Shown here one piece after another: positions 1-64,000 of a DNA stretch of 64,000 nt. The stretch is from Escherichia phage EP02SG, in sequence record PQ301181; one strand, 5' to 3'. Below the pieces are notes generated by a model. That model made no database searches and was not told where the DNA came from. It saw only the letters and a list, made by a program, of their open reading frames with translations. Every line of letters begins with the position of its first letter. Positions within the stretch are counted from its first letter, which is position 1. The position numbers were made by a program, and so were the translations under genes.

Positions 1-1839
<1,839 letters not shown>

Positions 1840-1866
1840 AAATAAAGCAAATTAAGAGGAATTAAA

Positions 1867-3849
1867 ATGGCACTTCTCTCTCCGGGCGTTGAGCTCAAAG
1901 AAACTACCGTACAGAGTACTGTAGTTAATAACTCCACTGGTACTGCTGCCCTGGCTGGAAAATTCCAATGGGGACCTGCATTCCAGATTAAACAAATCAC
2001 TGATGAAGTTGCATTAGTTGATATGTTTGGTACTCCTAATACGGATACAGCAGATTATTTCATGTCTGCTATGAACTTCCTTCAATATGGTAATGACCTT
2101 CGTGTTGTACGCGCAGTTGATCGTGATACTGCTAAGAACTCATCTCCTGTAGCAGGCAATATTGAATTCACAATCTCTGCTGCTGGTAGTAACTATGCAG
2201 TTGGTGATAAAATTATCGTTAAGTATTTGACCGAAACTGTTGAAGCAGATGGTTATGTCACTTCAGTTGATGTCGATGGTAAAATTCTTAACATTTATAT
2301 CCCAACCGGTAAAATTATTGCTCGTGCAAAAGAAATTAATGAATATCCGGCATTGGGTTCTAATTGGACCGCCGAAGTTGCCAGTTCTTCTTCTGGACTT
2401 TCTGGCGTTATTACAATTGGTTCTATCGTAACCGATTCGGGTATTCTGTTAACTGAAGTTGAAACTTCTGAAGAAGCTATTACTTCTCTAACTTTCCAAG
2501 AATCTATTAAAAAATATGGCGTTCCAGGCGTAGTTGCTCTTTATCCTGGTGAACTTGGTGACCAGCTCGAAATTGAAATCGTATCTAAAGCAGACTATGA
2601 CAAAGGTGCTTCAGCCCAGTTAAAAATTTATCCTGATGGTGGTACTCGTGCATCTACTGCTAAAGCAGTGTTTGGATATGGCCCGCAAACTGATGACCAA
2701 TATGCAATTATCGTTCGTCGTAACGATGCTGTAGTTCAGAGCGTAATTCTTTCTACTAAGCGCGGTGAACGCGATATTTATGGTAGTAATATCTTTATTG
2801 ATGATTTCTTTGCTAAAGGCGCAAGCAATTATATTTTCGCTACTGCACAAGGTTGGCCAAAAGGTTTCTCTGGCGTAATCAAACTGGGTGGCGGCTTATC
2901 ATCTAATGAAACGGTTGACGCTGGTGATTTAATGGAAGCTTGGGATTTGTTTGCTGACCGTGAATCTGTTAATGCGCAGTTGTTTATTGCCGGTTCTTGT
3001 GCAGGTGAATCTTTAGAAGTTGCTTCTACAGTTCAGAAACATGTTGTAGCAATTGGTGATTCTCGCCAAGATTGTTTGGTTCTTTGCTCACCGCCACGTG
3101 CAACCATAGTCGGTATTCCTGTTAATCGTGCAGTTGATAATCTGGTTGATTGGCGTACTGCGTCAGGAACTTACACTGATAATAACTTTAATGTAAGTTC
3201 TACTTACGCTGCTATTGACGGTAACTATAAATATCAATATGACAAATATAATGATGTGAATCGCTGGGTTCCATTAGCTGCTGATATTGCTGGACTTTGT
3301 GCTCGCACAGACAATATTTCTCAGCCTTGGATGTCTCCAGCCGGTTATAACCGTGGTCAAATTCTTAACGTTATTAAGCTTGCAATAGAAACTCGTCAAC
3401 CGCAGCGTGATCGTTTGTATCAGGAAGCTATTAACCCTGTTACTGGTACCGGTGGTGATGGGTATGTTCTGTACGGTGATAAAACTGCCACTTCTGTTCC
3501 TTCACCATTTGACCGTATTAACGTTCGTCGTTTGTTCAATATGGTTAAAACGAACATTGGTTCAGCATCTAAATATCGCCTGTTTGAATTGAACAACGCA
3601 TTTACCCGTTCTTCTTTCCGTACAGAGACTTCTCAATATCTACAGGGTATTAAAGCTCTTGGTGGTGTATATAACTTTAAAGTTGTTTGTGATACTACCA
3701 ATAACACCCCAGCAGTTATCGACCGTAATGAATTTGTAGCTACTTTCTACTTACAACCTGCCCGCTCGATAAATTATATTACGTTGAACTTTGTAGCAAC
3801 AGCAACGGGTGCCGATTTCGACGAACTAATTGGTGCTGTAGGTGCCTAA
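1867..3849 (+). CDS. 18: Tail sheath protein (gp18)
   Basis: 660-aa ORF, T4 gp18 is ~659 aa; AGAGG RBS; TATAAATA late promoter upstream. Confidence 0.95.
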   Translation: MALLSPGVELKETTVQSTVVNNSTGTAALAGKFQWGPAFQIKQITDEVALVDMFGTPNTDTADYFMSAMNFLQYGNDLRVVRAVDRDTAKNSSPVAGNIEFTISAAGSNYAVGDKIIVKYLTETVEADGYVTSVDVDGKILNIYIPTGKIIARAKEINEYPALGSNWTAEVASSSSGLSGVITIGSIVTDSGILLTEVETSEEAITSLTFQESIKKYGVPGVVALYPGELGDQLEIEIVSKADYDKGASAQLKIYPDGGTRASTAKAVFGYGPQTDDQYAIIVRRNDAVVQSVILSTKRGERDIYGSNIFIDDFFAKGASNYIFATAQGWPKGFSGVIKLGGGLSSNETVDAGDLMEAWDLFADRESVNAQLFIAGSCAGESLEVASTVQKHVVAIGDSRQDCLVLCSPPRATIVGIPVNRAVDNLVDWRTASGTYTDNNFNVSSTYAAIDGNYKYQYDKYNDVNRWVPLAADIAGLCARTDNISQPWMSPAGYNRGQILNVIKLAIETRQPQRDRLYQEAINPVTGTGGDGYVLYGDKTATSVPSPFDRINVRRLFNMVKTNIGSASKYRLFELNNAFTRSSFRTETSQYLQGIKALGGVYNFKVVCDTTNNTPAVIDRNEFVATFYLQPARSINYITLNFVATATGADFDELIGAVGA

Positions 3850-3862
3850 TAAGACGCCTGAT

Positions 3863-3880
3863 GGGCTATTTCGGTAGCCC
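3863..3880 (+). other. RNA hairpin with UUCG loop after gene 18 (no U-tract)
   Basis: GGGCTAT-TTCG-GTAGCCC directly abutting the gene 19 late promoter. Confidence 0.5.
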
Positions 3881-3881
3881 A

Positions 3882-3889
3882 TATAAATA
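3882..3889 (+). promoter_or_regulatory. Late promoter TATAAATA for gene 19
   Basis: Exact TATAAATA immediately after the hairpin that follows gene 18. Confidence 0.65.
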
Positions 3890-3961
3890 TACTATATCGT
3901 TTAAAAATTAATTCTATGGGCCTCCGGTTAATCCTAAGCCCATATTACTACAGAGGCTAAT

Positions 3962-4453
3962 ATGTTTGTAGATGACGTAACTCGTGCCTTCGAATCAGGT
4001 GATTTCGCTCGCCCTAACCTGTTCGAAGTAGAAATCTCTTATCTTGGGCAAAACTTTAGCTTCCAGTGTCGTGCTACGGCTCTTCCTGCTGCGATTGTTG
4101 AAAAGGTTCCTGTTTCTTATATGAACCGTAAAATTAACGTGGCTGGTGATCGTACATTCGATGATTGGACTATTACGGTAATGAACGATGATGCTCATAG
4201 CATTCGTCAGAAATTTGTTGATTGGCAAGGTATTGCAGCAGGACAAGGTAATGAAATTACCGGTGGAAAACCTGCTGAATATAAAAAGACTGCTATCGTT
4301 CGTCAATTTGCTCGTGATGCTAAAACGGTCACTAAAGAAGTTGAAATTGTCGGCTTGTGGCCTACTAACGTTGGTGAAGTATCTCTTGACTGGGACAGCA
4401 ATAACGAGATTGAAACGTTCGAAGTAACTCTTGCTCTTGATTGGTGGGAATAA
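3962..4453 (+). CDS. 19: Tail tube protein (gp19)
   Basis: 163-aa ORF, same length as T4 gp19; position after gene 18; late promoter upstream. Confidence 0.93.
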   Translation: MFVDDVTRAFESGDFARPNLFEVEISYLGQNFSFQCRATALPAAIVEKVPVSYMNRKINVAGDRTFDDWTITVMNDDAHSIRQKFVDWQGIAAGQGNEITGGKPAEYKKTAIVRQFARDAKTVTKEVEIVGLWPTNVGEVSLDWDSNNEIETFEVTLALDWWE

Positions 4454-4459
4454 TCTGGT

Positions 4460-4475
4460 TGGGGAGAAATCCCCA
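4460..4475 (+). other. RNA hairpin after gene 19
   Basis: TGGGG-AGAAAT-CCCCA between the gene 19 stop and the gene 20 promoter. Confidence 0.4.
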
Positions 4476-4501
4476 GCTTCCCGTGATGACGGAGAAGTCC
4501 A

Positions 4502-4509
4502 TATAAATA
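4502..4509 (+). promoter_or_regulatory. Late promoter TATAAATA for gene 20
   Basis: Exact TATAAATA ~29 nt upstream of the gene 20 ATG. Confidence 0.65.
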
Positions 4510-4537
4510 TAACTATAATTCCCATTCGGAGAATACA

Positions 4538-6109
4538 ATGAAATTTAATATCTTAAGTTTGTTTGCTCCATGGGCAAAAATGGACGAACGTGATTACAAA
4601 GACCAAGAAAAAGAAAATTTAGAATCTATCACCACACCAAAATTAGACGACGGCGCTAAAGAATACGAAGTATCTGAAAATGAAGCACAGCAAACATATA
4701 ATGCTATGTTTCAGAGAATGTTCGGTAGTCAAGAACCAGGGCTCAAATCAACCCGTGAATTAATCGATACGTATCGAAATTTGATGACGAACTATGAAGT
4801 GGATAACGCGGTCTCTGAAATAGTTTCCGATGCTATCGTGTATGAAGATGATACAGAAGTCGTTTCTATAAATTTAGACAACACAAAATTTAGTCCAAAT
4901 ATCAAATCAATGATGTTGGATGAATTTAACGAAGTGTTAAATCATTTATCTTTCCAACGTAAAGGTTCAGATCATTTTAGACGTTGGTATGTGGATTCTC
5001 GAATTTTCTTCCATAAAATTATTGACCCTAAACGCCCTAAAGAAGGTATTAAAGAGCTTCGTCGTTTAGACCCACGTCAAGTTCAATATGTCCGTGAAGT
5101 TATTACAACCACTGAAGCCGGTGTTAAAATAGTCAAGGGTTATAAAGAATATTTCATTTATGACACATCACACGAATCTTATGCTTGTGATGGTCGCATA
5201 TATGAAGCTGGCACAAAAATAAAAATCCCTAAAGCCGCGATTGTTTATGCCCATTCTGGTTTAGTTGATTGTTGTGGTAAAAATATCATCGGTTATTTGC
5301 ATCGGGCTATTAAGCCAGCGAACCAATTAAAACTTCTTGAGGATGCCGTAGTAATTTATCGTATTACTCGTGCTCCTGATCGTCGTGTATGGTACGTTGA
5401 TACAGGTAATATGCCTTCAAGAAAAGCAGCAGAACATATGCAACATGTTATGAATACTATGAAAAACCGTATTGCATATGATGCTACTACAGGCAAGATT
5501 AAAAACCAGCAGCATATTATGTCGATGACCGAAGATTATTGGTTACAACGACGTGATGGTAAAGCAGTAACAGAAGTTGACACATTACCGGGTGCAGATA
5601 ATACTGGAAATATGGAAGATGTACGTTGGTTCCGTAATGCGCTTTATATGGCTTTACGTATTCCTATTACCCGTATTCCAAGTGACCAAGGTGGTATACA
5701 GTTTGATGCTGGTACTTCTATTACGCGAGATGAATTGTCATTTGGTAAATTTATTCGTGAGCTGCAACATAAATTTGAAGAGATATTCCTAGACCCGCTT
5801 AAAACTAATTTAATTCTTAAAGGAATTATTACAGAAGATGAGTGGAATGATGAAATAAATAATATTAAGATAAAATTTCATCGGGATAGTTATTTCTCGG
5901 AATTAAAGGATGCTGAGATTCTGGAGCGTCGCATTAATATGCTTCAGATGGCCGAACCATTTATTGGTAAATATATTTCTCACAGAACAGCTATGAAAGA
6001 TATTCTTCAGATGTCTGACGAGGAAATTGAACAAGAGGCTAAGCAAATTGAAGAAGAGTCGAAAGAGGCTCGTTTCCAAGACCCCGACCAAGAACAAGAG
6101 GATTTTTAA
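4538..6109 (+). CDS. 20: Portal vertex protein (gp20)
   Basis: 523-aa ORF; position and length match T4 gp20 (~524 aa). Confidence 0.93.
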
Positions 6110-6339
6110 TGGACGATTTAATTCAAGCTATTAAATCAAACGACCTCGTTGCTACTCGAAAGTTTTTTGAAAGTGCAATGGCAGAAAAAACGGTTCGTTT
6201 GATTGAAGCACGCAAAGCAGAAATCGCTTCTCAATTTTTGATTGAAGGCGAAGAACCTGAAGAAGAAAAGAAAGCTTCGGAAGACGACGCTGATGAAGGC
6301 GATGACGACGAAGACGAAGATGATGAGGACGATGAATAA
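6109..6339 (+). CDS. 67: Prohead core protein (gp67-like), acidic C-terminus
   Basis: 76-aa ORF with poly-D/E tail; start overlaps gene 20 stop; position matches T4 gene 67. Confidence 0.8.
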
Positions 6340-6764
6340 TGTATCTTATCCCTGAATCTTATGAATTGGTACTCGAAAATGTCGAAGCACTTATTCCTGA
6401 AGCACAGGGCCGAATCGATGCATTGTCTTCTGCTCTCGATATTGACGATATAAATACTATTATCGAGAACATGCTTGAAACTGAAACGGATTTAGCTGTT
6501 GCAATGGCTTCCATTATTAATGAAGAACAGTTAAATGAGTTTATCGTTAAACATGTTTCTTCTCGTGGTGAAGTCACTCGCACTAAAGACCGTAAAACTC
6601 GTGAACGTAACGCGTTCCAAACAACTGGTCTTTCTAAAGCAAAACGTAGACAAATCGCTCGTAAGGTCGTTAAAGCTAAAAAAGCTAACCCTTCAGGCCA
6701 AGTTAAAGGCTTGCGTAAGCGTAAAAAAGCTCTTAAACGTCGTAAAGCATTAGGATTAAGCTAA
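6339..6764 (+). CDS. 68: Prohead core protein (gp68-like)
   Basis: 141-aa ORF with basic C-terminus; position and length match T4 gene 68. Confidence 0.8.
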
Positions 6765-7405
6765 TGAATAAACCCGAGTTACTTATTGAAACTTGGGGTC
6801 AACCCGGTGAGATTATTGATGGCGTTCCAATGTTGGAATCTCATGATGGAAAAGATTCTGGCTTAAAACCAGGGCTTTATATAGAAGGTATTTTTCTTCA
6901 GGCAGAGGTTGTTAACCGAAATAAACGTTTATATCCTAAACGTGTTTTGGAAAAAGCAGTAAGTGACTATATTAAAGAACAAGTTGCAACCAAACAAGCC
7001 CTTGGAGAATTAAACCATCCACCTCGTGCAAATGTTGACCCTATGCAAGCCGCTATCATTATTGAAGATATGTGGTGGAAAGGAAACGATGTATATGGAC
7101 GTGCTAGAATTATTGAAGGCGACCATGGTCCCGGTGATAAATTAGCTGCTAATATACGAGCTGGTTGGATTCCAGGTGTTTCCTCTCGTGGTCTTGGTTC
7201 TTTAACCGACACCAATAAAGGGTACCGTATCGTGAACGAAGGATTTAAATTAACCGTCGGCGTAGATGCCGTATGGGGACCTTCTGCTCCAGATGCTTGG
7301 GTTACTCCTAAACAAATATCAGAATCAGAAAATTCGGTGGAAATCACCAAAAACAGTGCTGACGAAGCATTTAAAGCTCTCGCAGAGAGTTTAAAAGCAT
7401 TATAA
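6764..7405 (+). CDS. 21: Prohead core scaffold protease (gp21)
   Basis: 213-aa ORF; T4 gp21 ~212 aa; position between 68 and 22. Confidence 0.9.
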   Translation: MNKPELLIETWGQPGEIIDGVPMLESHDGKDSGLKPGLYIEGIFLQAEVVNRNKRLYPKRVLEKAVSDYIKEQVATKQALGELNHPPRANVDPMQAAIIIEDMWWKGNDVYGRARIIEGDHGPGDKLAANIRAGWIPGVSSRGLGSLTDTNKGYRIVNEGFKLTVGVDAVWGPSAPDAWVTPKQISESENSVEITKNSADEAFKALAESLKAL

Positions 7406-7408
7406 ATA
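7401..7408 (+). promoter_or_regulatory. Late promoter TATAAATA for gene 22
   Basis: Exact TATAAATA overlapping the gene 21 stop, ~31 nt upstream of the gene 22 ATG. Confidence 0.65.
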
Positions 7409-7438
7409 ATAATGTAATCTAAACCACAGGACACTAAA

Positions 7439-8251
7439 ATGATCAAAGAACAACTTTTGAAAGAAGCTCAGAATATCGAGACTTCAGTTGCTCTTAATAG
7501 TGTTTTCGAATCAGTAGAACTGTCTCCGGACGTTAAAGCTAATTTCAGCACTGTATTCGAAGCCACCGTTAAGCAGGAAGCAGTCAAACTAGCTGAATCT
7601 CATATCAAAGCTATCGCCGAAAAAGCCGAAGAAGAAGTTGAAAAGGCTAAAGAAGATGCTGAAGAGAAAGCTGATAAAAAATTGGCTGAACAAGCTTCTA
7701 AATTCCTAGACCATCTTGCAAAAGAATGGCTCGCAGAAAACCAAATCGCAGTTGATAAAGGCATTAAAGCTGATTTGTTCGAATCCATGCTTGGTGGTCT
7801 GAAAGAACTGTTTGTTGAACATAACGTTGTTGTTCCAGAAGAATCTGTAGATGTTGTAGCAGAAATGGAAGAAGAGCTGGCCGAACATAAAGAAGAAACC
7901 GCTCGTTTGTTCGAAGAAGTTACCAAACGTGATGCATATATCAATTACGTTCAGCGTGAAACCGCTATTAATGAAAGCGTAAAAGACCTGACTGAATCTC
8001 AGAAAGAAAAAGTTATTGGCCTGGTTGAAGGTATGGATTATTCTGACGCATTTGGTACTAAGTTAACTGCTATTGTAGAAATGGTTAAAGGTTCTACTAA
8101 AGAAGAAGCCGCTATTACCGAAAGTATAAATACAGTTGACAATGACGCTGCCGGTCTTAATTTTGTTGCCGAAGCAGTTGACACTACCACAACTCAGGTA
8201 GAACAGAATTCTAATGTAAGTTTATATGCGAAAGTCGCATCTCGTTTCTAA
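7439..8251 (+). CDS. 22: Prohead core scaffolding protein (gp22)
   Basis: 270-aa acidic, coiled-coil-rich ORF; T4 gp22 ~269 aa; late promoter upstream. Confidence 0.9.
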   Translation: MIKEQLLKEAQNIETSVALNSVFESVELSPDVKANFSTVFEATVKQEAVKLAESHIKAIAEKAEEEVEKAKEDAEEKADKKLAEQASKFLDHLAKEWLAENQIAVDKGIKADLFESMLGGLKELFVEHNVVVPEESVDVVAEMEEELAEHKEETARLFEEVTKRDAYINYVQRETAINESVKDLTESQKEKVIGLVEGMDYSDAFGTKLTAIVEMVKGSTKEEAAITESINTVDNDAAGLNFVAEAVDTTTTQVEQNSNVSLYAKVASRF

Positions 8252-8268
8252 TTTAAAGGTTAACACAA

Positions 8269-9837
8269 ATGACTACTATCAAAACTAAAGCTCAGCTCGT
8301 AGACAAATGGAAAGAACTGCTGGAAGGTGAAGGCCTGCCGGAAATCGCTAATAGCAAGCAGGCTATTATCGCTAAAATCTTCGAAAACCAGGAAAAAGAT
8401 TTCGAAGTATCCCCTGAATATAAAGACGAGAAAATCGCTCAGGCATTTGGTTCTTTCTTGACCGAAGCTGAAATTGGTGGTGACCATGGTTATAATGCTC
8501 AGAACATCGCAGCAGGTCAAACCTCTGGTGCAGTAACCCAAATTGGGCCGGCAGTTATGGGTATGGTTCGTCGTGCTATTCCTAATCTGATCGCTTTTGA
8601 TATTTGTGGTGTTCAGCCTATGAACAGCCCGACCGGTCAGGTATTTGCTCTCCGTGCAGTATATGGTAAAGACCCTATCGCTGCTGGCGCTAAAGAAGCT
8701 TTCCATCCGATGTATGCCCCAGACGCGATGTTCTCTGGTCAGGGTGCTGCTAAGAAATTCCCAGCTCTAGCTGCTGACACTACTACTGTTGTAGGTGATA
8801 TCTATACTCACTTCTTCCAAGAAACTGGTACTGTATATCTGCAAGCTTCTGCTATCGTAACACTTGATTCTGGTGCAACTGATGCAGCTAAATTAGATGC
8901 AGAAGTTAAGAAACAAATGGAAGCTGGTGCACTGGTAGAAATCGCTGAAGGTATGGCTACTTCTATCGCTGAACTCCAGGAAGGTTTCAACGGTTCTACC
9001 GATAACCCATGGAATGAAATGGGCTTCCGTATCGATAAACAAGTTATTGAAGCTAAATCTCGCCAGCTGAAAGCTGCTTACTCTATCGAATTAGCACAAG
9101 ACCTCCGTGCAGTACACGGTATGGATGCTGATGCTGAACTGAGCGGTATTCTGGCTACAGAAATTATGCTAGAAATCAACCGTGAAGTTGTTGATTGGAT
9201 TAACTACTCAGCACAGGTTGGTAAATCTGGTATGACCCTGACTCCGGGTTCTAAAGCTGGTGTATTTGACTTCCAGGACCCGATTGATATCCGTGGTGCT
9301 CGTTGGGCCGGTGAAAGCTTTAAATCTCTGTTGTTCCAGATTGATAAAGAAGCAGTTGAAATTGCTCGTCAAACCGGTCGTGGTGAAGGTAACTTCATTA
9401 TCGCTTCCCGTAACGTAGTTAACGTACTGGCTTCAGTTGATACTGGTATTTCTTATGCTGCACAGGGTCTGGCTTCTGGTTTTAATACCGACACTACTAA
9501 GTCCGTATTTGCCGGTGTACTTGGTGGTAAATACCGCGTATACATCGACCAGTATGCTAAACAGGATTACTTCACCGTTGGTTACAAAGGCGCTAACGAA
9601 ATGGATGCAGGTATTTACTATGCTCCTTACGTTGCACTTACCCCACTGCGTGGTTCCGATCCTAAGAACTTCCAGCCGGTAATGGGCTTTAAAACTCGTT
9701 ACGGTATCGGTGTTAACCCGTTTGCTGAAAGTTCCCTGCAGGCTCCAGGTGCTCGCATCCAGTCCGGTATGCCGTCTATCCTGAACAGCCTTGGTAAGAA
9801 CGCTTACTTCCGCCGTGTATATGTAAAAGGCATCTAA
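8269..9837 (+). CDS. 23: Major capsid protein (gp23)
   Basis: 522-aa ORF nearly identical over long stretches to T4 gp23 as recalled (e.g. GLPEIANSKQAIIAKIFENQEKDF, NFQPVMGFKTRYGIG). Confidence 0.97.
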   Translation: MTTIKTKAQLVDKWKELLEGEGLPEIANSKQAIIAKIFENQEKDFEVSPEYKDEKIAQAFGSFLTEAEIGGDHGYNAQNIAAGQTSGAVTQIGPAVMGMVRRAIPNLIAFDICGVQPMNSPTGQVFALRAVYGKDPIAAGAKEAFHPMYAPDAMFSGQGAAKKFPALAADTTTVVGDIYTHFFQETGTVYLQASAIVTLDSGATDAAKLDAEVKKQMEAGALVEIAEGMATSIAELQEGFNGSTDNPWNEMGFRIDKQVIEAKSRQLKAAYSIELAQDLRAVHGMDADAELSGILATEIMLEINREVVDWINYSAQVGKSGMTLTPGSKAGVFDFQDPIDIRGARWAGESFKSLLFQIDKEAVEIARQTGRGEGNFIIASRNVVNVLASVDTGISYAAQGLASGFNTDTTKSVFAGVLGGKYRVYIDQYAKQDYFTVGYKGANEMDAGIYYAPYVALTPLRGSDPKNFQPVMGFKTRYGIGVNPFAESSLQAPGARIQSGMPSILNSLGKNAYFRRVYVKGI

Positions 9838-9861
9838 TCTTAATTGATTAAATCTTATTTT

Positions 9862-9888
9862 GGGAGACTTCGGTCTCCCATTTTTGGT
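9862..9888 (+). terminator. Intrinsic terminator after gene 23 (UUCG tetraloop hairpin plus U-tract)
   Basis: GGGAGAC-TTCG-GTCTCCC followed by ATTTTTGGTTTT. Confidence 0.8.
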
Positions 9889-9889
9889 T

Positions 9890-10159
9890 TTATTTCTGTG
9901 TAATTTCGATGTAAGTTTTCAAAATATTTTGCCAATTAGGCATACCTTCTTGGACATATGCTAGAGAACCGTCTTTGTTTTTGAATGATGCAAGTTTATC
10001 AGTGGCCCAATAACCTTTAGCTCGAGCTTCAGAATCAACTTTCATCCATACTTTGTTGAAGGCATTACCATTAACTTTTGCACCATATTTTTCTACTAAC
10101 TTAACTGCTTCAGCTTCTAGAACTTTTAAAGTATCTCGTAAGAAACGTGCTTTAGTCAT
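9890..10159 (-). CDS. Hypothetical protein (89 aa), early accessory gene between genes 23 and 24
   Basis: ATG-initiated ORF on the opposite strand to the flanking late genes; own sigma70-like promoter upstream and UUCG hairpin downstream; no motif recognised. Confidence 0.55.
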   Translation of the reverse strand: MTKARFLRDTLKVLEAEAVKLVEKYGAKVNGNAFNKVWMKVDSEARAKGYWATDKLASFKNKDGSLAYVQEGMPNWQNILKTYIEITQK

Positions 10160-10189
10160 TTTGTTTACTCCTCTGTAGTTGATAAGTCT

Positions 10190-10219
10190 ATAGTATCACA
10201 TACCAAATACGTTGTAAAC
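10190..10219 (-). promoter_or_regulatory. sigma70-like early promoter for the 89-aa ORF
   Basis: Minus strand reads GTTTACA - 17 nt - TACTAT, ~30 nt upstream of the ORF start at 10159. Confidence 0.6.
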
Positions 10220-10225
10220 AATCTT

Positions 10226-10233
10226 TATAAATA
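10226..10233 (+). promoter_or_regulatory. Late promoter TATAAATA for gene 24
   Basis: Exact TATAAATA ~28 nt upstream of the gene 24 ATG. Confidence 0.65.
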
Positions 10234-10260
10234 ATCTATATCACATAAGGAAAAAATGCA

Positions 10261-11544
10261 ATGAGTAAAATCCAAAAATTATTGCGTGAATCTACAACGT
10301 CTACTAGCAACTCAATTGGCCGTCCAAATCTCGTTGCTTTGACTCGCGCTACGACTAAATTAATATATTCTGACATTGTAGCAACACAAAGAACTAATCA
10401 ACCTGTTGCTGCTTTTTATGGTATCAAATATCTTAACCCAGATAACGAATTCACATTTAAAACTGGCGCTACTTATGCGGGTGAAGTTGGATATGTAGAC
10501 CGAGAAAAAATTACTGAGCTAACAGAAGAATCAAAAGTCACACTAAATAAAGGCGATTTTTTCAAATATAATAATATCGTCTATAAAGTGTTAGAAGATA
10601 CACCATTTGCAGATATTCAAGAAAGTGATCTAGAATTAGCTCTTCAGATTGCAGTCGTTCATTTAAAGGTACGGTTATTTTCAGATGCAGCGGTAACAAG
10701 CAAATTTGAAAGCTCTGATAGCGAAATTTCTGATGCAAGATTCCAGATTAATAAATGGCAAACTTCAGTCAAATCTCGTAAACTTAAAACTGGCCTCACG
10801 GTTGAATTAGCGCAAGATTTGGAAGCGAATGGATTTGATGCCCCTAACTTCTTAGAAGATTTGCTTGCTACTGAAATGGCAGATGAAATTAATAAAGATA
10901 TTCTTCAGTCTTTAATTACTGTATCGAAACGTTATAAAGTTACTGGAATCACTGACACTGGATTTATTGACTTGAGCTATGCATCCGCTCCAGAAGCAGG
11001 TCGTTCATTATATCGAATGGTGTGTGAAATGGTATCACACATTCAAAAAGAGACAACTTATACTGCAACGTTTTGTGTAGCCTCAGCTCGTGCAGCTGCT
11101 ATTCTTGCTGCTTCCGGTTGGTTAAAACATAAGCCAGAAGATGACAAGTATCTTTCACAAAATGCTTATGGATTCTTGGCAAATGGATTACCTCTTTACT
11201 GCGATACCAACAGCCCATTAGATTATGTTATTGTGGGTGTTGTAGAAAATCTCGGCGAAAAAGAAATTGTAGGGTCCATCTTTTATGCTCCATACACTGA
11301 AGGAGTAGATTTAGATGACCCGGAACATGTCGGTGCTTTTAAAGTTGTAGTTGATCCAGAAAGCTTGCAACCATCTATTGGATTATTGGTTAGATATGCT
11401 TTATCAGCAAATCCTTACACAGTAGCAAAAGATGAAAAAGAAGCGAGAATAATTGATGGCGGGGACATGGATAAAATGGCAGGACGTTCAGACTTGTCTG
11501 TTTTATTAGGTGTTAAGCTACCAAAAATTATTATTGATGAATAA
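10261..11544 (+). CDS. 24: Head vertex protein (gp24)
   Basis: 427-aa ORF, same length as T4 gp24; late promoter TATAAATA at 10226-10233. Confidence 0.93.
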   Translation: MSKIQKLLRESTTSTSNSIGRPNLVALTRATTKLIYSDIVATQRTNQPVAAFYGIKYLNPDNEFTFKTGATYAGEVGYVDREKITELTEESKVTLNKGDFFKYNNIVYKVLEDTPFADIQESDLELALQIAVVHLKVRLFSDAAVTSKFESSDSEISDARFQINKWQTSVKSRKLKTGLTVELAQDLEANGFDAPNFLEDLLATEMADEINKDILQSLITVSKRYKVTGITDTGFIDLSYASAPEAGRSLYRMVCEMVSHIQKETTYTATFCVASARAAAILAASGWLKHKPEDDKYLSQNAYGFLANGLPLYCDTNSPLDYVIVGVVENLGEKEIVGSIFYAPYTEGVDLDDPEHVGAFKVVVDPESLQPSIGLLVRYALSANPYTVAKDEKEARIIDGGDMDKMAGRSDLSVLLGVKLPKIIIDE

Positions 11545-11550
11545 AACAAA

Positions 11551-11573
11551 GGGACCTTACGGTCCCTTTTTTT
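11551..11573. terminator. Bidirectional intrinsic terminator between gene 24 and rnlB
   Basis: GGGACC-TTAC-GGTCCC followed by TTTTTTT; A-run on the 5-prime side gives a U-tract for the minus strand. Confidence 0.75.
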
Positions 11574-11575
11574 CG

Positions 11576-12583
11576 TTATGATACTAATTCAATCCATGCA
11601 GGACGCAGAACATCTTGCACCATTCGGACTAATTCTTTCTTAACAAGATTTGGATTATCAGATGATGTTAATACAATACCTTCACGAGAAGTTTCTTCCA
11701 GAATATCTTGAACAGTCAATCCCATCACTTTGCCAAAATCTTTTGACGTTACAGTCCCAATCTTAGAAATCACATTATTAACACGATTTATTGTAACATA
11801 ACAAGCTAGAACATCAAGCAAGTTTTTGTCAATTTCGGATAATGGAACCTGAGTTTTAATAGGCTTATCAGACTTTTTCTTTTCACTGAATTTAGAGTTC
11901 TTGCACTTAATAGCTACACGAGTACCGTTTGGCAGCCATTTAGGGAAACAAGGCTTCAGAACATAACCTTCTGCCGTATTATCGCCAATAACATTAGCAT
12001 CAAATACGCAATTATTTGCTTCGACAAGGTCTTCTGACGCAGTAGCATTATAAGCGGCTAAGACGGAATCAAGGTCATTTGGAATCATGATAAGAGAATC
12101 AAATGTGCCACGACCAAGCATTGGTGCCATTTTAAAACCAAACGTATTACAGAAATCTTGCATTTCGTAATCACTCATATAATAAGTATCATCACTTTCC
12201 GTGTTTATGATGATATCGAATACATAGAAATCTTTTTCACCGTAGTCAACACCTTTCTGGATTCCACCACCAGCGAATTCACCAAAGACTTGATATGACA
12301 CCGGCACTGAAGTTGAAATACTTTCCATGACTTCTTGAACGCCTTTAATAGCTTTATCATACTTCTTGAGTACGATTTCATAGCCATAAAAATCTTCTGC
12401 TGGAAGAATAGGGCCTGTGCGCTTGGCGCATGTGACGTTGTCACGTTCAATTATTAACGAGAAGTTGGTCCCATGGATTTTCTCACGTGCTACCCAAACA
12501 CCAGTAGTCAAACCATTAGTGTAGAGTTTTTCAATAAACTTAGAGTTGTAGTGGTTTTCAAGACTGCTGTATTTCTTAAACAT
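11576..12583 (-). CDS. rnlB: RNA ligase 2 (RnlB)
   Basis: 335-aa ORF; nucleotidyltransferase motif EKIHGTN; length and sequence match T4 Rnl2 as recalled. Confidence 0.9.
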
Positions 12584-12674
12584 AAATCACCATTATAAAT
12601 AATAATATCAAAATAATTAGCAGAGACTCTATCTCTGACCAGATGTTTAATTTGAATGGATAGAACCTAGATTC

Positions 12675-12700
12675 ATTATACCATCAAAAAATGTAAAGCA
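12675..12700 (-). promoter_or_regulatory. Candidate MotA-dependent middle promoter upstream of rnlB
   Basis: Minus strand reads ATGCTTTA (MotA box) - 13 nt - TATAAT; ~90 nt upstream of the rnlB start. Confidence 0.35.
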
Positions 12701-12702
12701 TA

Positions 12703-12954
12703 TTAGAACTTGATTTCTATCCAGTGCCCATCACGTTGGTCGTGATTAATTTTATACTGAAAGCCATTATCACGTAACCACTGCCCGACTTGCTCTGTGA
12801 TAGTTAAATCATTCTTTGATGGATAGTACGTGAATTGTGTCTGGCCTTTGTCAGCGGCTTTCTCTGCCATCACAGAGAAGTTAGTAATAAAATCTTTCAA
12901 CAAATTGGCTTTAGTGGCCAGAGCCCTTTCTCTTAATTCCTGTGCAAAACTCAT
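12703..12954 (-). CDS. Hypothetical protein (positional equivalent of T4 24.2)
   Basis: 83-aa ORF between rnlB and hoc. Confidence 0.6.
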   Translation of the reverse strand: MSFAQELRERALATKANLLKDFITNFSVMAEKAADKGQTQFTYYPSKNDLTITEQVGQWLRDNGFQYKINHDQRDGHWIEIKF

Positions 12955-13151
12955 TTCTTCACCTTTTTGTTAATCAAACGTTTACGGTATACAACTTTTT
13001 CTTTTGCTTTAAACTTTGACCGAGCTGTCTCGGCTTTAGTCCATAGTAATCCAACTTCTTTAGGTTGTAAACCGATTTTTTGAGCAATTTCTACGAATGA
13101 AAATCCCGCCTCATGTAATGTATAAACTTCAACTTCAGCTCTCATAATCAA
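12951..13151 (-). CDS. Hypothetical small basic protein (positional equivalent of T4 24.3), possible HTH
   Basis: 66-aa ORF overlapping the next ORF by 4 nt; lysine-rich C-terminus. Confidence 0.55.
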   Translation of the reverse strand: MIMRAEVEVYTLHEAGFSFVEIAQKIGLQPKEVGLLWTKAETARSKFKAKEKVVYRKRLINKKVKK

Positions 13152-13214
13152 TCCCGTATTATTTGGTTTGTGCCATTATATACATCAATCTCAAGACGTG
13201 TTTTGTATGCTTTA

Positions 13215-13240
13215 AAAACGAAGAAAGGGGCCGAAGCCCC
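13215..13240 (-). terminator. Terminator after hoc (minus strand)
   Basis: GGGGC-CGAA-GCCCC (UUCG loop on the minus strand) followed on the minus strand by a U-rich stretch. Confidence 0.55.
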
Positions 13241-13246
13241 TTACGA

Positions 13247-14377
13247 TTATGGATATGTATAGATGATACCAGTTTCCAAAGCAGTTTTATGGATGATGTA
13301 TCCATTACGTGATTCTTGAACATCAACTTCTGGATAGTCTTTCAACATCTTCTGAAGAGTGTAACGATGCAGGTAGTATTTACTATCCGGATCTTCAGTT
13401 TTCCAATCTTTACCTTCTTCAGTCATTTTTTGGATTTCATCCATAACCCACCAACCGCACCAGATGTAAGCTGAAGTACGATGTGGAAGAGGATGAACAT
13501 AAGGTAGTTCACCTTCTGGTTCTGGAGCAACTTTATCAGTCACTTGAACTTGACCTTCTGCTGTAATAGTTTTGCTATCATAATCAGTAGCAGTAATAGT
13601 TGCAGTAACTTCAATAGTTTGACTTCCAATAGATGATGTATCAACGGTGTATACGTTAGTTGACCCTTCTACAGGAGAAGAATCTTTCTTCCATGAATAT
13701 TCGATTTGCGCTTCTTCAGGAGCATCAGTTACATTAGCAGTAAATGTAGCCGAAGCATCTTGATGAACGTTAATAGAAGGAGGAGTCAATGTAACCTGTG
13801 GATTCATTGTCTTCTTATTAACTGTCAATGATACTTCATTTGAAGTAACTTCCTTTGCATCATAATCTGTTGCGGTTACTTGGGCTACGCATTTAATTCT
13901 TTTTACACCGCTTGTAGTTGGAGTATAGCTAAATGTAGAGTTAGTTTCTCCACCAACTTGAGAATCATCAACATACCATTGATACGTAGCAGACGCTCCA
14001 GCCGGTTGAGAAGCTAAGGCGGCAGTAAATTGAACTGGGGTTCCAATTACTCCAGCTGAAGGACTATTGGGAGTTACTGCCAAGGTAGTTGTCTGTGTCT
14101 TGTTTTGAACTGTAATAGTTGTTGTCGCTTCAGCCGTTTCCGGGCCTCCTTCAGAAAGTGTATTTGTTGCAACAACTTTAATTGTTTTTGTTCCAGCAGG
14201 TCCTTTTAACACATAATCAAAAGTTTCTGCCGATCCTACTTGAGGAGCATCGTCTACACTCCATGCATAGGTAATAGTTCCACCTCCAGTTTCACCACTG
14301 GGAGTAGCAGTAAACTGCTGAGTCTGATCTATAACTCCAGTAGGTGTTTTAGGAGTTATATCAACTGTAAAAGCCAT
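13247..14377 (-). CDS. hoc: Highly immunogenic outer capsid protein (Hoc)
   Basis: 376-aa ORF, same length as T4 Hoc; repeated Ig-like segments and conserved C-terminal capsid-binding region. Confidence 0.9.
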   Translation of the reverse strand: MAFTVDITPKTPTGVIDQTQQFTATPSGETGGGTITYAWSVDDAPQVGSAETFDYVLKGPAGTKTIKVVATNTLSEGGPETAEATTTITVQNKTQTTTLAVTPNSPSAGVIGTPVQFTAALASQPAGASATYQWYVDDSQVGGETNSTFSYTPTTSGVKRIKCVAQVTATDYDAKEVTSNEVSLTVNKKTMNPQVTLTPPSINVHQDASATFTANVTDAPEEAQIEYSWKKDSSPVEGSTNVYTVDTSSIGSQTIEVTATITATDYDSKTITAEGQVQVTDKVAPEPEGELPYVHPLPHRTSAYIWCGWWVMDEIQKMTEEGKDWKTEDPDSKYYLHRYTLQKMLKDYPEVDVQESRNGYIIHKTALETGIIYTYP

Positions 14378-14386
14378 AAGTTATCC

Positions 14387-15055
14387 TTATTTTAATGTTA
14401 CGAAAGAAGAATTACGAGTTTCACGAATTAGAACTGATCCATCGCGATTAATATAATAAATTAAGCTAAATAATGTTTGGTGAGCAGAAGCATGCACAAA
14501 ACTAGTTGGGCGAGATTTCCAATCTGGGGTTTCGGCTATCCATTGATAGATCCACCAAGGAACAGTAACATATCCTGGGCCTTTGCCTAATTTAATGAGT
14601 GTAGGACTAAAATTTTCAGGCAAAACAAATTTTACTTCTTTATTTACCTCTGCCTCAGGCTCTTTTTCAGATTCAACAACCTGAGTAATTGCTTCTTCGA
14701 ATTTATCATGGTCGAATTCTTTTTCTTGTTCGACAACTTCTAATACTTCAACTTGTTCTGTTGGAGAATCAAACAACAGAATAGCTTCTTCTTTAACTTC
14801 TTCGTTAGTGAAATTAACACCGTCCACATCATCTGCGGCAGTAATTAAATCGGTGATAGATAATCCATCAGTTTCAGGTAATGGTTCATCAGCCAGTGCG
14901 TTAAGAGCTTCTTCGATATCAATAACAATATTATCGAATGATTTTGTTTTCTTAACACTAATGCCAAATTGTTCTGCGTATTCAAACAGTTTAGCTTTGG
15001 CTTCCTTTTTATCAGAAAGAGCACGTAACTCTTCAATATAGTCTTTATCGATCAT
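14387..15055 (-). CDS. inh: Inhibitor of prohead protease (Inh)
   Basis: 222-aa ORF; position next to hoc; T4 Inh ~226 aa. Confidence 0.8.
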   Translation of the reverse strand: MIDKDYIEELRALSDKKEAKAKLFEYAEQFGISVKKTKSFDNIVIDIEEALNALADEPLPETDGLSITDLITAADDVDGVNFTNEEVKEEAILLFDSPTEQVEVLEVVEQEKEFDHDKFEEAITQVVESEKEPEAEVNKEVKFVLPENFSPTLIKLGKGPGYVTVPWWIYQWIAETPDWKSRPTSFVHASAHQTLFSLIYYINRDGSVLIRETRNSSFVTLK

Positions 15056-15068
15056 GGTATTTCCTCAT

Positions 15069-15076
15069 TATAAATA
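15069..15076 (+). promoter_or_regulatory. Late promoter TATAAATA for uvsW
   Basis: Exact TATAAATA ~30 nt upstream of the uvsW ATG; uvsW is a late gene in T4. Confidence 0.65.
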
Positions 15077-15105
15077 TAACTATATTTATTACATGGTAAT
15101 TTGAC

Positions 15106-16620
15106 ATGACTGACATTAAAGTACATTTTTATGATTTTAGTCACGTGCGCATTGAATGCGACGAAAGTACGTTTTACGAACTTCGTGACTTTTTTAGCTT
15201 TGACGCTGACGGGTATAAATTTAACCCAAAATATCGCTATGGGCAATGGGATGGTAGAATTCGACTTTTAGATTACAACCGTTTGTTACCATATGGACTT
15301 GTAGGACAAATAAAAAAGTTCTGTAGCAATATGAGTTATTCTGTATGGATTGACCCTAAAATCTTTGAGACCGAAGACCTTACCAGGGAAGATTTTGACG
15401 CATGGCTTTCTAAACAAGAAATTTATTCAGGCAACACAAAAATCGAACCACATTGGTATCAAAAAGATGCAGTATATGAAGGTCTAGTTAATCGTCGTCG
15501 AATTTTAAACCTTCCGACATCAGCAGGTAAATCACTAATTCAAGCACTTTTAGCTCGATATTATCTAGAGAACTATGAAGGTAAAATTCTCATTATCGTC
15601 CCTACAACAGCATTGACAACCCAGATGGCTAATGATTTTGTTGATTATCGCTTGTTTAGTCATTCGATGATTAAGAAAATTGGCGGTGGTGCTGATAAAG
15701 CAGACAAATCTAAAAACGACGCTCCAATTATTGTTGGCACATGGCAAACAGTAGTTAAGCAGCCTAAAGAATGGTTCTCTCAATTCGGTATGATGATGAA
15801 TGATGAATGCCACTTAGCAACAGGCAAAAGTATTTCTTCAATCATCTCAGGATTAAATAATTGCATGTTTAAATTCGGTTTATCTGGCTCATTAAGAGAC
15901 GGAAAAGCCAATGTAATGCAGTACGTAGGTATGTTCGGCGAAATCTTCCGTCCTGTTAGCACGTCTAAATTAATGGAAGACGGACAGGTAACTGAGCTTA
16001 AGATTAATAGTATTTTCCTTCGTTATCCAGACGAATTCACTGTTAAATTAAAAGGTAAAACATACCAAGAAGAAGTTAAAATTATTACCGGACTAAAACG
16101 ACGTACAAAGTGGATTGCTCAACTTTCAGTCAAATTGGCTAAGAAAGACGAGAACGCCTTTGTAATGTTTAAACACGTTACACACGGTAAAGAAATATTT
16201 GAAGCTATTAAAGAGCTTGGATACGAAAAAGTTTATTACGTATCAGGTGAAGTTGATACCGAAACACGTAACGCGCTTAAAGTCATGGCAGAAAATGGTA
16301 AAGGCATTATTATTGTCGCATCATATGGAGTATTCTCTACTGGTATTTCAGTCAAGAATCTTCATCATGTTATTTTCGCACATGGTGTTAAATCAAAAAT
16401 TATCGTACTTCAAACCGTAGGACGCGTGCTTCGTAAGCATGGTTCTAAAGCTGTTGCTACAGTTTGGGATCTCATCGATGACGCAGGTGTAAAACCTAAA
16501 TCATTAAATACTAAAAAGAAGTATACTCATCTTAATTACTTGTTAAAACACGGTATTGATCGTATCCAACGTTACGCTGATGAGAAATTTAACTATGTAA
16601 TGAAAACAATTAATTTATAA
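15106..16620 (+). CDS. uvsW: UvsW DNA/RNA helicase
   Basis: 504-aa ORF; Walker A LPTSAGKS and DECH box; near-identical to T4 UvsW as recalled; late promoter upstream. Confidence 0.95.
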   Translation: MTDIKVHFYDFSHVRIECDESTFYELRDFFSFDADGYKFNPKYRYGQWDGRIRLLDYNRLLPYGLVGQIKKFCSNMSYSVWIDPKIFETEDLTREDFDAWLSKQEIYSGNTKIEPHWYQKDAVYEGLVNRRRILNLPTSAGKSLIQALLARYYLENYEGKILIIVPTTALTTQMANDFVDYRLFSHSMIKKIGGGADKADKSKNDAPIIVGTWQTVVKQPKEWFSQFGMMMNDECHLATGKSISSIISGLNNCMFKFGLSGSLRDGKANVMQYVGMFGEIFRPVSTSKLMEDGQVTELKINSIFLRYPDEFTVKLKGKTYQEEVKIITGLKRRTKWIAQLSVKLAKKDENAFVMFKHVTHGKEIFEAIKELGYEKVYYVSGEVDTETRNALKVMAENGKGIIIVASYGVFSTGISVKNLHHVIFAHGVKSKIIVLQTVGRVLRKHGSKAVATVWDLIDDAGVKPKSLNTKKKYTHLNYLLKHGIDRIQRYADEKFNYVMKTINL

Positions 16621-16633
16621 GGGCTTCGGCCCT
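16620..16633 (+). other. UUCG hairpin between uvsW and uvsW.1 (no U-tract)
   Basis: AGGGC-TTCG-GCCCT immediately followed by the AGGAG RBS of uvsW.1. Confidence 0.5.
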
Positions 16634-16645
16634 TAGGAGATAAAA

Positions 16646-16879
16646 ATGGTACTTGAATTTAAACAATTTTTATACGAAGCATCTATTGACGAATTCATGG
16701 GCAAAATTGCTAGTTGTCATACCTTAGAAGGGCTTGAAGAATTGGAAGCTTATTATAAGAAACGTATAAAAGAAACGGAATTAAAAGATACAGATGATAT
16801 TTCTGTCAGGGATGCCTTAGCAGGTAAGCGTGCCGAACTTGAAGGCGATGATGATGAGGATGAGGAAGAAGACTTCTAA
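16646..16879 (+). CDS. uvsW.1: UvsW.1-like small acidic protein
   Basis: 77-aa ORF immediately after uvsW with acidic C-terminus; SD AGGAG. Confidence 0.65.
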   Translation: MVLEFKQFLYEASIDEFMGKIASCHTLEGLEELEAYYKKRIKETELKDTDDISVRDALAGKRAELEGDDDEDEEEDF

Positions 16880-16934
16880 TTAAAAAAGGCCCGACCTTTT
16901 TGGAAGGGCCAAAACCATAGGCAAAAAGGTAACA

Positions 16935-17102
16935 CTATAGTAAAAGTTGGGTTTCGTTCAATTGCTCTTCTGAACTTTCTGAAACCGGCATTTGTTGGAC
17001 ATAATTATAACAAGGCCCAGGATGCGCTGGTCCTTTGTCTGTTTCAACAACCAATGCAGAATCGATTGGAGTTTTACAGACAACACAAATCTTATCTGAC
17101 AT
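16935..17102 (-). CDS. Small CxxC...PC microprotein (55 aa), positional equivalent of T4 uvsY.-2
   Basis: Hand-translated MSDKICVVCKTPIDSALVVETDKGPAHPGPCYNYVQQMPV...; below the 60-aa cutoff of the ORF track; ATG start. Confidence 0.45.
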   Translation of the reverse strand: MSDKICVVCKTPIDSALVVETDKGPAHPGPCYNYVQQMPVSESSEEQLNETQLLL

Positions 17103-17134
17103 GATTGCCTCCTAAGTTGAAATTACATATCTAT

Positions 17135-17359
17135 TTATACCATTCGCATGCACATATCGATACCCATATCTTTTGTATAAAAATACTCGTCGATGTACCC
17201 AGCAAACTTACCTTTAATATAAAGGACGTCTTCGCCACAAGGGTGGTCTACCAGAATACGAATATCCTGGCGTCGTAGACGATACTTTTCCATTAAGAAT
17301 TTAATTTCAGTTTCAAATTCTTCATCATTGTTAAAGGCATCTTCAATTGAATAACGCAT
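17135..17359 (-). CDS. Hypothetical protein (positional equivalent of T4 uvsY.-1)
   Basis: 74-aa ORF directly downstream of uvsY. Confidence 0.6.
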   Translation of the reverse strand: MRYSIEDAFNNDEEFETEIKFLMEKYRLRRQDIRILVDHPCGEDVLYIKGKFAGYIDEYFYTKDMGIDMCMRMV

Positions 17360-17772
17360 TATTGCCCCGCTTCAAATTCTCGCATATCCTGGATATGTTT
17401 AAGTGCAAAACTACGAGACTTAACTGCGTCAAGTGCACCACTACAGAACTCAAGTAAAATTCCCCAGTATTGTAAAGTAGTCTCTATTTTAAGCACATCT
17501 TTATCTGCAGCCAGGACAGTTTTCATTTCAGATTTCTCGTATCGGTCCATACTGAATTCATCACCGTCACCTCGTCCCGAGTAGTAGTCTAATCTTGCTT
17601 TTAGAGCAGTTTTCTTCTGAGTCTCTATACGCAACATTTCTTTACGAATAAATGAGTGCTTACGTAGCCATTTGCTGTATAACTTAACATTATTCGCTGT
17701 CTCATATTGCAACTTTGACATATCAATAGCTAAGTCTGCGTCTAACTCTTCCTGTAAATCTTCCAGCTTCAT
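17359..17772 (-). CDS. uvsY: UvsY recombination mediator
   Basis: 137-aa product from the internal ATG of the 164-aa track ORF (MKLEDLQEEL...); matches T4 UvsY length and sequence as recalled; MotA-box middle promoter lies inside the rejected N-terminal extension. Confidence 0.9.
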   Translation of the reverse strand: MKLEDLQEELDADLAIDMSKLQYETANNVKLYSKWLRKHSFIRKEMLRIETQKKTALKARLDYYSGRGDGDEFSMDRYEKSEMKTVLAADKDVLKIETTLQYWGILLEFCSGALDAVKSRSFALKHIQDMREFEAGQ

Positions 17773-17827
17773 AATGTTCTCTCTTTTAACTAATAATCTC
17801 CCGGCTGTATCGGAAGGACCTAAAACC

Positions 17828-17853
17828 ATTATACATAGGTTGCCTTGAAGCAT
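17828..17853 (-). promoter_or_regulatory. MotA-dependent middle promoter for uvsY
   Basis: Minus strand reads TAATGCTTCA (MotA box) - 12 nt - TATAAT, ~55 nt upstream of the uvsY ATG; uvsY is a middle gene in T4. Confidence 0.6.
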
Positions 17854-18251
17854 TACACTCTATTGCTTGACGCTAACTGAAGTTTAATTTGTTCAATATC
17901 GTCAGGGTTGTCTACGACCGAAAATCTAATCTCTACTATAACCGTATAGTCATCATATACTGGCGTTACACTTACAGAAAGTTTGTCGATGCGTGGCTCA
18001 TAGTTACGAACAGCTGCTTGGATATTACGCTCAATCGTATCGGCTGTAAGTGGTGTCATGTTCTCGAAAAGTTCGTCAACCAAATCGCATCCAAATTCGG
18101 GGTCGAAGGGGCGTGAGCCTTTTCTAGTTGTCACTATGCCAAGAAGACTATTTTTAATGGAACGAAGTCCTACAGAACGAGCAACGTCCTTGTTCCAATC
18201 CATACGCATTTCTGGGTCGATATCTGAATAAAGTTTATTGATATTAGACAT
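17853..18251 (-). CDS. 25: Baseplate wedge protein gp25
   Basis: 132-aa ORF, same length as T4 gp25 and near-identical as recalled. Confidence 0.92.
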   Translation of the reverse strand: MSNINKLYSDIDPEMRMDWNKDVARSVGLRSIKNSLLGIVTTRKGSRPFDPEFGCDLVDELFENMTPLTADTIERNIQAAVRNYEPRIDKLSVSVTPVYDDYTVIVEIRFSVVDNPDDIEQIKLQLASSNRV

Positions 18252-18877
18252 TATAGTAACTCAAAGAATTCTTTGAGGCCTCGTATTGTGTGAACGTGTG
18301 ACGCCCCACATTTGGGACATTTAATAGGGGTTGCCAGATAAATTGATGGCGATACTAAAAGATTTTTAATATTGATCATGTCATCTTCTGTTATAAGGCC
18401 GTAAAGGTCGTTTATTTCTGCTTCAGTTAAATCTTCAACAGGGATGGACTCTCCATTGACAAAAACGGCCTCAATGCATGAAGCAATCATTAATGCGATA
18501 TTTTTATCGTCAAATAATTTAGGTTGTCGGAACTTAATTTTAATACCGCTGAACGAATACCAGGGATCGGCCTGTTCATCTAATTGAGTGTGCAATAAAT
18601 TCATATAGACTTGAAATGAATGCCCACAGGAACAATTCCAGGTGTGTTCTTGATTCACTTCACCTAATGAATGTGCCCACAGATTTACCAACAATAGCTC
18701 TGCTTCTTGTTTAGTCAAGTTTTTAGCATTAGAACAATTAGTGATAATATTGTTCACTGCTGATTCAATAGTACCGGTAGCCCGCGCACCTATGAGTCCT
18801 AAATATTCTTTTAAAGTAAAGGCTCTACAATTCACTTCTTTATCGCCTAAACGTACGGTAAACGTATATTTGTACAT
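18251..18877 (-). CDS. 26: Baseplate hub protein gp26
   Basis: 208-aa ORF, length and position match T4 gp26. Confidence 0.88.
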   Translation of the reverse strand: MYKYTFTVRLGDKEVNCRAFTLKEYLGLIGARATGTIESAVNNIITNCSNAKNLTKQEAELLLVNLWAHSLGEVNQEHTWNCSCGHSFQVYMNLLHTQLDEQADPWYSFSGIKIKFRQPKLFDDKNIALMIASCIEAVFVNGESIPVEDLTEAEINDLYGLITEDDMINIKNLLVSPSIYLATPIKCPKCGASHVHTIRGLKEFFELL

Positions 18878-18895
18878 GTTAACTCCTTTATTGTG

Positions 18896-18903
18896 TATTT
18901 ATA
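18896..18903 (-). promoter_or_regulatory. Divergent late promoter TATAAATA (minus strand) for gene 26
   Basis: TATTTATA on the plus strand overlapping the gene 51 promoter, ~19 nt upstream of the gene 26 start. Confidence 0.5.
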
Positions 18904-18907
18904 AATA
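18900..18907 (+). promoter_or_regulatory. Late promoter TATAAATA for gene 51
   Basis: Exact TATAAATA ~18 nt upstream of the gene 51 ATG. Confidence 0.6.
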
Positions 18908-18924
18908 ATAGAAAAGGAGTAATT

Positions 18925-19677
18925 ATGGCTAATATAATTCGTTGTAAATTACCGGATGGTGTTCATCGTTTTAAGCCGTTCACTGTGGCGGATTATAGAG
19001 ACTTTTTACTAGTTAGAAATGATATCGAACATCGTTCACCGCAAGAACAAAAAGAAATAATTGCCGATCTGATTGATGATTATTTTGGCGAGTACCCTAA
19101 AACATGGCAGCCATTTATATTCCTGCAAGTTTTTGCAGGCTCTATAGGCAAAACAAAAGTTCCTGTTATTTTCACTTGCCCTAAATGCTCTAAAGAAAAA
19201 ACTGCACCATTCGAGATATATCAAAAAGAACTAGTCGAACCTGAACTTGATGTTGCTGGTATAAAAATACGTTTTTCTTTCCCTGAAAAGTTTTATGACA
19301 ATAAAGCATTAATGATAAGTGAAAACATAAAAGAAATATATTATAACGATGAATGGTACCCATGGAATGATTTGACTGAAGAGAACCAAATCCAAGTAAT
19401 AGAAGCAATAGATATTGACTCTCTTGAGAAGGTTATTGCTTCTATGAATCCTATTAATTTGACCCTTAGATTAGGTTGTTGTGAACGACATGTTAAAACA
19501 TATACTGATATCTTAGAGGTTTTTAAATTGTTAGTTAACCCTGATGAGATTTTTACATTCTATCAGATAAACCATTCACTTGTAAAGAGTCAATACACAT
19601 TGGATTCTATTATGCAAATGATTCCTGTTGAACGTGGTATTGCTTTAACATTAGTAGAAAAGGACCATAAAAAATGA
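18925..19677 (+). CDS. 51: Baseplate hub assembly catalyst gp51
   Basis: 250-aa ORF; divergent from gene 26; late promoter upstream. Confidence 0.88.
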
Positions 19678-20846
19678 CAGTATTCCAACGTCCAGGATAT
19701 CCTAACTTAAGCGTTAAATTATATCAAGATTATTCGGCTTGGCAAGAAAATAGATACGTTGAACTCGCAGCAACAATAACAACTTTAACCATGCGAGATT
19801 CGCTATATGGAAGAAATGAAGGGATTCTTCAATTTTATGACACTAAAAACATCCACACTAAAATGGATGGTAGACAGATAGTCCAAATCTCTGTTTCAAA
19901 TTCAAACACACCTCTCCAAGTTAGAACTCGAATTTACGGATGTAGGCATTATTCTGTGTCTGTGGACTCAAAAGGTGACAATATTATTGCAATTGAGCTT
20001 GGAACAATACATTCTATAGAGAATCTTAAATTTGGGCGACCATTCTTCTCAGACGCAGGAGAATCTATACGTGAAATGTTAGGTGTCATATATAAAGACC
20101 GTACGTTAATTACTCCGCCAATAAACACTATTAATGCTTATGTTCCTGATATTCCTTGGACAAGCACATTTGATGATTATTTGGCATATGTCAGAGAATT
20201 AGGACTTGCTACAGCGAGTGATAAGTTCGTATTCGTATGGCAAGATATTTTAGGCGTAAACATGATTGACTATGATACTCTTATTGGTCAGGAAGGCATT
20301 AAGATGATTGTAGGCGAGCCAAATACTGTAGGTCAGTATATTCAAGAGCTTGAGTATCCATTAGTATGGGATTTCACCTGGATGACTAAAGCTAACCAAT
20401 TTACAAGAGACCCTATTAAAAACGCCACGGTATTCGCTCATTCATTTTTAGATACATCTATTCCGGTTATTGTTACAGGCGATGGTGATAATGCTATTCT
20501 TGTGTCAAGATCAGGTGGATATTCTGAAATGACCTATCGTAATGGATTTGAAGAAGCAAGTCGTCTTCAGACAATGGCTCAATATGACGGATATGCTAAA
20601 TGCACTACTACAGGTAATTTTAACATAACGCCTGCTACTAAAATTATATTTGTCGACCAAAAGAACCAATTCAAATCCGAATTTTACGTGGATGAAGTTA
20701 TTCATGAGTTATCAAATAACAACTCACAAACTCATCTGTACATGTTTACCAACTCAATGGTGTTAGAACCTGTTAACCCAGTTAAGGTTAAAAATGAACT
20801 TAAATCTGATTCTACCTCTAAAGAAAATAATTCTACCACAGTCTAA
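19674..20846 (+). CDS. 27: Baseplate hub protein gp27
   Basis: 390-aa ORF; T4 gp27 ~391 aa. Confidence 0.9.
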
Positions 20847-21327
20847 TAAAAAGGTAATGATTCCTAAATTAGGGCTCAAACATTATAATCTTTTAAAGGA
20901 CGTTAAAGGCCCTGATGAAAACATGAAAATCTTAGCTGATTCTATTTGTAAAAATATGAGTCCCGCAGATTTTGATTTTGCATGTCTACACATATTGGAA
21001 TTTAATAACAAACTTAAGTCTGAAGTTGAAAAAGATGGATTCACTTATAAACTAGATGACGTCTATGTATGCCAACGAACAGAATTCCAATTTCAAGGTA
21101 ATACTTTTTATTTTAGACCCCCAGGCAAATTTGAACAATTCGCTACAATCAGTGAAATGCTATCAAATTGCTTAATAAAAGTTAATGACGAAGAGAAAGA
21201 AATTTCTTTCCTTGAGATGCCTGCTTTTGTAATCAAATGGGCAGAAGACCTTTCGACAACTATTGCTATTCCAGGCCCTAATGGCCCTATTAAGGGTATA
21301 GCAGAAATTATTGGATTGCTTGAATGA
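20794..21327 (+). CDS. 28: Baseplate hub distal subunit gp28
   Basis: 177-aa ORF, same length as T4 gp28; overlaps the 3-prime end of gene 27 by 53 nt in another frame. Confidence 0.85.
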
Positions 21328-23096
21328 AACCTGAAGAAATGAAATCCATGCGTAGAAATAAGGTCATTGCCGATAATAAACCACAAAAAGTAGCTGCAAC
21401 AGCAGCTACTGATTCATTAGAAGCATTGAATGATATTTCATCAAAACTAGACGATGTCCAAGCCGCGTCCGAACTCACATCACAAAGTGTAGAAGATAAA
21501 GGCAATGGAATTATTGAATCAATTGGAGACTTAAAGAATTCGACAGATAATACTGCTGAAGGCACAGAGCTTATCGCAGAAGTTATTGAAAAACAAACTG
21601 AAGTCACTAAAAGTATAAACGAAGTTTCTAGTGCAATAAGCTCCAAGTTAGACCGATTAGCTACATTATTAGAGCAAAAATTACAAACATCTACCGCTAT
21701 TCAAAATACAGGAGGCACCTCTCTTGAAGTAATTGAGAACGCAATACCTGTTAAAGTGGTTGAGAATGAAACTTATGATGAGCTGTTTAAAGCATTACCT
21801 ACACCTGAAAAGATTGATAATAAGCCAGACGAAGATTTCTTCCCTGCGCCGGTTCAAGAAAGTGCTAATTCTACTTCTGATTCTAAAGGCGGGATTAGCT
21901 TTAAATTGAGCGATAAAATTGCAATGCTCACCAAAACAGTTCAAGCTGGGTTTAATAAATCAATATCAATTTCGGACAGAATTGCTGGAATGCTTTTCAA
22001 ATACACTATAACGGCTGCTATTGAAGCAGCAAAAATGGCCGCACTTATTCTTGGTATTGTTATCGGTATTGATTTATTGATAGTCCATTTCAAATATTGG
22101 ACAGACAAGTTCACTTCTGCCTGGGATTTATTTGATGAAAACTTTACTAAATTCTCCGATGAAGCTAAAGAGTGGGGTAAATTCTTAAGTGATATATTCA
22201 CTTCTATTGACTCTATAAAACAATTGTGGGAAGCTGGAGACTGGGGTGGTTTAACCGTTGCTATTGTCAAAGGTGTAGGAACAGCATTAATGAACTTAGG
22301 TGAACTAATTCAATTAGGAATGGCTAAACTCTCCGCGTCTATATTGCGTGCTATAGGTTTTGGTGATACCGCAGACGAAATAGAAGGACGTGCTTTGGAA
22401 GGATTCCAAGAAACTACCGGGAACAAATTAAAGAAAGAAGACCAAGAGAAAGTCGCTAAATATCAAATGAAGCGTGACGATGGGGAATTAGGAACCGTTT
22501 CTAAAGGTCTTGATATGTTACAACGCGGCAAAACATTCGTTACTAACTGGGTTCGTGGTAATGACAATAAAGAAGAGTTTAGTACAAGCGATGAGCGTGC
22601 TGCGGAATCAGCAAAATTAAAAGAGTTACCTGAAGAGGAGCGTAAAGAGGCGTATATAAAAGCTAATGAAACTCGTGCGGCACTAGTTAGATTTGAGGAT
22701 TATATCGATAAAATCGATATGTCTAATCCGGAAAATGCTAAAAACGTCGAGAAGTCTTATGCTGATTTAAGTAAACTTATTAAAGACCCTGAACTTAATA
22801 AAACTCCTGTTGTTAAAAAGGAATTAGATGCTAGATTTGAAAAGCTAAATAATAAAATGGCTGAAGCCAAAAAGGCTCAGACAACAGTTAAGCCTGAATC
22901 TTCGACTAAATCTCCTGAAGCAAAACAAGTTCAGTCAATAGAGAAAGGACGTGCTTCTGAATCTAAACAACAGCAACCGGTAGCGGCGATTAGTAACACA
23001 AATAATGTCGTCAAAAAGAATACCGTAGTCCAGAATATGACCCCTGTAACAAGTACAACGGCTCCTGGAATTTTCCATGCCACCGGTGTTAATTAA
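21324..23096 (+). CDS. 29: Baseplate hub / tail length determinant gp29
   Basis: 590-aa ORF, same length as T4 gp29. Confidence 0.9.
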   Translation: MKPEEMKSMRRNKVIADNKPQKVAATAATDSLEALNDISSKLDDVQAASELTSQSVEDKGNGIIESIGDLKNSTDNTAEGTELIAEVIEKQTEVTKSINEVSSAISSKLDRLATLLEQKLQTSTAIQNTGGTSLEVIENAIPVKVVENETYDELFKALPTPEKIDNKPDEDFFPAPVQESANSTSDSKGGISFKLSDKIAMLTKTVQAGFNKSISISDRIAGMLFKYTITAAIEAAKMAALILGIVIGIDLLIVHFKYWTDKFTSAWDLFDENFTKFSDEAKEWGKFLSDIFTSIDSIKQLWEAGDWGGLTVAIVKGVGTALMNLGELIQLGMAKLSASILRAIGFGDTADEIEGRALEGFQETTGNKLKKEDQEKVAKYQMKRDDGELGTVSKGLDMLQRGKTFVTNWVRGNDNKEEFSTSDERAAESAKLKELPEEERKEAYIKANETRAALVRFEDYIDKIDMSNPENAKNVEKSYADLSKLIKDPELNKTPVVKKELDARFEKLNNKMAEAKKAQTTVKPESSTKSPEAKQVQSIEKGRASESKQQQPVAAISNTNNVVKKNTVVQNMTPVTSTTAPGIFHATGVN

Positions 23097-23104
23097 GGAT
23101 TATT

Positions 23105-24214
23105 ATGATTAGTGTAAAAGAAATAGTAGTAGATGCAAAGGATTTAAATAAAGCAATCCCAGTCTCAGAAAGTGCTGGGCAAAGCACTAAAACCGAAACA
23201 ACTACTAAAACTTATGTTGCTCAATTTCCTACAGGAAGAGCAGCCGGAAATGACTCCACAGGAGACTTCCAGGTAACAGACCTTTATAAGAATGGATTAT
23301 TATTTACCGCGTACAATATGTCTGCACGCGATTCAGGATCCCTCAGGAATTTACGTCCGGCATACGCCGGCACTTCATCTAATGGTATCATATCAGATTT
23401 AACAGATAATGTGAAAGATGCAGTGACTAAATTCTCTAATGGGTTGCTTCCTGCCGGAGCTAATAAACCTACTATAAATAAAACTCCTGTTGCTAATATA
23501 CTTTTGCCACGTTCCAAATCTGACGTTGATACAACTTCACATCGTTTTAATGATATTGGTGATAGCCTTATTACTAAAGGTGGAGGTACTGCTACGGGTG
23601 TTTTAAGTAACATTGCTTCTACTGCAGTTTTTGGTGCATTAGATTCTATTACTCAAGGGCTTATGGCTGATAATAACGAACAGATTTATACGACTTCTCG
23701 TAGTATGTATGGCGGTGCTGAGAACCGTACTAAAGTCTTTACATGGGATTTAACTCCACGTTCAACCGAAGACCTTATGGCTATTATAAACATTTACCAG
23801 TATTTTAACTATTTCTCATATGGTGAGACCGGTAAATCACAGTACGCCCAAGAGATTAAAAGTTATTTAGACGAATGGTACCGTTCAACGTTTATTGAGC
23901 CTATGACACCAGACGATGCAGTAAAAAATAAGACATTGTTTGAAAAGATTACTGCGTCATTAACAAACGTATTAGTTGTAAGCAACCCTACAATTTGGAT
24001 GGTTAAAAACTTTGGTTATACGTCTAAATTTGATGGATTAACTGACGTATTTGGTCCATGCCAAATTCAAAGCGTACGTTTTGATAAAACTCCAAATGGA
24101 CAATTTAATGGTCTTGCTGTTGCTCCTAACTTACCGTCAACATTTACGTTAGAGATAACAATGCGAGAAATTATTACATTAAACCGTTCTTCACTTTATG
24201 CGGGGACTTTCTAA
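23105..24214 (+). CDS. 48: Baseplate tail tube cap gp48
   Basis: 369-aa ORF; position and size match T4 gp48. Confidence 0.88.
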   Translation: MISVKEIVVDAKDLNKAIPVSESAGQSTKTETTTKTYVAQFPTGRAAGNDSTGDFQVTDLYKNGLLFTAYNMSARDSGSLRNLRPAYAGTSSNGIISDLTDNVKDAVTKFSNGLLPAGANKPTINKTPVANILLPRSKSDVDTTSHRFNDIGDSLITKGGGTATGVLSNIASTAVFGALDSITQGLMADNNEQIYTTSRSMYGGAENRTKVFTWDLTPRSTEDLMAIINIYQYFNYFSYGETGKSQYAQEIKSYLDEWYRSTFIEPMTPDDAVKNKTLFEKITASLTNVLVVSNPTIWMVKNFGYTSKFDGLTDVFGPCQIQSVRFDKTPNGQFNGLAVAPNLPSTFTLEITMREIITLNRSSLYAGTF

Positions 24215-25176
24215 TGTACTCTTTAGAAGAATTTAATAACCAAGCTATAAATGCAGATTTCCAACGAAACAATATGTTTAGTTGTGTATTTGCTACTACA
24301 CCATCAACCAAATCGTCTTCACTAATTTCGTCAATTGGTAGTTTTGCTTATAATAACTTAGGGTTGGATTCCGATTGGCTAGGATTGACTCAAGGTGATA
24401 TCAATCAGGGCGTAACAACCCTGATTACAGCAGGAACACAGAAATTAATTCGAAAATCAGGTGTAAGTAAATATCTGATTGGAGCAATGAGTCAACGTAC
24501 GGTACAAAGCTTGTTAGGTGAGTTCACAGTAGGAGCTTATCTGATAGACTTCTTCAATATGGCATATAATAATACAGGTTTAATGATTTATTCTGTAAAA
24601 ATGCCTGAGAACCGATTATCTTATGAAACGGATTTCAACTATAACTCCCCGAACATCCGAATTACCGGCCGTGAAATGGACCCGTTAGTAATAAGCTTTA
24701 GAATGGATTCCGAAGCATCTAACTTTAGAGCAATGCAAGACTGGGTAAACTCAGTCCAAGACCCTGTAACAGGTCTTCGTGCTTTACCACAAGACGTCGA
24801 AGCAGATATTCAGGTTAATTTACATGCACGAAATGGTTTACCACATACCGCTGTCATGTTCACCGGATGTATTCCTGTTAGTGTCTCTTCTCCTGAGTTA
24901 ACGTATGACGGTGATAATCAGATAACAGTTTTTGATGTAACATTTGCTTATCGCGTTATGCAATCAGGTGCTGTAAATAGACAGGCTGCTTTAGAATGGC
25001 TGGAATCAGGACTTATTAGTAGTGTTTCAGGAATGTTTGGAAATAATCAGAATGATTCTGGTCTAGGAAGTGCAGTATCAAGACTTTCTAGATTAGGTGG
25101 GACTGCTGGAGGTGTGTCTAATATAAACACATTGACAGGTGTGGTGAATTCTGCGTCAAGAGTTTTAGGACTATAA
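24214..25176 (+). CDS. 54: Baseplate tail tube initiator gp54
   Basis: 320-aa ORF, same length as T4 gp54. Confidence 0.88.
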   Translation: MYSLEEFNNQAINADFQRNNMFSCVFATTPSTKSSSLISSIGSFAYNNLGLDSDWLGLTQGDINQGVTTLITAGTQKLIRKSGVSKYLIGAMSQRTVQSLLGEFTVGAYLIDFFNMAYNNTGLMIYSVKMPENRLSYETDFNYNSPNIRITGREMDPLVISFRMDSEASNFRAMQDWVNSVQDPVTGLRALPQDVEADIQVNLHARNGLPHTAVMFTGCIPVSVSSPELTYDGDNQITVFDVTFAYRVMQSGAVNRQAALEWLESGLISSVSGMFGNNQNDSGLGSAVSRLSRLGGTAGGVSNINTLTGVVNSASRVLGL

Positions 25177-25178
25177 AG

Positions 25179-25203
25179 AAAAAGGGAGACAACGTCTCCC
25201 TTT
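25179..25203. terminator. Bidirectional terminator between gene 54 and the alt-side operon
   Basis: GGGAGAC-AAC-GTCTCCC flanked by AAAAA and TTT. Confidence 0.65.
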
Positions 25204-25209
25204 AGGGGT

Positions 25210-25503
25210 TTATTTACGGAATGAAAGGAATGCTGGTGCTCGGAATGGAGTATCATCTTTAGAGTATTTAACTAATACGACCATTGGTACCTCTGTTTCT
25301 AAATGTCCCGTCACTACACCGACAAAAATTTGATCAGTGTGCTCAGGGTCACGAAAGTTTTTAAGAGGTTCCATAGCAATATGGAATGCACCTGGGAATA
25401 CTCGATTCAATTCGTCAATCACAGCTTCGTTAAAAGCATCATCCGCTGGGATAACATCTTCAACTACTAGTTCTTGACCATTAAAGCGAAGCATAGATTT
25501 CAT
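25210..25503 (-). CDS. Hypothetical protein (97 aa) downstream of alt
   Basis: Start set at the internal ATG (MKSMLRFNGQ...) with GAGGA RBS; the longer track ORF would overlap alt and swallow the early promoter at 25533-25562. Confidence 0.5.
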   Translation of the reverse strand: MKSMLRFNGQELVVEDVIPADDAFNEAVIDELNRVFPGAFHIAMEPLKNFRDPEHTDQIFVGVVTGHLETEVPMVVLVKYSKDDTPFRAPAFLSFRK

Positions 25504-25532
25504 AACGTTTTCCTCATGTTGTTGATGGGATG

Positions 25533-25562
25533 ATAGTATCACACATCCATGTGTTTGTAAAC
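25533..25562 (-). promoter_or_regulatory. Early promoter downstream of alt
   Basis: Minus strand reads TTTACA - 17 nt - TACTAT; the -35 overlaps the alt stop codon. Confidence 0.55.
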
Positions 25563-27649
25563 TATCCTTGGACAAATTTAAACGGAACTGATTCTAAATC
25601 CATTAAAGATGCTAACAATTTCAATCCTTTAGGAGCACTAGTTTTTTCTACAAATGAGGAGAACGATACCATCTCATCTGATTCGATTTCACCCGTCATA
25701 GCAACCACCTCACCTGTTTCCATGAGAACATCACCGTCGTAAATGACAGCTTCGTCCAACTGGTCCGAGGACATGACTTCAGCTTGAATAAATTTAAGGT
25801 TGGATTCTAAACCTGCACCAGTGTCAGATGACGCATCTGTAATTTTATTTATCTGCAAGAGAATGCCTCTAGGCAAAATAATTTCTTGCTCATTAGGGTG
25901 ATTACTCAACTGTCCAGGATAAATCACGTTAACTTTATGGGCGCCATCAATAGCCCATCCAACGTTAACACGGATTTGGTCTGGTGCATGCATAGCTGTT
26001 CTTACTTGACTAGGAGAAATAGTAACACCTTCGTCATTATTGTCAATGTTAAGCTCTTTGCGAACTTCTTCAGGAGCAAGTCCAAGGGCAACGTTCTCTT
26101 TAAACCCACCAAAAATAATAGGAGCTAGTGAAGTAGAAACATAGTTTCTGAAGTAGAATACCTTATTTTTAACCATTGCTTCGTAAATAGGCATTCTGAT
26201 AGACTGAGCTCTATATAACGTTAGTCCTTCAGGTAAACGGTCTCCATTTAAAAACGCTGAATCAAGACCATCAATAGCGCGTTTAACTTCATCTTCATCT
26301 GCAACATCGTAAAAATCTGGTTTATACCGACCTAACAGCATATTATTGATATCGGTATACGCAGAAGAGGCATATTCACGAATAGCTCGTTTTTCAGCAA
26401 CAGAGTATTGATTAGGGACCCGATTCATTGTTATATTAAAGGTGCCTCTAGCCGATTCTCGTGCATAAGTATACATCACATTAGACAAGAACGCTGATTT
26501 ACGTTGTTTCCAAGTTTTTTCAGATACTTCAGCTAAAACGTCGTCAGCCAGTTGGAAATTATCACGTCTAAAATCTTCAAACCATTCGTCTTTAATAGAG
26601 TCTGCAATTTCATTTGCAGCTTCAACAAAAGCAGCTAATGCTTTAACAGATGTTGTTTTTTCAGTTTTAATTTTCTTAGCAAACTTTTCTAAAGTTGGCT
26701 TAATAACACTACCATAAGAAACTTCATCAGCAAATCTAAAGGATTCATCAATACGATTATAAATCTTATTTTCGATATCAGCAACTAAAGTGCCTTTTGC
26801 CGTGGACGATGCTTGGGCTAGTACGATTTCATATGCTTCAGGAAGTAATTCGGCTGTAGCTGGGCCACTAACTTCTTTAGCAGAATTTTCGTATTTCTGG
26901 AATAACTCACCTTCTTGTCGGTCAGCTTCTAAAGATTGACTTGCTGCAATAGCACGACGAGAAATTTTAGTACGAGCAATAACAGGCTTATCTTTACGTT
27001 TTTCTTCTACAGCAGCAATAGAGCCAGCGATAGCCGTTTCTTTGGTGACCGTTTCGCCGGTCTTTTTACTCACATAAACTTCGCCAACATCAGAATCTAC
27101 TTTCGTGTACAACTCTGTGTTAATGTTAGGGATGCCTTTAATATCTTCAATGTTGGCATTTTTGCGAACCATCATCACATAGGTGTGTTTACCTGTGAAT
27201 TGATACATTGCCGACAATACTTTAAAACGACCACCGGTTTTAGTAGAAACTAAACGAGCAAGAAGAGTTTGAAGCTGCTGTCCGCGTCCTTTCAATTTCT
27301 TGGTAGGGAATCGGAATAGAACTGCATCCATACGAAGAGCTTTAACCTGTTCATATACTGTATTGAAAATGGTGTTGATTGCATCAATAGGAGCAGGACC
27401 AAGGCCATTTTTCAATTCAGCGAGATTACCCTTTTCAGACAGACTCATAATAACAACATGAGCGTATTTGTCGCCAAGTTTAACTTGTTTTACAGCGTCG
27501 CCTTCGGAAAGGTAAGAGAATAAACGAACTACGATGTTTGTATCAACATCACCAATTTTCCAGACTTGTGGAACTTTAGCTTTAGGGTTCAAATTGACGA
27601 CAGGAAGACTGCCTTCAGATTCAAACACTTCATTTAATTGTTCGGACAT
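25562..27649 (-). CDS. alt: Alt ADP-ribosyltransferase (packaged, modifies host RNA polymerase)
   Basis: 695-aa ORF (T4 Alt 682 aa); position between gene 54 and gene 30; C-terminal ART-like region with STS (YVSTS) and EQE motifs. Confidence 0.85.
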   Translation of the reverse strand: MSEQLNEVFESEGSLPVVNLNPKAKVPQVWKIGDVDTNIVVRLFSYLSEGDAVKQVKLGDKYAHVVIMSLSEKGNLAELKNGLGPAPIDAINTIFNTVYEQVKALRMDAVLFRFPTKKLKGRGQQLQTLLARLVSTKTGGRFKVLSAMYQFTGKHTYVMMVRKNANIEDIKGIPNINTELYTKVDSDVGEVYVSKKTGETVTKETAIAGSIAAVEEKRKDKPVIARTKISRRAIAASQSLEADRQEGELFQKYENSAKEVSGPATAELLPEAYEIVLAQASSTAKGTLVADIENKIYNRIDESFRFADEVSYGSVIKPTLEKFAKKIKTEKTTSVKALAAFVEAANEIADSIKDEWFEDFRRDNFQLADDVLAEVSEKTWKQRKSAFLSNVMYTYARESARGTFNITMNRVPNQYSVAEKRAIREYASSAYTDINNMLLGRYKPDFYDVADEDEVKRAIDGLDSAFLNGDRLPEGLTLYRAQSIRMPIYEAMVKNKVFYFRNYVSTSLAPIIFGGFKENVALGLAPEEVRKELNIDNNDEGVTISPSQVRTAMHAPDQIRVNVGWAIDGAHKVNVIYPGQLSNHPNEQEIILPRGILLQINKITDASSDTGAGLESNLKFIQAEVMSSDQLDEAVIYDGDVLMETGEVVAMTGEIESDEMVSFSSFVEKTSAPKGLKLLASLMDLESVPFKFVQG

Positions 27650-27685
27650 AGTGTTTTCCTTTTAGTAATAATTTATATTTATGCC

Positions 27686-27705
27686 AAAAAGAGCCCGAAG
27701 GCTCT
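27686..27705 (-). terminator. Terminator after ORF 27705-27914 (minus strand)
   Basis: GAGCC-CGAA-GGCTC with AAAAA on the plus strand (U-tract on minus); overlaps the ORF stop codon. Confidence 0.55.
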
Positions 27706-27914
27706 TAATCCACAATCGGGAGCAAAGTACGATAAACTTCAAAATTGGGGCCTTTTTCGTACCCATTAACGTTATCTACGAAAACCCGATACGAATTTTC
27801 ATTAGGAAAATCTAATATAATCTGAGAGCAAGAGGTGGAAACATCTCCACCATCCTTCTTAGCTACAATAACTGTTTCTAAATAAGCTTTCATTATAAAC
27901 CTGTCTGGGACCAC
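27705..27914 (-). CDS. Hypothetical protein (69 aa)
   Basis: Small ORF between gene 30 and alt, followed by a UUCG-hairpin terminator. Confidence 0.5.
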   Translation of the reverse strand: MVPDRFIMKAYLETVIVAKKDGGDVSTSCSQIILDFPNENSYRVFVDNVNGYEKGPNFEVYRTLLPIVD

Positions 27915-29386
27915 GGTCCAAATACGTCTTCAAATGAATCCGCTTCTGTTTTATCAAAACGGAACCCTTTAATAATTGGAAGGAAAATACCTACAGTGCC
28001 TTCACGGCCTTTAGAATGAACCCAACCATTACATTCACAATCAGCAATACGTCCAATTAATTTACCTTCACGAGCTTCGGCCATTAATCGTTCACGGTCT
28101 AAATCATGACGCTCGTCTAAAGGAATAAGAACCTTTACACCGTCAACTGTTTTATGAGTTGTATCTTTAAAACCTGAACCACAATCAGTTGTAATACGAC
28201 GACAACGTGATACGAGTTCGACACCACCTAATTTGTTAGGGTCTTTAGAATGTTCATAGTATCCTACAACTTCTAAAGCGATATCAATAACTTCTTTAAA
28301 TTTAATTAGGTTCTTAGAGCGTTTGTTTTCCCAATATGAATCACGGTTTTTAAGGATAATACCTTCAAGACCTTGGTCAACATATTTTTTATAAACCACT
28401 TTAGCTTCGTCAAGATTACGAACTAACTGATTTTCAATTGGTTCAATTCGCTTAAAGCCTTCAGCCATATTTTCAAGAGCAGCAAAACGAACATCGTATT
28501 TCTGACCTTTAATTTTGCCATCAGAATAGACTTCATCTAAAGGAACATAGTCCCAGGCTTGAAGAACCATACCTTCCGCTTCTTTAGGAGAAATAGTCCC
28601 TTGAAGAGATTTATTTGCTAAACCATTTGAAGTGCTACGGTCTGCAACTTGTACTTCTTCGGATTCTTCATTATCACCAAATAAGAACGACAGGTCATTT
28701 CCTGAGCTCACAGCCTTTTTAATATCGAATGAATGATAAACTAATTCACCGTCGATTAAAACCCCATTAGGGTGTCTTTCACGAGCTTCTTTAGTCATTT
28801 CCATTAGTTCATCCGCTAATAGAGTAAGACCATGGTATTCATTACCGGCACGAGAAAAGAATTGAACACCATCATCGCGAACTTCAGCGAAACAACGAGC
28901 ACCATCTGCTTTTAATTGGGCAAATGCGGGCCATTTAATATTTTTAGTAATCAATTTCTCATCATATGCAGATGCTAACATCTGTGGTTGCAATTGAATA
29001 AGTCCAGGCCACACCTTATTCGCGATAGACACTGAAGCACCTACTTCAAGGTCGCGCATCATTACACGACGAAGGACTTCTACATCATCAGGTTTACCAT
29101 CAGCGATATAACCCATGAGCTCTTTAATTGCAGCATTACCAGTGAGTTTACGAGTGGCTAATGTGAACTCAATAAAATCCAACATGTCATCTAATTCAAG
29201 AAGTCCATACGCTTGAGACCTTTCACCAGGACCTGGCCATTTCTTAATATAATACTGGATACCGCGTGCATATGTTAAACGATACACACGTTCAAGTAAT
29301 TTGTTGTCTTTATTTTTCTTAAGGATTTCTTGTTTTGTTTTAGTAGAACCGATCGCAGCTATTTGGTTTAAAATATCTAAAATCAT
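27893..29386 (-). CDS. 30: ATP-dependent DNA ligase (gp30)
   Basis: 497-aa ORF; ligase adenylation motif KADGAR; matches T4 gp30 as recalled. Confidence 0.95.
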   Translation of the reverse strand: MILDILNQIAAIGSTKTKQEILKKNKDNKLLERVYRLTYARGIQYYIKKWPGPGERSQAYGLLELDDMLDFIEFTLATRKLTGNAAIKELMGYIADGKPDDVEVLRRVMMRDLEVGASVSIANKVWPGLIQLQPQMLASAYDEKLITKNIKWPAFAQLKADGARCFAEVRDDGVQFFSRAGNEYHGLTLLADELMEMTKEARERHPNGVLIDGELVYHSFDIKKAVSSGNDLSFLFGDNEESEEVQVADRSTSNGLANKSLQGTISPKEAEGMVLQAWDYVPLDEVYSDGKIKGQKYDVRFAALENMAEGFKRIEPIENQLVRNLDEAKVVYKKYVDQGLEGIILKNRDSYWENKRSKNLIKFKEVIDIALEVVGYYEHSKDPNKLGGVELVSRCRRITTDCGSGFKDTTHKTVDGVKVLIPLDERHDLDRERLMAEAREGKLIGRIADCECNGWVHSKGREGTVGIFLPIIKGFRFDKTEADSFEDVFGPWSQTGL

Positions 29387-29652
29387 TTGATGTCCTCGAT
29401 TTTGGTTACGGTTCTATTATAAGCCACTTCATCTAGAAGCGATTTCAGCGTTTTCTGATAAGTGGTAATCCATTTACCGAGACCTTCAACATAATATTCT
29501 GAAATGTAGATGAACCCTTGTTCAACACACTCTTTAAATATTTCTGCGTCTTTTACTGAACGAAACAATGGCCAGTCTCGAAAGAACATGTTAACGTGAC
29601 CGTAGTCACGCGTTGTGTTTTTGCCATCTGTAATATCATGAACTACAAACAT
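29383..29652 (-). CDS. Hypothetical protein (T4 30.x region)
   Basis: 89-aa ORF, 4-nt overlap with gene 30 start. Confidence 0.55.
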   Translation of the reverse strand: MFVVHDITDGKNTTRDYGHVNMFFRDWPLFRSVKDAEIFKECVEQGFIYISEYYVEGLGKWITTYQKTLKSLLDEVAYNRTVTKIEDIK

Positions 29653-29661
29653 AATTAACCC

Positions 29662-30477
29662 TTAACAATTTGTAGACCAAGTCCATTTGGACGAATCTAA
29701 AGGAAAGTTTTGAATCGTCCACCATGGCTGCATATCGGTTGGTCCTTGGGTTCGCCAGGTATACGGATTCGACGGAGCGCCAATTTGATTAGGCCATGCA
29801 CCTGGACTTGTTGTACCAGATTCTTTAAGCAAATCCGCCAATCGTTTTAAAAGATCTTCACGATCTGAATCTGAATTATGCTCGGGTGGAACCAAACGAG
29901 ATTCAATATCATCCCATGTGTGTACACGTTGTGCAGTACGGGGAATGACATCACGTTCACCACGAGCCAACCAATAAATCGGTACATTAAGAATTTCTGC
30001 TGCATGGTCACAGTGATGAGCTAAATCGTCAACGTAACAAATCACGTTATATTTTGTTTTAGCTAGTTCGAATAATTGTTCCTTTGAAGAATCATGACCA
30101 CACATCATTACTTCAGAGAAAGCGCCTGGGAACAAAGCATTCAAATTAAATTGTCTATTCAATCGAGCATCAATTGAATCACCTAGCGCCGTCACGGCTA
30201 CAAAATTATAGTCTTCTTTTAGTTTATTGATAACTCGAAGAGCATCCGAATAAGGCGCTAAGTAACGAATAAAATCAGAACGATTATATTTTTCTATTAA
30301 TTGTTTACCGAGGTTATCGTCGGTATTGAATAGTTTACCAGGAGAAATAAATTTTTCGTCCTGAATCATTTTTAAAATATGTTCTAATGGAAGATTATAT
30401 TTTTGGGCAAAATAAGGAAGTCCAGATTGCCAGCTTAAACATACACCATCAATATCAGTCAAAATAGTAGGTTTCAT
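29662..30477 (-). CDS. HAD-superfamily hydrolase-like protein (T4 30.x region)
   Basis: 271-aa ORF; N-terminal HAD motif I DIDGV (DxDGx); later ...DDLAHH... consistent with HAD motif III. Confidence 0.6.
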   Translation of the reverse strand: MKPTILTDIDGVCLSWQSGLPYFAQKYNLPLEHILKMIQDEKFISPGKLFNTDDNLGKQLIEKYNRSDFIRYLAPYSDALRVINKLKEDYNFVAVTALGDSIDARLNRQFNLNALFPGAFSEVMMCGHDSSKEQLFELAKTKYNVICYVDDLAHHCDHAAEILNVPIYWLARGERDVIPRTAQRVHTWDDIESRLVPPEHNSDSDREDLLKRLADLLKESGTTSPGAWPNQIGAPSNPYTWRTQGPTDMQPWWTIQNFPLDSSKWTWSTNC

Positions 30478-30941
30478 AAAGAGTCTCTTAATAGGTTTAA
30501 CACATCAATAAATTCAGCTTCGGTTAGTATTGTATCATCTTTTGTTAGACCGCTAGCCATGCTGTGCTTCAAAATTTTTCCTTTAGAGGCTTGTAAGGCA
30601 TCACGAAACCCCTTGTTTTGGATCGCGGCTTCAAAATATGCATTTGTGTATAATTCTTTCCACGCTTCGGAGTATCTTGAAAATGGAACTCCTAACCAGA
30701 AGAGAGTCCCACGGTCCTGAGCTCTTGCATAAGACCTTCCAGCTTGTTGTGCAGCCAATCCAGACAACCCAAATATACGTTTTTGTTGTTCAACGTTTTT
30801 CACCTTACATCCTTGGAGAAATCCTTCAAGTCCTCCGAATTGAATACCATCCATAACAAAAGGCCATTGAGCAAAGTTACTTAATGCGCATGACGGCCAT
30901 TTGAAATTGCTTCTTATTTCTAATTCAGACATCTTTAACAC
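30474..30941 (-). CDS. NADAR (YbiA-like) domain protein (T4 30.x region)
   Basis: 155-aa ORF; LSNFAQWPFVMDGIQFGGLEGFLQGCK resembles the E. coli YbiA/NADAR core (FSNFAAWP...DG...E.YFQAQK) as recalled. Confidence 0.6.
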   Translation of the reverse strand: MLKMSELEIRSNFKWPSCALSNFAQWPFVMDGIQFGGLEGFLQGCKVKNVEQQKRIFGLSGLAAQQAGRSYARAQDRGTLFWLGVPFSRYSEAWKELYTNAYFEAAIQNKGFRDALQASKGKILKHSMASGLTKDDTILTEAEFIDVLNLLRDSL

Positions 30942-31137
30942 TTATAATTTCAACATCGGCCCAATGACCATAAGCCGGTAGACGGTCTTTGATAGATAAT
31001 CCACCGTCATATTTCAGCATTTTAATTGTTTTAGTATATGGTTCAACTTTTCGGGCCCATGGGCTTACATCAGTCACACGATACGTAACTTCAACCATTT
31101 CTGTACCTAACAATTTCTGGATTAATTTATTCAACAT
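30925..31137 (-). CDS. Hypothetical protein (70 aa)
   Basis: Small ORF in an operon-like array, tight spacing. Confidence 0.5.
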   Translation of the reverse strand: MLNKLIQKLLGTEMVEVTYRVTDVSPWARKVEPYTKTIKMLKYDGGLSIKDRLPAYGHWADVEIISVKDV

Positions 31138-31324
31138 GTTTCAACCCTTTAATAGGAGATAACTCTTTACCCATACGTATGTCAGAAGTCCAATCAACCC
31201 ATTGAACAGCATACGCTTCATTGATAATTCCAGCGGCGGTTTTAAATTCAGGGAGAACTTTAAAAATCACCCCAGGAATTCCAACACCTTTTAATTGGAC
31301 TGTTTGTGCTATTAAAAATTTCAT
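31127..31324 (-). CDS. Hypothetical protein (65 aa)
   Basis: ATG start verified; early promoter 31349-31379 upstream. Confidence 0.5.
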   Translation of the reverse strand: MKFLIAQTVQLKGVGIPGVIFKVLPEFKTAAGIINEAYAVQWVDWTSDIRMGKELSPIKGLKHVE

Positions 31325-31348
31325 ATTTTTCCACTTACTAAAGAAATC

Positions 31349-31379
31349 ATTATACTCTAATCCGTCCTTGGATGTAAAC
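31349..31379 (-). promoter_or_regulatory. Early promoter
   Basis: Minus strand reads TTTACA - 18 nt - TATAAT, upstream of ORF 31127-31324. Confidence 0.55.
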
Positions 31380-31993
31380 TACTTAATGAAATTAATTTCT
31401 ACAGGATGAACAACAGGTTGAGCAGTGATATATTGAGTAATTGCTTTCATGACTAGAGCTTCAGAACCAGGATTTTTCTCAACGAATTCACGTGCTTGGT
31501 TATGAGCTTCAAGTTCACTTAGTAAACCACTTCGTTGACATCCACGGTCTTGAGTACCCTGTTCAGATAAAAAGGCGACGATGTATTTTTCATCGTCATA
31601 CGGTTTAGGCAGTTGAGCAAATGTTCCTTTACTTCCGAAAGGAGAGTTATGTCGCCACATAACGCCGTTAGGAGTTTCAACCTTCGTATATTCATGCGGG
31701 CCATTTTTCTTAGTTTCTTGTTGTGGAACTTCATGGACCTTAGGGTTAGGACATTCAATAAAATGCTCATCTAAATCAGTCGAGAATATTAAAGTAAAAC
31801 AATTACTGAATTTACCAACACCGGCCTGATAAATTTTACCTTCAGAAGTTCTAATTTCACAAACTGAGCCAGCATCAGTAACTTCTAAAACTTCAAAAGG
31901 CTCGATAAGGTCATATGAGAACATGTTTTTAAGGCGTGGAGTAATATCCCCATTTTTAAAATTCATTTTATAAAAAGTATTAACTTTAAACAT
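31379..31993 (-). CDS. Hypothetical protein (204 aa)
   Basis: Track ORF begins at a TTG inside a hairpin; first ATG (MFKVNTFYK...) with GAGGA RBS chosen as start. Confidence 0.55.
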   Translation of the reverse strand: MFKVNTFYKMNFKNGDITPRLKNMFSYDLIEPFEVLEVTDAGSVCEIRTSEGKIYQAGVGKFSNCFTLIFSTDLDEHFIECPNPKVHEVPQQETKKNGPHEYTKVETPNGVMWRHNSPFGSKGTFAQLPKPYDDEKYIVAFLSEQGTQDRGCQRSGLLSELEAHNQAREFVEKNPGSEALVMKAITQYITAQPVVHPVEINFIK

Positions 31994-32005
31994 AATTTCC
32001 TCAGT

Positions 32006-32021
32006 GGGAGCCGAAGCTCCC
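32006..32021 (-). other. UUCG hairpin immediately upstream of an RBS (minus strand)
   Basis: GGGAGC-CGAA-GCTCCC; on the minus strand the hairpin is followed by ACTGAGGAAATTATG (start of ORF 31379-31993). Confidence 0.5.
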
Positions 32022-32028
32022 AATTAAT

Positions 32029-32394
32029 TTAGATATCAAATTCGTTAAGAACTACATCAAAGATTGCTTCGAGATGTTCAGGTTTAGCTCGGTTACTCAG
32101 GATATGACGAATCCAAGTTTTAACCAGAAGTTTACGATTAACACCATTCCAGCAAGGATGAGTACCTAAATCACGCTGACGGAAATCATCATCTAATGCA
32201 ATTTTAAAATTTGAACCTTCCATCGTGATTGAAACCGTGATACCATTTTCAAATCGCATATAAACGTAATTAGGAGTCATGCACTGTTCGATTTCACAAA
32301 CTGTACCGTTTTCGTGTTTCCATAAGCAAATAACTTCAGAAGAACCAGCAATACCGTTAGAAACATATTTACGTTCGAAGTTGGTGTAGTTCAT
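32029..32394 (-). CDS. Hypothetical protein (121 aa)
   Basis: ATG start with GGAG RBS; early promoter 32436-32464 upstream. Confidence 0.55.
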   Translation of the reverse strand: MNYTNFERKYVSNGIAGSSEVICLWKHENGTVCEIEQCMTPNYVYMRFENGITVSITMEGSNFKIALDDDFRQRDLGTHPCWNGVNRKLLVKTWIRHILSNRAKPEHLEAIFDVVLNEFDI

Positions 32395-32435
32395 TTTATT
32401 CTCCGGATGTTTAAGTTGTTTGTTGGTACAGGTCT

Positions 32436-32464
32436 ATAATAACATAACCTGTACCAAAGTAAAC
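32436..32464 (-). promoter_or_regulatory. Early promoter with -10 inside a 10-bp inverted repeat
   Basis: Minus strand reads GTTTACT - spacer - TATTAT; inverted repeat TTGGTACAGG (32423-32432) / CCTGTACCAA (32448-32457) brackets the -10. Confidence 0.5.
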
Positions 32465-32468
32465 TGTT

Positions 32469-32837
32469 TTATGCAACTTTAATCCAATTGTCTAAATTTA
32501 AAACACCTTTGGCTTTCATTTTTTCGATCAGGTTATCTGCTGTAATGCGTCCATTTTGATACCATGTGACATCTTCAGAGTAACCAGTTTCTTCGTCAAC
32601 ATATGTTTCTGAGCGAATTTTACCAGTAATAATAGTTTTTAATTCGTATGTGTCACCAGTGAAAAAGTTTGCTAACACAATTTTCCAAGAGAAATCATCA
32701 GAAGGACCTTCAGGGGTCATACAACCTACGAACTCAAATTGCTCTTTGTATAACATCCATTGGAATTCTTTAATTTCGATAGCTTTATAACCGTCGTGGT
32801 CTTTACATTTGATGTATGAGTTCAGATTGATTTTCAT
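32469..32837 (-). CDS. Hypothetical protein (122 aa)
   Basis: ATG start; early promoter 32879-32907 upstream. Confidence 0.55.
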   Translation of the reverse strand: MKINLNSYIKCKDHDGYKAIEIKEFQWMLYKEQFEFVGCMTPEGPSDDFSWKIVLANFFTGDTYELKTIITGKIRSETYVDEETGYSEDVTWYQNGRITADNLIEKMKAKGVLNLDNWIKVA

Positions 32838-32878
32838 TTTATTCTCCGATTGTTTTATTGATTAGGTGGTACAAGTCT

Positions 32879-32907
32879 ATAGTAACACATCCTACAGGAG
32901 AGTAAAC
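32879..32907 (-). promoter_or_regulatory. Early promoter
   Basis: Minus strand reads GTTTACT - 16 nt - TACTAT, upstream of ORF 32469-32837. Confidence 0.5.
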
Positions 32908-32938
32908 ATCTTTTTTAAACTTTTTCTGCCCTAAACGC

Positions 32939-32962
32939 ACAAAAGGGAGACCGAAGTCTCCC
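32939..32962 (-). terminator. Terminator after the small basic ORF (minus strand)
   Basis: GGGAGAC-CGAA-GTCTCCC preceded by AAAA on the plus strand; identical 18-mer to three other sites. Confidence 0.7.
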
Positions 32963-32967
32963 TAAAA

Positions 32968-33147
32968 TTATGCAACAACCTTTCCAAAACGAGAAGCATC
33001 ATCTCGAAGAACTGCACGTGCTCTGCGCATGATCTTCTCAACTGTTTGATTAATACGAGAGTTCGACCCACGCTTGTATCCAGCGCGTTTAGAGGTACCA
33101 TCAACTTTCTTTTCAACTGCTTTCTTTGCTTTAGCTTGTTTTGCCAT
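32968..33147 (-). CDS. Small highly basic protein (59 aa), possible nucleic-acid binding
   Basis: Hand-translated MAKQAKAKKAVEKKVDGTSKRAGYKRGSNSRINQTVEKIMRRARAVLRDDASRFGKVVA; not in the ORF track (below 60 aa); followed by the conserved UUCG terminator. Confidence 0.45.
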   Translation of the reverse strand: MAKQAKAKKAVEKKVDGTSKRAGYKRGSNSRINQTVEKIMRRARAVLRDDASRFGKVVA

Positions 33148-33415
33148 TATAAATTCTCTTTAAATGAAAATGCAGGACTTATTGACATTGCCTGCGCAAG
33201 CCCTCAAGGGGAACATAGGTTTTGGATATTTAACGACAGGATAACCATAAACCCGTCATCATACCAACCACGACTTAAACAGATAACCCTTTTCTGACGC
33301 GTGATAGTACAAAATACATTCAAGAGGTACACCGTAAAATTGACGGGGCTGTACTTCTAAAACATACCGATTCGCAAATCGATAATCAGACAATTCGACG
33401 GCTCCTCGATTTAGC

Positions 33416-33664
33416 TTACTTCAGGGTAATAATAAAATGACGTACTGCTTTACGTGCGGCAGAAGCCAGAGGCTTAGCATATTTCAATTCATCTTTCTGG
33501 ACCAGGATATCGCGAAGATCGGCTTGTGCCGGATTCAGATGTTTGAAATACTGTAAGATTTCGAGGGCTTCGGCTTCGACATCAATAGATGCACCGTAAT
33601 TTTCGTGGCCATTATTCCATGCATGGCGTTGCAGTTCAAGAGCGTGTTGTAATTGTTTAATCAT
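33416..33664 (-). CDS. rIII: rIII lysis inhibition accessory protein
   Basis: 82-aa ORF adjacent to gene 31; size and sequence match T4 RIII as recalled. Confidence 0.8.
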   Translation of the reverse strand: MIKQLQHALELQRHAWNNGHENYGASIDVEAEALEILQYFKHLNPAQADLRDILVQKDELKYAKPLASAARKAVRHFIITLK

Positions 33665-33780
33665 TTTAAATTCTCAATTCGAGATAATATTTAGTAGCCA
33701 CGTTCGTCTGAATTTCACCTTCTTTCGACAGGTCTCTCAGTTGTAGGCTACCGCTTAGAAGAGTGTTCTCTTCATATAGT

Positions 33781-33788
33781 TATTTATA
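33781..33788 (-). promoter_or_regulatory. Candidate late promoter (minus strand) between gene 31 and rIII
   Basis: TATTTATA on plus strand directly after the gene 31 stop, ~117 nt upstream of rIII. Confidence 0.3.
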
Positions 33789-34121
33789 TCACTTATAAAG
33801 ACACGGAATAGCTTTATAGTGGCATGTTACGAATTTCTGTTTAATTTCTTTAGGTTGTTTAAGTCCCAAAGCCACAAATGGATGTGGAACATTTCGAATT
33901 TGTCCAACTGGTAGTGAAGTCAAATCACCGACTTCAACAAAACCTTCAGGAACATCAGGACCTACAGAATGAACTACACATAGTTCAGGAACTTCACCTT
34001 GAACACGTTTACCAATCACAAGTCCTGATTCTGTAACTTCTTCATCACCTGCTTGAGCGGGTTCAGAAACCAGAATGACATATTCACCAACAGCACGAAT
34101 TGGGAGTTGTACTTCAGACAT
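33789..34121 (-). CDS. 31: Co-chaperonin for GroEL (gp31)
   Basis: 110-aa ORF essentially identical to T4 gp31 as recalled ([29 protein letters not shown]...). Confidence 0.95.
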
Positions 34122-34178
34122 CTTATTTCCTTGTTGTTTGACGATAGATTAATAATACCATACTATTCGTAAAGCATA

Positions 34179-34487
34179 TTACATAAGAAGCAAACGTTCC
34201 ACCGGAGTACCATCAACCGAAATTACTTTATCAAGGCGGAAAGAACGCCACTGGCCTAACTTGGTATCGAATGCTCGAACTGATTCACGAGGTTCATAAC
34301 GAACTTCTGTTGCCGGATTGTTATTTTCATATTTGACTTCAAGTTCATCGCGCGAAGCAAACATAGTGCGTACCTCGCCGTTAGCCTTTTCAAATACAAC
34401 ACAATGAACGCCTACAGACAGAATAGTTTTAATACGTTCACGAAGAACCATAGTTTCTTGTTCAGTTAAAATCATATTATTCACCAC
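34179..34487 (-). CDS. Hypothetical protein (positional equivalent of T4 31.1)
   Basis: 102-aa ORF between cd and gene 31. Confidence 0.6.
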   Translation of the reverse strand: MVNNMILTEQETMVLRERIKTILSVGVHCVVFEKANGEVRTMFASRDELEVKYENNNPATEVRYEPRESVRAFDTKLGQWRSFRLDKVISVDGTPVERLLLM

Positions 34488-35058
34488 AAAAGTTTCGGAT
34501 TTGTTCCCAATTCAGAGAACGAAGATTATTACGAGAGTACTGAATTACTTCAATACCGGCTTGTTTTAGAATGTCTGCCCAATTTTCAGGAGATCGATCG
34601 TATAATTCTGCGTATACAACCTTTTTAATACCTGACTGCGTAATAGCTTTAGTGCAATCAGGACATGGAGAAAGCGTAGTATATAACGTAGCACCTTCAA
34701 TAGAATTACCTTTACGAGCTGCAAACAAAATTGCATTCAATTCTGCATGGATTTCATTATTAGCAGACCATGCACTATGAGCGGCCCGATGTTCTTTAGC
34801 CAAAACAAAATTATCTGCCCGTCCAAATGCTGTAGTGCCTTCTTTATGTCCAGCAACGATGACCGGGCTTGGTTTATTCTTCAACCAACCATTTTCGGAT
34901 GCATGTTCACAGCAGTTAACGCCACCTGCGGGTGAGCCATTATATCCAGTAGAGATAATGCGTCCATCTTTTTCAATGACGGCACCAACTTTCCATGAAC
35001 AACATTTTGATTCTTGAGAAATCAAATAAGCAATTTGAAGATATGTGCTAGCTTTCAT
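34477..35058 (-). CDS. cd: dCMP deaminase (Cd)
   Basis: 193-aa ORF, same length as T4 Cd; zinc-deaminase motifs HAELNAI and SPCPDC. Confidence 0.9.
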   Translation of the reverse strand: MKASTYLQIAYLISQESKCCSWKVGAVIEKDGRIISTGYNGSPAGGVNCCEHASENGWLKNKPSPVIVAGHKEGTTAFGRADNFVLAKEHRAAHSAWSANNEIHAELNAILFAARKGNSIEGATLYTTLSPCPDCTKAITQSGIKKVVYAELYDRSPENWADILKQAGIEVIQYSRNNLRSLNWEQIRNFCGE

Positions 35059-36050
35059 TATTGAACCTTATTAATATAAGTTAACAGCTCTTTAGTTTGT
35101 TCCCAACTGATGCACGCATCGGTAACGGAAACGCCATAGGACATATTATCAGAAATTTTTTGATTTCCTTCATGTAGGAATGATTCTATCATAATTCCTT
35201 TGACTAAATCATTAGCTGCTAAATTTTTACCAATACCAATTTGATTGCTATAATACCCATCAGCGTTTGCATGGCTACAGTCAACCATTACATAATGATT
35301 CAGACCTAATGCACTTGCTTTGTTAGAAGCTTCTTGAATATCAGAAGAATGATAGTTCGGGCCGTTAGTCCCGCCACGCAATACGATATGCGTATTCTGA
35401 TTACCTTCAGCTTCAACAATGCCTACAGTACCATCGACGTCCATACCCATATACCGATGAGGCCAGGCGGCACTATACATCGCGTCTGTAGCTACTTTAA
35501 TAGAACCATTGGTTGCGTTCTTGAAGCCTACGCACATCGGTAGACCTGAAGCAATTTCACGATGTGTCTGACTTTCAGTCGTACGGGCGCCAATAGCAAC
35601 CCATGAGAAAATACCAGAAAGATACTTAATCGTGAATGGGTCTAATACTTCAGTTGCTAATGGAAGTCCCATACGTAGAAGTTTACGACACAATGTTCGT
35701 GCAACTATAAGACCGTGGTTCATATCAAAACTTCCGTCAAGATATGGATCATTTACAAGACCTTTCCAACCTACGGTAGTTCGAGGCTTTTCAAAATAAA
35801 CGCGCATCACTAACAGAACATTAGGAAGACGAGTTTGAAGTTCAGCCAGACGTTTGCCGTATTCAACAGCAGCAATAGGGTCATGAATTGAACAAGGACC
35901 TACAACAATAAGTTTGCGTGGGTCTTCACCGTTCATAATCGAATTAACTTGTTCGCGATGAGAAGCCACTTGTGATGCGTAAGCTTCCGACAAAGGAATA
36001 ATCTCAGCCAGTTCTTTTGGAGAAATAAGTTTTCTGATGACAGGTAACAT
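35058..36050 (-). CDS. 3-deoxy-D-arabino-heptulosonate 7-phosphate (DAHP) synthase, class I (AroG/AroF/AroH-like)
   Basis: 330-aa ORF with VVGPCSIHD, MRVYFEKPRTTVGWKGLVNDP, GARTTESQTHRE, LRGG, DCSHANA; colinear with E. coli AroG as recalled; 1-nt junction with cd. Confidence 0.85.
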   Translation of the reverse strand: MLPVIRKLISPKELAEIIPLSEAYASQVASHREQVNSIMNGEDPRKLIVVGPCSIHDPIAAVEYGKRLAELQTRLPNVLLVMRVYFEKPRTTVGWKGLVNDPYLDGSFDMNHGLIVARTLCRKLLRMGLPLATEVLDPFTIKYLSGIFSWVAIGARTTESQTHREIASGLPMCVGFKNATNGSIKVATDAMYSAAWPHRYMGMDVDGTVGIVEAEGNQNTHIVLRGGTNGPNYHSSDIQEASNKASALGLNHYVMVDCSHANADGYYSNQIGIGKNLAANDLVKGIMIESFLHEGNQKISDNMSYGVSVTDACISWEQTKELLTYINKVQ

Positions 36051-36170
36051 AACAATCCTTAGGAGATATAAACAGATTCTGATTCAACAATACCTTTAAC
36101 CGGATTAGACAGGCTAAGTTGGTAGTGCTCAGATTTATGACCATTCACGATAGTAATGAGATAGCTCTCA

Positions 36171-36407
36171 TTATAGTGTTCCATATACTCGAGTTGCTTC
36201 AACAAGACCATCACTGCCTAATTTAAGATTAGTAATTTGGTCACCATCTTTAGGATTAACGATTATGAGAAAAGAACGTGGAGATTCTTGAATAACTCGT
36301 AATGTTGCATCTTGGAAACGTTCAGACACTTTATTGATGAGTGCTTGAGCAAATTCTTTTACTTTAATCTGAAATTCGTGTACTGTAATTGGGTTTTCAC
36401 TTAGCAT
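36171..36407 (-). CDS. Hypothetical protein (78 aa)
   Basis: ATG start verified; early promoter 36436-36465 upstream. Confidence 0.5.
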   Translation of the reverse strand: MLSENPITVHEFQIKVKEFAQALINKVSERFQDATLRVIQESPRSFLIIVNPKDGDQITNLKLGSDGLVEATRVYGTL

Positions 36408-36435
36408 TTCTATTTCCTCATTTGTTGGTAGAGTT

Positions 36436-36465
36436 ATAGTATCACAACTCCACCATGTTGTAAAC
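36436..36465 (-). promoter_or_regulatory. Early promoter
   Basis: Minus strand reads GTTTACA - 17 nt - TACTAT, ~30 nt upstream of ORF 36171-36407. Confidence 0.55.
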
Positions 36466-36467
36466 CA

Positions 36468-36743
36468 TTAAATTGCTTTGCATTCAATTTTTTGTGTACC
36501 GAAATTGATATCACATTGGATAACTAAATCGCCGTCAAGATCAAATACCACTATGACGTGTGCAGACCCAGGGAGAAGAGTAATAGCAATAGAATCTACT
36601 TGGTCTGGGAGCAAAGCATTGAGTACATGAGTTAGTTGAGCATGAACTCTGAGTTCGGCTGCATTATCAAGCACTTCAAACATATTATTAGCAATAATCT
36701 GACTGAAGACTACCTTTACAATTTCAGAATAAGTTGGGAACAT
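36468..36743 (-). CDS. Hypothetical protein (91 aa)
   Basis: Small ORF in the cd-pseT accessory cluster. Confidence 0.5.
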   Translation of the reverse strand: MFPTYSEIVKVVFSQIIANNMFEVLDNAAELRVHAQLTHVLNALLPDQVDSIAITLLPGSAHVIVVFDLDGDLVIQCDINFGTQKIECKAI

Positions 36744-36750
36744 AATTACC

Positions 36751-36975
36751 TCAGTGTACAGTATTTACTTTAACTCGAACAACAAATCGCTCGGTTGGTT
36801 CACCTACAGGAACAAACTCTACATGATATTCACCTTTGTAACGAGTATTCAGGTCGTTACGAATTTCGGTAAGCTTGTTGATTAATGTAGAACTCATATT
36901 AAGTCCCACTAGTTTACGAAGCATTTTGTATGCTTCATCTTCGATTTCATGATGTTTATCGTACATAGTTTTCAT
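36751..36975 (-). CDS. Hypothetical protein (74 aa)
   Basis: Small ORF in the cd-pseT accessory cluster. Confidence 0.5.
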   Translation of the reverse strand: MKTMYDKHHEIEDEAYKMLRKLVGLNMSSTLINKLTEIRNDLNTRYKGEYHVEFVPVGEPTERFVVRVKVNTVH

Positions 36976-37146
36976 TTAACCATTCAATTGCCTGGTCGAC
37001 GTTATCAAATATACCGCCGTCCAACCATTCTTCATGTTCATAGTCCAGCACATCAATACCGAACCGTCCATTTACTAAAGGCCATACTACAAACAAATAT
37101 TCTTTATGCTGTTCGATGGCCTCAATCACTTCATATAATCGTTTCA

Positions 37147-37147
<1 letters not shown>
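36956..37147 (-). CDS. Hypothetical acidic protein (63 aa)
   Basis: Small ORF; stop overlaps pseT end region. Confidence 0.45.
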
Positions 37148-38233
<1,086 letters not shown>

Positions 38234-38234
<1 letters not shown>

Positions 38235-38533
38235 TATTTTATTCCTAAGAAAATTTCAAGAATACGAATGTTATGCTCGCGCCGGTCTTTATTAATTTCA
38301 GCAACGTTTTTATTAATTGACGTACTTCTAACGTTTGAAGAAATAAATTTAATCATATGACTTTTGAGTTGTTGCAAATCCAACCCTTTTTCTTTAGCAG
38401 CTTTACGAAGAGCTTTACCTGCTTCATCTAGTGCCTTTGCTGCATCTTTGTCATAATTGCCGAGTGACATTCCACGACAGATATCAATATACTCATCAGA
38501 CCGTTTGATGTAATTCTCTAGTAATGTTTTCAT
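38234..38533 (-). CDS. Hypothetical protein (99 aa)
   Basis: ATG start verified; early promoter 38562-38591 upstream. Confidence 0.5.
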
Positions 38534-38561
38534 TTAGATTTCCTCAATTATCCATAGGAGC

Positions 38562-38591
38562 ATTATACTCTGCTCCCGAGAGTTTGTAAAC
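38562..38591 (-). promoter_or_regulatory. Early promoter
   Basis: Minus strand reads GTTTACA - 17 nt - TATAAT, upstream of ORF 38234-38533; -35 overlaps the stop of the upstream ORF. Confidence 0.55.
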
Positions 38592-38815
38592 TATTTTACT
38601 AAAGATTCAATATACTCATGAAGAGCTTTAGTAGCTACTGCCCACTTATTCTGATATTCATTTTTCAGATTAGCACGAGACTGAACTAACAAGCGGTCAT
38701 TAGTCGGAGGCAAAGATTCTAATCGTTGAATCTGTCGCCCGTAAATCATGGCCGCCATTTCAGATTCATAGATAAGCCCTTTAATGTATTCATGCTGTTC
38801 TTTAGTCATTGGCAT
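38591..38815 (-). CDS. Hypothetical protein (74 aa)
   Basis: Small ORF downstream of the putative spanin pair. Confidence 0.5.
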   Translation of the reverse strand: MPMTKEQHEYIKGLIYESEMAAMIYGRQIQRLESLPPTNDRLLVQSRANLKNEYQNKWAVATKALHEYIESLVK

Positions 38816-39096
38816 TTTTCCTCTTTTAAACCACTACGATAATAACATAACATAGTCTTCTGGTCATGTACATATCTTTTTACGTCGTTTAACCAGATAC
38901 GAAATTCTTGAGAGTCTTCAAACGGCATTCCAACCCATGGATTACCATCAATAACCTTTACTTGCCATTTCTGGTTATATTCAACAATAGATTCTGGCCA
39001 TGGCGGATGTAAAGTTTCTTTAGGGCTTAAGGGCACATCCTGGGCACATCCGGCTAAAATGCCAATAGATAATACAACTGCAGTTAATTTAATCAT
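38806..39096 (-). CDS. Putative o-spanin (outer-membrane lipoprotein, Rz1-like; T4 pseT.2 equivalent)
   Basis: 96-aa ORF with signal peptide and lipobox LAGC; proline-containing mature part; 4-nt overlap with the upstream i-spanin candidate. Confidence 0.6.
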   Translation of the reverse strand: MIKLTAVVLSIGILAGCAQDVPLSPKETLHPPWPESIVEYNQKWQVKVIDGNPWVGMPFEDSQEFRIWLNDVKRYVHDQKTMLCYYRSGLKEEKCQ

Positions 39097-39449
39097 TCTG
39101 AGAGCTTCCTGAGGTCTTCTGCAAAGGAATCAAAGGACCTGTTGATTTGTTTTTCGACCAATCCTGGCTTACTTGCCACCACGTTCTTCTTCTTCGAATC
39201 CTTACGGAGCTTTTCATTTTCAGCCTTAAGTTTGTCAACTAAAACACGGTTCTTATAAGTCATTTCTTCGATTGACTGATATTGAACCTTGAAGTCGTCT
39301 AATACTTTAGCATTGTTTTTAGCGGTCTCTTTGACAGAAGCTAATTCAGTATTCAACGAATCAACTTTGTTGTTTAAGACAACTATTGTTACCGTAGAAA
39401 CTAGAGCAAAAGCTGCTACTATAGCATAAATCGGATTTACTTTAAGCAT
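39093..39449 (-). CDS. Putative i-spanin (Rz-like; T4 pseT.3 equivalent)
   Basis: 118-aa ORF; N-terminal TM helix IYAIVAAFALVSTVTIVVL followed by coiled-coil-prone periplasmic domain. Confidence 0.6.
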   Translation of the reverse strand: MLKVNPIYAIVAAFALVSTVTIVVLNNKVDSLNTELASVKETAKNNAKVLDDFKVQYQSIEEMTYKNRVLVDKLKAENEKLRKDSKKKNVVASKPGLVEKQINRSFDSFAEDLRKLSE

Positions 39450-39937
39450 GTTTTAATAATCTCGATGATTTCATCTCGGGATAATCCATTGATAAGAACG
39501 GTTTTCGGACCATCACACTGGATTTTGTACGATTCAAACAATACACACAACTCTTCTGCTGTATGATACGGACTTGAGATTCCGAGACGGTTGAATTTGT
39601 CGGTAAGAGGGTCGCAAATAATGTAGAATTTTATACCTGCGATATGTACGTTTGGTTGACTAATATTAATGAACACATTAGCGTCATATTTAGTCAAATT
39701 GTTTTGAAGAAATTCTACCATGGCATTAACTGCTTCTGGCATCGCTTCACGTTTCTCTTCGGTGTAACGTGTTGAATATTCCTTTTGCTTTAACTTCTTT
39801 TTAGCATTTTTCGCTAGAGTAGTACGAAGGTCCGTAAGATAACCAACTGCACGGCCTTTCTTAAAGACCCGGATTCCATCTGTAGAATCACCAAATGCTG
39901 CCACAACCATATCGTTAGTAATCAATTGCATATTCAT
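39437..39937 (-). CDS. alc: Alc transcription terminator protein
   Basis: 167 aa from the internal ATG (MNMQLITNDMVVAAFGD...) with GAGGAG RBS; T4 Alc is 167 aa; early promoter 39968-39997 lies inside the rejected extension. Confidence 0.65.
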   Translation of the reverse strand: MNMQLITNDMVVAAFGDSTDGIRVFKKGRAVGYLTDLRTTLAKNAKKKLKQKEYSTRYTEEKREAMPEAVNAMVEFLQNNLTKYDANVFINISQPNVHIAGIKFYIICDPLTDKFNRLGISSPYHTAEELCVLFESYKIQCDGPKTVLINGLSRDEIIEIIKTCLK

Positions 39938-39967
39938 AATTTTCTCCTCGCGATGTTGATAAAAACC

Positions 39968-39997
39968 ATAGTAACACCTTCCTTGGTGTTTGTAAAC
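39968..39997 (-). promoter_or_regulatory. Early promoter for alc
   Basis: Minus strand reads GTTTACA - 17 nt - TACTAT, directly after the rnlA stop and ~30 nt upstream of the alc ATG. Confidence 0.55.
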
Positions 39998-39999
39998 CA

Positions 40000-41133
<1,134 letters not shown>

Positions 41134-41152
41134 TCAGTTAGTTTTTTTTTAA

Positions 41153-41182
41153 ATTATACCACAATCCTTGTGGCATGTAAAC
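41153..41182 (-). promoter_or_regulatory. Early promoter for rnlA
   Basis: Minus strand reads GTTTACA - 17 nt - TATAAT, between the denA stop and the rnlA ATG. Confidence 0.55.
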
Positions 41183-41592
41183 TACTTTTTCTTATGTTGG
41201 ATATTCCAAGGCGGGTTGAACTTTTTGATAAAAAGCGGTTCTTCAAGGTCCATTGTTGCGATGGTCATTGAACCAAGTTCGTTGGTGACTGAAAGGTCAA
41301 AACATTGGCGGGCCCAGAATTCAACCTTTTTGCCTTGCATTAAGGCATCCAAAATCATAAGTGATTTTCTTGAATCTGAAGTCTGGTCTTTTCGATTTAT
41401 GGCTGTTCGATAATAGTTAATGCGTTTCTTTAAATTCTTGGTTTTACCAATATACACAAGTTCGTCATCTATAGCAATAGCATATATGACATTTTTCTTA
41501 TTAGGGACATCAACTGTTTTAATTGTTGCATCTTCTAATAGCTCCAATTCTGTATATTTAATAAAGGAATATTCGGCGGCAATATCTTTCAT
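41182..41592 (-). CDS. denA: Endonuclease II (DenA), GIY-YIG family
   Basis: 136-aa ORF, same length as T4 DenA; GIY-YIG-like VIYAIAIDDELVYIGKTKNLKKRINYY. Confidence 0.8.
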   Translation of the reverse strand: MKDIAAEYSFIKYTELELLEDATIKTVDVPNKKNVIYAIAIDDELVYIGKTKNLKKRINYYRTAINRKDQTSDSRKSLMILDALMQGKKVEFWARQCFDLSVTNELGSMTIATMDLEEPLFIKKFNPPWNIQHKKK

Positions 41593-41600
41593 AATAAAGT

Positions 41601-41614
41601 GGGACCGAAGTCCC
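41601..41614 (-). other. UUCG hairpin between nrdB and denA (minus strand)
   Basis: GGGAC-CGAA-GTCCC located 9 nt upstream of the denA ATG. Confidence 0.45.
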
Positions 41615-41618
41615 GTCC

Positions 41619-42797
41619 TTAGAAATATTTTTTGTATGAATTGATTACATTTTGGTCTACATCATTATCAATTTGTGCGACAAGATAAGAACTGATTTCA
41701 ACTTCCTGAGGAGCTGCTTGAACTAAATCAGAGTTCAGATATTCACGAATCCAAGGATACGGATGCTTGGTCGGGGCATCGGTGATTGGGCATGGCAAAC
41801 CACACTGTTTCATACGAGACACAGTCAAGTAATCAACAAAAGCACACATACTCTGCGTATTGATACCTGGACATGTACCATCTTTAAAGAGGTGTGCAGC
41901 CCATTCCTTCTCTTGACTATTTACTTCCATAAAAATGTCAACTGCTTCTTGTTCACATTCTTTAGCAATTTGAACCCACTCATCACCATCAGTACCAGAT
42001 TGAAGTTGACGGATAATGTACTGAGTACCCTTGAGGTGGAGTTGTTCGTCACGAGCAATGAACTTCATAATCTTTGCATTACCTTCCATAATTTCCATAT
42101 TTTTGTGGAAGTTAAAGGTACATGCGAAAGATACGTAAAAACGAATAGCTTCCAAGGCGTTAATTACATGAAGGCAAAGATAAAGAGATTTCATTAGCTC
42201 ACGCTTCCAATATGTCTCATGCTCAATAGCATCTTCAATAACGTCTTCGTCTGCATTAATTTCTTTTTGGTATTCGATATCAGCTTTAGCGTTTTCCCAA
42301 TAACGAGTTTTAACCAGAACATCATCGTAATATTTACCTATTGATTCAGCTCGTTTCATGATTGCTTCGTCTAATACAATTTCATCAAATACCTTAGATG
42401 GATCAGTATAAAGATTTCGCATAATATGAGTATACGAACGAGAGTGAATAGTTTCACTGAATGTCCATGTTGCAACCCATGTATCTAATGAAGGGTCGGA
42501 AATCAGTGCCATAAGTACCGCAGATGGGGCCCTGCCTTGGATAGAATCTAATAATGATTGATACTTAAGATTGTTTGTAAAGATGTCCTGTTGGAACTGA
42601 GGAAGCTTATTGAACTGCGCAGAGTCCAACATCAAGTTTACCTCTTCTGGGCGCCAGAAAAATGATAATTGCTTTTCGGTCAAATCTTCAAAAACTTTAT
42701 GGCGTTGAATATCATAACGCGCAATACCAAGACCAGAACCAAAGAACATCGGTTCATTCAAAACATCGACTTGTTGTGTGTTAAAAACTGTAGACAT
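41619..42797 (-). CDS. nrdB: Ribonucleotide reductase beta subunit (NrdB), intron-less
   Basis: Uninterrupted 392-aa ORF with diiron/tyrosyl-radical R2 features; T4 nrdB carries a group I intron, this one does not. Confidence 0.95.
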   Translation of the reverse strand: MSTVFNTQQVDVLNEPMFFGSGLGIARYDIQRHKVFEDLTEKQLSFFWRPEEVNLMLDSAQFNKLPQFQQDIFTNNLKYQSLLDSIQGRAPSAVLMALISDPSLDTWVATWTFSETIHSRSYTHIMRNLYTDPSKVFDEIVLDEAIMKRAESIGKYYDDVLVKTRYWENAKADIEYQKEINADEDVIEDAIEHETYWKRELMKSLYLCLHVINALEAIRFYVSFACTFNFHKNMEIMEGNAKIMKFIARDEQLHLKGTQYIIRQLQSGTDGDEWVQIAKECEQEAVDIFMEVNSQEKEWAAHLFKDGTCPGINTQSMCAFVDYLTVSRMKQCGLPCPITDAPTKHPYPWIREYLNSDLVQAAPQEVEISSYLVAQIDNDVDQNVINSYKKYF

Positions 42798-42832
42798 ATT
42801 ATTCTCGCTTATTATAGGTTTAAATTATTTAA

Positions 42833-43654
42833 TCACATATTATGTATAAGCACTTCAGTTTGAAATGATGCGCCCTTCTTTTGCTTCCTATACATGGTTT
42901 CAAAATATTCAATTTTAAAATTATTAGAAAGAGCCCAATCTTTTAAAATATAATTATTAATATCGTCTGATAGATTATTAGTGATAATAAATTTAGACTT
43001 TGATTGTTTAATTTTGTCTAATAATTCTAATTCATCCTTTTCTTCCCAGCCTGAATATTTAAATTTAGTAGAAAGATACGGCGGGTCAATGAATAAATTT
43101 TTGTTTTCAAAATCTAAATCTCTGAATGATTTATTACTAAATGTAAATCGGTGCTGTCTATTTTTAAATTCAGAAAATTTATCCTTCTGAGACTTATTAA
43201 AAGAAGTTCTGGAATACTTGGCTCTATTGGCGAAAGCCGCGTTATAGTTACCATTACTAGAAAATCGGATTAACGAACTGAATGAAAATAAATGTAGAAC
43301 ATAAAGATATAATCCGTTTTTGGTTTTATCGTATTCTTTTGAAAGATTATAAAAAGGTGCTGGATCTTTGTCATTCAAATTAAAGTCTTCAATAATTTGA
43401 ACTATATCATTAATTGAAGATGATTTCATCTTGTTATACATATCTATAAGAGGAGTATTAATATCATTACATATAACATCTCTCTGACAATTCATAGAAA
43501 ATCCAAGACCACCACAAAAAGCATCCAAAACAGGCTTATCGTCAAAGCGGTTTGAAAATTGTCTAATAAATGGCATATACTTATGTTTTGCACCTGGATA
43601 TGTTATGGCAGGTAGGTCTTTCATTTTATTTCTCGTTGTTAGTGACTCGTCCAT
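42833..43654 (-). CDS. Dam-family (D12 class) DNA N6-adenine methyltransferase
   Basis: 273-aa ORF; AdoMet motif DAFCGG and catalytic FIDPPY; overall pattern resembles T4 Dam as recalled; markedly more AT-rich than flanking nrdA/nrdB. Confidence 0.8.
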   Translation of the reverse strand: MDESLTTRNKMKDLPAITYPGAKHKYMPFIRQFSNRFDDKPVLDAFCGGLGFSMNCQRDVICNDINTPLIDMYNKMKSSSINDIVQIIEDFNLNDKDPAPFYNLSKEYDKTKNGLYLYVLHLFSFSSLIRFSSNGNYNAAFANRAKYSRTSFNKSQKDKFSEFKNRQHRFTFSNKSFRDLDFENKNLFIDPPYLSTKFKYSGWEEKDELELLDKIKQSKSKFIITNNLSDDINNYILKDWALSNNFKIEYFETMYRKQKKGASFQTEVLIHNM

Positions 43655-43667
43655 GAGTCAAATTATA

Positions 43668-45923
43668 TCATAATTTACAGGATGAACAATCTTCAGCTTT
43701 AGGTGTTTCTAATTCATAGTCATCTGTACCTGACCCATCACGAGTGTTATGATAGTAGAGGTTTTTTCCGCCAAAGTACCAGAAGTAAAGCAGATCGTCA
43801 AGCATTACTGACATTGGTACTTTACCTTTCTCAAATACCGCAGGGTCATAGTAAGTATTAGCAGAAGCAGATTGGCACACCCATTTCAACATGATAGCAA
43901 CTTGGGTCAAATAAGGTTTATTACCTTTCTTAGCAAGTTTCCACGCGTAGTCGTAAAGACTCATGTTATGTTCTATATTAGGAACAACCTGACGGAAGTT
44001 GCCTTCTTTAGATTCTTTAATACTTACTGGACCGCGCGGTGGCTCAATCCCATTTGTAGAGTTCGATACTTGACTGCTTGACTCACAAGGCATGAGTGCA
44101 GACAACGTTGAGTTACGAATTCCATGTTCTTTGAGTTCAGCTCGAAGTTCTTCCCAGTCACAGACGTAGTTCGGGGCTGCGATTTGGTCAATCTTTTTAT
44201 TGTACCAGTCGATAGGTAATTCGCCTCTAGACCATTTAGTGTCTGAATAATACTCACAAGGCCCTTTTTCTTTGGCGAGCTTGATTGAAGCTTTGATAAG
44301 GCCATATTGCAATCTCTCAAACAATTCATGAGTCAAATCGTTAGCGTCTTCATATGAAGCAAAGTTAGAAGCTAACCATGCAGCATAGTTCGTAACACCA
44401 ACACCAAGATTACGACGCTTTTTAGCTTTTAAAGCTTCTGGAACCGGATAATCTTGATAGTCTAACAGGTTATCAAGTGCACGTACTTGTACTTCAGCAA
44501 GTTCATTAATTTTATCTTGGTCTTGCCAATCAAATTTATCTAATACAAAAGCAGATAATGTGCATAAACCAATTTCAGCATCAGGACCATTCACATCATT
44601 AGTCGGAATAGCGATTTCACAACATAAGTTACTCTGACGAATTGGAGCTTTTTCACGAATAAACGGAGTGTAGTTATTCGTGTTATCAACGAATTGTGGA
44701 TAAATTCGAGCAGTACCAGAACGTTCAGTCATGAACAATTCAAAGAGTTCTAGTGCTTTGATTCTTTTCTTTCTGATTGTCGGGTCTTTTTCAGCTTTCT
44801 CATAAAGCTCACGGAATTTATCTTGATCTTCAAAGAACGAGTAGTATAGTTCGCCTGACATTTCGTGAGGGCTAAATAAAGTAATATAATCATTTTTACC
44901 AAGGCGTTCCATCATAAGGTCATTAATCTGAATTCCGTAGTCCATATGTCGAATACGGTTTTCATCCACGCCTTTGTTATTTTTCAGAACTAATAGGTTC
45001 TCTACTTCTAAGTGCCACATCGGATAATACGCTGTAGCAGCACCACCACGAATACCACCTTGAGAACAAGATTTTACTGCGGTTTGGAAATGTTTCCAGA
45101 ATGGAATAACACCTGTATGTCGAACTTCACCCATACCGATCTTAGAACCTTCTGCACGAAGCATACCGACGTTGATACCGATACCAGCTCGTTTAGAAAT
45201 ATATTCAATAATTGATGCTGAAGTTTTGTTAATAGATTTTAACGAATCACCGGCTTCAATAACTACACAACTAGAGAACTGGCGAGTTGGAGTACGAGCA
45301 CCTGCCATAATTGGGGTAGGCAATGAAACTTGATGAGTAGAAACGGCATCATAAAAACGAATAATATGTTTCAAACGGTCATGAGTTTCGTCTTGATGTA
45401 AGGCCATACCAATAGCCATGATAGCAAACTGTGGAGTTTCATAAATCTTCCCAGTTGTTTTATCTTTAACTAGATATTTTTCTTTAAGCTGCATAGCACC
45501 AGCATAAGTCAGATCAAAGTCTCGTTCATGTTTAATCTGTGAATCGAGATAAATGATTTCTTCTGCTGAATATTGAGACAACAGCTCAGGGTCATATTTG
45601 CCTTCATTAACACAGTAAGAAATATGGTCGATAAAAGCAGGAGGTTCAAACTGTCCGTATACATCTTTACGAAGTGCAAACATTAGCCCTTTGGCGGCGA
45701 CATACTGATAATCAGGTTCTTCGACAGAAATCAAGTTAGCTGCAACTTTAATACAAATCTTCTGAATATCTTTGGTGCTCATCCCATCGACAAGATGGGT
45801 TTTAATTTCTTCGTACAATTCATATGGGTCAATTTGTGTTCCTTCACATTGCCAAGTTAAGACTTGAATAATTTTCTGTGCATCAAAATTTTGGGATACA
45901 CCACTACTCTTAGTTACTTGCAT
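43668..45923 (-). CDS. nrdA: Ribonucleotide reductase alpha subunit (NrdA)
   Basis: 751-aa ORF; class Ia RNR large-subunit features; T4 NrdA ~754 aa. Confidence 0.95.
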   Translation of the reverse strand: MQVTKSSGVSQNFDAQKIIQVLTWQCEGTQIDPYELYEEIKTHLVDGMSTKDIQKICIKVAANLISVEEPDYQYVAAKGLMFALRKDVYGQFEPPAFIDHISYCVNEGKYDPELLSQYSAEEIIYLDSQIKHERDFDLTYAGAMQLKEKYLVKDKTTGKIYETPQFAIMAIGMALHQDETHDRLKHIIRFYDAVSTHQVSLPTPIMAGARTPTRQFSSCVVIEAGDSLKSINKTSASIIEYISKRAGIGINVGMLRAEGSKIGMGEVRHTGVIPFWKHFQTAVKSCSQGGIRGGAATAYYPMWHLEVENLLVLKNNKGVDENRIRHMDYGIQINDLMMERLGKNDYITLFSPHEMSGELYYSFFEDQDKFRELYEKAEKDPTIRKKRIKALELFELFMTERSGTARIYPQFVDNTNNYTPFIREKAPIRQSNLCCEIAIPTNDVNGPDAEIGLCTLSAFVLDKFDWQDQDKINELAEVQVRALDNLLDYQDYPVPEALKAKKRRNLGVGVTNYAAWLASNFASYEDANDLTHELFERLQYGLIKASIKLAKEKGPCEYYSDTKWSRGELPIDWYNKKIDQIAAPNYVCDWEELRAELKEHGIRNSTLSALMPCESSSQVSNSTNGIEPPRGPVSIKESKEGNFRQVVPNIEHNMSLYDYAWKLAKKGNKPYLTQVAIMLKWVCQSASANTYYDPAVFEKGKVPMSVMLDDLLYFWYFGGKNLYYHNTRDGSGTDDYELETPKAEDCSSCKL

Positions 45924-46010
45924 ATATTCCTCAGTATAGGTTGATAGACATTACTCCAAACGGGATGGTATTTATCCCGTTAATTTATTATACACTTTTA
46001 AACTGAAGCG

Positions 46011-46265
46011 TTAATTATCCTCATCAATAATTTCTTCGTATTCTTTAGGTGTCAAGACTGTGATATCGAAATAAACCACCGGTTCTTTTTCTATACCGTA
46101 ACCACCACAAAATTCACGATATTCATAAATTCGTTCATGTGAATAGCAAATGAATCGTTCACCTTTAATTGTGATTTCACTATTCGGTGAAGGGATATCC
46201 AGTTCGGTAGGATTTTTCATTTCAAAAATTGTGGTGCCATATGAATTAATAAAACGTAAAATCAT
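46011..46265 (-). CDS. Hypothetical protein (84 aa)
   Basis: Small ORF between td and nrdA, 1-nt spacing from td. Confidence 0.5.
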   Translation of the reverse strand: MILRFINSYGTTIFEMKNPTELDIPSPNSEITIKGERFICYSHERIYEYREFCGGYGIEKEPVVYFDITVLTPKEYEEIIDEDN

Positions 46266-46266
46266 T

Positions 46267-47127
46267 TTATACCGCCATTTTAGCTTTGATAGCTGGATGT
46301 GATTCGTAATTTTTAAGAACGAAATCAGAATGTGTCATCGTTCCAGTAACCCAGTCCATTTGGATTTTTGTAGGCCAATTCTCAAAATTACTAGGCCAAT
46401 TAATTTCAAGAGAACATAACTCTTTAGGTTCACGACGAAGAACTTCTTTGCATTGTTCTACATGATTGCTGTAGATATGCGTGTTGCCGCCTGAGAACAC
46501 TAAATCACCTGGGATAAGGTTACACATCTTCGCTACAATATGCGTCAAGGCAGCGTACGAGGCAATGTTGAACGGCAGACCCAAGAAAACATCTACACTG
46601 CGTTGATACCATTGTAAATCAAGATGTCCATTACGCACGTTAAATTGATAGAACATATGACAAGGAGGAAGAGCCATTTGGTCAATTTCAGCCGGGTTCC
46701 ATGCAGAAACTATTTGACGACGATCATTAGGAAGAGCTTTAATACGGTCGATAGTTTTGACCAATTGGTCTACACCGCCGAAATCACGCCATTGCTTACC
46801 ATAAATAGGACCAAGTTCGCCGCTATGATATCCAAGGTCTTTTGCCTGATTTTCATAGTTGTCGTCCCAAATAGTTTTACCTTGAATAAGACTACCATGA
46901 GTACGAATACGCAAATCATTAACATTGGTAGAACCAGACATGAACCACAGTAACTCGGCAATACAAGCTTTCCATGCTAATTTCTTAGTTGTTACCGCAG
47001 GGAATCCTTTAGTCAGATCCCATCGCAATTTAGTTCCGAACAGGGCAATAGTGCCTGTACCTGTACGGTCGTCTGTTTCGTAGCCATTTTCTAAGATATC
47101 TTTAATCAGGTATTGGTATTGTTTCAT
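46267..47127 (-). CDS. td: Thymidylate synthase (Td), intron-less
   Basis: Uninterrupted 286-aa ORF (T4 Td 286 aa after intron removal); catalytic Cys context MALPPCHMFYQF. Confidence 0.95.
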   Translation of the reverse strand: MKQYQYLIKDILENGYETDDRTGTGTIALFGTKLRWDLTKGFPAVTTKKLAWKACIAELLWFMSGSTNVNDLRIRTHGSLIQGKTIWDDNYENQAKDLGYHSGELGPIYGKQWRDFGGVDQLVKTIDRIKALPNDRRQIVSAWNPAEIDQMALPPCHMFYQFNVRNGHLDLQWYQRSVDVFLGLPFNIASYAALTHIVAKMCNLIPGDLVFSGGNTHIYSNHVEQCKEVLRREPKELCSLEINWPSNFENWPTKIQMDWVTGTMTHSDFVLKNYESHPAIKAKMAV

Positions 47128-47711
47128 TTATAAACGCTCTCAGTAATTTCGGTGAGTTCATCGATTCTGTAGTAATGAGATTCTACCATAGAACGTTGAA
47201 GCATAATATCTTGGACGAAATCTTTATCAAGTTGAACATCGGAATTAACACGACATTTCTTAATGATTTTAGTCATCACGATTTCATCGGCATAAGGCAG
47301 TGCTTGTTTTAATAAGGCAGGACCGCCAATAACCGAGACATCAACATGTTCAGTAGAAAGTTTAAACGGTACGTCAGTTGCAGGGCTAAACAGGTTAATT
47401 TCACCACCTGTTACCAAGGTAATAAATTCAGATTGGGTGATATAGAACCGTGCAAGTTCGTTGGTTTTAGTCCTAGGCAGTTTTCTGGCCATATCAGTGA
47501 CAACCACATGAGTACGATCTGGTAGTAGACGAGGTAATGATGCAAAAGTCTTAGCACCCATAACCATTACAGTGTTTTTAGTGCGAGCAACAAAGTTACT
47601 CATATCTTGTTTGATATGCTTCCATGGAAGTCCATCACCTAATCCAAAAGCATATTCCAGTTTATCATCAACTGTTTTAGACGGTGCGCATGCGAATACT
47701 AATTTAAGCAT
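47124..47711 (-). CDS. frd: Dihydrofolate reductase (Frd)
   Basis: 195 aa from the internal ATG (MLKLVFACAPSKTVD...); T4 Frd 193 aa; 4-nt overlap with td. Confidence 0.88.
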   Translation of the reverse strand: MLKLVFACAPSKTVDDKLEYAFGLGDGLPWKHIKQDMSNFVARTKNTVMVMGAKTFASLPRLLPDRTHVVVTDMARKLPRTKTNELARFYITQSEFITLVTGGEINLFSPATDVPFKLSTEHVDVSVIGGPALLKQALPYADEIVMTKIIKKCRVNSDVQLDKDFVQDIMLQRSMVESHYYRIDELTEITESVYK

Positions 47712-47952
47712 TTTTAAGTCCTTTAATAACTTTTTGGATTTGTGATTTAGAAGAAACCAAATCAGTCTGGATTTGACAACCATCGGTTGGGTCAAATATT
47801 ATAACACAAACGCGAGGTTTTGTTGTGTATCGCCCGGACAAATCAAATGCGTCACCAATGAATTCGGCCAAATCCGGATGGTCTAAATTAACTGAAGTAT
47901 AAACTTCATATCCGACATCAGCGCCTTGAGAGTATTCAACAACAACATTCAT
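47704..47952 (-). CDS. Hypothetical protein (positional equivalent of T4 frd.1)
   Basis: 82-aa ORF, 8-nt overlap with frd start. Confidence 0.5.
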   Translation of the reverse strand: MNVVVEYSQGADVGYEVYTSVNLDHPDLAEFIGDAFDLSGRYTTKPRVCVIIFDPTDGCQIQTDLVSSKSQIQKVIKGLKNA

Positions 47953-47954
47953 AA

Positions 47955-48203
47955 TTATTTCCTCAGATTTTTCTTAACAACTTTCCAATCAGCTTTAAAC
48001 TGATCGACGTCAGAATGATAAATCCAGAATCCTGCACTTTCACCATCTTCGTAGAGTGGACATCCATCACATTCTTCGTTCCAACCCATTTCTCGTAAAG
48101 CTTCTTCAGCTTGTTCAAGGAGTTCAGCGTCTTTACCGACGATGTTGAAGTACCATTTACCTCTAACTTCCGAATCTTTGATGCTCTGGCGTTGCAATCT
48201 CAT
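47955..48203 (-). CDS. Hypothetical protein (positional equivalent of T4 frd.2), Cys-containing acidic
   Basis: 82-aa ORF; ATG start verified. Confidence 0.5.
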   Translation of the reverse strand: MRLQRQSIKDSEVRGKWYFNIVGKDAELLEQAEEALREMGWNEECDGCPLYEDGESAGFWIYHSDVDQFKADWKVVKKNLRK

Positions 48204-48238
48204 TTTATTCTCCGCTTCACTTTTGATTTGATAGGGCT

Positions 48239-48268
48239 ACTATAACATAACCCTATCTGATTGTACAC
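48239..48268 (-). promoter_or_regulatory. Candidate early promoter with -10 flanked by a 7-bp inverted repeat
   Basis: Minus strand reads TGTACA - 17 nt - TATAGT; inverted repeat GATAGGG (48230-48236) / CCCTATC (48251-48257). Confidence 0.4.
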
Positions 48269-48672
48269 TACTTTTTAAAAGTTTTTTGCAAAAGTTTGAT
48301 GATTTCGTCGACGTTGGTTTCATCTACGATACAATGGATTTTTGTTACACCTAAAGTTATACCTTCGTTAGTAGGTTGAGGCTTTTCTAAAGTTACCTCA
48401 GTAAAGTACTCAATAAAGTATTTGAACTCGTCAGGATAAATCTCAAAATAAGTTTCAATTTCACCACCAGCAGAACATACCGTACCATCTTCCATAGTTA
48501 CACTTACTACGTTTGACGTATCGCTATCATAATCAGGTTCCATTCCGTTTACAACAAAACTAGGCCCGTGGAGTTCAATCAATTTTAACATCTTAGCGTT
48601 ATTGTGTGGCGCTTCTTGAACAAAGTCGTCTTTAAACAAAGGGTTAATGATATAAGATTTTCCGATTTCCAT
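48268..48672 (-). CDS. Hypothetical protein (positional equivalent of T4 frd.3)
   Basis: 134-aa ORF; early promoter upstream. Confidence 0.55.
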   Translation of the reverse strand: MEIGKSYIINPLFKDDFVQEAPHNNAKMLKLIELHGPSFVVNGMEPDYDSDTSNVVSVTMEDGTVCSAGGEIETYFEIYPDEFKYFIEYFTEVTLEKPQPTNEGITLGVTKIHCIVDETNVDEIIKLLQKTFKK

Positions 48673-48700
48673 TTTGATTTCCTCATGTTGTTGATAGGTC

Positions 48701-48730
48701 TATACTAACACATCCAGGGAAGAAGTAAAC
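48701..48730 (-). promoter_or_regulatory. Early promoter
   Basis: Minus strand reads GTTTACT - 16/17 nt - TAGTAT, between the gene 32 terminator and ORF 48268-48672. Confidence 0.45.
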
Positions 48731-48754
48731 AACTTTTTCGGCAATTTACAGATA

Positions 48755-48779
48755 CTCAAAAGGGAGACCGAAGTCTCCC
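48755..48779 (-). terminator. Terminator after gene 32 (minus strand)
   Basis: GGGAGAC-CGAA-GTCTCCC preceded by AAAA on the plus strand. Confidence 0.75.
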
Positions 48780-48785
48780 GATTTA

Positions 48786-49688
48786 TTATAGACCGGCTAA
48801 CAGGTCATCGAGGTCACCATCATCAGAGGATGAGGTAGAGCTCATGAAGTCATCTTCAGTTTTTGCAGAACTAAAGGCTTCCATGTCTTTATCAAAATCG
48901 TCAAGGTCAGAAGCAACTTTATCTGCAACAGAAGCTGCTGCGGCTGCTGCACCACCAAGAGCGGCAGTACCAAGAACCTTAGCGAAAGATTCATTTAATT
49001 TTTCAAAGGATTTGAACTGGTCTTTAGCCGTCAAAGTAGTAAGGTCTACCATCTGGTCATATAGTTCTTTCTGGAATGCTTCGTCATTAATACGAGGAAT
49101 TTCAGATTGACCCAAGAATTTAGATTCATCATAGTTGCTAAAACCGGAAACCTGCTTAGCTTTCAGAACGAAGTTAGCACCTTCAAACGGGCAAGTAACA
49201 TCAACCGGAGTTTCACCCATTTCGGTATCAACTGCAATCATTGCATTGATTTTGTCCCAAATCTTTTTACCGAAACGATATTTAAATACTTTACCTTCAT
49301 TATCTGGAGCTTGAGGGTCTTTAACAACCAGAATATTAGCCCAATAAGAAGTTTTACGTTTCAGTTGAGAATATTCAGTTTTGTTGGTATTGTACAGGTC
49401 ATTTTTAATAATGTACTGACATACAGGACAAGAGTCATAATCACCATGTGTAGAAGAGCAATTTTCAATATACCATTTACCATTTTTCTTGAAACCGTGG
49501 TTAACAAGAATTGCAAATGGAAGTGCGTCATCTGTTTTTGCCGGCAGGAAACGAATTACCGCTTGACCATTACCGGATGCATCGAGTTTCAGCTTCCATT
49601 CACCTTTATCTTCTGAAGAGAAACCTTTGTTACCATTCAGTTTAGCCATCTGAGCTGCGAGGTCTGCGGTACTTTTACGTTTAAACAT
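48786..49688 (-). CDS. 32: Single-stranded DNA-binding protein (gp32)
   Basis: 300-aa ORF nearly identical to T4 gp32 as recalled; zinc site Cys/His cluster; acidic C-terminal tail. Confidence 0.96.
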
Positions 49689-49768
49689 TTTATTTGCCTT
49701 TATTTAGATTATTAATTAAATTTTACAGTTGGTTGCTACGACACTTATACCTCGTAGCTGGTATGATT

Positions 49769-49776
49769 TATTTATA
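49769..49776 (-). promoter_or_regulatory. Candidate late promoter (minus strand) upstream of gene 32
   Basis: TATTTATA on plus strand (TATAAATA on minus) ~80 nt upstream of the gene 32 start. Confidence 0.35.
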
Positions 49777-49804
49777 AAGTAATTTTAACACACAAGAAAT
49801 AAAG

Positions 49805-50458
49805 CTAATACTTACATGATTTGATTGTTTCTATGAACAATTTCTTAGCAGCATTTCCATCGATTTGAAGTATTTTTCGATATGCCTTTAATTTGGTAGA
49901 ATAATTTTGCCAGACTAAATTATCGGTGAGTTCATCGTGCTTATCTATAATATTCAAAAATGAGTCCAACAATAAGAAAGTCTCAAATGAAATTATATTG
50001 CTTTGTAGCAATTTGAATATGTAGCTCGACTGAACGTTGTTATTATAATCAAATATCTCTTGAAGCGCACTAACTTCAACTTTCTTACTGAAATAGTAGA
50101 TGTTACGTACGTCTTCGGCAAACGTCTCCTTAGCTTGTTTGAGACGTCCAATATATTCCCTATAGAAAACTAATGCATCAGCGTCTGATATCTCACCAAT
50201 CCATGCATCTTGGTTAGCAACTAAGTTGCTTATGAATATCAAGGTGAGTTCCTTCAATTTATATTTCTCTGATAGTTTTTCAAAGAAATATTTATCTCGG
50301 CGTTTTTGATACGCATTATCCGAAACACGCATGCACCAGTTATATTTGATTACGTCATACCGACCATTAAAATGTTGTTTGCACATCAAGTATAGTTTGT
50401 ATACCGATTTTCCGTTAATATAACGTTCTCCATCAGGAGGCATGCGTATTTTAATCAT
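49805..50458 (-). CDS. 59: Helicase loader gp59
   Basis: 217-aa ORF, same length as T4 gp59; position next to gene 32. Confidence 0.9.
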   Translation of the reverse strand: MIKIRMPPDGERYINGKSVYKLYLMCKQHFNGRYDVIKYNWCMRVSDNAYQKRRDKYFFEKLSEKYKLKELTLIFISNLVANQDAWIGEISDADALVFYREYIGRLKQAKETFAEDVRNIYYFSKKVEVSALQEIFDYNNNVQSSYIFKLLQSNIISFETFLLLDSFLNIIDKHDELTDNLVWQNYSTKLKAYRKILQIDGNAAKKLFIETIKSCKY

Positions 50459-50793
50459 AATAAGAAATCTAACGTATTAGTTTTTTCACCACGAGCAACT
50501 GATGGGCGAAGCATGTTTTCGTCAATTGCTTCGCTTGTAATTTTTTCAACAATTCCTGTAGGAATAAATTTAGCAAATTGTGTTTCTGGAATAGAATTTT
50601 CTTCTAAGAAAGCAGTTGTTGCTTCTAAATAAGACATACCAAATTGTTCAACCATGGATTCGATAATGAATCCGTTTTCTTGTCGGTCAAGCAATTTAGC
50701 GATATCATCTTTATCGTGTTTTACTGCTAATTCTTGTTCAGATAAACCGGTCTCATCAACCGGTTTAATATCACTTAGTGAAAACTGTGTCAT
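50455..50793 (-). CDS. 33: Late transcription co-activator gp33
   Basis: 112-aa ORF, same length as T4 gp33; 4-nt overlap with gene 59. Confidence 0.85.
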   Translation of the reverse strand: MTQFSLSDIKPVDETGLSEQELAVKHDKDDIAKLLDRQENGFIIESMVEQFGMSYLEATTAFLEENSIPETQFAKFIPTGIVEKITSEAIDENMLRPSVARGEKTNTLDFLL

Positions 50794-51040
50794 AAAGCTC
50801 GACTACCTCTTCGTTTTCAGCTTCAAATTGATCACGAGCGTCTTTATGATAAAGAGCTAACAAACGATTAAACATTTTTCCATCGACGCCAAGCTCTTCT
50901 TTAGCACGAGTACGAATGTCTTTAATCAGTTCATTATAACCAGAAATTTTAAGTTTGTTATCGGAAGCTTCCTTGACTAGTTTAGCCAGTTCTTCACCAT
51001 GCACATCTTGATTAAATTCAACTGCTTCTTTCTTAGCCAT
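50771..51040 (-). CDS. dsbA: dsDNA-binding protein DsbA (late transcription enhancer)
   Basis: 89 aa from the internal ATG (MAKKEAVEF...); T4 DsbA is 89 aa. Confidence 0.7.
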   Translation of the reverse strand: MAKKEAVEFNQDVHGEELAKLVKEASDNKLKISGYNELIKDIRTRAKEELGVDGKMFNRLLALYHKDARDQFEAENEEVVELYDTVFTK

Positions 51041-51047
51041 GTTTACC

Positions 51048-51965
51048 TCAGAATTCATTAATTACACTTGTTAATTTAAAAAGACCAGATTTTACAAAGT
51101 ATGAATAAATCTTGCCTTTAGGTTGTGGTTTATATGAGTTATAATACTCTATAATGGTTGAAGCAATATTATCAGGGATATAATCAAAATCAATAAGAAC
51201 CAAATTTTCTTGATACCGTTTATATTCTTCTGCACTTAATAATACTTCAGCTTGAGAACGGTCATTGGCAATTGCTTCAATAATCGTTGTTTTCATGCTC
51301 GGAGTTCGTTCACCATCAACTCTGGTAAACCAGAAGTCGCCACGAACTCGAACAGATGCAACGCCGTCTTTACGGTCACCTTTAAGAATTTTAGTCATGC
51401 AATCAATTTCAGCAGAACCGTTCTTAATTTTAACCCATTTTTTCTGTGGTGGCGACCACTGTTTAACGTTAGGATATTTGTGTAATTGTGTAAAGTCACC
51501 ATCTGATGCAACAATACATACCTTATGACCAGCTAATGACAAATATTTAGTTAATACACCGATATGGTCATCCGCTTCATACTTGTCAATATCCATTACA
51601 ACGTACGGCATGTATTTCTTAATCTCATCAACAACTTGACGGAGTGCAGTAAAATATCCTTCCCAATCCCACTTTGAAGCTTCACGATCGGTTTTACGAT
51701 TTTTCTTGTAATAGTAAGCAAAGTCACGACGCCAATAACCTGAAGTAGCATTATCCATACACAATACAAATTTTGTATAGCCTTGCTTACGGAACATCAC
51801 TACGTTTTTACGAATTGAATTCAAGATTACATGGCGAACCATCGGAACAGTAATTTTATCGCCATCTTCAAAGTTGTTTAATGCGGCTGCCAATGCAATG
51901 TTACTAAAGTCGGCAAGTGCAATACCTTCTTTGTAATCTTCATCCAACATCATTTCTAAATCCAT
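51048..51965 (-). CDS. rnh: RNase H / 5-prime to 3-prime exonuclease (Rnh)
   Basis: 305-aa ORF, same length as T4 RNase H; early promoter 51998-52027. Confidence 0.9.
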   Translation of the reverse strand: MDLEMMLDEDYKEGIALADFSNIALAAALNNFEDGDKITVPMVRHVILNSIRKNVVMFRKQGYTKFVLCMDNATSGYWRRDFAYYYKKNRKTDREASKWDWEGYFTALRQVVDEIKKYMPYVVMDIDKYEADDHIGVLTKYLSLAGHKVCIVASDGDFTQLHKYPNVKQWSPPQKKWVKIKNGSAEIDCMTKILKGDRKDGVASVRVRGDFWFTRVDGERTPSMKTTIIEAIANDRSQAEVLLSAEEYKRYQENLVLIDFDYIPDNIASTIIEYYNSYKPQPKGKIYSYFVKSGLFKLTSVINEF

Positions 51966-51997
51966 ATGAACCTCTTGTTCAGTTAGTCAACTTGTCT

Positions 51998-52027
51998 ATA
52001 GTAACATACTCATTTGAAAGCGTAAAC
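51998..52027 (-). promoter_or_regulatory. Early promoter for rnh
   Basis: Minus strand reads GTTTACG - 17 nt - TACTAT, ~33 nt upstream of the rnh ATG; back-to-back with the gene 34 late promoter. Confidence 0.55.
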
Positions 52028-52030
52028 TGG

Positions 52031-52038
52031 TATAAATA
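52031..52038 (+). promoter_or_regulatory. Late promoter TATAAATA for gene 34
   Basis: Exact TATAAATA ~31 nt upstream of the gene 34 ATG. Confidence 0.65.
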
Positions 52039-52068
52039 AGTATTATTGAAACAATAAAGGAAAAACGA

Positions 52069-55000
52069 ATGGCCGACATCAAACGTAAGTTCAGAGCCGA
52101 AGACGGTCTGGACGCCGGTGGCGACAAGATTGTTAACGTAGCATTAGCCGACCGTACAGTAGGTACTGATGGCGTAAACGTTGACTTCCTGGTACAAGAA
52201 AACACCGTTCAAGTATATGATTCTACGCGTGGATATAACAAAGGATTTGTTGTTCTTTATGACAACCGTTTATATCAAGCAATAAATGATATCGTGTCTC
52301 CTTCCGGGGCATTTAACCTTTTACAATGGCGTGCAGTTCGTACCGATGCACAATGGATAACTGTCGCTTCTGGGACTTATCAACTTTCTTCAGGTGAATC
52401 GATTTCGGTTAACACTGGTGCTGGCAATGATATGGTTTTCACATTGCCAAATGCGCCGGTTGATGGTGATACTGTTGTTTTGGCTGATATTGGTGGAAGA
52501 ACCGGGACAGTTAAAGTACAGATTAACGCGTCTGTGCAGAGTATTTTAAACTTTAGAGGTGAACAAGTTCGTACAGTTTTAATGACGCGACCACGTTCAC
52601 AACTAGTGTTTGTGTTTAGTAATCGTTTGTGGCAGATGTATATCATTGATTACGGTAAAGAATCAATCACTGTTACACCTGCGACACCATACCAAGCACA
52701 AGCAAATGATTTTATCGTTCGTCGTTTTACTAGTGCAGCACCAATCAACATTACACTTCCACGTAATGCTAACAATGGTGATATAATCAGCCTAGTCGAT
52801 TTAGATAGATTAAACCCACTGTATCATACAATTGTTAAAACATTTGATGATACAACGTCTATTGGTGAAGTCGGGACTCATATTGCCGAAGGCAGAAATG
52901 ACTCTGACGCGTTTTTTGTTTTTGATGCTGCAAATAGTTTATGGCGTATATGGGAAGGCGACCAGAAATCGCGTCTTCGTATTATCCGGGCGGATTCAAA
53001 TATTCGTCCAAATGAAGAAGTTCTTATTTTTGGCACAAATAACGCTACAGCCGGAACTATTAATCTTACGCTGCCTACCGGAATTTTGAGTGGTGACACT
53101 GTTAAAATTTCAATGAACTACATGCGTAAAGGCCAAACAGTAAAAATTAAAGCTGCCGAAGGTGATACAATTGCTTCTTCTGTTGCGTTGCTTCAGTTCC
53201 CTAAACGTTCTGAATATCCACCTGATGCTCAATGGGTCTCTGTTACTGAACTAGAATTCAATGGCACTACTTCATATGTTCCTGTATTAGAATTAGCGTA
53301 TATCGAAGACACCGATTCTGACACTCATTATTGGGTTGTTCAACAGAATGTCCCTACGGTAGAACGTGTTGATGCTGGAACTGATGCTACACGAGCTCGT
53401 TTAGGTGTTATTGCTCTTGCTACTCAAGCGCAAGCAAATGTTGATTTAGAGAATACTCCGGCTAAAGAAGTTGCTATTACTCCTGAAACGTTGGCAAATC
53501 GTACAGCAACTGAAGCTCGACGTGGTATCGCTAAAATTGCTACAACAGCACAAGTTAACCAGAATTCCACAGCATCATTTGTGGACGATACTATTGTTAC
53601 GCCTAAAAAACTAAATGAGCGTACAGCAACTGAAACTCGTCGCGGTCTTGCTGAAATTGCTACTCAGACTGAAACCGATGCTGGTCTTGATGACACAACG
53701 ATTATTACGCCTAAGAAATTACAGGCACGTCAGGGTTCCGAAACACTATCGGGTATAGTTAAATATGTATCAACTACTTCTGCTACTCCTGCCGAAACTC
53801 GTGGGGCTGCAGGCACTAATGTTTATAATAAAACCGTAAATAATTTAACTATTTCTCCTAAAGCCCTTGACCAATATAAAGCAACTTACGCCCAACAAGG
53901 TGCAGTAATTTTAGCTATTGATAGTGAAGTAATTGCTGGACAATCCCAAGCAGGTTATTCTCACGCTGTAGTAACTCCTGAAACACTACATAAGAAAACT
54001 TCTACTGATGGACGTATTGGTTTAATTGAAATTGCTACGCAAGCAGAAACTAATGCTGGGACTGATTATACACGTGCAGTAACGCCTAAGACGTTAAATG
54101 ATAGGAGAGCGACGGAAGGATTATCCGGCATAGCTGAAATTGCTACGCAAGTTGAATTTGATACTGGAACTGATGATACTCGTATCTCGACTCCACTGAA
54201 AATTAAAACTCATTTTGATTCTTCTGACCGTACCAGTGTTAATTCTGATTCCGGACTTATTGAAGAAGGAACCTTGTGGAACCATTATACTCTTGATATT
54301 TCTAAAGCAAATGAAACACAACGTGGTACACTTCGCGTAGCGACCCAGGCAGAATCTAATGCAGGAACTTTAGATGATGTTCTTATTACTCCTAAAAAGC
54401 TTTTAGGGACTAAGTCCACTGAAACGTCTGAAGGTGTAATCAAGGTTGCATCCCAGTCTGAAACTGTGGCTGGAACGTCAGCGAACACTGCTGTATCTCC
54501 AAAAAATTTAAAATGGATTGTGCAGAGTGAACCGACATGGGCTGCTACTACAACAATTCGTGGATTTGTTAAAACTTCATCTGGTTCAATTACATTCGTT
54601 GGTAATGATACAGTCGGTTCTACACAAAACTTAGAGCTATATGAGAAAAATAGCTATGCAGTATCACCATATGAATTAAACCGTGTATTGGCAAATTACT
54701 TGCCATTAAAAGCAAAAGCTGCTGACGCAAATTTATTAGATGGCCTAGATTCATCTCAGTTCATTCGTAGGGACATTGCACAGACGGTTAATGGTTCACT
54801 AACCTTAACCCAACAAACGAATCTGAGTGCCCCTCTTGTATCATCTAGTACGGCTACGTTTGGTGGTTCGGTATCTGCTAATAGTACATTAACTATTTCT
54901 AATACAGGTGCTTCAACTCGCTTAATATTTGAAAAAGGTCCACAAACTGGAAACAACCCTGCTCAGGCGATGAATATCCGTGTATGGGGTAACCAATTCG

Positions 55001-55944
55001 CCGGCGGTTCTGATACATCTCGTGCTACGATATTTGAAGTTGGTGATGAAACATCTAACCACTTTTATTCACAACGGGATAACCTTGGTAATATTACTTT
55101 CAGCATCAACGGTACAGTTCGGCCGATTAATGTTAATGCATCCGGAACATTGAATGCTAATGGTGCGGCAACATTTGGACGTTCGGTGACAGCACAGGGT
55201 GAATTTATAACCTATAGTGCAAACGCATTCAGAGCAATAAGTGGTGATTACGGATTCTTTATTCGTAATGATGCTGCTAACACCTATTTTATGCTTACCG
55301 CATCAGGTGATCAGACTGGCGGATTTAATGGATTACGTCCTTTGGCTATTAATAATGCATCCGGCCAAGTAACTATTGGTGAAAGCTTAATCATTGCTAA
55401 AGGTGCAACTATTAACTCAGGTGGTTTAACGGTTAACTCGAGAATTCGTTCTCAGGGCACTAAAACCGCTGACCTATACACCCGTGCGCCAACATCTGAT
55501 ACTGTAGGATTCTGGTCAATCGATATTAATGATTCAGCCACTTATAACCAGTTCCCAGGTTATTTTAAAATGGTTGAAAAAACTAATGAGGTGACTGGAC
55601 TTCCATACTTAGAACGTGGTGAAGAAGTTAAATCTCCTGGTACATTGACTCAGTTTGGTAATACACTTGATTCGCTTTACCAAGATTGGATTACTTATCC
55701 AACAACTCCAGAAGCACGTACAACCCGTTGGACACGTACATGGCAGAAAACTAAAAATTCTTGGTCGAGTTTTGTTCAGGTATTTGATGGAGGTAACCCT
55801 CCTCAACCTTCTGATATCGGTGCTTTACCTTCTGATAATGCAACAATCGGAAACTTGACAATAAGGGATTTCTTAAGGATTGGCAATGTCCGCATTATTC
55901 CAGACCCTGTGAATAAAACTGTTAAATTTGAGTGGATTGAATAA
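52069..55944 (+). CDS. 34: Long tail fibre proximal subunit gp34
   Basis: 1291-aa ORF (T4 gp34 1289 aa); internal repeated ~40-aa motifs (TPE/KT/KL..RTATE.RRG.A.IAT); late promoter upstream. Confidence 0.95.
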   Translation: MADIKRKFRAEDGLDAGGDKIVNVALADRTVGTDGVNVDFLVQENTVQVYDSTRGYNKGFVVLYDNRLYQAINDIVSPSGAFNLLQWRAVRTDAQWITVASGTYQLSSGESISVNTGAGNDMVFTLPNAPVDGDTVVLADIGGRTGTVKVQINASVQSILNFRGEQVRTVLMTRPRSQLVFVFSNRLWQMYIIDYGKESITVTPATPYQAQANDFIVRRFTSAAPINITLPRNANNGDIISLVDLDRLNPLYHTIVKTFDDTTSIGEVGTHIAEGRNDSDAFFVFDAANSLWRIWEGDQKSRLRIIRADSNIRPNEEVLIFGTNNATAGTINLTLPTGILSGDTVKISMNYMRKGQTVKIKAAEGDTIASSVALLQFPKRSEYPPDAQWVSVTELEFNGTTSYVPVLELAYIEDTDSDTHYWVVQQNVPTVERVDAGTDATRARLGVIALATQAQANVDLENTPAKEVAITPETLANRTATEARRGIAKIATTAQVNQNSTASFVDDTIVTPKKLNERTATETRRGLAEIATQTETDAGLDDTTIITPKKLQARQGSETLSGIVKYVSTTSATPAETRGAAGTNVYNKTVNNLTISPKALDQYKATYAQQGAVILAIDSEVIAGQSQAGYSHAVVTPETLHKKTSTDGRIGLIEIATQAETNAGTDYTRAVTPKTLNDRRATEGLSGIAEIATQVEFDTGTDDTRISTPLKIKTHFDSSDRTSVNSDSGLIEEGTLWNHYTLDISKANETQRGTLRVATQAESNAGTLDDVLITPKKLLGTKSTETSEGVIKVASQSETVAGTSANTAVSPKNLKWIVQSEPTWAATTTIRGFVKTSSGSITFVGNDTVGSTQNLELYEKNSYAVSPYELNRVLANYLPLKAKAADANLLDGLDSSQFIRRDIAQTVNGSLTLTQQTNLSAPLVSSSTATFGGSVSANSTLTISNTGASTRLIFEKGPQTGNNPAQAMNIRVWGNQFAGGSDTSRATIFEVGDETSNHFYSQRDNLGNITFSINGTVRPINVNASGTLNANGAATFGRSVTAQGEFITYSANAFRAISGDYGFFIRNDAANTYFMLTASGDQTGGFNGLRPLAINNASGQVTIGESLIIAKGATINSGGLTVNSRIRSQGTKTADLYTRAPTSDTVGFWSIDINDSATYNQFPGYFKMVEKTNEVTGLPYLERGEEVKSPGTLTQFGNTLDSLYQDWITYPTTPEARTTRWTRTWQKTKNSWSSFVQVFDGGNPPQPSDIGALPSDNATIGNLTIRDFLRIGNVRIIPDPVNKTVKFEWIE

Positions 55945-55952
55945 GAGGTATT

Positions 55953-57080
55953 ATGGAAAAATTTATGGCTAAGTTTGGACAAGGATACGTCCAAACGCCA
56001 TTTTTATCGGAAAGCAATTCAGTACGATTTAAATTAAGCATAGCGGGTTCTTGCCCGCTATCAACATCTCCTGCTTATATTAAGTTCCAAGATAATCCAC
56101 TTGGGTCCCAGGTTTTTTCCGTTGGATTAAACGTTCGTGTAATAAATCCTACAACAGGTGCAGTAGTTGAATCTAAGTCATATAATTTCTCTACTGAAAA
56201 CGACGCCACGTCGAGCGCATTCGTTACTTACATGGACACATACGCTTCTAATTTTATATTTGCTCTTGTTACTAACGCTAAAACAAACTTTCCTCCTGAA
56301 GTTCTCGCATGGTTTACTAAAGCTGGAAGTTCTGTTATTCCATTAGCTCAACAAGTTTTAAATATAGTGGACATTTCTTATTCTGCATTTTATATTTCTG
56401 GTAAGAATGCTATAGCACTAGAACATATTAAGTATAGTAATAAGAAAACTTCAACCGACTATAGTACACCACTTGATGTTGTGTACGACACGATCAATGA
56501 TATTGGTGCTACCGGCTTCCCTAGTCGTACGTACGAATCATCAGGCACATTTTTATCTGCTGTTGGAGGTACTAATAATGAAATTAAAAGGATGCCTACA
56601 ACGTCCCTTATTACACCTCTCGCTGGGTATAAATTGAAGCCTGGAGATTTCCTTTATATGAAATTCCAACTAATGGCTGATGCTGATTTGTTAGCACAAG
56701 GGACGACACGACTTTCTATTCGTTTCTTTAAATCTCCTTCTACTTCACCTATTTCATTTAAGGATATAAACTTTGATGGGAGCGCAGGTGAATGGAAGAT
56801 ATATGAAGACTATATAGAAATTCCTGCTGGTGCTGACGGATTCACGATTTATTGTTATCGTACAGCTCCAGCCGGGCAAGGTGGATTAAGAAACGTTATA
56901 TTCACTGAAGTATCATGTAATGGAAGCGTTTCAAAACCTGCTGAGTTCGGTATAAATGGTATTCGTGTAAATTATGTTTCAGAATCTTTAAGTGCCCCAG
57001 ACATAATGACATTACCTACTCAATCTTCAACTGATACTGGTAAGGTATTTGGACAAGAATTTAAAGAAGCATCAGAATAA
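55953..57080 (+). CDS. 35: Long tail fibre hinge protein gp35
   Basis: 375-aa ORF following gene 34; T4 gp35 ~372 aa. Confidence 0.9.
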   Translation: MEKFMAKFGQGYVQTPFLSESNSVRFKLSIAGSCPLSTSPAYIKFQDNPLGSQVFSVGLNVRVINPTTGAVVESKSYNFSTENDATSSAFVTYMDTYASNFIFALVTNAKTNFPPEVLAWFTKAGSSVIPLAQQVLNIVDISYSAFYISGKNAIALEHIKYSNKKTSTDYSTPLDVVYDTINDIGATGFPSRTYESSGTFLSAVGGTNNEIKRMPTTSLITPLAGYKLKPGDFLYMKFQLMADADLLAQGTTRLSIRFFKSPSTSPISFKDINFDGSAGEWKIYEDYIEIPAGADGFTIYCYRTAPAGQGGLRNVIFTEVSCNGSVSKPAEFGINGIRVNYVSESLSAPDIMTLPTQSSTDTGKVFGQEFKEASE

Positions 57081-57085
57081 ATTTA

Positions 57086-57109
57086 GGGAGACTTCGGTCT
57101 CCCATTTTT
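57086..57109 (+). terminator. Terminator after gene 35
   Basis: GGGAGAC-TTCG-GTCTCCC followed by ATTTTTG. Confidence 0.8.
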
Positions 57110-57110
57110 G

Positions 57111-57118
57111 TATAAATA
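57111..57118 (+). promoter_or_regulatory. Late promoter TATAAATA for gene 36
   Basis: Exact TATAAATA just downstream of the gene 35 terminator, ~25 nt upstream of the gene 36 ATG. Confidence 0.65.
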
Positions 57119-57142
57119 TGGTATACATATAAGGAGACAACT

Positions 57143-57808
57143 ATGGCCGATTTAAAAGCTGGTAGTACAACTGGTGGTGCCGTTATATGGCACCAAGGTA
57201 ATTTCCCTTTAATGCCAGCAGGTGATGACGTCCTGTATAAAACGTTTAAACTCTATTCAGAATATAATAAACCACAAGCGGCTGATAACGATTTCGTTTC
57301 TAAAGCTAATGGTGGTACTTACGCTTCAAAGGTAACATTTAACAGTGGCGTGCAAATACCATATGCTATAAACAATACAAACCAAAGCGGTATTTTTCCT
57401 GGTAACGGTGATGCAGCTACTTTTGTTACAGCAAATATTGATATTGTTTCATGGTACGGTATTGGTTTTAAATCATCACAAGGAACAGCTGGTAGAACTG
57501 TAGTAATCAATACACGTAATGGTGATATTAATACAAAAGGCGTTGTGTCGGCAGCTGGTCAAGTAAGAAGCGATATGACTGCTCCGGTTGCAGCAAATGA
57601 TCTCACAAGAAAAGATTATGTTGATGGAAGAATAAATATTGTTACGGATAACGCAAATTCCCGTGTATTGCGTAAAGGCGATACCATGACTGGTACTTTA
57701 ACAGCACCAAACTTTTTCTCACAGAATCCGGCGTCTGAGGCTAATCATGTTCCTCGTTTCGACCAGATTGTAATTAAAGATTCTGTTCAAGATTTCGGCT
57801 ATTATTAA
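57143..57808 (+). CDS. 36: Long tail fibre distal connector gp36
   Basis: 221-aa ORF, same length as T4 gp36; late promoter 57111-57118. Confidence 0.9.
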
Positions 57809-57816
57809 GAGGACTT

Positions 57817-60800
57817 ATGGCTACATTAAAACAGATACAATTTAAAAGAAGCAAAGTAGCAGGAGTTAATCCTACTGCAGCACAATTAGCCGAAGGCGAA
57901 TTAGCGATAAACTTAAAAGATCGAACTCTTTTTACTAAAGATGACCTCGGTAATATTATTAGCCTAGGCTTTGCTAAGGGTGGGGATATTAATGGTAATG
58001 TAACTCAAAATGGTGATTATTTACAAAACGGCACATATAATCTTAATGGAAATCAGTTTGTTTATGCAGGAAAGTATATTGAATTCTTGCCAAAAACTGC
58101 TGGAAATGGCGCTTGGGCAAATCAACATCTGAATAAAGCCCCTATCTTTACAGATTTAAGTTCAACTACTTCTGTTTCAGAATATCATCCGCTGATTAAA
58201 CAACGCTATAAAGATGGAACTTTTTCTGTTGGTACGTTAGTAAACGAAGGAAGTTTTAAAATTCATTTTATGAATGAATCTGGTGATTCGAAATATTGGA
58301 CGTTTCGACGCGACGGTGGATTTACTGTTGACGGTGGAGGTTTAGCAGTATCAGGAGGTAGTATAACTACATCTGGAAATATTGCAGCTCTCGGAAATAT
58401 TACTTCACCTCAGATTAATACTAAAAATATTATTTTAGATACAAAGGCATTCGGACAATATGATTCACAATCACTAGTTAACTATACTTACCCTGGAACA
58501 GGCGAAGAAAATGGTATAAACTATCTTCGTAAAGTTCGCGCTAAGTCTGGTGGTACAATGTATCATGAAATTTGTACATCCCAAACAGGTCAGGCTGATG
58601 AAGTTTCTTGGTGGACCGGTAATACACCATTATTTAAACTATATGGTATTCGTAATGACGGCCGAATGATCGTCCGCAATAGCGTAGCCATCGGGACCGT
58701 GACTGCAGGATACCCGTCAAGCGACTACGGTAACGGTGCCGCTTTAGGATTTGGTGTTTATTTAGCTTTAGGCGATAACGGGACGGGGCTGTCATACAAA
58801 AAAACCGGTGTTTATGATTTAGTTGGTTCAGGGAATTCTGTTGCTTCTATTACTCCTGATAGTTTCCGTAGTACTCGTAAAGGTATATTTGGTCGTTCAG
58901 AAGACCAAGGCACCACATGGATTATGCCTGGCACTAATGCCGCTTTCTTGTCTGTTCAAACACAAGCTGATACGAACGCTGCAGGCGATGGTCAAACTCA
59001 TATTGGATACAATGCTGGCGGTAAAATGAGTCATTATTTCCGCGGTAAAGGCAAAACTAATATTAATACTCAGGAAGGTGTAGACGTTAACCCTGGTATA
59101 TTGAAGTTAACCACCGGCGGTGAAAGTATTAGCTTTAATGCCGCAACTGGAAGTATTAATTCTACATTAGCTTTTCGTCTTAATAAAGGCATAATTATTG
59201 ATGGACCTGATAATCAGGGATTCCAGTTTAACGCCCCGACGGCTGCAGATGGTACTAGAAGTATATACTGGAATAGTGGTACTCTCGCAGGCCAAAACAA
59301 AAACCCTGTTACAGTTAAAGTGTGGGGTAATTCATTTAACGCATCTGGTGATCGTAATCGTGAAACCGTTTTTGAAGTAGCTGATGGGCAAGGTTATTAT
59401 TTTTACGCTCAACGTACTAATCCTGCATCAGGTCAAACAGTAGGTCCGGTTAACTTTAAATTTAACGGAACTGTCGAAACAGGCCATATCGTAGGCCTTG
59501 GTAATATAAGTGCCTCCGGTACAGGTTCTTTTGGTGGTAATGTTACCATGACTAATGGCCTGTTTGTCCAAGGTGGTTCTTCTATTACCGGACAAGTTAA
59601 AATCGGCGGAACAGCCGATGCATTAAGAATTTGGAATGCCGAATATGGTGCTATTTTCCGCCGTTCAGAAGCATCTTTGTATATTATCCCTACTCCTAAA
59701 GATGCTGGAGAATCGGGCGGTATAAGTAATCTTAGACCATTGATAATAGAACTGAACACTGGTACAGTTAAAATGTCGCATGATGTTCATTTAGGAGATT
59801 CTGGATCTGGTACAGGATTATTACAAGTAAGTAATAGTCTTAAAACTATTAAAATGATATGTCCAGTAACTATTAATGAACGTAATGCAGCGCTTACTCT
59901 AGATTCTCCTTCATCTTCTTCTGCTAATTATTTACAGGGTTCTAAAGCTGGAATTAAATCGTGGTATGTTGGTCTTGGTGGCGCTGGAAGTGATTTATCG
60001 CTTTATAGTCAATCTTATGGACATGGTCTTGTTATAAGCGATAATTTCGTGTCAATCAGTAAACCTCTTAAAGTTGGAGATGCACAACTAGGAACTGATG
60101 GTAATATTACTGGCGGTTCTGGCAATTTTGCTAACTTGAATACCACAATAAATAACCTTAAGACGGATATTGTCTCAAGTTATCCAATTGGTGCTCCGAT
60201 TCCTTGGCCTACTGATACACCTCCTGAAGGTTATGCCATAATGGAAGGTCAAACATTTGATGCTGGCTTGTATCCTAAGTTAGCTGCTGTGTATCCTTCC
60301 GGCTCTCTGCCTGATATGCGTGGTCAAACTATCAAGGGTAAACCATCCGGGCGTGCTGTATTAAGTACAGAAGCAGACGGTGTTAAGTCACATAGCCATA
60401 GTGCAAGTGCATCAAACACAGATTTGGGTACTAAGACCACTTCTAGTTTTGATTACGGCAGCAAAACGACTTCAAGCTTTGATTATGGTACTAAGACCAG
60501 TAATACCACTGGCAACCATAACCATACAGTGAGTGGTAATACTGGTTCCGCTGGTGCTCACCAACATGCGCGTTCAGGCCCTCAGATGCAAGGCGGCATA
60601 CCCACTAGCATATTCTATGATGGATACAATAGTGCTGGTCCAAATGGCAACGCTAAAATCACTGCAACCGTGAGCGGTGCTACTGCATCGTCGAATATGG
60701 CCAAAACTTCTTCAGACGGTGCCCACACCCATAGTTGGTCAGGAACTACTAGCTCTACGGGTAACCATGCTCATACTGTGGGTATTGGTGCTCATACCCA

Positions 60801-60936
60801 TTCGGTAGGTATTGGTGCTCATTCTCATACTGTTGCAATTGGTTCCCATGGACATACAATAACTGTAAATGCCACAGGAAATACAGAAAACACAGTTAAA
60901 AACGTTGCTTTTAACTATATCGTTCGTTTAGCATAA
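57817..60936 (+). CDS. 37: Long tail fibre distal subunit / receptor-binding protein gp37
   Basis: 1039-aa ORF; C-terminal Gly/Ser-rich region with repeated HxH motifs (GNHNHT, GAHQHA, GAHTHS, GNHAHT, GAHSHT, GSHGHT) as in the T4 gp37 tip. Confidence 0.95.
60427..60507 (+). repeat. Imperfect 30-nt tandem repeat within gene 37 ([10 protein letters not shown] units)
   Basis: ggtactaagaccacttctagttttgattac / ggcagcaaaacgacttcaagctttgattat / ggtactaagaccag... Confidence 0.7.
60760..60861 (+). repeat. Imperfect 27-nt tandem repeats within gene 37 encoding G(I/V)GAH(T/S)H(S/T)V HxH units
   Basis: ggtattggtgctcatacccattcggta / ggtattggtgctcattctcatactgtt / gcaattggttcccatggacatacaata. Confidence 0.7.
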
Positions 60937-60941
60937 GGAGA

Positions 60942-60961
60942 AGGGACTTCTGTCCCTTTTT
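60942..60961 (+). terminator. Terminator after gene 37
   Basis: AGGGAC-TTCT-GTCCCT followed by TTTTT, between gene 37 and gene 38. Confidence 0.7.
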
Positions 60962-60966
60962 ATAAT

Positions 60967-61518
60967 ATGAAACTCTATCACTATTATTTTGACACTAAAG
61001 AATTTTACAAAGAAGAAAATTATAAACCATTAAAAGGCGTAGGATTTCCAGCTCATTCGACACCAAAAAAACCTTTAGACCCTAAAGAAGGCTATGCTGT
61101 TATATTTGACGAACGCGAACAAGAATGGGTTTATGTTGAAGACCATCGTGGAAAAACAGTATGGACATATGATAAGCAAAAAATTGTTATTGACACTCCA
61201 GGTGCTCTTCAAAATGTTACTACAGAAGAACCTGGTGAATTTGACATTTGGACCGGCGCCGGATGGAAGGAAGATGAAGCATATAAACGCGTAGTTCAAC
61301 GTGATAAGAAAATTCATGAACTCTATAAATTATTCAGTGTTTTAAGTTCTCTTATTGACGCAGAGGTTGCTAATAGAGAAGAAAAACGAAAATTTAAAGA
61401 GCTCAAAAAATTCTTTGCCCTTTTAGAAAAACATGAACATCTTGGCGGCGAATTCCCTAAATTCCCTGACCTTGAAAACAAATCTATTTTCAAAGCGATT
61501 ATAAATATCTTTAAGTAA
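60967..61518 (+). CDS. 38: Tail fibre assembly chaperone gp38 (T4-type)
   Basis: 183-aa ORF, same length as T4 gp38; N-terminus MKLYHYYFDTKEFYKEENYKP matches T4 gp38 as recalled. Confidence 0.85.
   Translation: MKLYHYYFDTKEFYKEENYKPLKGVGFPAHSTPKKPLDPKEGYAVIFDEREQEWVYVEDHRGKTVWTYDKQKIVIDTPGALQNVTTEEPGEFDIWTGAGWKEDEAYKRVVQRDKKIHELYKLFSVLSSLIDAEVANREEKRKFKELKKFFALLEKHEHLGGEFPKFPDLENKSIFKAIINIFK
61500..61507 (+). promoter_or_regulatory. Late promoter TATAAATA for holin t
   Basis: TATAAATA within the 3-prime end of gene 38, ~21 nt upstream of the t ATG with AAGGAGG RBS between. Confidence 0.5.
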
Positions 61519-61527
61519 GGAGGTATT

Positions 61528-62187
61528 ATGGCAACACCAAAAGTATCATTTTCGCCTAGTGATATTCTATTTGGGCTGCTAGATCGTATTTTCAAAGATA
61601 ACGCTACTGGAAAGGTTTTAATGTCCCGAGTAGCGGTAATTATTCTTTTGTTCCTAATGGCACTAATATGGTACAAAGGAAGTATTTTGCTGGATTATTA
61701 TGTAAGAGCTAAGTATGATACTTATACCGAAATAATCCAAAAAGAACGAGCTTTACGTTTTGAATCTGCGGCTCTAGAACAACTGCAAATAGTTCATATC
61801 TCATCTGGTGCAGATTTTAGTGCTGTGTATTCTTTCAGACCTAAAAACTTAAATTATTTCGTCGACCTTATAGCTTATGAAGGCAAACTACCTAGCACAA
61901 TTTCTGAAAAGTCCCTTGGCGGATTCCCAGTGGATAAAACGGCCAATGAATATATAATTCATTTAAGTGGCCGTCATTTCTCATCTAAATCAGAATTTGC
62001 ATTTTTGCCTACAAAATCTAAGACTGCCGAACTTTCTTATATGTATAGTTGTCCATACTTTAATTTGGATAACATCTATGCTGGAACTGTGACGATGTAT
62101 TGGTATAAGGGGAATAATATACTTGAGGAGGATCGCTTAGCGGCTATATGCAACCAAGCGGTCCGAATACTAGGAAGGGCTAAATAA
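61528..62187 (+). CDS. t: Holin T
   Basis: 219-aa ORF; single N-terminal TM segment and large periplasmic domain; near-identical to T4 holin as recalled. Confidence 0.92.
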   Translation: MATPKVSFSPSDILFGLLDRIFKDNATGKVLMSRVAVIILLFLMALIWYKGSILLDYYVRAKYDTYTEIIQKERALRFESAALEQLQIVHISSGADFSAVYSFRPKNLNYFVDLIAYEGKLPSTISEKSLGGFPVDKTANEYIIHLSGRHFSSKSEFAFLPTKSKTAELSYMYSCPYFNLDNIYAGTVTMYWYKGNNILEEDRLAAICNQAVRILGRAK

Positions 62188-62460
62188 TTAGTTGTTAGAA
62201 TACATCGCTAAATGACGATAAATATTTTCAAAACCTTCATTGAATTCACTAATCAGTGTTTTCTTTTCTTCGGCAGTTAAATTTGTAATTAGTTTTCTGA
62301 ACGAATTCTGATTTAGCTGCCGACCATCTTTTTTAATTCCAATCTCATTCAAGAAACCGATGAAACTTGCTCGGTCTTCAACAATATCTTCCCTAGAGAA
62401 TTTAATCAAAATAGAAGCAATAGTAATAATTTCACGTACGATTTCAATGTCTTTATTCAT
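62188..62460 (-). CDS. asiA: Anti-sigma70 factor AsiA
   Basis: 90-aa ORF closely matching T4 AsiA as recalled (MNK.I..VREIIT.ASILIKFSREDIVE.RA.FI.FLNEIG...); early promoter upstream. Confidence 0.9.
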   Translation of the reverse strand: MNKDIEIVREIITIASILIKFSREDIVEDRASFIGFLNEIGIKKDGRQLNQNSFRKLITNLTAEEKKTLISEFNEGFENIYRHLAMYSNN

Positions 62461-62494
62461 AACGTTTTATTCATTCCACTTAATTGATAAGAGT

Positions 62495-62524
62495 ATAGTA
62501 CCATTATCAGTGTTGATTGTAAAC
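62495..62524 (-). promoter_or_regulatory. Early promoter for asiA
   Basis: Minus strand reads GTTTACA - 17 nt - TACTAT, ~35 nt upstream of the asiA ATG. Confidence 0.55.
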
Positions 62525-62668
62525 GGCTTTTTCTACGCTTTTAACGTAATTGGTATAGTCTTCCTGTTCGTACGAGTGTAAGGCCAAGAACGGAACTAAT
62601 AGTTCATTATAGACTAAAGCCTCACGCTCACGTTCGGCCTCTACTACGTTCTGAAGATTATGACTCAT
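62507..62668 (-). CDS. Hypothetical small protein (53 aa from internal ATG), weak call
   Basis: Track ORF 62507-62722 shortened to its internal ATG; its 3-prime end overlaps the asiA promoter, so it may be spurious. Confidence 0.3.
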   Translation of the reverse strand: MSHNLQNVVEAEREREALVYNELLVPFLALHSYEQEDYTNYVKSVEKAVYNQH

Positions 62669-62957
62669 ATCGTTCCTTATAACTATCAATATAGTCCTGT
62701 ATGTCGAAGAACGACATTTCATATTCTAGGACATTAAGAGCCCGTTCTTCAGTATAGTCAGAACCAAAGACGATAGTGATTTCACCAGGCTTCATGTGAT
62801 TGAAATCAACACTAAAAGGAATACGAGAACATACTTCGTCTGCCATATCTGCAACAACACTACGATACACTTCTCGGTTAACCTGATAAAGCTCTTCAAG
62901 TTCTTCGCATCGAATAACAAGTTCAGTGGCAGGATTTTCTTTGATTTTAGTAAGCAT
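62658..62957 (-). CDS. Hypothetical acidic protein (99 aa); possible Arn-like anti-restriction protein by position
   Basis: Start set at internal ATG (MLTKIKENP...); net acidic; T4 has arn downstream of asiA but similarity is unverified. Confidence 0.4.
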   Translation of the reverse strand: MLTKIKENPATELVIRCEELEELYQVNREVYRSVVADMADEVCSRIPFSVDFNHMKPGEITIVFGSDYTEERALNVLEYEMSFFDIQDYIDSYKERYES

Positions 62958-63040
62958 AGTCTTTACCCTTATGTTTTTGTTTACGTTTAGATTGAAGTTC
63001 TGATTTCTTCTTGTCCTTATGGACGGAAGCCTTATTGAAA

Positions 63041-63259
63041 TCATGTTTTGCTACAAAATTGTTCATAATGCTTTATAACCTCGTTTAAACATTTGTCTGT
63101 GAAAGAAAACTTTTTAGCCACAGAACATTCGATAATGTGCTCTTTCAAATCTTTAGAGTCAGTATAACCCATCTCAGTAATAAAGTGGCGAATTAAAGCT
63201 TTATTCTTATCATTAACAGAATTAAAATAATCTGCTTTAGAATCAATTATTCTCATCAT
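63041..63259 (-). CDS. Hypothetical protein (72 aa)
   Basis: Small ORF in the region after asiA. Confidence 0.45.
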   Translation of the reverse strand: MMRIIDSKADYFNSVNDKNKALIRHFITEMGYTDSKDLKEHIIECSVAKKFSFTDKCLNEVIKHYEQFCSKT

Positions 63260-63524
63260 CTAATTTCCTTAATTGATATTGCAACGAGCCAATAATTTCT
63301 TCGTTCATTTTAATATACATGTCGCGCAAGAAAGGTTTTAACCCATCACGAATAATTGCTAATGTATCACCTTTACATAAATTAACCAAATAAGGATGGT
63401 CTAAAGCATCCCAACCAGGCTGATTAGCATACATACCATAATTTTCTTCCATCATAACATTCAGGCGTTTGATATGATTAATGTTGGCTTCAATAGCATC
63501 AATCTGGAGTTGTTTAAGATTCAT
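63243..63524 (-). CDS. Hypothetical protein (93 aa)
   Basis: Small ORF, 1-nt junction with the upstream ORF. Confidence 0.45.
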   Translation of the reverse strand: MNLKQLQIDAIEANINHIKRLNVMMEENYGMYANQPGWDALDHPYLVNLCKGDTLAIIRDGLKPFLRDMYIKMNEEIIGSLQYQLRKLDDENN

Positions 63525-63985
63525 TAGTAAAGGTCCTCAGAGTAAAGTTCTTTTTCATTACCACCACGTTCAATACGTACTTGTCCAGCGTAAGTTGCAA
63601 TAATCATTGCTTCTTCACGTGTCCAATAATTACTATATTGGTCAATAAACCCTTGGTCATCATCACAAACTTGTTGAGTAACTAATTGAGGTTTAACTAC
63701 ATCTAAAACTTCTGCCATATCTTTAGAATAATGACGAGCACCTGGAATAATAAGAGTTCGTCCATCTTTTAATTTAAAACGGTTGGCTGCGCAGACAATT
63801 CGTCGTTGATACTTTTGGTTTTCATCCCAATACAGAGTCTGCCAACAGATTTCAGGAACTTCATCTAAAACATTTTGTTCTGTATATTCACCGCCGTAAG
63901 AAGCTAATTTAGCAGCCAGACTTTCCGGAGTCTCACGCGACAAAGCTTTATCTAACAGAGCTAAACGTTCTTTAAAAGTTTTCAT
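63524..63985 (-). CDS. Hypothetical protein (153 aa)
   Basis: ORF at the right edge of the window; no motif recognised. Confidence 0.5.
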
Positions 63986-64000
63986 TTAAACCATCCTTTA

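Follow-up and report, generated by a model that had tools for sequence, protein, structure and literature searches.

Morons of temperate phages are extra genes that sit between conserved genes and have their own promoter and terminator. T4-type early promoters serve the unmodified host RNA polymerase as soon as infection begins and fall silent when the polymerase becomes modified. Of the 57 early promoters predicted in RB69, thirteen precede novel ORFs (Nolan et al. 2006, PMC1524935), and segD is the one T4 endonuclease gene that lies antisense to its neighbours, with no segD-specific promoter found (Edgell et al. 2010, PMC2988022).

The locus described here comes from Escherichia phage EP02SG (sequence record PQ301181), of which 64,000 nucleotides were analysed; we refer to this whole stretch as the window. 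It belongs to a Mosigvirus (an RB69-like coliphage) and is 99.8 per cent identical to HX01 and JS09. Two large ORFs on the plus strand are separated by a gap of 423 bp (9838-10260), which has 99.8 per cent identity to Escherichia phages HX01, JS09, DCP548, and PNJ-6 and is at least 95 per cent identical in about 140 Mosigvirus records. The flanking ORFs are genes 23 and 24, and rnlB (an RNA ligase gene) follows gene 24 on the minus strand. An original prediction, made from the sequence, had placed an antisense ORF of eighty-nine codons between genes 23 and 24, and an ORF with the N-terminus it quoted is present there. The features of this slot, with the evidence for each in parentheses, are as follows.

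8269..9837, plus strand: gene 23, major capsid protein, the upstream flank of the slot (ORF list and orthologous-region annotation)
9861..9880, plus strand: intrinsic terminator of gene 23, a hairpin (9862-9879) and U-run (terminator scan, folding)
9890..10159, stop included, minus strand: 89-aa ORF, a PHROG 6003 member (ORF list and PHROG profile match)
10168..10173, minus strand: Shine-Dalgarno sequence GAGGAG, 8 nt before the ATG (direct sequence reading)
10190..10219, minus strand: T4-type early (host sigma-70) promoter (pattern scan, phylogenetic footprint, SA79RD annotation, RB69 prediction)
10226..10233, plus strand: late promoter of gene 24, TATAAATA (sequence; SA79RD annotation; RB69 prediction Pl:109573, PMC1524935)
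10261..11544, plus strand: gene 24, capsid vertex protein, the downstream flank of the slot (ORF list and orthologous-region annotation)

The ORF is preceded by a -35 element, GTTTACA, at 10213-10219, a spacer of 17 nt, and a -10 element, TACTAT, at 10190-10195, with TG at the extended -10 position; the full extended -10 is TGATACTAT at 10190-10198 on the minus strand. Transcription would start near 10183. A generic sigma-70 scan of the region found no more sites than chance (three versus 3.1 expected), so the promoter is unproven by that scan alone, and the call is carried by a more specific pattern count and by the footprint among relatives. The T4-early-specific pattern GTTTAC-N12-16-TGNTANNAT occurs at ten sites in the 64-kb window, versus 0.05 expected from shuffled sequences, and all ten are on the minus strand. 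These sites start at 10190, 25533, 32436, 32879, 36436, 39968, 41153, 48702, 51998, and 62495, a list that may serve as a quick guide to the early transcription units of the window. In an upstream alignment of seven diverged T4-like lineages, the -35 (T.TAC), the extended -10 (TG.TA..AT), and the late-promoter octamer are invariant and the spacer is scrambled. All T4-like relatives have a GGAG-type ribosome-binding site at the equivalent position. The sequence thus has each of the features that define a T4-type early promoter, namely a GTTTAC -35, a spacer of about 17 nt, an extended -10 of the form TGnTAnnAT, and a gene on the early strand downstream. The original prediction had called a sigma70-like early promoter at 10190-10219, and its coordinates proved exact.

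It had also named a late promoter for gene 24, and the octamer TATAAATA does lie ahead of that gene. The octamer is invariant among all relatives aligned. Only 6 nt separate it from the early -35, and the two promoters stand back to back; the A/T-rich late-promoter sequence would occupy the place of the early promoter's UP element. None of these elements is new as such. The unit is already known, since the ORF is annotated in GenBank and the SA79RD record annotates the early promoter, the late promoter, and the ORF. The early promoter at the orthologous site of RB69 was predicted in 2006 (Pe:109605, HMM score 29.9; Nolan et al., PMC1524935, additional file 3).

The ORF is a real protein-coding gene under purifying selection, given its low dN/dS, the confident fold shared by alleles that are 31 per cent identical, and a PHROG match that extends across the family. 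A tblastn search found it in 239 phage records. In 120 of these it is 90-99 per cent identical to the window ORF (116 at 95-99 per cent and four at 90-95 per cent), and in the other 119 identity is below 60 per cent. Among the matches listed, the group at 90 per cent or more consists of Mosigvirus-type phages of Escherichia and Shigella, and the group below 60 per cent lies at 26-38 per cent. Some 230 phage records, from two genera, have the ORF intact, and intact copies also occur in unrelated phages. Estimates of dN/dS (Nei-Gojobori) come from informative pairs whose synonymous sites are near saturation: 0.057 for JS10 versus LF82-3, 0.10 for JS10 versus the L014 locus, 0.117 for the window versus L013, and 0.168 for the window versus L008.

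The window protein matches the PHROG 6003 profile with E = 1.7e-44, residues 1-89 aligning to positions 1-90 of a 90-position profile. Each of thirteen diverse homologues also matches this family, to which no function has been assigned. AlphaFold2, run with an alignment of thirteen sequences, gave a mean pLDDT of 89.5 for the window protein. The predicted topology is a helix (residues 3-25), a second helix (31-48), a beta hairpin (56-70), and a third helix (76-88), and the same topology was predicted for the divergent allele (31 per cent identity) with a pLDDT of 92.9. Invariant residues include K3, F6, L11, L14, an N30-G31-N32-x-x-N35 patch at the start of helix 2, A45, and Q70. The window protein has a pI of 9.6 and is predicted to be basic and soluble. 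Family members are 84-90 aa long and have neither cysteine nor a hydrophobic segment; twelve of the thirteen have a pI of 9.2-9.9 (8.0 in the remaining one).

Pfam returned only DUF4859, below the cut-off and in two of the thirteen members, and no GIY-YIG match. Searches of NCBIfam, PADLOC, and PDB sequences gave scattered weak matches in one or two members, none of them consistent. The profile-library and structure searches recovered no sequence or fold relative with a known function and no named family, the libraries used not being anti-defence catalogues. An HMM search run without filters over 1.84 billion representative proteins yielded about eight genuine clusters, all of 84-90 aa. Three long matches from that search (P0021-P0023) were rejected as repeat-protein artefacts built from many weak stretches, and a fourth (P0024) as a chimeric fragment. 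All public records name the product 'hypothetical protein'. One 90-aa homologue (P0006, on a 173-kb metagenomic contig) carries the JGI label 'NADPH-dependent curcumin reductase CurA', evidently a mis-annotation. A literature search for the locus tags and the PHROG identifier found nothing. The protein had originally been described as having no recognisable motif, and this agrees with the Pfam, NCBIfam, PADLOC, and PDB results. Homology and structure prediction, proposed at the same time, led to an uncharacterised family, PHROG 6003, and to a confident AlphaFold model without a known relative; as modelled, the fold is apparently novel.

Outside the T4-like phages, homologues were found in Acinetobacter phage ABPH49 and in two metagenomic contigs (L010 and L011). 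There they sit in long arrays of small co-directional ORFs without known function, as early gene regions typically do. Each homologue is preceded by a conserved CCTATTAT stretch, which we read as a putative -10 of its own. No conserved neighbour of known function was found at these loci, and no other gene that they have in common with the window. The three proteins are about 60 per cent identical, and their leaders share a GC-rich stretch, GGCAGGCAATAC(C/A)GCCAGCCAC, between the CCTATTAT box and the ribosome-binding site. This stretch may be a regulatory leader element and is located as follows.

L004, about 2950-2990: GC-rich leader stretch
L010, about 3950-3990: GC-rich leader stretch
L011, about 3950-3990: GC-rich leader stretch

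In T4-like genomes (JS10, four metagenomic lineages, and LF82-3) the ORF is always antisense between genes 23 and 24. A scan of IMG/VR returned only six loci, all on T4-like contigs of 155-172 kb. Mapping presence and absence across T4-like genomes, as the original prediction had suggested, revealed four states of the slot, the sort of variability that accessory genes typically show. T2 and many Tequatrovirus have an empty slot, with an 83-bp gap and no early promoter. It holds an endonuclease gene without the ORF in T4 and RB18 (segD) and in Moonvirus NM4.3 (a related gene). The ORF stands without an endonuclease gene in the window and in Dhakavirus. Both genes are present in LF82-3, F2, ATK48, AV114, and IME341, where the ORF is followed after 3 nt by a gene for a 219-aa endonuclease that is 57 per cent identical to T4 SegD. 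In its own promoter, its place between conserved genes, and its presence or absence among close relatives, the small gene resembles a moron-like cassette. The expectation that T4 carries a seg gene at this position was correct, and T4 segD is likewise antisense. The further suggestion that the small gene replaces seg holds insofar as T4 segD occupies the same slot, but in about thirty-five relatives the ORF and a segD-like endonuclease gene occur together. Downstream of the slot, Dhakavirus-type genomes also have a tandem pair of gene 24 paralogues (L002 (JS10), 333-2899; L008, 1337-3901).

Sequence comparisons point to movement of the ORF between genera. From gene 24 across the promoter as far as the ribosome-binding site, the DNA of LF82-3, a Mosigvirus, does not differ from the window, and precisely at the start codon it changes to the Dhakavirus-type ORF allele. 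We compared positions 3001-3930 of the LF82-3 locus (L003) with that of the Dhakavirus IME341 (L018) and with window positions 9780-10160. Identity between LF82-3 and IME341 is 90-98 per cent over the ORF and the 5' two-thirds of the endonuclease gene, and 60-80 per cent in the flanks. From this island of high identity within diverged flanks we conclude that the small gene and the endonuclease gene move together, the former as flanking cargo. The ORF is also widespread without the endonuclease gene, and the endonuclease gene also occurs without the ORF. In the last 27 nt of gene 23, nine synonymous differences separate endonuclease-plus from endonuclease-minus Mosigvirus; they may mark the end of a co-conversion tract or reflect target-site immunity.

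Ahead of T4 segD, the upstream alignment also contains a candidate promoter, ATTTACA-17-TATTAT with an upstream TG, from which transcription would start about 7 nt downstream of TGATATTAT. T4 segD (upstream region: L005, KJ477684, about 1660-1740, minus strand) and the endonuclease gene of Citrobacter phage NM4.3 (upstream region: L007, 1628-1705) share with the small ORF an upstream architecture that consists of a TATTTATA octamer, (A/G)TTTAC, 17 nt, TGATAT(T/A)AT, and a similar leader. The candidate T4 promoter may be of use to T4 specialists, as the 2010 review (PMC2988022) reported none.

Several readings compete with that of an early accessory gene, and the evidence favours none of them. 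The ORF might be a working part of a SegD-type homing cassette, serving the endonuclease as helper, immunity factor, or translational leader, and the genomes that carry only the ORF would have lost the endonuclease. Such a role would suit the LF82-3-type Mosigvirus and IME341, in which the two genes are co-oriented behind one promoter, as well as the movement of both genes together between genera and the homologous promoter and 5' leader in front of T4 segD and the Moonvirus endonuclease gene. We nevertheless consider it unlikely. Most carriers have no endonuclease gene (239 records have the ORF versus thirty-eight with an LF82-3-type endonuclease at 80 per cent identity or more), T4 and NM4.3 have an endonuclease without the ORF, and the homologues outside T4-like phages have no endonuclease neighbour. 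The window itself contains no SegD-like sequence: T4 SegD and the LF82-3 and NM4.3 endonucleases gave no significant tblastn match anywhere in it. Searched against 9838-10260, the best of these three queries reached E = 0.41, and we reject the idea, raised at the outset as a possible refutation, that the ORF is a fragment of a degraded seg gene.

On the 3' side of the ORF, 9 nt beyond its stop codon, lies the GC-rich hairpin GGGAGAC-UUCG-GUCUCCC (9862-9879). Its folding z-score is -4.1 to -4.6, and its folding energy is -16.8 kcal/mol on the plus strand versus -13.5 kcal/mol on the minus strand. The plus strand has the UUCG loop and a U-run, and the terminator scan called the hairpin on that strand only. 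Read on the ORF strand, the hairpin has a CGAA loop and the tail AAAAUAAGAUUU; it is present there but has no U-run, and the scan made no call for an intrinsic terminator on the minus strand. The identical 18-mer, GGGAGACTTCGGTCTCCC, occurs four times in the window where none is expected (9862-9879, plus; 32945-32962, minus; 48762-48779, minus; 57086-57103, plus). All four copies are in the UUCG orientation, directly behind a gene on the same strand, and are followed by a U-run. The 18-mer hairpin is thus a standard terminator module that the phage reuses, and the copy at 9862-9879 belongs to gene 23. It is conserved among relatives, with a compensatory variant in L014 and T4, and the annotators of SA79RD label it bidirectional. 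A search of Rfam gave only sub-threshold chance matches on the hairpin and no structured RNA. As the sole candidate for a 3' boundary or stabiliser of the antisense early transcript, the hairpin may slow or stabilise that transcript.

These results modify two points of the original prediction. A UUCG hairpin does lie at the 3' end of the ORF at 9862-9879, but it is not a dedicated terminator of the ORF, being that of gene 23 with its U-run on the plus strand. The promoter, ribosome-binding site, and ORF are all on the early strand within a late region, as expected for a self-contained early cassette, but with no terminator called on the ORF strand the cassette is at most putatively self-contained at its 3' end.

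The same arrangement would permit a role at the level of RNA or of the promoter. The transcript could act as an anti-late antisense RNA running into gene 23, or polymerase at the early promoter could occupy the gene 24 late promoter, either of which would keep the capsid genes silent early and make the peptide secondary. The early -35 is 6 nt from the divergent TATAAATA of gene 24, read-through into antisense gene 23 is plausible on a strand that has neither a U-run nor a terminator call, and the promoter is kept where the cargo differs, as in T4 segD. We think this explanation improbable: the coding sequence is under clear purifying selection and encodes a confidently predicted fold, T2-type phages are viable without promoter or cassette, and in other phages no homologue runs antisense to a capsid gene.

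Very improbable, in our view, is a head-associated protein, for example an internal protein injected with the DNA like IPI-III of T4. In its favour are the position between two capsid genes, the small, basic product, and weak matches to phrog_8765 ('internal virion protein'), with E = 0.022 for the window protein and a best value of 0.0015 among the two of thirteen members that matched. However, the gene has an early promoter on the early strand, and no late TATAAATA precedes the ORF on its own strand. Residues 3-25 are predicted to form a well-packed helix, and the (L/I)-x-E motif of the gp21 type is not conserved in the family alignment. Nor do the homologues in small-ORF arrays outside T4-like phages have a recognisable structural gene nearby. 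The specific identification as a T4 internal head protein of the IPI-III type was rejected on the N-terminal motif, the packed helix, and the early type of the only promoter.

The gene is dispensable. In the RB69 reference (L016, NC_004928, 8211-8633, orthologous to window 9838-10260) it is frameshifted twice, with one nucleotide inserted (+1) near codon 20 and one deleted (-1) near codon 70. It is annotated there as two tiny ORFs, RB69ORF188c and 189c, and was therefore never recognised in RB69 as a single gene. Either the gene has truly decayed in the type strain, or the frameshifts are errors of early sequencing. Partial gene calls were also found in mogra (the C-terminal 51 aa) and 310Ecol104PP (64 aa, out of frame after residue 43). 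Together with the absence of the gene from T2 and T4, the RB69 frameshifts and these partial copies mark it as non-essential under laboratory conditions, though selected overall. The recurrence of frameshifts in cultured isolates may mean that its benefit is small or conditional. That the ORF is spurious or decaying, a functionless remnant of an insert or of a seg gene, is largely refuted: its truncation in a few isolates, the RB69 frameshifts, and its absence from T2 and T4 are outweighed by a dN/dS well below 1, by intact copies over two genera and in unrelated phages, and by a confident predicted fold without similarity to SegD-type proteins.

We prefer to explain the locus as an early transcription unit in its own right, encoding a non-essential accessory protein, probably one that binds a host or phage macromolecule, and taken as a whole we hold this to be somewhat better than an even bet. 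Its two parts differ in strength. That this is the gene of an early accessory protein is very likely. That the protein is a binder or a counter-defence factor is a tentative suggestion.

Under this preferred reading, unmodified host sigma-70 RNA polymerase would start near 10183 from the early promoter in the first minutes of infection, and the 89-aa protein would be made from a short leader with a strong GAGGAG site. On reaching the gene 23 terminator hairpin from the wrong side, the transcript would be partly stopped, be stabilised, or read on antisense to gene 23. At the late switch, as expected from T4 biology, the early promoter would be turned off and the adjacent, opposite TATAAATA promoter would drive gene 24. 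The product would be a small, basic, cysteine-free, and soluble alpha/beta domain without enzyme-like features. It seems too small and featureless for an enzyme, which makes a binder more likely, and it might bind nucleic acid or an acidic protein and act stoichiometrically as a host-takeover or counter-defence factor. The gene itself would pass from one T4-like genus to another by recombination within the 23-24 gap, at times carried along as cargo that flanks a SegD-like homing endonuclease gene. In this scheme we infer the timing of expression, the 3' end of the transcript, and both the binding mode and the target of the protein.

A bolder hypothesis, and a doubtful one, is that PHROG 6003 is an early effector with a new fold that disables a specific host function or defence system, and that its two alleles are specificity variants, co-converted between Mosigvirus and Dhakavirus as cargo of the SegD-like endonuclease.

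The cassette is ordinary in kind and already annotated, and what novelty is left lies in the function of PHROG 6003 and in its apparently novel fold. It adds one more uncharacterised early accessory gene of T-even-type phages to the candidates for host-takeover and counter-defence screens, and a convenient one, being a compact single-gene unit whose confident predicted fold has no known relative. Natural genetic controls are available in the empty slot, the frameshifted copies, the two divergent alleles, and the genomes with or without the homing endonuclease gene. The 23-24 gap is also a clear natural example of an accessory gene travelling between genera with a SegD-like homing endonuclease gene, which may likewise interest T4 specialists.

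Among known systems, the morons of temperate phages resemble this unit in being extra genes with their own promoter between conserved structural genes, variably present and on the strand opposite to their neighbours. The difference is that the phage carrying the 89-aa gene is strictly lytic, with no prophage expression, and that the gene shows no dedicated terminator, its hairpin being that of gene 23. The novel early ORFs of T4-related phages, described for RB69 (PMC1524935), are the closest class; they are alike in their promoter class (a GTTTAC -35 with an extended -10), in lying on the early strand, and in being small, uncharacterised, non-essential, and variable among relatives, whereas the 89-aa gene is isolated in a block of late head genes and not part of a large early hyperplastic cluster. 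T4 segD, the nearest analogue by position, occupies the same slot, antisense between the gene 23 hairpin and the gene 24 late promoter, and the promoter-like sequence and leader upstream of it are homologous to those of the ORF. The proteins are unrelated, SegD having 223 aa versus eighty-nine for the product described here, in which there is no GIY-YIG similarity; even so, some phages hold both genes in tandem.

Follow-up and report, generated by a model that had tools for sequence, protein, structure and literature searches.

A full-length T4-type adfN gene and its likely functional independence in the alt-30-30.x segment of Escherichia phage EP02SG

Work published by Johannesman et al. demonstrates that the product of T4 gene 30.3, named AdfN for anti-DarT factor NADAR, is a DNA ADP-ribosylglycohydrolase that is both necessary and sufficient against DarTG1 (Johannesman et al., Nat Commun 2025, PMC11825919). 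The purified protein strips ADP-ribose from DarT1-modified DNA, and activity is reduced in the E36A and K43A mutants as well as in an RB69-like truncation (PMC11825919). In vitro, T4 gp30.3 hydrolyses guanosine-ADPr but not thymidine-ADPr (Toxins 2024). In a transposon screen of T4 (HIDEN-SEQ), 30.3 insertions are depleted on the DarTG1 host (log2FC -7.25, q=0). T4-type NADAR fails to protect uninfected E. coli against DarT1, and T4 AdfN is fully effective only during T-even infection, being potentiated by a T-even factor (PMC11825919). The Mosigvirus RB69 carries a naturally inactive adfN allele, in which an extra T at nucleotide 411 costs the protein its last 15 residues and leaves the phage DarTG1-sensitive; plasmid-expressed AdfN alone restores its plaquing on DarTG1 hosts (PMC11825919).

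More distant relatives are the DarG1/BC4488-type NADAR antitoxins (G. lovleyi, 8bat; E. coli C7) and YbiA (2b3w), which have in common with phage NADARs the YbiA/NADAR fold, the catalytic Glu and Lys, and guanine-ADPr hydrolase chemistry. The third active-site residue differs, being His in phage gp30.3, Asp in the DarG1 type and Glu in YbiA. In addition, phage gp30.3 has neither an N-terminal extension nor a paired DarT toxin.

We analyzed a 64,000-nucleotide stretch of Escherichia phage EP02SG (PQ301181; hereafter the window) for fold, catalytic residues, orthology and synteny statistics, while enzymatic activity and the DarTG1 phenotype are taken from the literature on the T4 orthologue. The source is an RB69-like T-even phage (Mosigvirus), with 98% nucleotide identity to Mosigvirus phages. 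The original prediction had placed four genes, encoding Alt, DNA ligase, a HAD-like protein and a NADAR-like protein, in one repair or anti-defence unit reversing nucleic-acid ADP-ribosylation. All four open reading frames are real, lie on the minus strand and had been correctly located. They belong to a minus-strand run of alt, alt.1, 30 (ligase), 30.1, 30.2 and 30.3, whose order is identical in T4 and RB69. Most genes of the region are 96-98% identical to RB69 at the nucleotide level, with alt.1, 30.4 and 30.8 more divergent than the rest. Chance co-occurrence of the four genes was rejected, as their order is the conserved T-even order. We are confident that the region is the conserved alt-30-30.x segment of an RB69-like (Mosigvirus) T-even genome, that its NADAR is AdfN, and that the neighbours have separate functions and are held together by inherited gene order.

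The NADAR-like open reading frame (30474-30941) matches the Pfam family Phage_30_3 (PF08010, E=6.8e-69); the Pfam search gave no direct match to the NADAR family PF08719. It had been described as a 155-aa protein. Its end and frame hold, but an ATG at 30932, giving 152 aa, is favoured over the GTG at 30941: this ATG is conserved with T4, is annotated in relatives and overlaps the 30.4 stop codon as ATGTCTGA, and the GTG is probably not the gp30.3 start. On the basis of PF08010 and T4 orthology, gene 30.3 (adfN, 30474..30932, minus strand) encodes a phage-type NADAR DNA (guanine) ADP-ribosylglycohydrolase directed against DarTG1. The protein is 96.7% identical in amino acids, and its gene 90.2% in nucleotides, to T4 AdfN, an orthologue of 152 aa at the same genomic position with the same E36, K43, phage-type His and C-terminal helix. 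T4 AdfN is a Tequatrovirus protein whereas the window allele is from a Mosigvirus, and about 5 of the 152 residues differ. The window copy is full length because it lacks the inactivating T insertion of RB69. The catalytic residues are all present: E39, K46 and H126 (numbering of the longer open reading frame) correspond to T4 E36, K43 and the phage-type His, and among 52 family members E39 and H126 are invariant and K46 is conserved.

Membership of the NADAR superfamily, which the original prediction had proposed, is further borne out by profile and structure comparisons. The gp30.3 family profile matches E. coli YbiA (E=0.009) over the motif SNFA..W..DG..E.F.Q..K, and 8 of the 56 multi-domain family members also match PF08719. 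The AlphaFold model (pLDDT 93.8) retrieves from the PDB YbiA (2b3w; E=4e-5, TM 0.66), PnNADAR (8bau) and G. lovleyi NADAR (8bat); beyond these three solved NADAR structures, the search returned nothing below E=1. The idea that such a protein counters a DarT-type DNA ADP-ribosylating toxin is correct but already known, having been established experimentally for the 96.7%-identical T4 AdfN. From its sequence, the window AdfN is predicted to be active.

Upstream of adfN lie genes 30.4 (30925..31137, minus strand; 70 aa, PHROG 2042) and 30.5 (31127..31324, minus strand; 65 aa, PHROG 1690). Since the 30.4 stop codon overlaps the adfN ATG, the two genes are probably translationally coupled. The T4 transposon screen shows a mild depletion of 30.4 insertions on DarTG1 hosts (log2FC -1.79, q=0.014), most simply read as polarity on 30.3. 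A consensus scan found its best sigma-70-like match of the region at 31349..31378 (minus strand; TTTACA-18-TATAAT, 11/12), with 30.5 as the first gene after it. This site could drive 30.5, 30.4, adfN, 30.2, 30.1 and 30, but it is a lead only, because the region as a whole holds no more promoter-like sites than chance would give.

Gene 30 (27893..29386, minus strand) encodes the ATP-dependent DNA ligase (DNA_ligase_A_M, PF01068, E=2.1e-26; PHROG 114, E=3.3e-155), with LKADG as its KxDG motif and 99.2% amino-acid identity to RB69 gp30. Its start is overlapped by 4 nt by gene 30.1 (29383..29652, minus strand; DUF3045, PF11243, E=1.4e-26), which is non-essential in T4 (transposon screen). Its stop codon shares one base with the start codon of alt.1 (27705..27893, minus strand), a small conserved open reading frame annotated in relatives and matching the Pfam "Phage blade protein" family (PF24647, E=1.7e-28) and PHROG 1976. 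The alt gene (25562..27649, minus strand) encodes an ADP-ribosyltransferase (ADPrib_exo_Tox, PF03496, E=3.8e-28; PHROG 802, E=7.6e-260) with an intact R-S-ExE triad (R480, S505-T-S507, E587-Q-E589). Its reading frame agrees with T4, unlike that of the RB69 record. Alt is present in the capsid, enters the host with the DNA and modifies host proteins (T4 record note). The spacer between alt.1 and alt (27650..27704, minus strand) contains, as read directly from the letters, a hairpin (AGAGCC-TTCG-GGCTCT) and a T-run, followed, ahead of the alt ATG, by a late-promoter-like TATAAATT. The hairpin is absent from the output of our pattern scan, whose rule probably demands a longer T-run behind the stem. 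The arrangement is consistent with alt forming a separate, late transcription unit.

The HAD-like call for gene 30.2 (29662..30477, minus strand) holds at the level of the fold. At the sequence level, gp30.2 gave only a sub-threshold Pfam HAD_2 match (E=0.019, under the gathering score). Its AlphaFold model (pLDDT 85, with high confidence at residues 1-220) matches HAD hydrolases of the PDB in Foldseek (E about 4e-8, probability 1.00). The four motifs of the HAD superfamily are all present: none of the residues D8, D10, K132, D150 and D151 varies across 40 homologues, and T96 reaches at least 90% conservation. Among the structures matched, the 5'(3')-deoxyribonucleotidases 3bwv, 2jao, 2i7d and 4yih gave the best TM-scores (0.61-0.70) and lowest rmsd. 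Like NT5C (cdN/mdN, 3bwv), gp30.2 combines a HAD Rossmann-like core with a helical cap after motif I (residues ~1-200) and has the DxDG[VI], T, K and DD motifs. Unlike NT5C, it carries an extra variable, disordered C-terminal tail of about 70 residues, and there is no significant sequence match between the two (no hit to Pfam NT5C; E=0.28-0.72 in PDB profile searches). Judging from the model, gp30.2 would be a non-essential HAD phosphatase of the NT5C-like kind, and any role assigned to it is likewise putative.

In a unit of the kind proposed, with Alt encoded nearby, NADAR might for instance remove the adduct, the HAD protein process the product and the ligase seal the DNA. The co-orientation of the genes and the overlapping 30.4/30.3, 30.3/30.2 and 30.1/30 junctions speak for it, as does their adjacency, which is conserved in T-even and several other T4-like lineages. 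However, on the DarTG1 host T4 insertions in 30.2 (log2FC -0.12, p=0.61), 30.1 (-0.01), alt (-0.01) and alt.1 (+0.02) are not depleted, and these genes are likewise dispensable on a DarTG2 host (HIDEN-SEQ). For 30.2 and alt, the unit is thus already largely refuted by the T4 screen; a role of the ligase against DarTG1 cannot be assessed in this way because gene 30 is essential. RB69 is rescued by AdfN alone in trans, and since NADARs reverse the modification directly (established NADAR chemistry), a ligase would find no nick to seal. In at least 9 complete T4-like genomes the NADAR gene lies ~50-70 kb from the 30.2-ligase-alt cluster, in other phages it stands among Pol III alpha, helicase and RecJ genes, and alt, besides being set apart by its spacer, is on the opposite strand in several lineages. 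Some biochemical link between the two enzyme types is hinted at by the 4-nt 30.3/30.2 overlap of T-even phages and by three rare fusions of gp30.3-type NADARs to HAD/NT5C domains (P0188, P0199 and P0181), one of which (P0188) neighbours an ADP-ribosylglycohydrolase, a second NADAR, an RtcB ligase and a low-molecular-weight phosphatase. Yet a search with the gp30.2 profile misses the HAD domains of these fusions, and hhalign gives a probability of only 43%. Also speaking for the unit, one phage locus (L037) keeps a gp30.2-like gene ~0.7 kb upstream of NADAR with the ligase absent nearby. A redundant link between NADAR and HAD types could escape a single-gene screen. Furthermore, since full T4 AdfN activity requires a T-even factor, an adjacent gene could still contribute to potentiation. 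Overall, we regard a single unit of these four genes as improbable.

Across phages, the constant partner of gp30.2 is the ligase and not NADAR: 71 of 77 loci have gp30.2 directly upstream of the ligase, irrespective of whether 30.1 or NADAR is present, and 36 of the 77 have NADAR within 6 kb. The protein may then be a ligase partner unrelated to ADP-ribosylation, a capped HAD phosphatase with a nucleotide or a ligation-related phosphomonoester as substrate, as its invariant catalytic motifs and deoxyribonucleotidase-like structure would allow. Capped (C1-type) HAD enzymes, however, usually have small-molecule substrates, not DNA ends. In a single viral family, close linkage may also be mere inherited order, our literature search found no mention of gp30.2, and T4 can do entirely without 30.2 on E. 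coli K-12 (72/72 TA sites hit; transposon screen) whereas the ligase is essential. We hold this role to be possible but doubtful. Least probable of all is that NADAR primarily serves the phage's own ADP-ribosylation, reversing or editing Alt, ModA and ModB marks, or degrades soluble ADPr-derived immune signals. Earlier work remarked on how close ART and NADAR genes lie in T4-like phages, and a preference for soluble ADPr derivatives was proposed from context. But guanine-ADPr on DNA is hydrolysed by every NADAR tested, T4 gp30.3 included, and Alt modifies proteins; moreover, in the T4 screen 30.3 is non-essential on hosts lacking DarTG1 but strongly required on DarTG1 hosts, where modA, modB and alt insertions are neutral.

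According to the reading that we prefer, a free-standing AdfN among neighbours of separate function, host DarT1 would place ADP-ribose on guanine of the phage DNA, AdfN would hydrolyse the ADP-ribose-guanine N-glycosidic bond during infection, and removal of the mark would allow replication to proceed in DarTG1 hosts. Alt, probably made late, is head-packaged and acts on host proteins, and gp30 is the essential replicative ligase. Because its adfN is intact, unlike the frameshifted copy of RB69, EP02SG is predicted to be resistant to DarTG1.

The 25.2-32.4 kb region has, on the minus strand, the classical T-even gene order alt.-3, alt, alt.1, 30, 30.1, 30.2, 30.3, 30.4 onward, as read from the annotation of a close relative, T4 and RB69. 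Mosigvirus phages, for example Shigella phage phi25-307 and Escherichia phage JS09, are 98% identical to the window over a 7.1-kb stretch. The four ORFs that the original prediction had grouped as a possible repair or anti-defence module were all found in place, on the minus strand. Alt (25562-27649) carries both the ADPrib_exo_Tox domain (Pfam PF03496, E=3.8e-28) and the R-S-ExE catalytic triad (R480, S505-T-S507, E587-Q-E589). At higher coordinates lie the DNA ligase of gene 30 (27893-29386; Pfam DNA_ligase_A_M, E=2.1e-26), the HAD-like ORF 30.2 (29662-30477) and the NADAR-like ORF 30.3, or adfN (30474-30932). The conserved start of adfN is not the GTG at 30941 but the ATG at 30932; this ATG and the stop codon of gene 30.4 (30925-31137, minus strand) overlap (ATGTCTGA). 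The position of adfN between 30.4 and 30.2 is the same as in T4. NCBIfam has a model for the ligase alone and for none of the other genes of the region. Between 30.5 and 30.7 lies a 214-aa ORF (31379-32023) that matches PHROG 17531 (E=7e-145) and no Pfam family; this interval is a variable slot, occupied in T4 by the 95-aa gene 30.6 and in RB69 by a short 30.6-like gene.

Single-sequence searches of the PDB with gp30.3 and gp30.2 gave no significant match, so that profiles and structure models were needed; the homologue alignments were built without T4 and RB69 rows. At the profile level, the NADAR assignment of gp30.3 held in part: the protein matches Pfam Phage_30_3 (PF08010, E=6.8e-69) and its family profile reaches E. 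coli YbiA (E=0.009, over the SNFA-W-DG-E-F-Q-K motif), while no direct match to Pfam NADAR PF08719 was obtained at E up to 0.1. An exhaustive search with the family profile collected 1,377 cluster representatives, and PF08719 was matched, below its threshold, by 8 of the 56 multi-domain family members scanned (best E=1.2e-6). Structure prediction agreed with the assignment. The AlphaFold model (pLDDT 93.8, pTM 0.89) was compared with the PDB by Foldseek, and the top three matches were YbiA (2b3w, E=4e-5, TM 0.66), the Phytophthora PnNADAR (8bau) and the DarT1-associated NADAR of G. lovleyi (Geobacter; 8bat). All matches beyond these three NADAR structures have E of at least 2.

The catalytic Glu, Lys and His are all present in gp30.3. 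In the numbering from the GTG, E39 is invariant in 52 sequences and K46 is conserved inside the 'EGFLQxxK' motif; they are the NADAR catalytic pair known from T4 (E36 and K43) and from the contacts of PnNADAR to ADP-ribose. The third active-site residue, on the last strand, is a His in phage gp30.3-type proteins, whereas it is a Glu in YbiA and an Asp in BC4488-type proteins. H126 ('LKHSM') is invariant in the 52 sequences, which marks gp30.3 as the phage NADAR subtype. From its 96.7% identity to T4 AdfN, we infer that the window gp30.3 would be a guanine-ADP-ribose N-glycosidic hydrolase.

Work published by Johannesman et al. demonstrates that T4 30.3, renamed adfN, is necessary and sufficient for DarTG1 resistance, that the E36A and K43A mutations impair its function, and that purified AdfN strips ADP-ribose off DarT1-modified DNA (Johannesman et al., Nat Commun 2025). 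An independent paper shows that, in vitro, T4 gp30.3 is a hydrolase specific for guanosine. Resistance during infection was demonstrated for T4 and T2. RB69 is sensitive to DarTG1 only through a T insertion at nucleotide 411, which makes its allele 15 residues shorter (Johannesman et al., Nat Commun 2025); its closest relatives, Bas46 and Bas47, are resistant. Unlike the RB69 allele, the window adfN has no such frameshift: the T insertion is absent from the DNA alignment, the C-terminal 'EAEFIDVLNLLRDSL' is present and the C-terminal helix is intact. Together with the identity to T4 AdfN, this predicts a functional allele, and EP02SG is expected to resist DarTG1 as Bas46 and Bas47 do. The proposal that a phage NADAR counters DarT-type DNA ADP-ribosylation was right. 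This function is already known: papers of 2024-2025 describe and test it for the T4 orthologue, and the NADAR finding adds no new biology.

Shortened 30.3 products of 86-126 aa, some with an unrelated domain, are found in T-even phage records and metagenome contigs (family proteins P0004-P0007, P0013, P0015 and P0019; examples are phages SV76, UGJNEcP4, vB_Eco_NR1 and RPN226). Their occurrence in several records indicates that loss or fragmentation of adfN as in RB69 may recur in nature. Synonymous divergence from T4 is low in adfN (dS 0.50; 90.2% nucleotide identity), which stands out as an island against the flanking 30.2, 30.4, 30, alt and gp48 (dS 1.6 to >2, saturated; 57-75% identity). 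Genes 30.7 (32029-32394), rIII (33416-33664) and 31 (33789-34121) are also low, at dS 0.55-0.80. These values suggest either fairly recent exchange between T-even genera or unusual constraint. The overlapping T4 ORF 30.3' was considered as a cause of the high conservation of 30.3 and set aside, as no internal minus-strand ORF of at least 40 aa is found in the window.

Sequence models left the HAD call for gp30.2 below threshold. The protein scores E=0.019 against Pfam HAD_2 (15.5 bits, cut-off 23.8), has no Pfam NT5C or NCBIfam match, and reaches a deoxyribonucleotidase, cdN, at E=0.28 in a PDB profile search. The model, built from 40 homologues (pLDDT 85; residues 1-220 confident, C-terminal tail disordered), settles a HAD fold with a Rossmann-like core: it gave 122 PDB matches at E ≤0.001, and all 50 of those listed are HAD-family enzymes, with 5'(3')-deoxyribonucleotidases giving the best TM-scores (0.61-0.70) and the lowest rmsd among them. 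HAD motifs I-IV (D8-I-D10-G-V, T96, K132 and D150-D151) show no variation, or at least 90% conservation, across the 40 homologues. In the model their residues occupy the ends of strands or the beginning of a helix, the places typical of HAD motifs, and motif I is followed by an inserted helical cap. Fold and motifs together bear out the earlier assignment and make it very probable that gp30.2 is an active HAD phosphatase of the capped kind; its substrate would be a small, nucleotide-like molecule. A literature search on 'gp30.2' found no paper.

Earlier literature had already remarked that ART and NADAR genes lie close together in T4-like phages. The original prediction proposed a testable functional unit. 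Across 77 viral loci with a gp30.2 relative, the ligase lies immediately downstream in 71, whether or not 30.1, NADAR or alt is present. The two form a near-invariant gene pair. The NADAR does not share this constancy: only 36 of the 77 loci place a gp30.3-type gene at most 6 kb from 30.2, 30.2 and the ligase are near the NADAR in about 23 of 80 NADAR loci, and in at least nine complete T4-like genomes, identified by contig names matched between both scans, the NADAR lies ~50-70 kb from the 30.2-ligase-alt cluster. Several lineages carry alt on the opposite strand. ORFs within 3 kb of the NADAR were clustered across the 80 loci in search of a universal neighbor, and the only recurrent partners reflect T4-lineage synteny (ligase and 30.2, in 23 loci each). 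Other neighbors include gp31/Cpn10, WYL_2, Pol III alpha, a Dda-like helicase and RecJ; the last three, genes of replication and repair, surround the NADAR in non-T4 contexts, where no constant partner was detected. These counts show no conservation of the four-gene association beyond shared ancestry.

Genetic data point the same way. In the T4 HIDEN-SEQ transposon data comparing DarTG1 with the empty vector (bioRxiv 10.1101/2025.11.20.689424, Extended Data Table 6), insertions in 30.3, on average 261.0 with the empty vector, drop to 0.7 on DarTG1 (log2FC -7.25, q=0), and those in 30.4 from 375.9 to 108.0 (log2FC -1.79, q=0.014). Insertions in 30.2 (log2FC -0.12, p=0.61), 30.1 (-0.01), alt (-0.01) and alt.1 (+0.02) are neutral, and from gene 26 onward the table shows no significant gene beyond 30.3 and 30.4. 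On DarTG2 hosts, none of 30.3, 30.4, 30.2, 30.1, alt and alt.1 has an effect in the same study. On K-12, insertions in 30.2 are tolerated at 72/72 TA sites. The ligase is essential and thus outside the reach of the screen, which is decisive for the non-essential genes: a common loss-of-function phenotype does not extend across the module. The chemistry does not call for ligation either, because N-glycosidic reversal by a NADAR leaves the DNA intact. Synteny, transposon data and NADAR chemistry thus give no support to alt, 30, 30.2 and 30.3 as a single functional unit.

Upstream of alt, a hairpin with a T-run is followed by the late-promoter-like TATAAATT; both fit the role of Alt, a head-packaged protein according to the T4 record. 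Overall, the promoter and terminator scan did not exceed chance, with 34 promoter-like sites where 28 +/- 6 are expected. The exact T4 late-promoter octamer TATAAATA is absent from the alt-30.x region. The whole window has 19 copies (7.5 +/- 2.7 expected), most of them on the plus strand at 1.8-15 kb and 52-61 kb, a distribution that fits late structural-gene clusters on either side of an early/middle 30.x region. In the RB69 record, alt (NC_004928 7310-9397) has, relative to that of the window, a 1-nt deletion and a 1-nt insertion ~170 nt apart; together they shift Alt residues 472-528, with the catalytic R480 and S505-T-S507, away from the frame common to T4, the window and phage 348Ecol098PP. 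Either RB69 Alt would be catalytically dead, or the 2003 record may contain sequencing errors.

A link between the NADAR and its neighbors could still exist in a form that a single-gene DarTG1 screen hides. In uninfected E. coli, T4 AdfN gives no rescue from DarT1, and it helps T5 or Bas25 only weakly, from which its discoverers inferred a T-even potentiating factor. By the transposon screen, this factor should be either essential or redundant, or else be 30.4. Mildly depleted on DarTG1 and, through the codon overlap, probably coupled in translation to adfN, gp30.4 is a candidate; the same overlap makes a polar effect the simplest and likely explanation of the depletion. Among the best 150 family representatives, three gp30.3-type NADARs carry a C-terminal HAD fusion. 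P0188 has an NT5C domain (Pfam, E=1.6e-16), and its gene adjoins an ADP-ribosylglycohydrolase (PF03747), a PF08719 NADAR, an RtcB RNA ligase and a low-molecular-weight phosphatase (locus L161, 1-7851). P0199, from a bacterial context, has a faint NT5C match and a C-terminal domain that aligns with that of P0188, and the HAD domain of P0181 has a DFDNT motif. The fused domains were also considered as gp30.2 homologues and cannot be called so, since the gp30.2-family HMM matched none of the 150 representatives, fusions included, and hhalign gave 43% probability for the P0188 domain against the gp30.2 profile. Further fusions in the family involve KptA/Tpt1, ASCH, HD, GDSL lipase and LRR domains.

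A hidden link is hinted at by these three independent fusions, by genes that overlap or nearly adjoin in many T4-like phages, and by a rearranged HAD-NADAR pair in one phage locus (L037), where a gp30.2-like gene precedes the NADAR by 0.7 kb and no ligase is nearby. A pathway joining gp30.2-type HAD and gp30.3-type NADAR proteins may, for example, clear or recycle the ADP-ribose or nucleotide that base de-ADP-ribosylation yields, or may act against another ADP-ribosylating defence. We consider it improbable that either such a pathway exists or gp30.4 or the ligase is the AdfN potentiator. The fusions, together with the gene neighborhood of P0188 and locus L037, suggest a recurrent but facultative affinity between NADARs and NT5C-like phosphatases.

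The practical value of these results lies in annotation: EP02SG carries an intact adfN and is a predicted DarTG1-resistant phage, and the label of gp30.2 can change from hypothetical protein to HAD-fold (NT5C-like) phosphatase. The leads that remain are the gp30.2-ligase pairing, the NADAR-NT5C fusions, 30.4 and the T-even factor that potentiates AdfN.

Follow-up and report, generated by a model that had tools for sequence, protein, structure and literature searches.

The 268-nt gap that separates the rIII stop codon from the start codon of 30.9 in this T4-type Escherichia phage (33148-33415, minus strand) holds conserved, covarying RNA secondary structure on the strand of its flanking genes, and it contains no promoter, no terminator and no conserved open reading frame (ORF). 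Positions are those of the window, by which we mean the whole stretch of 64,000 nucleotides that was analysed (record PQ301181). The explanation that we favour, and to which we give an even chance, is that the gap is a cis-acting structured leader of 30.9 on an rIII-30.9 transcript, accompanied by accessory RNA cassettes. A minus-strand mRNA would run from rIII into 30.9 and end at a hairpin after 30.9, and a constant block of 116 nt at the 3' end of the gap would form the cis-acting 5' leader of 30.9. In its terminal hairpin, the purines of the Shine-Dalgarno (SD) region would pair with an upstream pyrimidine run, which would limit translation of 30.9 from read-through transcripts; the hairpins before it, whose loops and linker are invariant, may be determinants of stability or processing, or a binding site. 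The 5' two thirds of the gap (modules A and M) would be accessory structured cassettes, in a slot that holds another element, X, in other T4-type phages.

The window belongs to an RB69-like (Mosigvirus) T4-type phage. A megablast search with 32900-33700 returned 761 phage records, the best being Mosigvirus isolates at 98-99.8% identity, with RB69 itself at 92.9%. Four records named as Campylobacter phages (e.g. A110a, MG065689) also carry near-identical T4-type rIII/gap sequence, probably as contamination or mis-assigned assemblies. The genes around the gap are arranged as follows.

34477-35058, minus strand: cd
34179-34487, minus strand: 31.1
33789-34121, minus strand: gene 31
33416-33664, minus strand: rIII, 82 aa, upstream neighbour of the gap, with its stop codon at 33416-33418
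32968-33147, minus strand: gene 30.9, 59 aa, very basic, downstream neighbour of the gap
32469-32837, minus strand: 30.8

The initial annotation had singled out this gap as an unusually long unannotated space, and rightly so: no gene is annotated in it, nor in the equivalent gaps of RB69 (263 nt) and T4 (244 nt; NC_000866 130541-130784). The name 30.9 for the small basic ORF is that of the RB69 annotation. In a crude tiling of the window with non-overlapping ORFs, the median spacing was about 9 nt and 12 of the 84 spacings exceeded 100 nt, which places the gap among the two longest intergenic stretches (largest other spacing, 279 nt). Further long stretches left uncovered by this crude tiling were 21045-21323 (279 nt, flanked by ORFs on opposite strands), 62461-62657 (197 nt) and 47796-47954 (159 nt). 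The gap had also been called GC-richer than its surroundings, a difference that is not significant, as its 40.3% compares with 37.9% (sd 3.6%) for 268-nt windows and lies at the 75th percentile.

The same description had the gap free of ORFs longer than about 18 codons, which was wrong. Three longer ORFs lie within it and a fourth extends into it.

33164-33244, plus strand: gap ORF of 26 aa
33204-33332, minus strand: gap ORF of 42 aa
33259-33393, minus strand: gap ORF of 44 aa
33046-33297, plus strand: ORF of 83 aa extending into the gap

These ORFs of 26-44 aa are one reason to consider that the gap codes for an unannotated small protein on either strand. Others are a 62-aa ORF in T6, a 68-aa ORF in T2 that is annotated in one T2 record, a GAGGAG 8 nt ahead of a TTG in the window, and an antisense ORF starting MKMQDLL in the window, T4 and T6. 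None of the gap ORFs is conserved, however: frame, start and stop differ among the window, T4, T6, T2 and SHFML-11, near-identical relatives included, and the TTG is CTG in T4 and RB69, with a stop three codons later. Four single-base indels, GACG(A)GG, CCTG(G)TC, CAAAA(A)CC and TTAAA(A)GAG, fall in the most conserved part of the gap. The pattern of a protein-coding gene, with conserved frame, start and stop and with indels in multiples of three, was thus not found, and a PHROG search with the two minus-strand gap ORFs gave no family. In T4 a 72-aa extended form of 30.9 is possible, and T4-type records carry this form as a successor to the old '11.1 kDa protein' entry; in the window, one of the four indels puts it out of frame. 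Since single-base indels occur in the conserved block and the ORFs differ between relatives, coding is excluded, and we give the small protein almost no weight. The varying reading frames of close relatives and the single-base indels speak equally against a degraded pseudogene or decayed ORF, which had been another suggestion.

Gaps of 203-337 nt separate rIII from a 30.9-like gene in T4, RB69, T6, T2, Moon, KMB19, KPV15, Serratia phage 4S, Cronus, PEi26, EnC15 and Potts1. Besides Serratia phage 4S, they cover the genera Tequatrovirus, Mosigvirus, Dhakavirus, Moonvirus, Karamvirus, Jiaodavirus, Kanagawavirus, Roskildevirus and Marfavirus. The gap is absent from Acinetobacter phage ZZ1, and in a distant rIII-carrying phage contig (L068) the 30.9-like gene directly follows rIII. 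Alignment of the relatives revealed a modular gap which, read along the minus strand, consists of A, M, H1, H2, H4 and a hairpin that pairs with the SD region. The constant block is its last 116 nt (33148-33263), containing H1, H2, H4 and the SD hairpin. This block is 99.1% identical to that of T4, against 85% for rIII (65% at third codon positions), 92% for 30.9 and 69% for 30.8; compared with JS98 it reaches 95.5%, with rIII at 81% and 30.9 at 77%, and compared with T6 it is again 99.1% identical. It occurs in 769 phage records, once per genome, in 756 of them at 90% identity or more. That a non-coding block surpasses the coding sequence on either side in conservation speaks for a function and not for hitch-hiking.

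Constraint on modules A and M is weaker than on the block. Natural deletions have removed A from LF82-7 and L046 and both A and M from W143, and T4 has neither M nor any other element in its slot; M was present in 228 phage records. An unconserved deletion scar, the outcome that had been set as refuting, does not describe the conserved 3' block; it describes in part the 5' two thirds, where some natural isolates have lost or exchanged the sequence. The modules of the window are listed here in their order along the minus strand.

33324-33407, minus strand: module A, an irregular stem-loop of about 84 nt with GAGG...CCTC outer pairs
33365-33384, minus strand: apical hairpin of module A, TATCGATT-TGCG-AATCGGTA
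33262-33309, minus strand: module M, a hairpin with the inner stem CAGA/TCTG
33218-33263, minus strand: module H1, with TATGATG, the stem GACGGG/CCTGTC and the conserved loop TTTATGGTTAT
33195-33213, minus strand: module H2, a short hairpin CCC(C)-TTGA-GGG followed by CTTGCG
33172-33195, minus strand: module H4, with the stem GCAGG/CCTGC and the conserved 14-nt loop CAATGTCAATAAGT
33154-33170, minus strand: SD hairpin TTTTC-ATTTAAA-GAGAA, in which a pyrimidine run pairs with the purine-rich SD region of 30.9

Among the options first put forward for this gap, RNA structure is the one that was supported, as conserved secondary structure with compensatory base changes was found on the minus (gene) strand. 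The folding energy of either strand was no better than that of shuffled sequences (z -0.1 to -1.1), so that the case for structure rests on comparison and not on stability. Within E. coli phages the block is nearly invariant, which makes covariation there uninformative. H1 was present in every enterobacterial Tevenvirinae genus examined, and its stem is followed by the conserved single strand CGTTAAATATCCAAAACC. Over 16 sequences from several genera, 84% of its cells were paired and its covariation score was 0.453 against 0.166 for shuffled alignments, none of the 500 shuffles reaching the observed value; slid-partner controls scored at most 0.17. For module A, RNAalifold on 15 M-type gaps gave compensatory changes at four pairs (columns 58/111, 62/107, 69/84 and 70/83), and the single-sequence fold agreed with the consensus. 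In module M, the stem CAGA/TCTG becomes CAGC/GCTG in LF82-7 and L046. In these alignments, compensatory changes support A and H1 and, more weakly, M.

Moving towards 30.9, the H2 stem reads CCC/GGG, CCTC/GAGG or GCC/GGC in other genera. At the H4 position, single-sequence folds gave a hairpin in every genus; its stem takes six or more distinct sequences, those found elsewhere including GAACTGG/CCAGTTC, GGGAGC/GCTCCC, GGCGA/TCGCC, GAGAGGT/ACCTCTC and GGCTCTA/TAGAGC. The SD hairpin TTTTC/GAGAA is short, with five weak pairs, and was predicted in both the minimum free energy and the centroid folds of the window and of T4; a pyrimidine run faces the SD purines in all genera, as TCC/GGA or CCTC/GAGG in single-sequence folds. 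For H2, H4 and the SD hairpin these other genera provide weaker evidence, because single-sequence folds always find some hairpin. Modules A and H1 and the SD hairpin contain G-U pairs, which in the opposite strand would read as A-C mismatches, and this identifies the structure as that of the minus-strand RNA. By eye, we also noticed a candidate A/U-rich pairing of AUAAGU in the H4 loop with AUUUAU just ahead of the AUG.

The order of the modules is not fixed. H1 stands before X in KPV15, 4S and PEi26 and after X in SHFML-11, Moon and EnC15, and in Karamvirus H2 directly follows rIII. This counts against the leader that we favour, as modules that change their order between genera fit autonomous units better than one integrated leader. 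Simple occlusion of the SD region would, moreover, leave the invariant loops and linkers unexplained, and these rather suggest recognition by a nuclease, the ribosome or a protein. Other phages have an extra hairpin, H3, with a bulged U and a CUUA-type loop, which in T4 and the VR-type phages lies directly after the rIII stop codon. Its sequence (GGAGATTCACTGCCTTAGTGTGAGCT / GGTGATTCGCTACCTTAAGTGCGGCT) has a covarying stem of CAC/GUG, CGC/GCG or UGC/GCA, and its position differs between genera. H3 is missing from the window, where only its GCTAAA tail remains. Copies of H3 were located as follows.

L004 (T4), about 1745-1775, minus strand: H3
L043, L044, L045 and L056, just after the rIII stop codon: H3
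L010, about 1535-1565: H3

The initial annotation had also proposed promoter activity, from a plus-strand TTGACA and a minus-strand TTTTAC/TACTAT arrangement. The TTGACA lies at 33182-33187, one base from where it had been placed, and the sequence 17 bases downstream of it is CAAGGG and not a -10 element; the two minus-strand hexamers are 24 nt apart. A scan for sigma-70-like sites (-35 and -10 hexamers with a spacer of 16-18 nt and at least 9 of 12 matches) found none on either strand of the gap, the only sites being at 33684-33712 and 33611-33639 where 2.4 would be expected by chance. T4 middle, MotA-dependent promoters have a TGCTT core about 12 nt upstream of TAnnnT, and neither strand of the gap contains this core. 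The window has more copies of the T4 late promoter TATAAATA than expected (19 against 7.5), none of them in the gap; the nearest is at 33781-33788 on the minus strand, upstream of rIII. This copy and the sigma-70-like site at 33684-33712 both lie in the 124-nt spacer between gene 31 and rIII (33665-33788). rIII reportedly has early, middle and late promoters, with which the promoter-like sites of that spacer are consistent.

These scans bear on the reading in which the conserved block is a signal at the DNA level, for example a promoter that serves 30.9 and the genes beyond it, or a sequence bound by a DNA-binding protein. Very high conservation of the primary sequence, loops included, would suit such a signal, and in T6, T2 and HX01 a weak sigma-70-like site, TTTACG-17 nt-TACTAT, does occur in modules A/M. 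In the window, however, the spacing of this T6-type site is 23-24 nt, and in T4 its -10 element is deleted. Together with the lack of all three promoter types in the gap, and with compensatory changes and G-U pairs that indicate an RNA of one strand, this leaves a DNA-level signal very improbable.

The terminator scan, for a GC-rich hairpin followed by a T run, found no intrinsic terminator inside the gap. Downstream of 30.9, one more feature was read from the sequence.

32945-32966, minus strand: GC-rich hairpin GGGAGACTTCGGTCTCCC followed by TTTT, after 30.9

This hairpin is probably a transcript end, judging from its sequence. The simple terminator scan did not flag it, its weak Rfam alignments were only to terminator hairpins of sRNA families, and the PhAPEC2 record lists a 'terminator' feature under the match. 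With no promoter or terminator between rIII and 30.9 and a terminator-like hairpin only after 30.9, we infer an rIII-30.9 transcript that would carry the gap as RNA.

No known RNA family accounts for the gap. The covariance-model search that had been recommended gave no Rfam 15 family at gathering score in the whole window, and at E<=10 it gave only chance-level matches in 32700-33900, the sole match in the gap being to SNORD53/92, with 15 bits where the threshold is 46; six related loci likewise had no match at E<=10. ARAGORN predicted no tRNA or tmRNA gene in the window or in five related loci. The 5' flank of H1 (33254-33262, minus strand, GTATGATGA) resembles a box C motif (RUGAUGA) and gives weak chance matches to C/D-box snoRNA models; no matching box D was seen, and we regard the resemblance as coincidence. 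Cleavage sites of the RegB endoribonuclease are a single-stranded GGAG followed by an A-rich tract, with the consensus GGAGRAYARAA (PMC1702504). The only GGAG of the gap reads GGAGCCGTCGA, departs from this consensus and lies inside the stem of module A, and a RegB site was rejected.

In many relatives the place of M is taken by X, an element of 141 nt that was found in SHFML-11, JS98, VR5, VR26 and all non-E. coli genera, including Moon, KPV15, PEi26 and Cronus. X starts with (t/a)a(g/a)CGGCAAGTGCATGCTACC and ends with GCTAACGGTGTGCAACAGATAAGAG; like M it stands between A (or the rIII stop codon) and H1, on the same strand and with the same flanking modules. It was found in 405 phage records, once per genome and at 80-100% identity; phages of Escherichia, Shigella, Yersinia or Salmonella account for about 180 of these. 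The consensus fold of 15 distinct X sequences has 43 pairs in seven helices, with a GNRA-capped hairpin; 98.1% of the cells are paired and 19 pairs show compensatory changes. None of 500 shuffles reached any of the five measures, and slid controls gave 29-43% pairing. X had no match to Rfam even at E<=10 on 201 nt and none in the bacterial genome collection, and its 14 metagenome matches all lay in T4-type contexts, 11 with the rIII motif upstream and 3 with too little upstream sequence to tell. From these comparisons, X is a candidate new class of structured RNA. The window's own slot holds M and no X: covariance model R1 (141 positions, 43 pairs) had no hit in the 64 kb at E<=10 with default filters, and with filters off its best score in 32800-33800 was 2.9 bits (E=0.8). 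Copies of X in related loci are listed below.

L007, 720-880, minus strand: X
L017, about 735-875: X
L008, about 1458-1600: X
L010, about 1565-1705: X
L013, 701-836: X
L014, 701-835: X
L015, 701-832: X
L018, 701-835: X
L016, 701-841: X of phage PKM.Lu.22.1 (OQ829281, Grimontviridae), 84.5% identity

Within one genus, M occupies the slot in some isolates (L043, L045) and X in others (L044, L056), so that the two behave as alternative cassettes in one slot. The idea that M is a decayed remnant of X was rejected, as local alignment was no better than with shuffled M (p 0.4-0.9). This result also touches the reading that the gap is evolutionary debris, the scar of a lost X or a lost gene, conserved through close kinship or recombination. 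The natural isolates that lack A or M suit it, as do a slot that holds M, X or, in the remaining records, neither, and the contig in which the 30.9-like gene follows rIII immediately. On the other hand, M is not detectably derived from X, compensatory changes occur in A and M as well, the 3' block surpasses the coding sequence on both sides in conservation, and H1 and H2 are kept with compensatory changes across genera whose rIII proteins are 63-78% identical. We consider debris improbable, and it would apply mainly to A and M.

The copy in PKM.Lu.22.1 is the only X found outside the Straboviridae. It lies away from rIII and 30.9, between a gene of unknown function upstream and a sigma-factor gene downstream, and an H3-like hairpin and a strong terminator come after it. 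This arrangement suggests that X is able to stand alone or has been transferred horizontally. It is also one of the grounds for a second RNA reading, in which processing of the whole gap, or of only M or H1 together with its conserved single-stranded linker CGUUAAAUAUCCAAAACCUAUGUU, gives a stable small RNA. Such an RNA would act in trans, on RNAs or proteins of the host or the phage, and X may act likewise in relatives. Loops and a linker that do not vary are reminiscent of sRNA seed regions, the modules appear autonomous in that their order changes, and the adjacent slot can hold X, whose complex fold is closed by a terminal helix of its own. Yet no promoter or terminator bounds a unit in the gap, its folding stability is unexceptional, and a search of the 64-kb window for paralogues of the modules or long complementarity returned chance-level matches only, the H1 and H2 motifs each being unique in the window. 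We rate this small RNA as rather unlikely.

A broader form of the idea, which we hold tentatively and consider less probable than the leader, is that the rIII-30.9 spacer is a dedicated non-coding RNA locus in which constant H1-H2-H4 elements and a slot of alternative cassettes (M, X) yield processed, functional RNAs. Such RNAs would be cut from the rIII-30.9 transcript and, for example, be bound by gp30.9 or be aimed at a host factor, and they would do more than tune 30.9 translation. Under the cis-acting leader that we favour, gp30.9 is possibly itself the leader-binding protein, which is conjecture. gp30.9 belongs to phrog_1427, a family of unknown function, and is 61-90% identical across 24 aligned homologues, including those of Klebsiella, Serratia, Pectobacterium and Yersinia phages. 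AlphaFold predicted a disordered basic N-terminus and one long helix at low confidence (mean pLDDT 68), and sequence searches of Pfam, PHROGs and the PDB assigned no function. Several GenBank records label the protein '1,4-alpha-glucan (glycogen) branching enzyme, GH-13-type', and others call it 'putative 11.1 kDa protein' with a start placed inside the gap; both labels look like annotation artefacts. Our literature search on the gap sequence, the locus and structured RNAs of T4-type phages found no description of the region. The only relevant citation was to Driukas and Nivinskas (2003), who reportedly studied the in-vivo expression of rIII and 30.9.

The gap exists, unannotated, in T4 itself, the reference lytic phage, and it offers a defined target for genetic work in T4, T6 and RB69. 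Nothing in the neighbourhood is as conserved as its 3' part, and the slot beside that part carries the strongly covarying X in about 400 phage genomes. A structured gap also explains the inconsistent annotation of this locus, from the '11.1 kDa protein' and the spurious small ORFs to the 'glycogen branching enzyme' label on 30.9. If the reading as a dedicated RNA locus were true, these would be the first functional regulatory or effector RNAs of T4-type phages outside the tRNA cluster.

Among known systems, the T4 genes e, soc, 49 and I-TevI have inhibitory RNA helices at their translation initiation regions, with a late promoter inside the structure that gives an unstructured late transcript (PMC3014915). 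The gap resembles them in its predicted SD-containing helix just upstream of the start codon, on a transcript that would read through from rIII. It differs in having no internal late promoter TATAAATA or other promoter, and in being a much longer, multi-hairpin leader with invariant loops. The T4 genes 32 and 43 have autogenous translational operators (PMC3014915), in which a conserved structured element of the 5' leader lies beside the ribosome binding site of a nucleic-acid-binding protein and is conserved across T-even phages. The gap is similar in the placing and conservation of its element, and differs in that binding of gp30.9 to its own leader is conjecture. The stable RNAs rnaC and rnaD of T4 (species 1 and 2) are encoded in the tRNA cluster and processed with the tRNAs. 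They share with the gap the character of a non-coding RNA of a T4-type phage, and they were rejected as relatives of the gap or of X, since a comparison by eye alone showed no sequence resemblance. In E. coli operons, REP-type intercistronic hairpins can stabilise the message upstream of them or adjust the relative expression of the two genes, and each genome has many copies of the REP element. The gap likewise would place hairpins between two cistrons of one transcript, and its modules, unlike REP elements, are single-copy in the window. We rate the gap feature as working like the known T4 leader structures, that is, as a conserved cis-acting mRNA structure that lies outside the curated RNA families, and X is more novel than the window's own feature.

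Follow-up and report, generated by a model that had tools for sequence, protein, structure and literature searches.

In T4, mobE, a homing endonuclease gene, occupies the slot between nrdA and nrdB, and dam has another place in the genome (PMC2790892), in agreement with the sequence-only reading of this DNA, which described the gap as a hotspot for homing-endonuclease genes. In Escherichia phage EP02SG (record PQ301181), of which a stretch of 64,000 nucleotides, here called the window, was analysed, the same slot is filled by a different gene, and this raises the question of what the gene encodes, where it came from and whether it works. We give a probability of roughly 0.78 to the reading that it codes for a functional orphan alpha-group D12 N6-adenine methyltransferase, a member of a rare Dam lineage of the nrd slot which arrived by recent recombination from a Tequatrovirus.

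The open-reading-frame listing of the window contains an unbroken frame of 273 aa between nrdA and nrdB (42833..43654, minus strand), just as had been reported, and Pfam confirms the identity of both flanking genes. The chance of 273 stop-free codons at the ORF's own base composition is about 4e-11. The listed start is probably wrong, lying about 10 codons too far upstream. The first ATG (43654) falls within the loop of a small conserved hairpin following the nrdA stop, which is found in empty-slot phages as well, and allele comparison shows this ATG changed to ACG in T4_ev240 and CF-SP2. The ATG at 43624 (Met11 of the 273-aa ORF), with GAGAAATAAA just upstream, is common to all alleles, and for these reasons the start was moved to it. 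The corrected coding sequence (42833..43624) is 263 aa long, and its homologues are equally long. The locus is therefore described as follows.

43668..45923, minus strand: nrdA, upstream flank, 751 aa (Pfam ATP-cone, Ribonuc_red_lgN and Ribonuc_red_lgC)
43643..43667, minus strand: TATAAT (43662-43667) and a small hairpin, TGACTC-ATGGAC-GAGTCA (43643-43660), just behind the nrdA stop and retained whether the slot is filled or empty
43625..43654, minus strand: in-frame ORF extension, probably untranslated, a segment of the post-nrdA hairpin region present in empty-slot AV110 too
42833..43624, minus strand: methyltransferase coding sequence, 263 aa from Met11 to the TGA stop, PF02086 at 84.4 bits, with a Shine-Dalgarno-like GAGA in all alleles
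41619..42797, minus strand: nrdB, downstream flank, 392 aa (Pfam Ribonuc_red_sm)

The intergenic gaps around the ORF are 13 nt and 35 nt, so there is no space for an additional gene. Pfam found no restriction endonuclease gene beside the methyltransferase gene, in line with the earlier observation that no cognate one is adjacent; nrdA and nrdB adjoin it in every carrier examined with both flanks visible. No HNH or GIY-YIG nuclease domain was detected by Pfam in the inserted DNA either, the D12 domain being the sole one and spanning nearly the whole ORF.

By family, both motifs and predicted fold, the product is a D12-class N6-adenine DNA methyltransferase. The Pfam profile PF02086 (MethyltransfD12) matches far above its cut-off (84.4 bits against 22, E 1.4e-23), with residues 19-255 aligned to profile positions 1-251 of 253, and phrog_56 ('DNA methyltransferase') matches with E 5e-36. 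The D12 motifs noticed in the sequence-only reading, DAFCGG (residues 44-49 of the 273-aa ORF) and FIDPPY (residues 188-193), are real: the HMM and conservation checks suggested along with them assign the protein to a methyltransferase family and find the FxGxG and DPPY residues conserved. In motif I, neither F36 nor G38 varies among the clade members, T4 Dam and remote D12 homologues, and G39 is almost constant. The position of FxGxG N-terminal to DPPY is the alpha-group arrangement.

43502..43519, minus strand: AdoMet-binding motif I, F-C-G-G-L-G, residues 36-41 of the 263-aa protein (homologue alignment)
43223..43282, minus strand: predicted DNA-recognition beta-hairpin F115...R134, aligned with T4Dam F111-R130 (HMMER alignment to 1yfj)
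43076..43087, minus strand: catalytic motif IV, D-P-P-Y, residues 180-183, invariant in all aligned homologues

The resemblance to T4 Dam, previously suggested, is borne out, T4 Dam being the closest solved relative, with 33% identity. Its structure 1yfj is aligned full-length by HMMER (residues 4-252, E 1.3e-36), and the AlphaFold model (pLDDT 87.4) has T4Dam as the best PDB match (TM 0.83, E 1e-21), followed by EcoDam and DpnM (TM 0.70-0.75). T4 Dam (M.EcoT4Dam; 1yfj, 1yf3, 1q0s; GATC-specific) and the window protein share the Pfam family, the alpha motif order (FxGxG, recognition region, DPPY), conserved equivalents of K11, F111, S112, R116 and R130 and a similar length (259 and 263 aa, respectively), and both are encoded by orphan, phage-borne, AT-rich genes. 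They differ in the replacement of P126 by Ala, a 6-residue insertion and a divergent C-terminal third. E. coli Dam and DpnM (M.DpnII 1) have the D12 fold and DPPY in common with the window protein, which also carries Leu at the EcoDam L122 position, but structural alignment gives only 16-18% identity, and on the E. coli Dam equivalog profile NCBIfam NF008152 the protein reaches 33.9 bits where 441 are required. Unlike in E. coli Dam, its predicted first-base-pair recognition is of the T4Dam type, with Arg instead of Tyr138.

Is this then the canonical T-even dam, located between genes 56 and 61 in T4, in a new place? A relocated or duplicated dam would account for T4 Dam being the closest solved structure and for both genes being unusually AT-rich (28.5% and 27.7% GC). 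However, identity to T4 Dam is only 33%, the protein belongs to a separate, isolated cluster, and it behaves differently towards NCBIfam TIGR00571 ('dam'), scoring 93.9 bits, below the curated cut-off of 114.85, with T4 Dam as a control reaching 239.5; sister alleles are also below the cut-off (CF-SP2 67.8, the group C allele 87.4 bits). Moreover, the 56-61 locus is devoid of dam in AV110 and T4_ev240, and phage BGP carries both Dam types as distinct genes. We consider relocation or duplication very improbable. Among the three alternatives raised before, 'orphan methyltransferase' stands, 'cargo of a past transfer' stands loosely and the relocated dam does not.

The possibility of a second dam copy has also lost ground. 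The window contains one Dam-like gene, the one in the nrd slot, and tblastn with both Dam types as queries found no Dam of either type in the whole AV110 genome at E<=1. Since the search of this close relative, which covered its entire genome, yielded no dam, the methyltransferase is more likely the sole Dam than a second copy, as judged from the 64-kb window and this relative. A single Dam-like place is seen in six of the seven complete carriers, but Dam of any type is present in no more than about 35-40% of comparable coliphage records, which gives P ~0.2, and BGP has both genes. The idea that the gene and canonical dam exclude each other was therefore dropped. The T-even phages harbour two separate lineages of Dam, each at its own locus, and the less common of them is bound to the place where T4 has a homing endonuclease gene.

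The gene was also described as visibly more AT-rich than its neighbours, and the GC comparison agrees: 28.5% (GC3 23%) against 38.6% in nrdA, 37.9% in nrdB and a window mean of 37.9%. With a standard deviation of 2.6% across 792-nt segments, the gene is the sole stretch below 30% and the global minimum of the 64 kb. We rejected the idea that the low GC points to a recent arrival from a foreign source, because all three allele groups (26.8-31.1%) and canonical T4 dam are similarly AT-rich despite long residence in phages.

The clade to which the protein belongs is rare. At 50% identity it makes up a single cluster among 15 billion proteins, and matches with E<1e-30 fall into one cluster among 1.84 billion representatives, the next match being 34% identical. 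Carriers amount to 8 GenBank phage records, the region as a whole matching 846 T4-like records (~1%). The order nrdA-methyltransferase-nrdB is kept in every copy with both flanks visible; the PhiKpNIH-6 record begins within the locus and shows nrdA-methyltransferase only. A bacterial source of the gene was rejected, as the exhaustive protein search gave nothing above 38% identity outside the clade. Neither the 273-aa nor the 263-aa form has an identical protein on record, the recombinant junction has 0 matches in IMG/VR, where the protein scan was also empty, and the sole find of the metagenome scan was a 31%-identical relative. These exact-protein, IMG/VR and metagenome scans revealed no other Mosigvirus carriers, and our literature search found no paper describing a methyltransferase gene in the nrd slot. 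The protein is an ordinary kind of enzyme, and the understanding of such enzymes is unchanged by it, but it is a member of a rare lineage moving between phages.

The window itself is Mosigvirus-like (RB69 group), its flanks being 97% identical to AV110, in which the nrdA-nrdB slot is empty. Nucleotide identity to Tequatrovirus T4_ev240 is 97.9% in the methyltransferase gene, compared with 78.9% in nrdA and 79.1% in nrdB. Marker-by-marker comparison with these two phages delimits a donor tract which includes the whole gene:

42666..43683, minus strand: donor (Tequatrovirus-type) tract in the Mosigvirus backbone

The upstream crossover maps to 43683-43701 (nrdA nt 2223-2241), within ~35 nt of the nrdA end, and the downstream one to 42651-42666 (nrdB nt 132-147), within the first ~150 nt of nrdB; a recipient-type patch lies inside the tract at nrdB nt 18-63. 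On these markers the gene was recently transferred from Tequatrovirus into a Mosigvirus-like genome. A single accessory gene has moved, with co-conversion reaching only ~20 nt and ~130 nt into its flanks, which provides a base-resolved view of how genes pass between two T4-like genera that differ by ~20% in the genes they share. Two more pairs, BGP and CF-SP2 as well as PhiKpNIH-6 and ERR11504031, are discordant, and the gene has passed from one lineage to another three times or more.

Vertical inheritance, with the gene ancestral to Mosigvirus and lost in its other members, is scarcely credible here. Elsewhere the divergence of the gene does roughly parallel that of its flanks (e.g., 78% and 79% between the window and CF-SP2), so the slot may be an old home of the gene. 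For the window, however, the gene has a dS of 0.108 to the Tequatrovirus copies, compared with 1.885 for nrdA, donor-type polymorphisms extend into the ends of both nrd genes, and, of the ~90 records 95-99% identical over the region, every record at or above 95% among the matches listed has an empty slot. As for the mobile-element event proposed earlier, no mobile-element machinery is present in the cassette, and homologous recombination in the conserved nrd flanks explains the transfer. Arrival from a Tequatrovirus would have taken place during co-infection, through recombination in the conserved stretches at which nrdA ends and nrdB begins.

The slot nevertheless invites a comparison with homing. 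MobE nicks nrdB at nt 122-126, and the recombination points reported for it fall within nt 1-189 of nrdB and around nt 2237-2242 of nrdA (PMC2790892). The methyltransferase gene could be a non-autonomous passenger, copied when a MobE-type nick or break made in nrdB by a co-infecting phage is repaired from a methyltransferase-bearing genome, and spreading faster as a result. The occupation of the slot by mobE in T4, crossovers near the points reported for MobE, a short and patchy donor tract and the three or more lineage crossings are all consistent with this. Yet neither the cassette nor the sequenced donors have mobE or an endonuclease domain in the slot, so homing would need a third phage; the crossovers coincide with the closest blocks of full conservation, in which ordinary homologous recombination would be expected in any case, and the gene is rare, unlike a driving element. 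We regard the passenger scenario as doubtful. Similarly improbable is a broader proposal, in which the cassette is a non-autonomous one using breaks at the MobE target (nrdB codon 42), and/or a non-GATC specificity gives new protective methylation on hypermodified DNA. If true, it would make this the first methyltransferase gene shown to behave as homing cargo in the T4 nrd hotspot. In comparison with the free-standing HNH gene mobE of T4 (PMC2790892), the gene occupies the same slot, is likewise co-oriented with nrdA and nrdB, appears to carry the nrdB promoter in its 3' end and has recombination end points in the same short nrdA and nrdB stretches, but it encodes a methyltransferase without sequence similarity to MobE, without a nuclease domain and without signs of self-promoted mobility.

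Purifying selection speaks for a working gene: with dS reaching about 2, dN/dS stays at 0.03-0.13, much as in nrdA. A decaying functionless remnant might be suspected from the rarity of the gene and from the fact that phage dam genes are dispensable in the laboratory, but this is highly implausible given these values, the intact frame, the equal length across alleles and the invariant catalytic motifs.

The target of a functional enzyme is likely GATC, as judged from residue correspondence. The base-contact residues of T4Dam are the N-terminal Lys, K11, together with F111, S112, M114, R116, P126 and R130 in the recognition hairpin. The equivalents of K11, F111, S112, R116 and R130 are identical in the window protein, M114 is replaced by Leu as in EcoDam (L122), and P126 by Ala. 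T4Dam, EcoDam and DpnM all target GATC. An enzyme with another site, either a relaxed GAT-type or a new motif, would represent a new D12 specificity rather than a Dam equivalent. This is suggested by the TIGR00571 scores of the window protein and its sister alleles (67.8-93.9 bits), by just 33% identity to any characterised enzyme, and by changes in the recognition region: Ala replaces the Pro contacting the third base pair (T4Dam P126, EcoDam P134), six residues are inserted after the recognition hairpin (behind the R130 equivalent, with low pLDDT at residues 135-138), and sister allele group B has Lys in place of the Gua-contacting Arg. Roles of EcoDam residues in base contact were described previously (PMC4417163). 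On the other hand, five of the seven base-contact or intercalating residues are those of T4Dam and a sixth is the EcoDam residue, and the solved structures nearest in fold (T4Dam, EcoDam and DpnM) are each entered in the PDB as a Dam/DpnII-type DNA adenine methyltransferase. We therefore find a non-GATC site unlikely, though it is the alternative to which we give the most weight.

GATC is also the most depleted 4-bp palindrome (observed/expected 0.29 in the window and 0.20 in AV110) and is therefore under selection in these phages. We suppose that the enzyme would bind S-adenosylmethionine at FCGGLG, flip the target adenine into the DPPY pocket and methylate most likely GATC on the phage's own newly replicated DNA; judging from general knowledge of phage Dam enzymes, the remaining GATC sites would then look 'self-methylated' to GATC-directed host nucleases. 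Arabinosyl-hmC was reported for mosigviruses (bioRxiv 10.1101/2020.01.19.911818), and the DNA of this phage is expected to carry modified hydroxymethyl-cytosine, which may affect the methylation of GATC. For phage therapy and defence work it may matter that, when confronted with host nucleases directed at GATC or dependent on m6A, an adenine-methylating Mosigvirus could behave unlike its relatives without Dam.

The gene would presumably be expressed together with the nrdA-nrdB early/middle transcription unit. No sigma-70 promoter for it passed the scan at either junction, the nrdA end included. The post-nrdA hairpin, in which an A-T pair is changed to G-C in allele group C, was rejected as a terminator or RNA element: its fold is no better than shuffles (z = -0.4), and the scan found no terminator-like site. 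Three other sequences at the edges of the slot deserve mention.

43622..43637, minus strand: methyltransferase translation-initiation region AACGAGAAATAAAATG, upstream copy of an imperfect direct repeat (sequence reading)
42827..42853, minus strand: candidate MotA-type middle promoter for nrdB, GTGCTTAT (42846-42853), 13 nt, then TTAAAT (42827-42832) (conservation)
42795..42810, minus strand: nrdB translation-initiation region AAGCGAGAATAATATG, downstream copy of the cassette-bracketing repeat (sequence reading)

AACGAGAAATAAAATG resembles AAGCGAGAATAATATG, and the empty site of AV110 reads ...TAAC followed by TAAGTGAGAAAATATAATG, i.e., it has a single repeat copy. In this respect the locus is reminiscent of PeSL cassettes (PMC2839356; PMC4122927), in which a single accessory gene has short repeated regulatory sequences on each side; here these are the ~16-nt translation-initiation repeat, plus TATAAT and the hairpin upstream, and the gene is likewise gained or lost as a unit between close relatives. 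Unlike in PeSL, the repeats are ribosome-binding regions rather than promoter/terminator pairs, and the transfer used the flanking nrd genes. A stem-loop with a near-consensus early promoter on both sides, which defines PeSL, is lacking, as TATAAT and the 6-bp hairpin are found upstream only.

By analogy with T4, where the nrdB middle promoter lies inside mobE (PMC2790892), GTGCTTAT...TTAAAT may be a MotA-type middle promoter of nrdB, with a putative start about 7 nt downstream of 42827. It overlaps the final methyltransferase codons, and no part of the cassette DNA is better conserved: even between alleles with just 73% overall identity the sequence hardly varies.

The open reading frame between nrdB and nrdA appears to code for a functional orphan D12-class adenine methyltransferase, which the sequence-only reading had spotted correctly. 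Three things are new. The gene comes from a rare lineage that is separate from canonical T4 dam and fixed in the nrdA-nrdB slot; this Mosigvirus-like genome acquired it recently, by a transfer from a Tequatrovirus whose end points could be mapped; and it is probably the only Dam of the genome. The expected arrangement was found in the ORF listing of the window, both flanks being identified by domain matches:

42833..43654, minus strand: ORF without interruption, 273 aa (methyltransferase)
nrdA: 751-aa product, ends 13 nt upstream of the ORF; domains ATP-cone, Ribonuc_red_lgN, Ribonuc_red_lgC
nrdB: 392-aa product, starts 35 nt downstream of the ORF end; domain Ribonuc_red_sm

At the base composition of the ORF a stop codon is expected once per 12 codons, and the probability of 273 open codons is about 4e-11. 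The ATG at 43654 is probably not the methyltransferase start. It is located in the loop of a small hairpin (TGACTC-ATGGAC-GAGTCA, 43643-43660) directly after TATAAT and the nrdA stop, and its position is occupied by ACG in CF-SP2 and T4_ev240 (a Tequatrovirus carrier). Since the TATAAT and hairpin element is also found in phages with an empty nrdA-nrdB gap, it is not methyltransferase-coding. The ATG at 43624 is common to all alleles and has a ribosome-binding-like sequence (GAGA/GAGG) just upstream; homologues are 263-264 aa long. The corrected gene is thus probably 42833..43624, coding for 263 aa. The TATAAT with its 6-bp hairpin (43643-43667) is kept in filled and empty slots alike, and allele group C shows a compensatory A-T to G-C change in the hairpin. 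The predicted fold of this hairpin is no stabler than that of shuffled sequence.

The only Pfam family in the protein is PF02086 (D12-class N6-adenine DNA methyltransferase), matched end to end with 84.4 bits (threshold 22), in agreement with the proposed family. The PHROGs match is phrog_56, "DNA methyltransferase". DAFCGG and FIDPPY are both present as claimed, and neither FxGxG nor DPPY varies when homologues, near or distant, are aligned. The best sequence match with a solved structure is by far T4 Dam (E 1.3e-36, residues 4-252), followed by E. coli Dam and DpnM (E ~2e-5). An AlphaFold model (pLDDT 87.4) is closest in fold to T4Dam (TM 0.83), then to EcoDam and DpnM. The NCBIfam "dam" model TIGR00571 gives 93.9 bits, below its curated cut-off of 114.85; sister alleles score 67.8 and 87.4. 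The protein belongs to the D12 class and lies outside NCBI's curated Dam subfamily. With T4 Dam scoring 239.5 bits versus 93.9 here, the two lineages look distinct, which speaks against the idea of a relocated dam copy.

The T4Dam equivalents of the E. coli Dam contact residues are K11, F111, S112, M114, R116, P126 and R130. Alignment to T4Dam shows that K11, F111, S112, R116 and R130 are kept, whereas M114 is replaced by Leu, the E. coli Dam residue (L122), and P126 by Ala; six extra residues, modelled with low confidence, follow R130. In E. coli Dam the first pair is read by K9 and Y138, Gua is contacted by R124 and the T:A pair by L122 together with P134, while Y119 is the intercalating residue and N120 the one that binds the orphan base (PMC4417163). 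Because the DNA-contact residues are largely conserved with T4Dam, GATC is the most likely, not an established, target. Group B alleles (BGP, CF-SP2 and fDHCT2; L002:4010-4801, L003:4010-4801 and L007:3507-4298) have Lys aligned with the Gua-contacting Arg (T4Dam R116, EcoDam R124), with MLKFSKDDKYIA versus LIRFSSNGNYNA at the hairpin tip, and may differ in specificity.

The methyltransferase is rare. When 1.84 billion cluster representatives were searched exhaustively with HMMER, a single cluster reached E<1e-30; the match after it was 34% identical (116 bits). A word-indexed search of 5.8 billion proteins found four 90%-identity clusters, 75-98% identical, before identity fell to 33% or less. 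At an identity of at least 75% the gene is present in 8 of 50,697 GenBank phage records, where homologues are already labelled DNA adenine methylase; for the nrd region itself there are 846 matching records. The carriers are the Tequatroviruses T4_ev240, BGP and three more (assigned by 82% identity over the region), Gelderlandvirus CF-SP2, unclassified coliphage fDHCT2 and Marfavirus PhiKpNIH-6. The order nrdA - methyltransferase - nrdB was found wherever both flanks are visible, in GenBank carriers and in metagenomic contigs (nine for P0001, four for P0004); the PhiKpNIH-6 record begins within the locus and shows the nrdA side only. In T4 the slot is occupied by the homing endonuclease gene mobE, together with nrdB.1, and dam lies elsewhere, between genes 56 and 61.

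The window is collinear with Mosigvirus AV110 across nearly its full length (94-97.5% identity). The 805-nt methyltransferase block is its only large specific insertion relative to AV110, where the slot is empty. A second dam copy is the less likely alternative: the window has no other Dam-like gene, and tblastn of the whole AV110 genome gave no match to either Dam type at E<=1. The methyltransferase is probably the only Dam of the genome. Mosigviruses reportedly have arabinosylated hydroxymethyl-cytosine and lack methyltransferases (bioRxiv 10.1101/2020.01.19.911818), so the window is unusual for its genus.

Other differences from AV110 were also observed. The thymidylate synthase gene td (46267..47127) is uninterrupted in the window, while AV110 has a 1016-nt insertion at ~46578 (group I intron and homing endonuclease gene). 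AV110 also carries 671 additional nt at ~50455-50459, where a homing endonuclease gene is annotated beside the helicase-loader gene. Within the region of the distal long-tail-fibre gene (gp37), megablast finds no AV110 counterpart for a 1.75-kb block (58306-60059) whose flanks are 94.6% and 97.2% identical; this points to exchange of a receptor-binding segment. Two small replacements lie at 47717-47954 and 48670-48695: at the first, 238 nt overlapping an 82-aa ORF (47704..47952) are missing in AV110, and at the second, near 48695, the window lacks 237 nt of AV110.

Comparison of the window with T4_ev240
Methyltransferase: 97.9% nt identity, dS 0.108
nrdA: 78.9% nt identity, dS 1.885
nrdB (first 670 nt): 79.1% nt identity

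Mosigvirus-type and Tequatrovirus-type sequence were compared marker by marker. On the upstream side the sequence becomes Tequatrovirus-type somewhere within nrdA nt 2223-2241 (window 43701-43683). In nrdB, nt 1-2 are donor-type, nt 18-63 recipient-type, nt 72-132 donor-type, and everything from nt 147 on (window 42651) recipient-type; the transferred region is a short conversion tract of patchy make-up. Transfer ran from Tequatrovirus to Mosigvirus, since the slot is empty in every Mosigvirus-type record of at least 95% identity among the matches listed and the donor allele occurs in several Tequatrovirus genomes and contigs.

Plain homologous recombination in a mixed infection is a sufficient cause, as both crossovers fall within the nearest blocks identical between donor and recipient. 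The initiating break could also have been made by a MobE-type enzyme of a third phage. T4 MobE nicks nrdB at nt 122-126, and its homing products are joined within the first 189 nt of nrdB and around nrdA nt 2237-2242 (PMC2790892). The junctions found here (nrdB nt 132-147, nrdA nt 2223-2241) are close to these, in window 42651-42676 (nrdB nt 122-147) the downstream crossover lies 6-25 nt past the nick site, and the nick codon 42 AAG is present in the window's nrdB. However, the crossover region is also the nearest fully conserved block, so the match may be coincidental, neither the cassette nor the known donors have an endonuclease in the slot, and the methyltransferase gene is rare; we consider a MobE break unlikely.

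A comparable mismatch between the gene and its flanks is found in two further cases. In BGP, nrdA is of Tequatrovirus type (96% to T4_ev240), while the methyltransferase is 91.5% identical to that of CF-SP2 and only 80% to that of T4_ev240. Between PhiKpNIH-6 and contig ERR11504031, identity is 97.8% for the methyltransferase and 74.5% for nrdA. In other comparisons its divergence follows that of the flanks. The picture is that of an old resident of the slot, exchanged now and then and often missing.

The insert extends from just after the post-nrdA hairpin to just before the nrdB ribosome-binding region. Each end carries one copy of an imperfect 16-nt direct repeat of the translation-initiation region:

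43622-43637: upstream copy, AACGAGAAATAAAATG
42795-42810: downstream copy, AAGCGAGAATAATATG

The AV110 empty site has a single copy. Recombination between the repeats could delete the gene cleanly and would explain frequent empty slots. The last 30 nt of the cassette and the spacer to nrdB are its best-conserved DNA, nearly invariant between alleles 73% identical overall. They include GTGCTTAT, then 13 nt, then TTAAAT, resembling a MotA-dependent middle promoter. We suppose that the methyltransferase is transcribed by read-through from nrdA and nrdB is served by this candidate promoter embedded in the methyltransferase's end, by the same logic as the T4 nrdB middle promoter inside mobE (PMC2790892).

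The coding DNA is indeed poorer in GC (28.5%, GC3 23%) than nrdA (38.6%), nrdB (37.9%) and the whole window (37.9%); its value is the lowest of all 792-nt windows (sd 2.6%), and no other stretch falls below 30%. Low GC does not date the transfer, as all three allele groups (26.8-31.1%, against 37-42% in nrdA of their hosts) and canonical T4 dam (27.7%) are equally AT-rich. In T-even phages both Dam lineages are stably AT-rich.

Every copy is intact in frame, length and motifs, and dN/dS between alleles is 0.03-0.13 at dS 0.1 to 2.0, the same range as for nrdA of these genomes, which shows purifying selection. If the enzyme acts like T4 Dam, its substrate would be adenine in the DNA of the phage itself. 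In the window no other 4-bp palindrome is nearly as under-represented as GATC (60 observed, 204 expected, O/E 0.29), the next being CTAG (0.63), and GATC is also the most depleted in AV110 (whole genome, 0.20) and T4_ev240 (27 kb, 0.30), independently of Dam carriage. Depletion in all three sequences means that GATC sites are under selection, Dam or no Dam. A phage Dam that keeps residual GATC methylated may plausibly serve as a complementary defence against host nucleases directed at this site.
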